Shown: positions 1-24,566 of the stretch, piece by piece
Numbering within the stretch: position 1 is the stretch's first letter
How the letters are laid out: every line of letters starts with the position of its first letter
Assembly (NCBI GenBank): GCA_014728745.1
Contig: WJLC01000073.1
Span: 1 to 24,566 of the forward strand
DNA from: Candidatus Pacearchaeota archaeon
GTDB lineage: Archaea > Nanobdellota > Nanobdellia > Pacearchaeales > GW2011-AR1
DNA length: 24,566 nt
Direction: 5' to 3'
Made by a program: the position numbers and the translations under genes
The notes under the pieces: model-generated
What the model saw: only the letters and a program-made list of their open reading frames with translations
Database searches by the model: none
Told to the model about the DNA's origin: nothing

Positions 1-14
1 ATATTTTGTTTGTA

Positions 15-257
15 TCATTTTTTGGTTTTCAAACTCCTGCTTGTCACAATTGCTATAAAAAAGAAAGCAAATAACAATATATCATTTTTAAAAATAAGAC
101 TTATAAAACCTCCTATAATTGACACACTTATTATGACCTTAAACCATTTTCTTCCTGCTTCAAGCTCTTCTTTTGTGAGTTTTGCAATAAGGTCTCCTAG
201 GGGGACGCCTAGCAAAAGAATAACAACCCCAATCATAAGTCTTATTATCTCATTCAT
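15..257 (-). CDS. Small hypothetical membrane protein (80 aa, about 3 hydrophobic segments)
   Basis: ATG-started ORF with hydrophobic stretches, divergent from the deacylase gene; TATA-like TATAAAAA about 29 nt upstream on the minus strand. Confidence 0.7.
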   Translation of the reverse strand: MNEIIRLMIGVVILLLGVPLGDLIAKLTKEELEAGRKWFKVIISVSIIGGFISLIFKNDILLFAFFFIAIVTSRSLKTKK

Positions 258-294
258 GATAATATTTAATAATCCTGGTTTTTATACTTTGTTT

Positions 295-1104
295 ATGAGC
301 AGCAATTACAAAAAATTTCTTATTGTGGCTAGCAAAAAAGATAAAGCAGGAATAAATATAACAACTGCCTTGAGCCAGCATAAGAGAAAGTACAATTTTT
401 ACTTAGTTGAAAAAGATATTTTGCATGAGGAGAATTTGAGCAAGAGAAAATTAGCTAGTTATGATTTTATAATTTTTGCATCTAAGCACAAGTCAGAAAA
501 GCAGAGAAAAACCCTTTCAATTCATGCTCCTGGAAATTGGGCAGATGCGCTCTATGGAGGAAAACAAGGCAAGATTTGCAAAACCTCTGCTCTTTTCTTA
601 AAGCAGACTTTTGATAAATTGAATAAGAATGCAAAAGATTACAACCTCAATGATTATGAAGTCACAATGGAATGCACTCATCACGGCCCTTTTATTGACA
701 AGCCTTGCATGTTTATTGAGATTGGCTCAACTGAAAAAGAATGGAAAGATAGAAATGCAGCTTTTGCTGTAGCTAGAACAATTAAGGAAATGATTGAGGG
801 ATTTAAAGAAAATCCATACAACCAAGTTGCAATTGCTATTGGGGGTCCCCACTATTGCCAGAGTTTTAACAAAATACAACTAAATTCAAATGTTGCTATT
901 TCTCACGTTATCCCAAATTATATCAACCCTGTGAGTGGAGAGATGATTAAAGAGGCTCTGGAAAAAACAGAAGAGGAAGTTGATTTTGCTTTGCTTGATT
1001 GGAAAGGAATAGGCAAGGCAAAAGACAGGAAGTTAGTAAAAGAATTGTTAGATGATTTGTATGTGAGATACAAGAGAACTTCTGAGGTTAATAAGGAATA
1101 TTAG
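295..1104 (+). CDS. dtdA: D-aminoacyl-tRNA deacylase (archaeal DTD2/GEK1 type)
   Basis: Motifs FASKH, SIHAPGN, ECTHHGP, FIEIGSTEKEW, GGPHY. Start placed at ATG 295 (MSSNYKK); the ORF-track extension 10-294 is antisense to the 15-257 gene. Confidence 0.9.
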   Translation: MSSNYKKFLIVASKKDKAGINITTALSQHKRKYNFYLVEKDILHEENLSKRKLASYDFIIFASKHKSEKQRKTLSIHAPGNWADALYGGKQGKICKTSALFLKQTFDKLNKNAKDYNLNDYEVTMECTHHGPFIDKPCMFIEIGSTEKEWKDRNAAFAVARTIKEMIEGFKENPYNQVAIAIGGPHYCQSFNKIQLNSNVAISHVIPNYINPVSGEMIKEALEKTEEEVDFALLDWKGIGKAKDRKLVKELLDDLYVRYKRTSEVNKEY

Positions 1105-1164
1105 TGTTCTTTTTATTGGATATTTTTCTTTTTGATTCAATTAATTCAGTTTTAAAGATTAAAG

Positions 1165-1246
1165 CGCCCAGAGCAGGATTCGAACCTGCGCACCCCGAAG
1201 GGTCCAGATTAGCAATCTGGTGCAATAACCACTATGCGATCTGGGC
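1165..1246 (-). tRNA. tRNA-Ser (anticodon GCT), type II with long variable arm, CCA not encoded
   Basis: Reverse complement folds as a cloverleaf: acceptor GCCCAGA/TCTGGGC, anticodon arm CCAGA-TTGCTAA-TCTGG, variable arm ACCC-TTCG-GGGT, T-loop GGTTCGAATCC, discriminator G. Confidence 0.95.
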
Positions 1247-1354
1247 ATAAATCATATGCTTTGCTGTATATTATCTGTATTTTCTCCAGTATTTAAAGAT
1301 TATTAGTAATGTGAAAAGCTGCTTGAAAAAATTATTGTGATGTTTAAAAAAGAA

Positions 1355-1468
1355 TAGCGGGGGCAGGATTTGAACACTGCGACCTCCGGGTTATGGGCCT
1401 TTCGCAACTCCAAGCATTTTACTGCCTTAAGAGATTTCGACGAGCACTCCAGACTGCTCTACCCCGCT
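1355..1468 (-). tRNA. Initiator tRNA-Met (CAT) with a 38-nt intron at position 29/30
   Basis: Acceptor AGCGGGG/CCCCGCT with A1:U72 and D-arm GAGC/GCTC. After removing 1400-1437 the anticodon arm is TCGGG-CCCATAA-CCCGG, with the three consecutive G-C pairs typical of initiators. Confidence 0.9.
1400..1437 (-). other. tRNA intron (38 nt) with BHB motif
   Basis: Central helix UCGU/GCGA, 3-nt bulges CG^A and AA^G, flanking GC/GC exon pairs and AA(U)CUC/GAGUU intron helix; the predicted cuts restore the anticodon stem. Confidence 0.88.
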
Positions 1469-1524
1469 ATATATTCTGGAGTCTTTAAACCCTTATCCAG
1501 TCAGTAAAAAATATAGCAGTTAAC

Positions 1525-2160
1525 TTATAAAGCTTTCTTTTTGAGAAATCTATTTGCTTTTTTAACATGCTTTTTATTAGAACTTCCTATTAAATCAAAC
1601 CATTTTTTTAACTCTTTTTTCCCACTAATTCTCACTCTTGTCTTTCCTCTTTCTAAATTTTGAATTGTGTGTTTTATTCCTAATTTTTCTAGAATCTCAG
1701 AAACTTGCTCTTGAGCTGGAGAAGGACACATTTTTATTTCGATTCTTGGATAAATAGTCCCATTATTATTAAATACACTTAAACACCCGTCTGTATCAAA
1801 TAATCCTCTTAACACTGGGCAAGAAAATTTGCTATTCATAAAATCTTCAGGAATTTTCATTCTTCCCCATTTTGGAGATAATTTAAGACCAATTTCTTTT
1901 ATTAGATATATTAATGCATCTTTTGTAAAAGTACAAATATCAACACAATTTTCTTTTTTCTTGTAGTGAATTTTTGGTTGAATATTCAAGACATCTTGCA
2001 TGATTTTCCTAACATGGTTAATATACTGTTTATTTCTGGAATCTAAACTTATTTTCACAACTCGATGTCTCTTAATTTTATTGCCTACTTTGCAGTTATA
2101 TTCTCCAATAGAGCCATCTCCTAACATAATTCCAATAAATTCAGCTACCCTCTTTTTCAT
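1525..2160 (-). CDS. Free-standing double-motif LAGLIDADG homing-endonuclease-like protein
   Basis: Two LAGLIDADG-type helices, AEFIGIMLGDGSI and VLRGLFDTDGCL, each retaining the acidic residue. ATG at 2160 (TTG at 2163 is an alternative). No intein splice residues and no host gene. Confidence 0.85.
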   Translation of the reverse strand: MKKRVAEFIGIMLGDGSIGEYNCKVGNKIKRHRVVKISLDSRNKQYINHVRKIMQDVLNIQPKIHYKKKENCVDICTFTKDALIYLIKEIGLKLSPKWGRMKIPEDFMNSKFSCPVLRGLFDTDGCLSVFNNNGTIYPRIEIKMCPSPAQEQVSEILEKLGIKHTIQNLERGKTRVRISGKKELKKWFDLIGSSNKKHVKKANRFLKKKAL

Positions 2161-2246
2161 CAAGCAACAATCACATAAAACTATATTAATAAGACTTTCA
2201 ATTTTGAAAGAGTTAATTATTTAATCCTTATCTACTTTTCAAAAGC

Positions 2247-3146
2247 ATGGCTAAGAAGAAAAAAGAGGGGAAAAAAGCAAAGAACAAAAAAGACAAAAAA
2301 GAAAAGGGAATTCTTTATTCAACAGGCCAGCTTGATTGTTTGAATTATTATTCAAAAGTATTTTCTAAGGTAAAATCATTTGTAAAAGACAGGGAGATTG
2401 CAACAAAAACTTTCATTCCTAAAACAGATATTGGATTTATTTTGCATAGAGGGAGTAAAGATGAGCCCCTAACATTAAAAGATATTTCTGGAAATGTTAC
2501 TAAGAAATTTTTGAAAAAACGTGTTGATAAAAAATTGCATGATGTTGAAGAGGATTTAAATGAAAAGCAAAAGTTGATTTGGAGATATTTTGTTCCTAGG
2601 AAAATGGTTGAAATGCATTATGCCTGTAATTATGAGGGCTCTGGAAAAAGTTTTGACAGGGTTTTTATTGATATTGACGCAGGAAAGAATATTGATGAAG
2701 AGGATTATATCCAAGTTGTTAAAGAGTTATTAAAGCAGATTAAAAAAGATAACAAATTAAGTGATTTGTGCTCTTTTAAGATTTACCTTCTTTGGACAGG
2801 TGCAAGTCTGCATGTTTATTTGATTTTAGATAAAAAGCTAGCATCTTCTGATTATAAAAAGTATTTTGCATTTGGAAAAGACACTCTCACAAGCAAATGG
2901 GCAAGAGCAGTTTCTGAAAAAATAGGTATTAATGTTAAGGCAGGCCATGAAAGGAAAAAAGATGCAATAATATTTGACACTTCTGCAACACCTTCAGGCA
3001 AGCTTGCAAGATGCCCTTATTCATTACATTTGAATTCAAAAGGCAAGCTCACAGGAGTTTCAGTTCCAATAAACCAAAAGGATTTGAAAAAAGGATTATT
3101 TAAGAAATTAAAAAATTTAACACCTGATGAGGCACTGAATTATTAA
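2247..3146 (+). CDS. Archaeo-eukaryotic primase (AEP) superfamily primase-polymerase, LigD Pol-domain-like, stand-alone
   Basis: Motif I FIDID, motif II TGASLHVY, motif III D followed by GKLARCPYSLH; no ligase or nuclease domain fused. Confidence 0.75.
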   Translation: MAKKKKEGKKAKNKKDKKEKGILYSTGQLDCLNYYSKVFSKVKSFVKDREIATKTFIPKTDIGFILHRGSKDEPLTLKDISGNVTKKFLKKRVDKKLHDVEEDLNEKQKLIWRYFVPRKMVEMHYACNYEGSGKSFDRVFIDIDAGKNIDEEDYIQVVKELLKQIKKDNKLSDLCSFKIYLLWTGASLHVYLILDKKLASSDYKKYFAFGKDTLTSKWARAVSEKIGINVKAGHERKKDAIIFDTSATPSGKLARCPYSLHLNSKGKLTGVSVPINQKDLKKGLFKKLKNLTPDEALNY

Positions 3147-3168
3147 GAAATAGATAATAAATTCATAA

Positions 3169-3411
3169 TTATTTTCTAGGCTTAAAGTGGGAATTTCCTT
3201 GCTTGCTAACATAACTCTCTATTTCATCAAGCAATTCATTATATCTTTTATATGCCCTTCTCTCATTGTATGGGGCATATTTAGGCTTTTCAAACTTTTC
3301 ATCATAAACAATATCTGGAAATTCTCTTAAAAGAACATGCATTTCTCTTAATAAGCTTTTTAGGCTTTTTTTGTTTACCCTATCTTTGTCCTTGTTCTGT
3401 CTAATAGCCAT
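3169..3411 (-). CDS. Hypothetical protein (80 aa)
   Basis: ATG ORF filling the intergenic space; TATA-like TTAAATAG about 29 nt upstream on the minus strand. Confidence 0.6.
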   Translation of the reverse strand: MAIRQNKDKDRVNKKSLKSLLREMHVLLREFPDIVYDEKFEKPKYAPYNERRAYKRYNELLDEIESYVSKQGNSHFKPRK

Positions 3412-3483
3412 AAAGCAAGTTTATCCCTGAATCTATTTAAGTTTATATGTGATGATAAGACTTGAACAAATGATCCTAATCTT

Positions 3484-3687
3484 TTGATAATCTCAAAACT
3501 TAAAAATGACTATATCTTCTTTTTAGATACAGATAAAAAGACTTCACAATTTGCAAAACATTTTAAAGTATGTTGGAAGTCTTCTTTTAAGAGACTTAAA
3601 GAATTAGAAAAATTAGGTTTAGTAAAAAGAAAAGACAATAAAAAATGGATAAGATTGAAAATAAACAAGAAGATTCTTGTCATTTAA
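3484..3687 (+). CDS. Small winged-helix-turn-helix-like protein, 5' end uncertain
   Basis: TSQFAKHFKVCWKSSFKRLKELEKLGLVKR resembles the recognition helix plus wing of archaeal wHTH regulators. Only a TTG start is in frame, and the 3' end overlaps the rnhB start. Confidence 0.5.
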   Translation: MIISKLKNDYIFFLDTDKKTSQFAKHFKVCWKSSFKRLKELEKLGLVKRKDNKKWIRLKINKKILVI

Positions 3688-4388
3688 TCTTGGGCATTGA
3701 CGACGCAGGTAGAGAATAATAATGTTGAAGTTTTTCATCATTATGTTCGCCTTAAGGTCCAGTCATTGGCCCAATGGTTTTGGCAGGAGTTTTAATAGAT
3801 GAAAAAATCTTAAAGGAATTCAAAAAATTAGATGTTAAGGATTCTAAAATGCTTACTTCTAAAAGAAGAGAATTTCTAGCAAGTAAAATAAAGAAAAAAG
3901 CAGATATTTTTGAGGTGGCTTTAGCTTTTCCAAAGGAAATTGATGGTCAAAATCATAATGGTATTGATTTGAACAAGGTAGAGGCTATAAAGGCAGCAGA
4001 AATAATTAATAAAATTAATAAGGGATTTAAGAAAATAAAGGTGGTAATAGACTGCCCTTCTGTTGGGATAGAGAAATGGGCAAAATACTTAATGACCCAC
4101 ATTAAAAACCCCTCAACCTTAGATATTTCTTGTGAGCACAAGGCAGATGTAAATCATGTTGCTGTTGCAGCAGCCTCAATTATTGCAAAATCTGTAAGAG
4201 AGAGTGAAATGGCAAAACTAAAAGACAAATTTGGACCTCAAATAGGTTCTGGATATTGTTCTGATCCTCACACCTGCAAATTCTTAGAAAAATATGCTAA
4301 AAAACATGAAAAAGACGGATTGTTTAGAAAAACCTGGTCAACTTGGAAAAATGCCTGCGCTAACTTAGAACAGAGAAAATTATTCTGA
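3645..4388 (+). CDS. rnhB: Ribonuclease HII, split gene: join(3645..3712,3755..4388), 233 aa after splicing
   Basis: Exon 1 gives MDKIENKQEDSCHLILGIDDAGR and exon 2 continues GPVIGPMVLAG...VKDSKML...VVIDC...HKAD...VAAASIIAK...GSGY, all RNase HII motifs. The ORF-track start at 3774 lacks the first catalytic acidic residues. Confidence 0.92.
3713..3754 (+). other. Putative 42-nt BHB intron in rnhB mRNA
   Basis: Contains in-frame stops (TAA TAA, TGA). Central helix AGGU(3707-3710)/GCCU(3749-3752), bulges AG^A (3711-3713) and UA^A (3753-3755), and an internal hairpin 3714-3748. The predicted cuts regenerate AGA GGT CCA. Confidence 0.85.
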
Positions 4389-4679
4389 AATTTCTTCTAA
4401 TGAATTATTGTTCTTTTTACTATCTGAATCAAAAAGTCCTTCTCCAAGCAATCCAGAATGATTACAAGTAGGGCAAATATTATCTCTATCAAATTCATCA
4501 GCAGCTCCTCTTCTTTTTTCATAATTCATACAATCAAAATAAAATCCCCCTTCTTGATCTTTCAGCATTCTTTTTCCTTCACGATATGCGCAGCAGCTTT
4601 CTTGAACACGAATATAAGGAACATTCTTTATTTTCTCCTTTTCTTTGTCTTGTTTTTCCCTTTCCATATATATTTTCAT
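4380..4679 (-). CDS. Hypothetical small Cys-rich protein, possibly zinc-binding
   Basis: 99-aa ATG ORF with CC, C and CPTC, divergent from smc. Confidence 0.55.
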   Translation of the reverse strand: MKIYMEREKQDKEKEKIKNVPYIRVQESCCAYREGKRMLKDQEGGFYFDCMNYEKRRGAADEFDRDNICPTCNHSGLLGEGLFDSDSKKNNNSLEEISE

Positions 4680-4717
4680 ATGCTAATCTTTAAAAGTATT
4701 TATCTTCTTTATTATCT

Positions 4718-7585
4718 ATGGTCTATATTAAAAAACTGGTGATGCATGGCTTCAAAAGCTTTGTTAGAAAAACAGAAATACCTTTTACTCCAGGAATAAA
4801 TGTGATATTAGGGCCAAATGGCTCAGGAAAAAGCAATATCTCAGATGCATTGTGTTTTGTTTTAGGAAGACTCTCTATAAAATCAATGCGTGCAGCAAAA
4901 GCAAAGAATCTTATATTTTTAGGAACAAAAAAGGTCTCAAAAGCTAAAAAAGCATCTGTAGAATTGGTTTTTGATAATTCAGACAGCACTTTTTCAATTG
5001 ATGACAAAGAGGTCTCTATTAAAAGAATTGTTAAGAGAAATGGGCAAAGCACATATAAAATAAACAATAAAACAAAGACAAGACAGGAAATAATTGCATT
5101 GCTTGCTCAAGCAGGGATTGACCCTAATGGATTTAATATAATTCTTCAAGGAGAGATACAGAATTTTGTGAATATGCACAATGAAGAAAGAAGAGAAATT
5201 ATTGAAGAAGTGTCTGGAATCTCTATTTATGAATCTCGTAAAGCAAAGTCCTTAAAGGAATTGAAAAAAACAGATGAGAGACTAAAAGAAGTGTTGGCTG
5301 TTTTGAGAGAAAGAACATCTTATTTGAATAATCTTGAGAAAGAAAGAAAACAGGCTCTTAAATTCAAGAAATTAGAAAAAGATGTTAAAAAGTACAAAGC
5401 AAGTATAATTAATGCTGATCTCAACAAAAAGAAAAAGGAAATACAAAAGATAAATAATGATATTGAAAAAAAGACAAAAGAAATTGGTAAGGTAAAAAAA
5501 CAAATAAATGAATTAGAGACCCAGATTAGGAATTATGAATTAAAAATAGATTCAATCAATAATACTATTCAAAAATCTACTGGTTTAGAGCAGGAAAAAC
5601 TCAACCAGGAAATTGCTAACTTAAGAGCAGATTTAGCAGGATTAAATGTTAAGTCTGAAAATTTTGGAAGAAAGCTTAATGAAATTGATAATAAAAAGCA
5701 GGAGCTTCAAGATAGCATCAAAGAAGATGAAGAGGAGTTAAAAGAGCTTGAGAAAACAACTTCTTCTGCATCTAGCAAATCCAAAAAGAAAAAAGATATT
5801 GATGCAAAAAAGCAAAAACTTGAGGAGCTTGAAAAACAGAGAAAAAAATTCTACACAATGAAGGCTGAGTTAAAAGCAGTCAAGGAAAGACTTCAAGACA
5901 AGCAGTCTGTTCTTCAGGGTTATGAAACTGAATCTGATTATCTTGTCAAGCAAGTTGAAAATCTTGTGAAGGAATTGTATGATAAAAAAACCAACACCAA
6001 GATAATTTCAGATATTAAAGTAAGCCTGCAAAATAAAAAAGATAAAATAAAAGAACTTGATAAAAATCAAAATTCTTTGTATAAGAAGCTTCATACAAAT
6101 CAACATGAGATTAAAAAGAAAAATAACCTTGTTAAAGACATAAAAGATATGGATGTATGTCCTTTGTGTAAAAATAAAATAACTAAAGAGCATATAAAAG
6201 AAATAAAGGATAAAGCTCAACCACAGATAAAACAATTGAAAAAGCAAATAGAATCTGCAGAAGATAAATTAGCAGATATTCAAAAACAAAAATCCAAATT
6301 AAGCCAGGAAATAGACTCTTTAACAGAGGAGCTTTCAAAAAGAGAATCTGATTTAGTTAAAATTTCTAATATAAACAATAAAAAAGACCAAATTAAGAAA
6401 CTTCATGAAAATACTGAAGGAATTAAAGAAGAAATAAAAGAGCTAAAAAAGAAAAAGAGTTCCTTAGAAAAGAATTTTGATGAGAATTCTAATATTGAAA
6501 AAAGATATGAGGAAGCCAGAATAGAGGTTCAAGAAATATCATTGAGAAACAAGGAGAATATTGATTCAGAGATATCTTTTAAGAAAAGAGAATTTGAAAG
6601 AAATAAAATAGAATTAAAGCAGTTGAAAAGAGATGAAGAAGACCTAAAAGAGGATTTAGCATCAATCAAAAGCAGAATAAGTGAAAAAGAAAAGCGTCTC
6701 AATAACAAGAAAAAACAAGATGAGGAATTAAACAAGAAATTCCAGAAAATGATCGCTGACAGAGATGCTTTGCAGCTGAAGATAAGAAAAGGTGATTCAG
6801 ATTTGTCTCTAAAGCAAAACATTGTCTATAATCTTGAACAAGACATGAATGATTACAAGATATCCAAGGCAAGAGTCAAGGCAGAATTAGATGGTCTTGA
6901 GACAGAGATGAAAGAATTTGAGGGTGTTGAAATAATAAAATCAACTAAAGAGAGCCTATTACATAAGCTTCACAGAACACAAGATACTCTGAATAAGATT
7001 GGGAGTGTTAATTTAAAATCATTAGAAGTTTATGATGAAATTAAGAAAGAATACGATTCTATTAATGACAAGGTAGAAGTTCTAAAAGGAGAAAAAGAGG
7101 ATATTTTAAAGGTTATTCATGAGATTGACATTAAGAAGAAAAAGACTTTCTTGAATACATTAAAGGACTTAAATGAGCTTTTTTCTAGAAATTTCTCTCA
7201 ATTATCTTCTAAAGGACAGGTTTTTCTTGAATTAGAAAATAAAAAAGAACCTTTTGAAGCAGGGGTTAATATAATTGTAAAAACAGGACATGGGAAATAC
7301 TTTGATGTAACATCATTATCAGGAGGAGAGCAGACACTTGTAGCTTTATCATTAATATTTGCAATCCAGGAATTAAAGCCGTATTGCTTTTATATTTTAG
7401 ATGAGATAGATGCAGCCCTTGACAAGAGAAACTCTGCAAGGCTAGCTAGATTACTTAATAAATACATGAAAAAAGGCCAATACATTGTAATAAGCCACAA
7501 TGATGAGGTAATAAGCAAGGCAACAAACCTTTATGGTGTTAGCATGCATGATGGGGTCAGTAAGATAATTAGTTTGAAATTATAG
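4718..7585 (+). CDS. smc: SMC-family ATPase (955 aa) with Smc-type heads, a central CPLC zinc-hook-like motif and no recognisable hinge
   Basis: GFKSF, Walker A GPNGSGKSN, Q-loop ILQGEI, signature LSGGEQ, Walker B/D-loop ILDEIDAALD, H-loop ISHN. Long K/E-rich coiled coils, with CPLC at aa 481-484. Confidence 0.9.
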   Translation: MVYIKKLVMHGFKSFVRKTEIPFTPGINVILGPNGSGKSNISDALCFVLGRLSIKSMRAAKAKNLIFLGTKKVSKAKKASVELVFDNSDSTFSIDDKEVSIKRIVKRNGQSTYKINNKTKTRQEIIALLAQAGIDPNGFNIILQGEIQNFVNMHNEERREIIEEVSGISIYESRKAKSLKELKKTDERLKEVLAVLRERTSYLNNLEKERKQALKFKKLEKDVKKYKASIINADLNKKKKEIQKINNDIEKKTKEIGKVKKQINELETQIRNYELKIDSINNTIQKSTGLEQEKLNQEIANLRADLAGLNVKSENFGRKLNEIDNKKQELQDSIKEDEEELKELEKTTSSASSKSKKKKDIDAKKQKLEELEKQRKKFYTMKAELKAVKERLQDKQSVLQGYETESDYLVKQVENLVKELYDKKTNTKIISDIKVSLQNKKDKIKELDKNQNSLYKKLHTNQHEIKKKNNLVKDIKDMDVCPLCKNKITKEHIKEIKDKAQPQIKQLKKQIESAEDKLADIQKQKSKLSQEIDSLTEELSKRESDLVKISNINNKKDQIKKLHENTEGIKEEIKELKKKKSSLEKNFDENSNIEKRYEEARIEVQEISLRNKENIDSEISFKKREFERNKIELKQLKRDEEDLKEDLASIKSRISEKEKRLNNKKKQDEELNKKFQKMIADRDALQLKIRKGDSDLSLKQNIVYNLEQDMNDYKISKARVKAELDGLETEMKEFEGVEIIKSTKESLLHKLHRTQDTLNKIGSVNLKSLEVYDEIKKEYDSINDKVEVLKGEKEDILKVIHEIDIKKKKTFLNTLKDLNELFSRNFSQLSSKGQVFLELENKKEPFEAGVNIIVKTGHGKYFDVTSLSGGEQTLVALSLIFAIQELKPYCFYILDEIDAALDKRNSARLARLLNKYMKKGQYIVISHNDEVISKATNLYGVSMHDGVSKIISLKL

Positions 7586-7683
7586 AATAATTAGATAATT
7601 TTACGAGCCTTTCGGCATAAAATTAAAATAAAAAAGAGAGAAAGCATAAATAAAAAAATAAAAAGAAAAAATAAAAAACTAAA

Positions 7684-8823
7684 TTAGTAATAGCTTTCTC
7701 CGAAGTCTTCGCTTCTTTCTGGTTTTCTTCCAATTAAGACAACTAACACTATTAGCAATACTAAAAATACTATTGCCAAGATAACTGTTAGAACAACAAC
7801 TGGACTTGCAACAGAACTTTGATCTTCAGTTGCACTAAATGTGAAAGAGCTTACAACTTCCCCGTTCATGTTGAATACATTAACAATGTACTCAGCTGAG
7901 TCAGGATTAACTTCGAAAGCTTTGCTTGATCCAGCAGGAACAGTCACAAAGTTTTCTTGTTCTGGTGTAACAACTCTATAAACTTGAAGCTTTTCAGTTG
8001 GATTTACTATAAGTAAATCACTTCCAGCTCTGAAAACGCTTTCTGGGAAATCGTTTTCAATTATAAGTTGTTTAGCCTTGCTTACTTCAAGATCATCATT
8101 CCATACTTCAATCTCCAAAGTGTAGACACCTGGAGCTGCATCGTAAGGAACCTGAAGATTAACTCTTGCACTAGTTGTAGTAGTGTCATCGTCATCATCT
8201 TCATCTTCTAGTGAAACAAGGTCACCAACGTAAATACTTCTTTCAACACCATCAAGAGCTATAAGGTTTCCTCTTACATACATATCATCTAAGTCATTAT
8301 AACCAATGTTCTTAAGTACAACATCTACTGGGATTGTTTCACCAGCATCTATTGAGTTAGGGGTTACAATTGACAAGACGTCTGCATTGTATGAAGGTCT
8401 TTGAACTCTCAAAGAGTACTCAGCTTCAGTTTTATAATCACTGCCTTTCTTAACAGTAACAACTAAAGACACATCATCACTAACTTGATCCTTAAGTTCA
8501 TAAGGAATTTCAACAGTTAGGGATTTGCTATATCTTAAATCTTGTTCTACATCAAAAGACGCAGAGATTTCAGAACTGTCAGCTTTATCGCCTTCAATAA
8601 CTGCTTTAACAGTAACATCAGATGCATCAACTAATGAATTAAATGTTACCTTAACAGTAACACTTTCACCAGCAATAACACTTAAGTCACCATTAGAAGC
8701 AAGTTCATCGTCAACCTTAACTTCCATGTTGTTAGTTAAATTTTCAGCAGCACTAACTGTAGCTACTAAAAACATAACTGTTACAATTGCCAAAATTGGA
8801 ACAAATAGTTTCTTTGTTTCCAT
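7684..8823 (-). CDS. Secreted, C-terminally membrane-anchored cell-surface (S-layer-like) protein
   Basis: Signal peptide METKKLFVPILAIVTVMFLVATVSA, acidic beta-rich Ig/CARDB-like body, C-terminal TM helix and short tail ending GESYY. Start at 8823 preferred over 8847. Confidence 0.75.
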   Translation of the reverse strand: METKKLFVPILAIVTVMFLVATVSAAENLTNNMEVKVDDELASNGDLSVIAGESVTVKVTFNSLVDASDVTVKAVIEGDKADSSEISASFDVEQDLRYSKSLTVEIPYELKDQVSDDVSLVVTVKKGSDYKTEAEYSLRVQRPSYNADVLSIVTPNSIDAGETIPVDVVLKNIGYNDLDDMYVRGNLIALDGVERSIYVGDLVSLEDEDDDDDTTTTSARVNLQVPYDAAPGVYTLEIEVWNDDLEVSKAKQLIIENDFPESVFRAGSDLLIVNPTEKLQVYRVVTPEQENFVTVPAGSSKAFEVNPDSAEYIVNVFNMNGEVVSSFTFSATEDQSSVASPVVVLTVILAIVFLVLLIVLVVLIGRKPERSEDFGESYY

Positions 8824-8900
8824 TTTTGAGGTGTTTTTTGTATACATTTTAATTAATACAGAAAACTTTTGTTTTCCGTGTATTTATACATAAGAAATTC

Positions 8901-8908
8901 TTTATAAA
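8901..8908 (-). promoter_or_regulatory. TATA box of the surface-protein gene
   Basis: TTTATAAA preceded on the minus strand by A-rich BRE-like AAAAGAAAG. Confidence 0.5.
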
Positions 8909-9076
8909 TCTTTCTTTTGTAGTCACTCTGCAGTTAATATAAAATTAACTGTGTGTGACTCATAATTAGTTACATAAACCCTTTTTAAAGAAAAACTATT
9001 CTTAAAATAAGTTAGAGCCTTATTTTGTATATTTAATCAAAGAAAAATCTTTTTTAAAGCTTGTTGTAGTAAAATG

Positions 9077-9859
9077 TTACTTTCTTTTCATAAGTTCAAA
9101 TGTTTTTATGCTTAAGATACTATCTTTAATAGGAAAAGGGCTTTCATTGATTATTGTTATCTGCTTGTTTTTTGGAAGTAGCTTTAATAATTCTTTAATT
9201 CTCTTCTTTTTAGTTTTGATATGTCTTTTTTCTCCTTTTTCTCCGTACTCAATTCCAGAGAAATGACAATGCCATTTCTTTTGTGGAAAAGCCTTTTTGA
9301 GTTCTTGCACTTTGTAATTTCCATATCTTGCTAAAACATGTGCAAAATCAATGCAGAAACTGCATTTAGCCTCTTTGACAAGCTCACTTATTTCAGAAAT
9401 GCTTCCAAAAACATTTTTCTTGCCCATAATCTCAGGGCATAATTTTACCTGCCATTTGTTCTTTTTCACTCTCTCTTTTATATCAAGAATACTCTCTTTA
9501 ATGTTAAGGTATGATTTTTCTTTGCTCATCCCCCCATAATATCCACAGTGAAACACAACTCTCTTTACATTAAGCCAATTAGCCACCTCACAACACCTTA
9601 AAATTCTTTTCTTGCTTTTTTCTTTTTTTATTTTGTCCTTGGAGTTAAGATTTATCCAGTAAGGAGCGTGAATACTTAATTCAACTCCTGATTTGTCTGC
9701 ATAATCTTTTATTTTTGCAGCAGTCTTTTTGTCTTTGATCCATACCTGATATGTAAATGGGATTTCTGCAGCTTTTATTCCCAGCTTTTCGTATTCTTTT
9801 AGCCTTTTAGGAATCTCTTTTACTCCTCCTACTCCTGCTGGTCCGAATTTTATATTCAT
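9077..9859 (-). CDS. nfo: Endonuclease IV-like TIM-barrel AP endonuclease
   Basis: Metal-ligand motifs HAPYWINL, VFHCGYY, PEIMGK, CIDFAH, HCHFSG...EKRH, INESP. Confidence 0.85.
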   Translation of the reverse strand: MNIKFGPAGVGGVKEIPKRLKEYEKLGIKAAEIPFTYQVWIKDKKTAAKIKDYADKSGVELSIHAPYWINLNSKDKIKKEKSKKRILRCCEVANWLNVKRVVFHCGYYGGMSKEKSYLNIKESILDIKERVKKNKWQVKLCPEIMGKKNVFGSISEISELVKEAKCSFCIDFAHVLARYGNYKVQELKKAFPQKKWHCHFSGIEYGEKGEKRHIKTKKKRIKELLKLLPKNKQITIINESPFPIKDSILSIKTFELMKRK

Positions 9860-9947
9860 TTTTATTTTTTTAATTCTTTTTTATTATGTCACTAGAAGTA
9901 TGAACACAGAGTTAATAATTTATTTTATTATTTTATTAATAAGGTGA

Positions 9948-10403
9948 TTAAAATGCAGTCTGAAGTTCTTGTCCTATCTCCCCAAGATTTTCCAAAATGT
10001 AAGTGTGAAGTTTTTGAATTATCATATTCTGAAGTTGCTCTTTTAACTTCCCGTTGCACATTGCAATGTCTGCCTCTGGAAGGGATTTGCTTCCTTTAGG
10101 AATATAACAAGTCATTTCTTTTCCTTCTAATTTTTTCTGGCTAACATCTCCTGTTTTAACCCTCAAAACCTTTACATTAATCTCGCATTTGCCATTTGTA
10201 GTCCCTTTTATTAAATACTCCCAAACAGTGTTTTCAGCATCATTAACAAACCTTGTTCTAGAGCATTCTTTTTGATGAGCTACATAACACGACATATCTT
10301 CGCAAGTGTGATAATAATAAAATGTAAAATACATTGCTATCATGATAATCACAATAAGGCCAATTATAGCTAAAGCTATTTTATCACTCTTTTTTAGTTT
10401 CAT
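9948..10403 (-). CDS. Hypothetical N-terminally membrane-anchored protein with several Cys
   Basis: Basic N-terminus, one TM helix, then a soluble domain with 6 Cys. Confidence 0.7.
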   Translation of the reverse strand: MKLKKSDKIALAIIGLIVIIMIAMYFTFYYYHTCEDMSCYVAHQKECSRTRFVNDAENTVWEYLIKGTTNGKCEINVKVLRVKTGDVSQKKLEGKEMTCYIPKGSKSLPEADIAMCNGKLKEQLQNMIIQKLHTYILENLGEIGQELQTAF

Positions 10404-10440
10404 AGATAATGCAAGGAATACTAATATTTAAAGGTTATTA

Positions 10441-10480
10441 AAAAACAAAAAATAAAGAAAAATAAGGCCTTTTCAGGCCT
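10441..10480 (-). terminator. Hairpin plus U-tract downstream of dnaG
   Basis: Minus strand reads AGGCCT-GAAA-AGGCCT (10480-10465) followed by a long T-rich run. Confidence 0.55.
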
Positions 10481-10503
10481 CTGTTAAAATAAAAATTAAT
10501 CTA

Positions 10504-11703
10504 TTATAGACTAACTAATTCAATATTTGAATCAGTTGCAGCAAAGTTCTTTGCTGCTATAATCTGAGTACCTGCATTCTTTGCAGCTCTTAATACCCCT
10601 TTAGTGACAGTGCCATCCATTACTACAACAGATGGAGTCTTTCTCATTCGTCTTAATGAGTTATTAAGGCTTTTGATGCTAACTTTTTTTATCTCTTCAA
10701 GCTTGTCATCAAGCAAAACAGCTTTTCCACTGTTTTTGTCTGAAATATCTTTAAGCTTTTCCCTATCTTCATCACTTAAGTCAATTTCAATCTTTTCTTT
10801 TGGCTTAGACTCTTTATCAGAATCCTTTTTGTCTGATCTGCTTGATCTTTGAGATTTTCTTGAATTTCTTGAGCCTCTGGATCTTTTCATTCTAGAAAAA
10901 TACTCTTTCACTGAAACTTTTTTTCTAAGTTCCTGAAGAATCTCTTTTCCAGTAAGCTCTTCAACTTCTTTGCCATCTGGAGCTGTTGCAACAGACTTAA
11001 TATTTGCATTGTCTGTGACGTTCTGAACAATTAATTTTCCTCCTCTGTCTCCATCTACAAATAGGATTAAATCTTTAGTTTTTCCTAGTTTTCTTATAGA
11101 GTCAGGAAGTTTTGTTCCGTTCATTCCTATGACATTCTTAACACCATTCTTCAACAGATTAAGAACATCTGCCCTTCCTTCAACAACAATAACTTCTTTT
11201 CCAGAAAGGTCACCAGAAGGAAGTTCTTCTTTGCCATATAATTGCAACTCATCCATTCTTGCCGCATCTTTTATCTCTTTAGAGATTTCTCTTGAGTCAG
11301 TGGTTCCTCTGATTTGTCCCATGAGCTTTTTGGCTCTTTCAAGGATATAATCTCTTTTATTCCCTCTGACATCCTCTATTTTTTCTATTTCTATTTGGGC
11401 ATCACTTGGCCCAACTCTTTCAATAGTTTCAATAGCAGCAGCAATAAGAGTTGTTTCAGACTGGTCTAATGCAGTTGGAACCTCTATTGTTCCTGAGGTT
11501 CTCTTTCCTTTTTTCTCTAACCTTACTTCAATTCTTCCTATTTTTCCTTCTTTTTGAAGTTCTCTCATTTCAAGGTCTGATCCTAAAAGGCCTTCAGTCT
11601 GTCCAAATATAGCTCCGATTACGTCAGGTTTTTCTAAAGCACCTTCAGCTACAAAATTCGCACGTATCATATATTTTATTGATACTGGACTTATTTTTGC
11701 CAT
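10504..11703 (-). CDS. dnaG: Archaeal DnaG (Toprim primase-like)
   Basis: KPDVIGAIFGQTEGLLG, ELQKEGKIGRIEV, Toprim VVEGRADV and FVDGDRGG, APDGKEVEEL; GGAG Shine-Dalgarno-like sequence upstream. Confidence 0.93.
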   Translation of the reverse strand: MAKISPVSIKYMIRANFVAEGALEKPDVIGAIFGQTEGLLGSDLEMRELQKEGKIGRIEVRLEKKGKRTSGTIEVPTALDQSETTLIAAAIETIERVGPSDAQIEIEKIEDVRGNKRDYILERAKKLMGQIRGTTDSREISKEIKDAARMDELQLYGKEELPSGDLSGKEVIVVEGRADVLNLLKNGVKNVIGMNGTKLPDSIRKLGKTKDLILFVDGDRGGKLIVQNVTDNANIKSVATAPDGKEVEELTGKEILQELRKKVSVKEYFSRMKRSRGSRNSRKSQRSSRSDKKDSDKESKPKEKIEIDLSDEDREKLKDISDKNSGKAVLLDDKLEEIKKVSIKSLNNSLRRMRKTPSVVVMDGTVTKGVLRAAKNAGTQIIAAKNFAATDSNIELVSL

Positions 11704-12012
11704 TTTTTTGAATTTCTCTCCTTTGTTTTATTTATTTAATTTAGTTTGAAATCATCTATCTTTTTCAAATTTAAATGACTTCACTTAGAAAAATATCCCT
11801 TTTATTCAGCTAATTAAGACTTAATTGGCTTTATTAGCTAATGATTATCAAATTCACTTACAAGCCAAAAAGGCTAAAATGAGTGTGATTTGTGATATGT
11901 TGAGTGATATCTTTATGCGATATCTAATATCTTTTAATCTGTGATATTTTTCTAATACTTAGTAAAAATACACGGAGTATATAAAGTTTTGTAATTATAA
12001 TTAGCTCTTTAT

Positions 12013-12672
12013 TTATTCTTTTGAATGCTGTGAACTAGCTAAAAATTGTTTAAATCTAGATATTAATTCACTATCATCATTAAGATGAAACACTCCAAGA
12101 GTGTTAAAATGCTCTTCTTCATTTAAATGAATGCTTTCAATACTTTTACCTTCTTTAATCTCTTGTTTTCCGTATTTGTTGTTAAAATCAATATAATCTG
12201 TAAAAATTTCCACAAATCCTGGACCTTTTGCAACATGATTTTCTGCAGGCATTCTAAAAATAAAATAATCTTCTGCATTTCTTATACTTGCATAAAAATC
12301 CTCTCTTTTAATATCTTCATAACTGAAAATAGGCTCTCCTTGAGTCTTTAGATAATTGTATATTTCTTCTTCTTTTTCAGCAAGATTTTCAGCTTTTTTT
12401 ATTAATTGACTCTCGTTTGAGGCAGGTCTACCTGAATCTTTAGACATTCTCTTTTTGTTATTCCTGTGTTGTTCCCTTGCTTTTAAGGCATCATTGTATT
12501 CCTTAGAAAAAAAGTACCTTTTCAATAAATCATGATGTTTTTGCTCAGGCATTGAATCTTCATATTCTTCTATTTCATCTGCCTCAGGAAAAGATGTTTC
12601 ATATCCCTCACTATTCCTATCTCTTATTGAGTGATATTCTTCAATATGGTCTGTACTATTTTTTATTGTCAT
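12013..12672 (-). CDS. Hypothetical protein (219 aa, charged)
   Basis: Long ATG ORF filling the tuf-dnaG gap; no motif recognised. Confidence 0.7.
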   Translation of the reverse strand: MTIKNSTDHIEEYHSIRDRNSEGYETSFPEADEIEEYEDSMPEQKHHDLLKRYFFSKEYNDALKAREQHRNNKKRMSKDSGRPASNESQLIKKAENLAEKEEEIYNYLKTQGEPIFSYEDIKREDFYASIRNAEDYFIFRMPAENHVAKGPGFVEIFTDYIDFNNKYGKQEIKEGKSIESIHLNEEEHFNTLGVFHLNDDSELISRFKQFLASSQHSKE

Positions 12673-12763
12673 TTTTTGTTAAATCAAATAGAAAACTCTC
12701 AAAAGAGAGTTTTAAGTTTGTGTTTTTATATTTTAAAATTTAGGTGTTTTTAGAAAATCAGCA

Positions 12764-14047
12764 CTATTTCTTCTTAGTTATCTCCGTGCACATTCCAGCA
12801 GCAACTGTTGCTCCAGCATCTCTTACTGCGAACTTGCTCATGAAAGCATTACTTTTTTGAGTCTCTAAAGCTAGGTTTCCTATTGGTTTTATCTTAACCT
12901 TAGCTGTGTCTCCATTTTTCAAAAATTCTGGATTCTCTTGAATAACTTCCCCTGTTTTAGGGTCAATTTTTTCTATTAATTCTATGAATTGGCATGGTAC
13001 TTGAGCTGTGTGCACATGGAACACAGGTGTGTAACCTTTAGCCAATACTGTAGGATGATTAATAACTGTAATTGTAGCAACGAATTCTTCAACAATTGGA
13101 ACAGGATCACTAGCATCACAAATAACATCTCCTCTTGCAATGTCTTTCTTTCCTACTCCTCTTATATTGATTCCTACATTGTCTCCAGCTTCTGCCTCAG
13201 GAAGATTTTCATGGTGAGCCTCTATAGTCTTAACTTCACCCTCAATTCCTTCTCCAGTTCTACCTGGAAGAACCTTTACTTTCATTCCTTGCTTCATAAC
13301 ACCAGTCTCAATTTTACCTACTGGGACTGTCCCAATACCTGTAATTTCGTAAACATCTTGAACAGGCATTCTCATTGCCAAGTCACTTGCTTGTTCAGGA
13401 GCAGGGAACTTGTCAAATTGATCCATTATTGTTGGTCCATTGTACCAAGACATTTTATCTGATTTTTTAGTAACATTATCTCCTTTTAATCCTGAGCAGG
13501 CAATAAATGGTGTGTTATCAGGGTTGATTCCAACACCTTTCAATAATTTGCTCACATCTTCTTTAACCTTGTTGAATTTTTCTTCAGAATAATCAAGTGT
13601 ATCCATCTTGTTTATAGCTACTGCAATGTTCTTTACACCCATTGTTCTCAATAGCCACAAGTGCTCTGTAGTCTGCGGCTGAACTCCTGAAGGACCAGCA
13701 ATAACTAAGAAAGCTGAATCAGCCTGGCTTGCACCAGTAATCATGTTTTTAACAAAGTCCCTGTGTCCAGGCGCATCAATGATTGTGATTTGATATTTTT
13801 GAGTCATAATTTTCTTGTAAGCTAAATCAATAGTAACTCCTCTTTCTCTTTCCTCTTTAATCTTGTCCATAATGTATGCAAATTCAAAACCAGATTTACC
13901 GTGCTTTTCAGCCTCATCCTTAAGCTTTTTCATTTGCTGTTCAGGAATAGCTCCTGATTGGAACATTAGCTGTCCAACTATTGTTGATTTTCCAGCATCA
14001 ACATGCCCAACAAATACAACGTTCATGTTTGGTTTTTCTTTTGCCAT
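12764..14047 (-). CDS. tuf: Translation elongation factor EF-1 alpha
   Basis: GHVDAGKST, ERERGVTID, DAPGHRDFVKNMITGASQAD, NKMD, RMPVQDVYEITGIGTVPVG. Confidence 0.97.
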   Translation of the reverse strand: MAKEKPNMNVVFVGHVDAGKSTIVGQLMFQSGAIPEQQMKKLKDEAEKHGKSGFEFAYIMDKIKEERERGVTIDLAYKKIMTQKYQITIIDAPGHRDFVKNMITGASQADSAFLVIAGPSGVQPQTTEHLWLLRTMGVKNIAVAINKMDTLDYSEEKFNKVKEDVSKLLKGVGINPDNTPFIACSGLKGDNVTKKSDKMSWYNGPTIMDQFDKFPAPEQASDLAMRMPVQDVYEITGIGTVPVGKIETGVMKQGMKVKVLPGRTGEGIEGEVKTIEAHHENLPEAEAGDNVGINIRGVGKKDIARGDVICDASDPVPIVEEFVATITVINHPTVLAKGYTPVFHVHTAQVPCQFIELIEKIDPKTGEVIQENPEFLKNGDTAKVKIKPIGNLALETQKSNAFMSKFAVRDAGATVAAGMCTEITKKK

Positions 14048-14099
14048 TTTAAATGATTGTTATTAATCTTTTTAAGTAATCTTATTACATAAAAATGCC

Positions 14100-14107
14100 T
14101 TTATAAA
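14100..14107 (-). promoter_or_regulatory. TATA box of tuf
   Basis: GGAAAAG-TTTATAAA on the minus strand, about 55-60 nt upstream of the ATG. Confidence 0.5.
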
Positions 14108-14294
14108 CTTTTCCATACAATTTTAGATATAATTTTTTTATCGTCGACAAATTTTCTTTTTTCATTTTTAACAAAGCCTACCAGCGCATTTTCAAAACTC
14201 TTTTCAAGCAATTCTCAGGAAATCTCTAAGCAATACCCAAACAATTTCAAAATAATTTCAAAACATATTTATACTTTATTTTTTTAGCACTCAT

Positions 14295-15116
14295 ATGCAA
14301 TCAATACTAATTCAACAGCTTATTCTCGGAGTAATTCAGGGAATAACTGAGTGGCTTCCAATAAGTTCAAGCGCAATGACAACACTTATCATGACTAATT
14401 TTTTTAATATCACAGATATAAGTATTCTTATTCACCAGGCATTGTTTCTCCATTTAGGAACTTTTTTTGCAGCTCTTATTTATTTTAGAAAAGATGTTAG
14501 GCATCTTTTGAAAAGCCTCTTTCACTCTCATAAGAAATCAAAAAAACCAAGACCAAGCCCAGAGACAAAAAAGCCTCTCAGGTTTCTAATAATTACAACA
14601 ATCATATCAGGGATTCTTGGATTAGTAATTATGAAATTTATTTCAAGCATTGATTTGGAATTAACAGGAAAAACAATAACTTTTGTAATAGGTCTCTTGT
14701 TGTTTGTGACAGGTGGCTTGCAGTTGTCAGTAAGAAAAAAAGGCCTAAGAAGATTAATTAATATTGAAAACTCTGATTCAATTTTTTTAGGTTTTACGCA
14801 AGGTCTTGCAGCGTTGCCAGGAATCTCAAGATCAGGAATAACAGTTTCAACCTTATTATTAAGAAAATTCAATGATACAACAGCACTAAGATTAAGCTTT
14901 TTAATGTCCCTTCCAATAGTTCTCCTTGGGAATATATTCTTAAATTTGCCAGACATAGCAACAACCTTCACATACACATCATTAATTGGCTTGCTTGCAT
15001 CTTTTGCATTTGGCTTAGCAACAATCCACGCACTAATGAAACTTTCAAAGAAAATTAACTTTGGATGGTTTGTTTTAATATTTGCAATGTTAATGATGCT
15101 TAGTGTTTTGATTTAA
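14295..15116 (+). CDS. uppP: Undecaprenyl-diphosphate phosphatase (BacA/UppP family)
   Basis: QGITEWLPISSS and QGLAALPGISRSG motifs, multiple TM helices. Confidence 0.9.
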   Translation: MQSILIQQLILGVIQGITEWLPISSSAMTTLIMTNFFNITDISILIHQALFLHLGTFFAALIYFRKDVRHLLKSLFHSHKKSKKPRPSPETKKPLRFLIITTIISGILGLVIMKFISSIDLELTGKTITFVIGLLLFVTGGLQLSVRKKGLRRLINIENSDSIFLGFTQGLAALPGISRSGITVSTLLLRKFNDTTALRLSFLMSLPIVLLGNIFLNLPDIATTFTYTSLIGLLASFAFGLATIHALMKLSKKINFGWFVLIFAMLMMLSVLI

Positions 15117-15192
15117 TCTGGTTAATTTTTTAACTTTTTAACTTTTTAACTTTTATAGATATTTTTTTAAATCTCTTGAGGTTATTTAATTT

Positions 15193-16122
15193 ATGAGAAG
15201 AAAATATGCTCAGCTTAGAGATTTAAAAGAGAGTAAAAAACAGGTAAGAAATCTTTATGATTCTGCAGTTGATTATTTTTCAAAAGAATTTGAAATACCA
15301 AAAAAATCTTTTCCAAAACTAAAATTTGTTTCTGGAGAGAAAATGTCTTATAATCAGGCAGATAATAAGGTCTTGATTGGCGATAAAGAATTTATTTCTG
15401 ATATAGGGGATTCAGTAGGAGAAGAGCTAGGTCACTTTGTTAGGGCAAAGATAAAAGGAAGAGTAGGCAAAAAACTTAGTCAAAAAGAAACTGCTGGAGA
15501 TGAATTTTATGGGTTTTTAGGAAGCAGAATATTATACAGGACGAGTAATGAAGATCAGAAAAAGAATTTTTTCACAGAAGGAGAGAGAACATTTGAATCA
15601 ACATATGAAGGAAAAAGCTTTCCAGAGATAAGGCAGGAGATTTTAGGAAAAGCTAGATCTAAATTTATTGATTTAGGAAAAAGATATAGAGATGCTGAAA
15701 AAAATAGAGACCAAAAAGAGATGCAACGGATTTACCAAGAGGCAAAAAAACAAGGATATGAGAAATATACTGAAACTCTTGCACATGCAAGACCCTACCA
15801 CTTTGCTTCTGAAGCAGATCTGGATAAAATTAAAAATCTTAGAGAGTTATATTCTTTATCAGATAAAGAAGTGAAAGAGAAATTTTTTAAGAAAAGTAAA
15901 AATCGTCAGCCCAGCAAGGGATTGGAAAAAAAGTTAGGGATATTATCAATAAGCAGCCTTATAGCCTTCTTATTTTTTTCAAGTCCAAATATCACTTCAA
16001 ATGTTGTTGGGGGAAATGCAAACAAATTATCCAATTTTTCAATAATCTTTCTTTTAGGTGCAATTCTTTTTGGGGTTTTAGCAATATCTAAACTGCAAAA
16101 GATTAGGAAATATTTTAGATAA
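15193..16122 (+). CDS. Hypothetical protein with a zincin-like EELGH motif and two C-terminal TM helices
   Basis: 309-aa ORF; EELGH followed about 23 aa later by E (GDEFYG); C-terminal TM-SPNITSNVVG-TM. Confidence 0.7.
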   Translation: MRRKYAQLRDLKESKKQVRNLYDSAVDYFSKEFEIPKKSFPKLKFVSGEKMSYNQADNKVLIGDKEFISDIGDSVGEELGHFVRAKIKGRVGKKLSQKETAGDEFYGFLGSRILYRTSNEDQKKNFFTEGERTFESTYEGKSFPEIRQEILGKARSKFIDLGKRYRDAEKNRDQKEMQRIYQEAKKQGYEKYTETLAHARPYHFASEADLDKIKNLRELYSLSDKEVKEKFFKKSKNRQPSKGLEKKLGILSISSLIAFLFFSSPNITSNVVGGNANKLSNFSIIFLLGAILFGVLAISKLQKIRKYFR

Positions 16123-16189
16123 TATTGTTACTACCATTAAGATACAACAAATAGAAAGGTTTATATAGTTTTTTTGACTATAATATAGT

Positions 16190-16810
16190 ATGATAAGCCC
16201 ACAAGCAGCTGAAGAAAGAGAAAGATTCAGAAAAGAGTTTAAGAATTGGCTAGTTGGTCAATTTGGAGAAAAAAGAAATTTTCTTGTAGATGCAAAAGAT
16301 AAGAGAGTGTATGATCCTAAAAAAGATTCACACAAAGGTTTATTTTGCGGAAGATGGAATCAACCTAGTTATGAGATTATTGATTTGAATTCTGGAGATA
16401 GAATGGCAACATTAAAATTAAATGGTTCAGCAGTGATAAATTCAGAATCCCCTGAATTTGATGAGAATTACAATTTATTCAAAGATAAATGGGGAGACAA
16501 GTGTTTGTTTATAGACCATAATTTAGACACCTTAATAGAAATGCCTGGAGTAAATAACCCTCATGTTTATTTTGGCTCTAGAAAAGTTCAGCAAGATACC
16601 TCTAGCATGAGCATTTCTCTTCCAAATACAATAAACTTAGACATGAATCGTATGGGTTATGTTCCCTCAATTAGACCATATCATGGCAATAATGATTTTA
16701 TTTTAAATGCAGAAATTGATTATACTAAATCTACATCTAAAGAAATAAAGGCAAAATTACCTGTTAATATTAAAGATTTTGAAGATTGTTATCTAAAAAG
16801 AGATAATTAA
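16190..16810 (+). CDS. Hypothetical protein (206 aa)
   Basis: ATG ORF preceded by TTTATATA about 30 nt upstream; no motif recognised. Confidence 0.7.
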   Translation: MISPQAAEERERFRKEFKNWLVGQFGEKRNFLVDAKDKRVYDPKKDSHKGLFCGRWNQPSYEIIDLNSGDRMATLKLNGSAVINSESPEFDENYNLFKDKWGDKCLFIDHNLDTLIEMPGVNNPHVYFGSRKVQQDTSSMSISLPNTINLDMNRMGYVPSIRPYHGNNDFILNAEIDYTKSTSKEIKAKLPVNIKDFEDCYLKRDN

Positions 16811-16834
16811 ATTATAATAATTCAAAAATAGATT

Positions 16835-18994
16835 TTACTGATTCTCAGCTAGACCTTTCCTGTCCCTTATGTTTCTTATGATCTCATCTTTCATACTTCT
16901 TGGTACAGGCTCAAATAACTGATCTTTCAAAGAGCTTGTCCCTCTACCTTCAGTTGCTGAACGCAAATCATTACTCCATCCAATCATTTCAGCTACAGGT
17001 ATTTTGGCCTCCATCTGAGCTACCCTACCTTCTTGAGAAACATTAATCATTTGTCCTCTCTTGCTCTTAACAAGCTTTGTGACTTCTCCTAGGAAAGTGT
17101 CAGGCATTTCAATTAAGTGTATTTGCAAAGGCTCTAATAAATTAGCATTAGCAAGATTCATTGCACCTGTTATACCTTCTTTAACAGCAGGGTAAACTTG
17201 TGCAGGACCTCTATGAATAGCATCTTCGTGAAGTTTTATATCAACTAAAGAAACCTTCATCTTAGTACAAGGCTCTCTAGCCAAAGGTCCTTGATTCATC
17301 ACCATTTCAAAGGCATCTAAAATCATATCAATAACTTCTCCGATGTGGACTTCTCCACGAGTTTCATCTAAGAATACGTTTCCATTGTAAATATGTCTTA
17401 TATTTCTAATTGCGTCTCCGTCCCATCCAAGATCTGAAAAAGCATCAGCAACATCCTGTGATTTTTTCTTAACTCTTCCTTCAGGAACATTTCCATTCTG
17501 AATAGCTTCATATACATTATCTTCTAAAGGCTGAACACTGATGAAAAAGCTGTTGTGTTTGTTAGGGCTTCTTCCTTCAAAACTATTAGAGGATTGTTTT
17601 CCAACAGTCTCTCTGTAAACAATTATTGGAGGAGAGGTCTTAACATCTAATCCTTTATCAGATTTAATCCTGTTTTCTATTATTTCCAGATGCAATTCCC
17701 CCATTCCAGAGATTAATGATTCTCCTGTTTTTTCATTGATTTCAACTTGTATTGAAGGGTCTTCTTTACCAACCTGTTTCAATACCTCAACTAATTTTGG
17801 CAAGTCAGCAGCTTTTGTAGCTTCAATAGACTTTGTAACAACAGGGTCAAACAAGTGCTTGATAGCTTCAAAAGGTTCAATAGGTTCTTTTGATACTGTT
17901 TCTCCTGCAAAAACATCTTTTAATCCTGCAACACCTACAATATTTCCTGCAGAAACATCATCCATAATAACTCTTTGAGCACCTTTGTAAATAGAAACTT
18001 GTTGAACTCTAACTTTTCTTTTTGCTAGGTTCATGTAAACTTCATCACCCTGCTTTAGTTTTCCTGAGAATAATCTTCCTGCAGCAACTTCTCCAGCGTG
18101 TTTGTCTACTACAATCTTAGTAGGAACAAAAACAGGTGCTCCATCTGGATTGCAATCAATTAAATCTTTTCCAACCTGGCTCTCTTTGTCACCATGCCAG
18201 ATTTTTGGAATTCTGTATTTTTGAGCATCAAGAGGATTAGGATGGTGTCTTATAGTCATATTAAGAATAACCTCATGAATTGGAGCTTTCTTAGCTAATT
18301 CCTTATGGTTATCATCTTCATAAGCATCAATAATATCTTTGAAAGTAATTCCGTGCTCTTTCATATATGGAAAACTCAATGCCCAATTGTGAAAAGCACT
18401 TCCAAAAGCAACTGTTCCTTCATCAACTTTCACTTTCCATTTTTCCTTATAGCCTTTTGGAGCAATCTGCTCAATTAATTTATTAACATGGTTTATTATT
18501 TTGATAAATTTTTCCTGCATTGCTTCTGGAGTTAATTTAACTTCTTTGATAAGCCTATCAACTTTATTAATGAATAATACTGGTTTAACTAATTCCTTTA
18601 AAGCCTGTCTAACAACAGTTTCTGTTTGAGGCATCACTCCCTCAACACCACAAGCAAGAATAATACATCCATCAACAGCTCTCATAGCACGAGTAACATC
18701 TCCTCCAAAATCAACATGTCCTGGAGTATCAATCAAATTAATCAAATATTTGTCTCCTTCAAATCCGTGAATCATGCTTACAGAGGCAGAATCAATTGTA
18801 ATTCCTCTGCTTGCTTCATCATCATGAAAGTCTAAGGCTCTTTGCTTTCCTGCTGTTTCTTCAGAAAGCATTCCTGCTCCAGCAAGTAAATTGTCTGAAA
18901 AAGTTGTTTTTCCATGATCAATATGCGCTGCAATTGCTATGTTTCTAATCTTATCTTGTTCTTTCATTAGTTTCGCAATATCTGCATCAGCCAT
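16835..18994 (-). CDS. fusA: Translation elongation factor EF-2
   Basis: AHIDHGKTT, RGITI, DTPGHVDF, NKVD, GMGELHLE, diphthamide loop LHEDAIHRGPAQ. Confidence 0.97.
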   Translation of the reverse strand: MADADIAKLMKEQDKIRNIAIAAHIDHGKTTFSDNLLAGAGMLSEETAGKQRALDFHDDEASRGITIDSASVSMIHGFEGDKYLINLIDTPGHVDFGGDVTRAMRAVDGCIILACGVEGVMPQTETVVRQALKELVKPVLFINKVDRLIKEVKLTPEAMQEKFIKIINHVNKLIEQIAPKGYKEKWKVKVDEGTVAFGSAFHNWALSFPYMKEHGITFKDIIDAYEDDNHKELAKKAPIHEVILNMTIRHHPNPLDAQKYRIPKIWHGDKESQVGKDLIDCNPDGAPVFVPTKIVVDKHAGEVAAGRLFSGKLKQGDEVYMNLAKRKVRVQQVSIYKGAQRVIMDDVSAGNIVGVAGLKDVFAGETVSKEPIEPFEAIKHLFDPVVTKSIEATKAADLPKLVEVLKQVGKEDPSIQVEINEKTGESLISGMGELHLEIIENRIKSDKGLDVKTSPPIIVYRETVGKQSSNSFEGRSPNKHNSFFISVQPLEDNVYEAIQNGNVPEGRVKKKSQDVADAFSDLGWDGDAIRNIRHIYNGNVFLDETRGEVHIGEVIDMILDAFEMVMNQGPLAREPCTKMKVSLVDIKLHEDAIHRGPAQVYPAVKEGITGAMNLANANLLEPLQIHLIEMPDTFLGEVTKLVKSKRGQMINVSQEGRVAQMEAKIPVAEMIGWSNDLRSATEGRGTSSLKDQLFEPVPRSMKDEIIRNIRDRKGLAENQ

Positions 18995-19073
18995 TTTTTA
19001 CCAACCTTTGAATATTATTTAATTGAAAAATTGCTTTTTAAAGTTGTTGGTGTTTAGAGGTATTTTAGAATAT

Positions 19074-20459
19074 TTATCCTTTAATTTCAGCTACAATGTT
19101 CTTTTCAGTGTATTTTCTATATTCTTGCTCCATTATATCTTTAACCTGAGTTTCGTAGCCTTTTTCACATACCATTGAGTCATGAATCGGAGCTGCATAA
19201 ATCCCCTTTTCTTTTGCTTTGACAAGGCACTTTTTCATAATGCTGCTTTCATGAAACATGAGATGATGCGATTTGTTTTCAATATTATGAAATACACCAT
19301 ATAATCCGGGATTTGTTTTTAAAAATGCCTCGTAAACATCTTTGCTTTTGACTCCTAGTTTTGATAGTCTCTTGGAATCTTTTCTATGGTTGTAATTAAA
19401 TGCTCTAGCACAGGTTAAAACATCAGGAGTGTTAAAGGCAACAAGAATGCATTTTTTTATAGCATCTCTTGTTTCCTGGGTTTCTTTTAATCCCAGCTTT
19501 TTAACAACAGGAGAATAAGAATCTTGCAAATGAGGATTTTTAGCATTTGACTCTGCGAGAAAATAAGCAAGATTTACATGCATGCTGGTGTAATCCACTT
19601 CTGAAGTAGAATTTCCGTTTATTGTAAGTACTTTTCTAAGACTTTTTGGCATATGCTGAAAAGAATTATGGCATCTTTGATAAAGTCTTCCACACCCAAA
19701 AGGAGTAAACATTGAGGTAAAAAATATATTTGTAGTCATGAAATTGCAATTCCTTTCCTCAAAGCTTTTGTTTTTGAACTGTTCTCTTGCAATTTCAAAA
19801 GACAGTCCTGCAATAGGATGAATTGAATCCTCTTCAAATCCAAGGACAATGTGTGAAAAATAATTATTATTCAAATCTGAGACAGCACAATCATCTTCTT
19901 CAATATATTCTTTGTCAAGAGGTTCAAGTACTTCAGGAAAAAGAGTCCATTTGTTTAATTCTCCTGGCTCAATAGCTTTTCCCTCAAGAGTTTGAGTTGG
20001 ATGATATGTAGGATCAATTGTCACAGGCTCGAGTATTATTCCTTTTAGAAGATTATCAAGAGTCTCAGTGGCAGTCAAAACTGTGCTAAACCCTTTTTTA
20101 AAATATCCATCGCAGTGTCTTTTTTTGCTCCGGTATCCTTTTTTCATCGTAACAAGACCTTTGTCAGCTAATTCATCCTGAGCTCTTGTAGAATAAGTGT
20201 AGGTGTACCATTGTGGGAGATCTTTTCCTGCCTTGCCTGAGTAAAACATCTTGCTTCTGGAAATTGCCACAGAAGGAGAAAGTGCTAAATTAGAGATGAT
20301 ATTTGTTAGATTATTTTTAACTTTTTGATGAGAGCTCCTAAACAAGTTATTTACAATCTCTCTTATTTCTGGATATGCTGTAGGAGAAATAATCTCTACA
20401 AAAGGTTGCCTGTATTTTCTAGGCCTTCCTACTCTTCTTTTTTTATCTTTATTTCTCAT
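19074..20459 (-). CDS. Hypothetical protein with a family-A polymerase/T7-RNAP-like palm and an N-terminal GRPRK (AT-hook-like) segment
   Basis: GRLY...FQHMPK...R...INGNSTSEVDYTSMH (motif A-like), RDAIKK (motif B-like), APIHDSMV (motif C-like). Assignment is from motif memory only. Confidence 0.55.
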   Translation of the reverse strand: MRNKDKKRRVGRPRKYRQPFVEIISPTAYPEIREIVNNLFRSSHQKVKNNLTNIISNLALSPSVAISRSKMFYSGKAGKDLPQWYTYTYSTRAQDELADKGLVTMKKGYRSKKRHCDGYFKKGFSTVLTATETLDNLLKGIILEPVTIDPTYHPTQTLEGKAIEPGELNKWTLFPEVLEPLDKEYIEEDDCAVSDLNNNYFSHIVLGFEEDSIHPIAGLSFEIAREQFKNKSFEERNCNFMTTNIFFTSMFTPFGCGRLYQRCHNSFQHMPKSLRKVLTINGNSTSEVDYTSMHVNLAYFLAESNAKNPHLQDSYSPVVKKLGLKETQETRDAIKKCILVAFNTPDVLTCARAFNYNHRKDSKRLSKLGVKSKDVYEAFLKTNPGLYGVFHNIENKSHHLMFHESSIMKKCLVKAKEKGIYAAPIHDSMVCEKGYETQVKDIMEQEYRKYTEKNIVAEIKG

Positions 20460-20615
20460 AAAAAAACAAATAGAACTTCTTTTTTAAGCATTAATTCATT
20501 GTAATATATACTTGAAAAAAATAATAAGAACTTAAACAATTCTAAGATATGTCCTTGAATTATACTTGTTAGCATAATACAAATGCTTTTAAAACAATAA
20601 TTATTGTGATTTTCA

Positions 20616-21203
20616 ATGGAAATAATAAAAACAACCTCTTTGCCAGACAATATGTATTACGGTAATATTCCTGTTGAAGAAATGGACAAAATTTTTTCTA
20701 ATGCAGATAAGTTAGAAAAAAATATCTCAGAAATTCTTATTTCAGAATCTGAGGCTGTTGTTCACTTGCTTGACCCTCAATTTTGCAGATATAACGGTGG
20801 CCATACTGAGAAAAGTGTTCAAAGATTAAAAGATTTAGGTGCAGAACCAGAAGAATTGCCGAGAGTTTTATTAAACCCCCGAGTAATGGGAATAAGCCAG
20901 AGAAATTATGATAGTGCAAAAAAGATAATAGAGGCAAGAGATGTTGAAAATCTAGACCGCCCCCCTTATTGGCTTGTTAATGGCAATGGAAAAACATTTT
21001 ATCTTAGAGATAATAAGCCAGCAGGAAGAAGCATAAAAGCAGGAGAATGGCTTCCAAATCCTATTGCTTGCAGAAATAAATATTTAGGAAGATTAGAAAA
21101 AGAAGAGGGTTTTAGAGAGATTTTTTTCCAGTTTAAAGAAAAAGGATATATCTTTGAAGATGAAGTTTTAGACAGAGCAGAATTACCTAACAAATCTAAT
21201 TAA
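20616..21203 (+). CDS. Hypothetical protein (195 aa) with two possible ~34-aa helical repeats
   Basis: ATG ORF; LLDPQF and LLNPRV are 34 aa apart. Confidence 0.65.
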   Translation: MEIIKTTSLPDNMYYGNIPVEEMDKIFSNADKLEKNISEILISESEAVVHLLDPQFCRYNGGHTEKSVQRLKDLGAEPEELPRVLLNPRVMGISQRNYDSAKKIIEARDVENLDRPPYWLVNGNGKTFYLRDNKPAGRSIKAGEWLPNPIACRNKYLGRLEKEEGFREIFFQFKEKGYIFEDEVLDRAELPNKSN

Positions 21204-21227
21204 ATGTTTTAAATCCTAATACAGACA

Positions 21228-21539
21228 ATGCTTTTAAAAATTTTAAAACAATATTGCAATGCAGCAAGACTTATTTGGAACCGAAGAAATTTCGAGACAT
21301 ACGATAATCAATTAACACATAGGCCAAAAAACCCTAGAGAGATTAAGGATTATGAACGGATTTTAAAGATGTTTTTAGAGCTTGCAGTTAAAACAGGAGA
21401 GAAAACACTTTCATTAGATAGTAAAATAGAAAATTCAGAATTTAAATTATCTGAAGAGCAAAGAAGACACATTTCAGATAATATGGCCTCTTACAGAGCA
21501 GAATACATCGTAAGATACAATAAAAATATAAAATATTAA
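21228..21539 (+). CDS. Hypothetical protein (103 aa)
   Basis: ATG ORF tandem to the previous gene. Confidence 0.55.
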   Translation: MLLKILKQYCNAARLIWNRRNFETYDNQLTHRPKNPREIKDYERILKMFLELAVKTGEKTLSLDSKIENSEFKLSEEQRRHISDNMASYRAEYIVRYNKNIKY

Positions 21540-21579
21540 TCAAAAATATGAGAGAGTGATAATCAAAAAGCCTTGAAAT

Positions 21580-22233
21580 CTATCTGGCTGAATCTGCTTG
21601 AGCTTCTGATTCTTTCTTTTTCTTTATTGCAGAGCTTTCTCCATTTTCCTCTGAAGCAAGAATTATTTCTTCAGCAAGACCTTCAGCTAAGTCCTTTTTC
21701 TTGTCAAATGCTTTGTCACTTGCACCATGAGCTATATTCCTCAATGTTATGTTAACTCTTCTCAAAGGGCTAATATCAACTGCTTGAGGATATCTAGCAC
21801 CACCATACTCTATTATTGTAACCCCATCTCTTGGAGCTGCTTTTTCTATCGCATCTACCAAAACCTGAACAGGGTTTTTTCCAGTTCTTTTTTCAATTAT
21901 CTTGAAGGCATCCAAAACAATATTCATGTTTTTAGTGTATTTGCCTGTTGAATCTCCCTTCTCAATCTTATGCTTTTTTCCTCTGTGTCCTGCAGTGGAA
22001 AGCTTGTTCATTAATCTTTCAACAATATTGGTGTTTACTTGGCCAAGTCTTTCAACATTTCTTCCCTGACTTTTTAAAACCAACTTTGGCTCAAGATTTA
22101 TCGCATTCTTTAATCCAGGATCCTTGACACTTATATCAGAAATATCATATAGATCAAATATTTTAAAATTAGGCAGATTGCTGGAATTTTCTTTTTTATT
22201 TCCTTCATCTTGTTTAACAATTTGTTCAACCAT
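21580..22233 (-). CDS. rps7: 30S ribosomal protein uS7
   Basis: IVERLMNKL, NPVQVLVDAIEKAAPR, YGGARYPQAVDISPLRR, LAEEII. Confidence 0.95.
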   Translation of the reverse strand: MVEQIVKQDEGNKKENSSNLPNFKIFDLYDISDISVKDPGLKNAINLEPKLVLKSQGRNVERLGQVNTNIVERLMNKLSTAGHRGKKHKIEKGDSTGKYTKNMNIVLDAFKIIEKRTGKNPVQVLVDAIEKAAPRDGVTIIEYGGARYPQAVDISPLRRVNITLRNIAHGASDKAFDKKKDLAEGLAEEIILASEENGESSAIKKKKESEAQADSAR

Positions 22234-22244
22234 TTTTTGTTTCC

Positions 22245-22667
22245 TTATCTTCTACCTTTTTCAATCTTGCCTTCAACAAGTCTGTCCAAAGGCTGATCAT
22301 TTACTTGAATAACTTCAAATCTTATTCCAGGAATATCTCCTTTACTTCTTCCTTGTTTTCCACCTATTCTTTGTATCATAACCTCATCATGTTCATCAAT
22401 GTATTTTTGACCTTGATCTCCAGGAATAAAAGCAGTAACAGTCTTGCCGTTTTTAGTTAACTGCACTCTTGCACATTTTCTCATAGCTGAGTTTGGCTGC
22501 TTAGCCTCTCTTTGAACTTTTGCAAGAACAATCCCTTTTGCCTGATTAGCACCTTCTAAAGGGTCTGATTTAGCATAAAGGTCCAGAGTTCTCACTTTGT
22601 ATTGCCTGTCTTTCCATCTGGCTTTTTTTCTTTTTTTCTTTAATTTTCTTGCAGATTTTAATCCCAT
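22245..22667 (-). CDS. rps12: 30S ribosomal protein uS12
   Basis: [32 protein letters not shown]. Confidence 0.96.
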
Positions 22668-22712
22668 ATTAAATCATTAATATTTAGTATGTTTAATCAG
22701 TAATAAATTTGA

Positions 22713-22720
22713 TTTATAAA
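22713..22720 (-). promoter_or_regulatory. TATA box of rps12-rps7
   Basis: TTTATAAA between nusA and rps12. Confidence 0.45.
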
Positions 22721-22742
22721 GCTTGCCTTGTGCATTTTATTA

Positions 22743-23165
22743 TTAAACAATCCTGAACTCTTTGCTAAAAAAATCCTCAATAATCTTCTGCATTTCATGA
22801 AGTCTTCTTTTGTTTCTTCCAATTAATGCTGCTTTGCTTTGCCTTCCAGCAGTTAAAACTATCTCCTTATCCTTAACTTCTAGATCTTTGAACTTAACTG
22901 GGCTGACAATAGCTTCTATGAATTCCTTGACATGCTCTATGCTTTTAGGTGTTGGAATTACTTTTATTCTTTTACCTAAAATAGAATTAATTTTTTTAAG
23001 ATTTCTAGCATTCTTGCCTATTGCTTTTGAAAGCATTTTTTTTGGAACGCAAAAAATAAGCATGTTGTTGTATTTTATAACATGTTTTGTAGAAACACCG
23101 GTTATTTTTCTGAATAAATTAAGGTATCTCATATCTTGCATGTCTATTGTTCCTGCTAACATCAT
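22743..23165 (-). CDS. nusA: Archaeal NusA (KH-domain transcription elongation factor)
   Basis: KAIGKNARN and KAALIGRNKRRL KH GxxG loops; conserved position upstream of rps12. Confidence 0.88.
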   Translation of the reverse strand: MMLAGTIDMQDMRYLNLFRKITGVSTKHVIKYNNMLIFCVPKKMLSKAIGKNARNLKKINSILGKRIKVIPTPKSIEHVKEFIEAIVSPVKFKDLEVKDKEIVLTAGRQSKAALIGRNKRRLHEMQKIIEDFFSKEFRIV

Positions 23166-23187
23166 ATTAATTCTTTAAAGAAACTCT

Positions 23188-23195
23188 TTTATAAA
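23188..23195 (-). promoter_or_regulatory. TATA box of nusA (leaderless spacing)
   Basis: TTTATAAA whose first T lies 30 nt upstream of the ATG. Confidence 0.5.
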
Positions 23196-23250
23196 TCTAT
23201 CTTCTCTGCCAAAGAGGCCAAGTTTTATTTTTGATTTTTTAATTTTCTTC

Positions 23251-24566
23251 TTATTTATTTAAATGCAGATGCTTTAAAGTCCAGTCAATTCCCAAGGCAT
23301 TGCTGACAGTTTTTTGGATTTTTCTTCTTGTTCTCTTTTTCTTGTGATACCACCAGATTGTAAATGAAACAATTAAGATAAACCCTACAAGAATATACAT
23401 GTACCAGCATATTCCAAACCATTGAGAACCGCATATTCCAAACAAACAACAATTTTTTGTATTGTACCATGGAGATTTTTCTTCATCCATTGTGTGTATC
23501 TGCAACATATCTCCAGGAGAGCCATCTTTTTTGTCATTATTGTTCTGGCCATCAACTAATTTTGGCATTTCATCATAAACACATTCTCTAACTTCATCAG
23601 ATTTGTTAATTTCTGTTTCACAATCATTTAAATCATCACATATTCTGGTTTGATAACCATAAACACATTCTCCCCAAGAAGTGCAATTCCAATTCTCAAC
23701 ACATTCTTCATCATCTCCTCCTCCAGAGCTACCTCCATCATTGCTAGGTGGTGGAGTGGGAGCACTATCAGAACTTTGCATGATAATTGGGGTGTCAGTC
23801 AGCAATCCAATGTCTTCAGTTGGATTTACTGAGACACTAAAGTTTCCAATTCCATAATTAGTTGTGTTTAATGTTAAGTTAACTACAATAAGTCCGTTGC
23901 TGTTTGTTGTTCCCTCAAATAAAATACTTTCATTGCTTTCATTGTTAATTGTGATTGTCACATCTTTGTTAGGATAAGGTGTTGTCCCATCATTGTAATA
24001 GACTTGGATTGGGTAGAATCTTGTTAGGTTATTACTTAGCATTGTTGCTGTGTCTGGCATGTTTACAGAACCAGATATGACTGGGTTGTCATAAATATAT
24101 AAATAATTAGTGATATTTGATTCTCTTGTAAAGTTAATTATCGGAGAATTCTGCACCCAAACTGAATTAACCCCAGACCCAGTAAAATTAGAATTACTGA
24201 ACTCATTTACTGAATTTTGCATAATATCTACCCTACTTGGAAAATAACTATTTGATACAGTATTAATTGAATCTCCTTCAAAACTAGTAAGTTGACTATT
24301 AGAAAAATTACAATTTTCAACATTATTTTGAGAATCTTCTGAAAAGTAAATTACATTATTAAAAGTAGAATTTATGATTTCATGGCTTTTATTGCCTCTG
24401 ATATTTAACCTTGAATTTTCAAATTTCGCATTTAATATATTTCCTTTCCCATATAATTTTACATCAATTCTATTTGATTGATCTAGTCCAGATATAACAA
24501 CATTTTTTAAATTAAATGTAGATGTTGAAGAGACATTAATATGATAAGTTGTTGAAGCACCAACAA
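23251..24566 (-). CDS. Large surface protein, 5'-truncated by the window edge: Asn-rich beta-helix-like region, Pro/Gly linker, Cys-Trp module, C-terminal TM anchor
   Basis: The frame of the 23251-24222 ORF stays open to the window end (checked codon by codon). PTPPPSNDGGSSGGG linker, CVENWNCTSWGECVYGYQTRICDDLNDC module, TM helix and basic tail. Confidence 0.75.
   Translation of the reverse strand, partial: VGASTTYHINVSSTSTFNLKNVVISGLDQSNRIDVKLYGKGNILNAKFENSRLNIRGNKSHEIINSTFNNVIYFSEDSQNNVENCNFSNSQLTSFEGDSINTVSNSYFPSRVDIMQNSVNEFSNSNFTGSGVNSVWVQNSPIINFTRESNITNYLYIYDNPVISGSVNMPDTATMLSNNLTRFYPIQVYYNDGTTPYPNKDVTITINNESNESILFEGTTNSNGLIVVNLTLNTTNYGIGNFSVSVNPTEDIGLLTDTPIIMQSSDSAPTPPPSNDGGSSGGGDDEECVENWNCTSWGECVYGYQTRICDDLNDCETEINKSDEVRECVYDEMPKLVDGQNNNDKKDGSPGDMLQIHTMDEEKSPWYNTKNCCLFGICGSQWFGICWYMYILVGFILIVSFTIWWYHKKKRTRRKIQKTVSNALGIDWTLKHLHLNK

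Follow-up and report, generated by a model that had tools for sequence, protein, structure and literature searches.

The smc gene of an uncultured archaeon assigned to Candidatus Pacearchaeota very probably encodes the Smc subunit of an Smc-ScpA-ScpB condensin in which a Rad50-type CPxC zinc hook has taken the place of the hinge. The organism is a Pacearchaeota-type DPANN archaeon of the phylum Nanobdellota, and its genome (GCA_014728745.1) is 76% complete. The gene is located on contig WJLC01000073.1, within a stretch of 24,566 nt that was analyzed as a whole and is referred to here as the window; its features are listed in Table 1. A chimeric condensin had been proposed in the first-pass annotation of this DNA, which agrees with the combination found here of Smc heads and arms, a Rad50-like apex, and ScpA and ScpB encoded in the same genome.

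Table 1. Features of the hook-type smc gene and its product (nucleotide positions refer to the window)
Feature	Amino acids	Nucleotides	Strand	Remarks
smc gene, hook type	955 aa plus stop	4718..7585	+	Open ORF
N-terminal half of ABC ATPase head	1-168	4718..5221	+	SMC_N from aa 3; beta-rich in AF2 model, pLDDT 79-90
Walker A GPNGSGKS	32-39	4811-4834	+	Within N-terminal half-head
Q-loop	Q144	within 4718..5221	+	Invariant
Ascending arm helix	169-477	5222..6148	+	AF2; breaks at aa 206-215, 346-356 and 420-426
Zinc-hook turn (putative)	478-489	6149..6184	+	T489 and H492 follow CPLC
CPLC	481-484	6158-6169	+	Sole CxxC of the protein, at fraction 0.50 of its length
Descending arm helix	490-829	6185..7204	+	AF2; breaks at aa 590-592, 610-616, 735-743 and 762-767
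C-terminal half of head	830-955	7205..7582	+	SMC_N reaches aa 948
Signature LSGGE	867-871	7316-7330	+	C-terminal half-head
Walker B and D-loop FYILDEIDAALD	891-902	7388-7423	+	C-terminal half-head
H-loop	H927	within 7205..7582	+	Invariant

A Pfam scan of the 955-aa protein returned SMC_N with 174 bits over aa 3-948. The prokaryotic Smc models SMC_prok_A and SMC_prok_B (TIGR02169/TIGR02168) were matched with 546 bits, which is under both NCBIfam equivalog cut-offs (729.4 for TIGR02169 and 567.35 for TIGR02168) because the hinge is missing. Scores on Rad50 models were only 77-140 bits, where 700-1087 bits are required, and the ASRP model NF045487 scored 153 bits against a cut-off of 300 bits, so that the heads are of neither the Rad50 nor the ASRP type. 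Like the ATPase head of prokaryotic Smc, they carry Walker A, Q-loop, signature, Walker B, D-loop and H-loop motifs, as well as GFKSF (aa 11-15) and ILDEIDAALD (aa 893-902). Across the alignment, G32, N34, G35, G37, K38 and Q144 are invariant in the N-terminal half-head, as are S868, G869, G870, E871, D895, E896, D898, L901, D902 and H927 in the C-terminal half. In the head phylogeny the protein grouped with Smc, while the Rad50 of the same genome was a distant outgroup; the hook-bearing clade (SH-aLRT 100) is nested inside the hinge-bearing Smc of Nanoarchaeia. The earlier assignment of the heads to the Smc type, made from short motifs, is thus borne out by both scores and tree position.

No SMC_hinge domain (PF06470) was detected by Pfam in the protein or elsewhere in the genome, and the AF2 model contains no globular domain at this position. 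In a control search of 150 genomes drawn from the whole phylum, the hinge was detected in 145. In the full-length AF2 model (pLDDT 80), aa 169-829 are helical throughout except for short breaks and fold into a single long helical hairpin with a tight turn at aa 478-489, in line with the continuous, hingeless coiled coil described previously. Hinge-bearing sister Smc proteins measure 1130-1170 aa, making the hook-type Smc approximately 190-215 aa shorter, close to the 200 aa by which the first-pass annotation had placed it below typical Smc. When aligned with one of these sisters (P0162), aa 1-478 correspond to its aa 1-484 and aa 488-955 to its aa 689-1149. The term "chimeric" is therefore apt, as roughly 9 aa have taken the place of a hinge of about 204 aa, and the arms remain collinear and keep their lengths. 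Of 135 family members, 120 share a spacing of 382 aa from the second cysteine to LSGGE, and the antiparallel coiled-coil arms have the canonical length of prokaryotic Smc. An assembly or annotation artefact that deleted the hinge is excluded, as the collinear architecture recurs in 153 of the 155 genomes sampled from the window's GTDB family and in thousands of metagenomic proteins.

The lone CPLC noted earlier near the middle of the protein lies at the arm apex. C481, P482 and C484 are the sole invariant columns within aa 215-760; T489 and H492 are shared by 90% or more of the sequences. CPxC was found in all 120 nearest homologues and in all 39 representatives of hook-type clusters, at the midpoint wherever the sequence was full-length; among full-length relatives of approximately 950-1000 aa, all carry it at the midpoint, down to 32% identity. 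This conservation is far beyond chance. Pfam detected the expected SMC_N without SMC_hinge, while the anticipated Rad50_zn_hook match was present (aa 459-511) but at 19 bits did not reach the cut-off of 24.3 bits for this single sequence. A profile built from the family apex was more informative when compared with solved structures, and it is by this profile that an apical CxxC zinc hook of the Rad50 kind is recognized: the Pyrococcus furiosus Rad50 hooks 6zff (E 7e-11) and 1l8d (E 2e-10) were matched best, a third solved Rad50 hook was found at E 5e-4, and the best unrelated coiled coil followed at E 2e-3. The AF2 model of the apex alone (pLDDT 93) retrieved Rad50 hooks at ranks 1-5 in Foldseek, with TM scores of 0.77-0.78 and an rmsd of 2.4-2.7 A to 6zff, a rod-form hook. 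Since helical hairpins are information-poor, the Foldseek E-values were 1.5e-2 or worse and the rank order is a hint only. By profile and by the fold rank of the predicted model, the apex is recognizably Rad50-hook-like.

It is conceivable, though not likely, that the CPxC apex arose convergently within smc after deletion of the hinge and does not derive from Rad50, in which case it could still bind zinc. The conserved core shared with the Pyrococcus Rad50 hooks is short (CPxC-x3-[IL]-T-x-E-H), coiled-coil composition may supply much of the profile score, and similarity of the apex to the Rad50 hook of the same genome is weak (BLASTP, 38 residues, E 0.01), so that no donor can be named. However, the apex profile scored 44-45 bits to the P. 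furiosus hooks compared to 21 bits or less for any unrelated coiled coil, the common motif runs eight residues past the second cysteine, and Rad50 hooks rank first structurally. The exchange most likely goes back to a recombination event that brought a Rad50 hook segment of archaeal origin into smc, which would have occurred near the base of the order.

With a Rad50-derived hook at the apex of Smc, two Smc chains would be joined at their arm tips through a single zinc ion, to which each chain would contribute its C481 and C484, four cysteines in all. ScpA would bridge the Smc heads and ScpB would bind ScpA. The ring or rod closed in this way would work on the DNA of the chromosome by the ordinary ATPase cycle of Smc. 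Zinc binding, homodimerization via the hook and chromosome-folding activity are what we infer from this architecture. Structure prediction for two apex copies (aa 421-544, alignment A1) with zinc scored 0.38, short of the mark of 0.42, with controls of 0.00-0.01, and weighs neither way on dimerization. Bridging of separate complexes by zinc hooks has been proposed for Rad50 tethering. As one cell encodes two CPxC-hook proteins, the Smc hook (CPLC) and the hook of the short Rad50 (CPTC) might also pair heterotypically, or hooks might bridge separate complexes through zinc, thereby coupling condensin to break repair or Smc complexes to each other in trans, but we regard this as a slim chance.

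Even less probable is a monomeric hairpin whose apical cysteines would be bonded to each other in an intramolecular disulfide, or would sense redox state or metal, with ScpA at the heads as the only link holding the complex together. Nested relatives of approximately 800 aa have neither hinge nor hook and no apical cysteine, yet keep ScpA and ScpB, which suggests that apex linkage is dispensable in this group. In contrast, the absolute conservation of Cys, Pro and Cys with Rad50-type flanks argues for a hook, and a single chain has no more than two ligands to offer zinc; the same holds for Rad50, whose site is completed by a second chain. Furthermore, dimerization through the hinge is essential in the Smc proteins studied (PMC5344682). 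As these hookless lineages retain ScpA and ScpB, zinc closure of the apex may not be indispensable in the group. There is also a slim chance that the 800-aa forms represent Smc-ScpAB complexes that work without any covalent-like apex closure.

As had been noted for the immediate surroundings of the gene, none of scpA, scpB and mre11 is present within the 24,566-nt window; all three are located on other contigs of the genome. ScpA is encoded on contig C9 (profile scores of 32.9 and 25.7 bits) and ScpB on contig C21 (118 bits), which gives the Smc both the kleisin and the KITE partner of prokaryotic Smc at the gene level. Mre11 adjoins a separate 682-aa Rad50 with CPTC at aa 350 in an operon on contig C57, whereas the hook-type Smc lacks the adjacent Mre11/SbcD of Rad50/SbcC. 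The occurrence of ScpA, ScpB and a separate Rad50-Mre11 pair elsewhere in the genome therefore strengthens the condensin reading. ScpA and ScpB were likewise encoded in both other hook-type genomes checked. The hook-type Smc is the only Smc of its genome, and its synteny with the housekeeping genes for RNase HII and Toprim is conserved. A repair or defence SMC-like ATPase (a Rad50 paralogue or a protein of the ASRP/ClsN or Lamassu LmuB type) might be suspected, as hooks are elsewhere a usual trait of Rad50, ASRP and many LmuB proteins (PMC9389158, PMC10586767) and scpA and scpB are not adjacent to smc, but this is highly improbable for a sole Smc with canonical arm length, an intact Walker B glutamate, heads scoring 546 bits on SMC models versus 153 (ASRP) and at most 140 (Rad50), a tree position nested within Smc, and housekeeping synteny in a genome that has ScpA, ScpB and its own Rad50-Mre11.

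One genome encodes two hook-Smc paralogues. A second hook lineage (P0261, L015) stands apart in the tree; a single clade was not rejected by the AU test (p 0.34). Two other hinge-less genomes of the phylum sample do not represent further hook lineages: in G016 the Smc fragment is cut off at the contig end, and G059 lacks an SMC_N match of Smc strength, having only weaker Rad50-like or ABC-type matches.

Canonical Smc of Smc-ScpAB (PF02463 plus PF06470) has the same heads, ATPase motifs, collinear arms of equal length and ScpA/ScpB genes, but contains its own hinge of approximately 200 aa (PF06470) where the hook-type Smc has a CPxC turn. In the hook of Rad50/SbcC (PF04423; PDB 1L8D, 6ZFF, 5GOX), an antiparallel coiled coil likewise has CPxC at its tip; the hook-type Smc differs in its non-Rad50 heads and in having no adjacent Mre11. 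ASRP proteins (ClsN/coalescin, Sph1/Sph2; NF045487) are likewise archaeal coiled-coil ABC ATPases with an apical zinc-hook motif (PMC9389158), but have about 600 aa and divergent heads, compared to the 955 aa and Smc heads found here. In many Lamassu LmuB proteins, too, a coiled-coil ABC ATPase is combined with a CPxCG-like hook (PMC10586767). LmuB, however, has short arms and a length of approximately 650 aa, its Walker B motif usually shows an E-to-Q exchange, and it belongs to a defence operon; none of this is true of the hook-type Smc.

The design is identical to that of Smc(Zh), in which Smc heads and arms are combined with a hook in place of the hinge. Bacillus subtilis carrying this engineered Smc with the P. 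furiosus Rad50 hook grows normally, and the arm-length constraints are as in the wild type (Burmann et al. 2017, PMC5344682). In contrast to this engineered bacterial protein, the hook-type Smc is archaeal, natural, ancient and lineage-wide, and is known here from sequence. In the reverse exchange, Rad50 with a MukB hinge was functional in fission yeast (PMC6969161). A full-text literature search (including PMC5344682, PMC6969161, PMC9389158, PMC8665677 and PMC10586767), which is not proof of absence, yielded no account of an Smc that bears a hook in nature; within this scope, the hinge-to-hook swap in Smc is known from engineered proteins only.

Reviews draw a dividing line between SMC proteins, with a hinge and kleisin/KITE partners, and Rad50, with a zinc hook and Mre11 (PMC10586767). 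The natural hook-type Smc crosses this line, as its hook occurs together with kleisin and KITE partners. With some 200 aa fewer than the canonical protein, it may lend itself well to studying Smc-ScpAB by structural and single-molecule methods. In several models of how DNA is loaded and loops are extruded, the hinge has a function of its own, be it binding DNA, serving as an entry gate or contacting the heads. A whole archaeal order without a hinge is a natural experiment in this respect, and the nested forms that lack hinge and hook alike prompt one to ask whether the apex has to be closed in the first place. Arm length, which hardly varies within the family, fits the idea of a "tuned arm." The hingeless order argues that the apex has no other task than to keep two arms joined in the correct phase, as the B. 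subtilis chimera had suggested (PMC5344682).

The uninterrupted reading frame at 4718-7585 (+) encodes a 955-aa protein with a Pfam SMC_N match over aa 3-948 (174 bits). Both prokaryotic SMC equivalogs of NCBIfam scored 546 bits, each as two stretches with the hinge skipped, against 77-140 bits for Rad50 models and 153 bits for the model of archaea-specific SMC-related proteins (ASRP). These scores and the head motifs listed in the table bear out the Smc-type heads read in the first-pass annotation. Conservation in the ATPase and apex was read from a 68-sequence full-length alignment, in which the catalytic motif residues were all invariant (Walker A, Q144, signature SGGE, Walker B D895-E896, the D-loop and H927). 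The protein has four cysteines and the single mid-protein CPLC reported earlier. Of the Pfam profile that had been predicted, SMC_N was present and SMC_hinge gave no match, but Rad50_zn_hook (aa 459-511) reached only 19 bits for the single sequence, below the cut-off of 24.3.

Features of the hook-type Smc, its neighborhood, candidate partners and paralogues
Feature	Location	Context	Remark
GFKSF	aa 11-15	smc ORF, (+)	motif present in translation
ILDEIDAALD	aa 893-902	smc ORF, (+)	motif present in translation
CPLC	aa 481-484, nt 6158-6169	smc ORF, (+)	sole CxxC, fraction 0.50 of length
Head halves	aa 1-168 and 830-955	AlphaFold2 full-length model	
Arm helices	aa 169-477 and 490-829	AlphaFold2 full-length model	
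Tight turn between arm helices	aa 478-489	AlphaFold2 full-length model	
Short paired helix breaks	aa 206-215/762-767; 346-356/610-616; 420-426/590-592	AlphaFold2 model	
Ig-like surface-protein-like gene, 387 aa	7684-8847 (-)	window	convergent with smc; no Pfam match
ScpA	contig C9	same genome	
ScpB	contig C21	same genome	
Rad50, 682 aa	G000:C57:1-5000 (L010), ORF 265-2313 (-)	same genome	CPTC at aa 350; directly downstream of Mre11
Mre11, 388 aa	G000:C57:1-5000 (L010), ORF 2371-3537 (-)	same genome	directly upstream of Rad50
Mainstream hook-Smc, CPKC	G165:C10:24800-26482 (L020), G165:C13:16500-19223 (L021)	sister-family genome	split across two contig ends
Divergent paralogue, 984 aa, CPVC	G165:C20:300-3900 (L015)	sister-family genome	related to P0261; 549 bits on SMC_prok_A

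A CxxC poorly conserved in orthologues, named at first pass as refuting the chimeric reading, was not what the comparison gave. The nearest 120 homologues, mostly 952 aa long and 62-76% identical, each carried exactly one CxxC, in every case CP[LIV]C. Cluster representatives at 50% identity were also searched exhaustively; in the best 150 matches, each hinge-less full-length relative (946-1023 aa) had a CPxC in or close to the middle of the protein (fraction 0.47-0.50), and this persisted down to 32% identity. Relatives of 1100-1200 aa had SMC_hinge and no CxxC. Between aa 215 and 760, no columns of the 68-sequence alignment were invariant other than C481, P482 and C484; T489 and H492 reached at least 90% conservation.

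When all PDB sequences were searched with an apex profile (49 sequences, aa 421-544), the best matches were two zinc-hook structures of Pyrococcus furiosus Rad50, 6ZFF (E 7e-11) and 1L8D (E 2e-10). The hook of human RAD50 (5GOX) came next at E 5e-4; the top unrelated coiled coil reached only E 2e-3. The alignment placed D-x-CPLC-K-x-K-I-T-K-E-H of Smc opposite K-CPVC-G-R-E-L-T-D-E-H of the Rad50 hook. Modelled alone, the apex formed a confident hairpin (pLDDT 92.9), superimposing on the rod-form P. furiosus hook with a TM of 0.77-0.78 (rmsd 2.4-2.7 A). Foldseek against the PDB ranked Rad50 hooks 1 to 5, with the weak E-values expected of helical hairpins. With so short a motif and only weak similarity to the Rad50 hook of the same genome, convergence could have produced the hook; set beside the profile matches, we consider this unlikely.

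A full-length AlphaFold2 model built with the 68-sequence alignment (mean pLDDT 80.3) contained only helices and a turn between the head halves and no globular domain, in keeping with the continuous coiled coil proposed earlier; each detail first noted in the sequence was thereby upheld. In a pairwise profile alignment, aa 1-478 aligned to aa 1-484 of P0162, the nearest hinge-bearing Smc, and aa 488-955 to its aa 689-1149. Thus, ~204 aa of hinge have been exchanged for ~9 aa with the length of both arms kept, which matches the ~200-aa deficit noted relative to usual prokaryotic Smc. The second Cys lay 382 aa from LSGGE in 120 of 135 family sequences, and Walker A lay 438 aa from the first Cys in 80 of them. 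Arm length is almost fixed within the family, which fits the periodic constraint on Smc arm length of Burmann et al., which held for an engineered hook chimera too (PMC5344682). Hinge-bearing Smc with markedly short arms occur in related archaea (P0211, P0218, P0219, P0236 and P0244, ~820-840 aa; P0153, P0157 and P0221, ~943-963 aa). Hinge-bearing proteins seem to come in separate length classes (about 830, 950 and 1150 aa), reminiscent of the periodic arm-length modes in engineered Smc (PMC5344682).

In a phylum sample of 150 genomes, all of one class, an SMC hinge was found in 145. None was found in the window's own genome or in any of the three genomes sampled from its GTDB family (98-100% complete); further exceptions were a genome with Smc cut by a contig end and a closed 0.5-Mb genome without a Smc-strength match. 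Within the window's order (200 genomes sampled), 153 of the 155 genomes of its family had a full-length collinear orthologue, with open frames mostly of 952-1043 aa, or ~1490-1516 aa where an intein was present. Long orthologues of ~1480-1516 aa (P0025, P0031, P0123 and P0129; likewise in genomes G296, G270, G248 and G252) carried LAGLIDADG and intein-splicing domains just past Walker A, the query alignment resuming at aa 36-38. Source annotations read 'Candidatus Pacearchaeota ... chromosome segregation SMC family protein' or 'hypothetical protein'.

Five further families of the order were represented by one genome each, and the hinge was likewise absent from all five; two had a hook (CPTC and CPVC) and three had no CxxC. 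In two of these three, a Smc of ~790-810 aa had no hinge and no hook and lacked the apex together with ~75 aa per arm; the third was not cleanly sized. A maximum-likelihood tree of head halves (119 rows; outgroup, the Rad50 of the window's genome) grouped 23 hook-type proteins with 6 apex-less ones in one clade (SH-aLRT 100). As the first-pass annotation would have it, these heads were nested among Smc, specifically hinge-bearing Nanoarchaeia Smc, and Rad50 formed a very long branch. The divergent P0261 and L015 made up another hook-Smc lineage, placed elsewhere; a single origin was not rejected (AU p 0.34). The sister-family genome G165 encodes both types, and two Smc paralogues in one prokaryote make heterodimers possible.

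The apex-less proteins inside the hook clade (loci L011, G154:C9:11900-14900, and L013, G156:C31:5800-8800; P0141, P0143, P0146 and P0147) are ~780-805 aa long and lack a tip Cys, the apex and ~75 aa per arm; ScpA and ScpB genes persist in their genomes. The existence of these hook-less relatives shows the chemistry at the apex to be evolutionarily labile in the group, which could speak for a non-dimerising or redox role of the cysteines; given their Rad50-type flanks, such a role is very improbable.

The window corresponds to contig C66 in a genome of 606 kb (76% complete), where further SMC_N matches were confined to Rad50 and weak ABC-type matches. The search advised at first pass located ScpA, ScpB and a separate Rad50-Mre11 pair. 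With one Smc-strength protein, the 955-aa protein is therefore the genome's Smc and not its Rad50, and kleisin and KITE partners exist. The genome's Rad50 is itself short. Gene order was kept in relatives: RNase HII, smc, the convergent Ig-like gene and a Toprim gene. The Ig-like product resembles Nanobdellota surface proteins (FixG_C, NPCBM_assoc, CARDB). Elsewhere in the window are a stand-alone LAGLIDADG homing-endonuclease-like ORF (1525-2163 (-), 212 aa), between D-aminoacyl-tRNA deacylase and Prim-Pol-like genes, and a 364-aa ORF (10-1104 (+)) with its D-aminoacyl-tRNA deacylase domain confined to aa 150-351 and no domain assigned to roughly the first 150 aa. A repair or defence SMC-like identity is contradicted by head scores, tree, ScpA and ScpB, and housekeeping synteny, and can practically be dismissed.

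The protein thus combines Smc heads and arms, intact catalytic residues and a Rad50-like CPxC apex turn with no hinge, in a genome encoding the partners. As in Rad50, two chains would share one zinc ion via C481 and C484 of each; ScpA, bound by ScpB, would close the head end, and the three proteins may then serve as the cell's condensin. As a precedent, Bacillus subtilis Smc whose hinge was exchanged for the Rad50 hook of P. furiosus supported normal growth (PMC5344682), and a MukB hinge was functional in fission-yeast Rad50 (PMC6969161). Compared with Smc-ScpAB, hook-Smc is alike in predicted working but lacks one defining feature, the hinge; it shares the hook alone with Rad50 and is of neither the ASRP/ClsN nor the LmuB type. 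No description of a natural Smc with a hook replacing the hinge was found in the literature searched. A 2023 review set hinge, kleisin and KITE against hook and Mre11 (PMC10586767), and the hook-Smc family crosses that divide.
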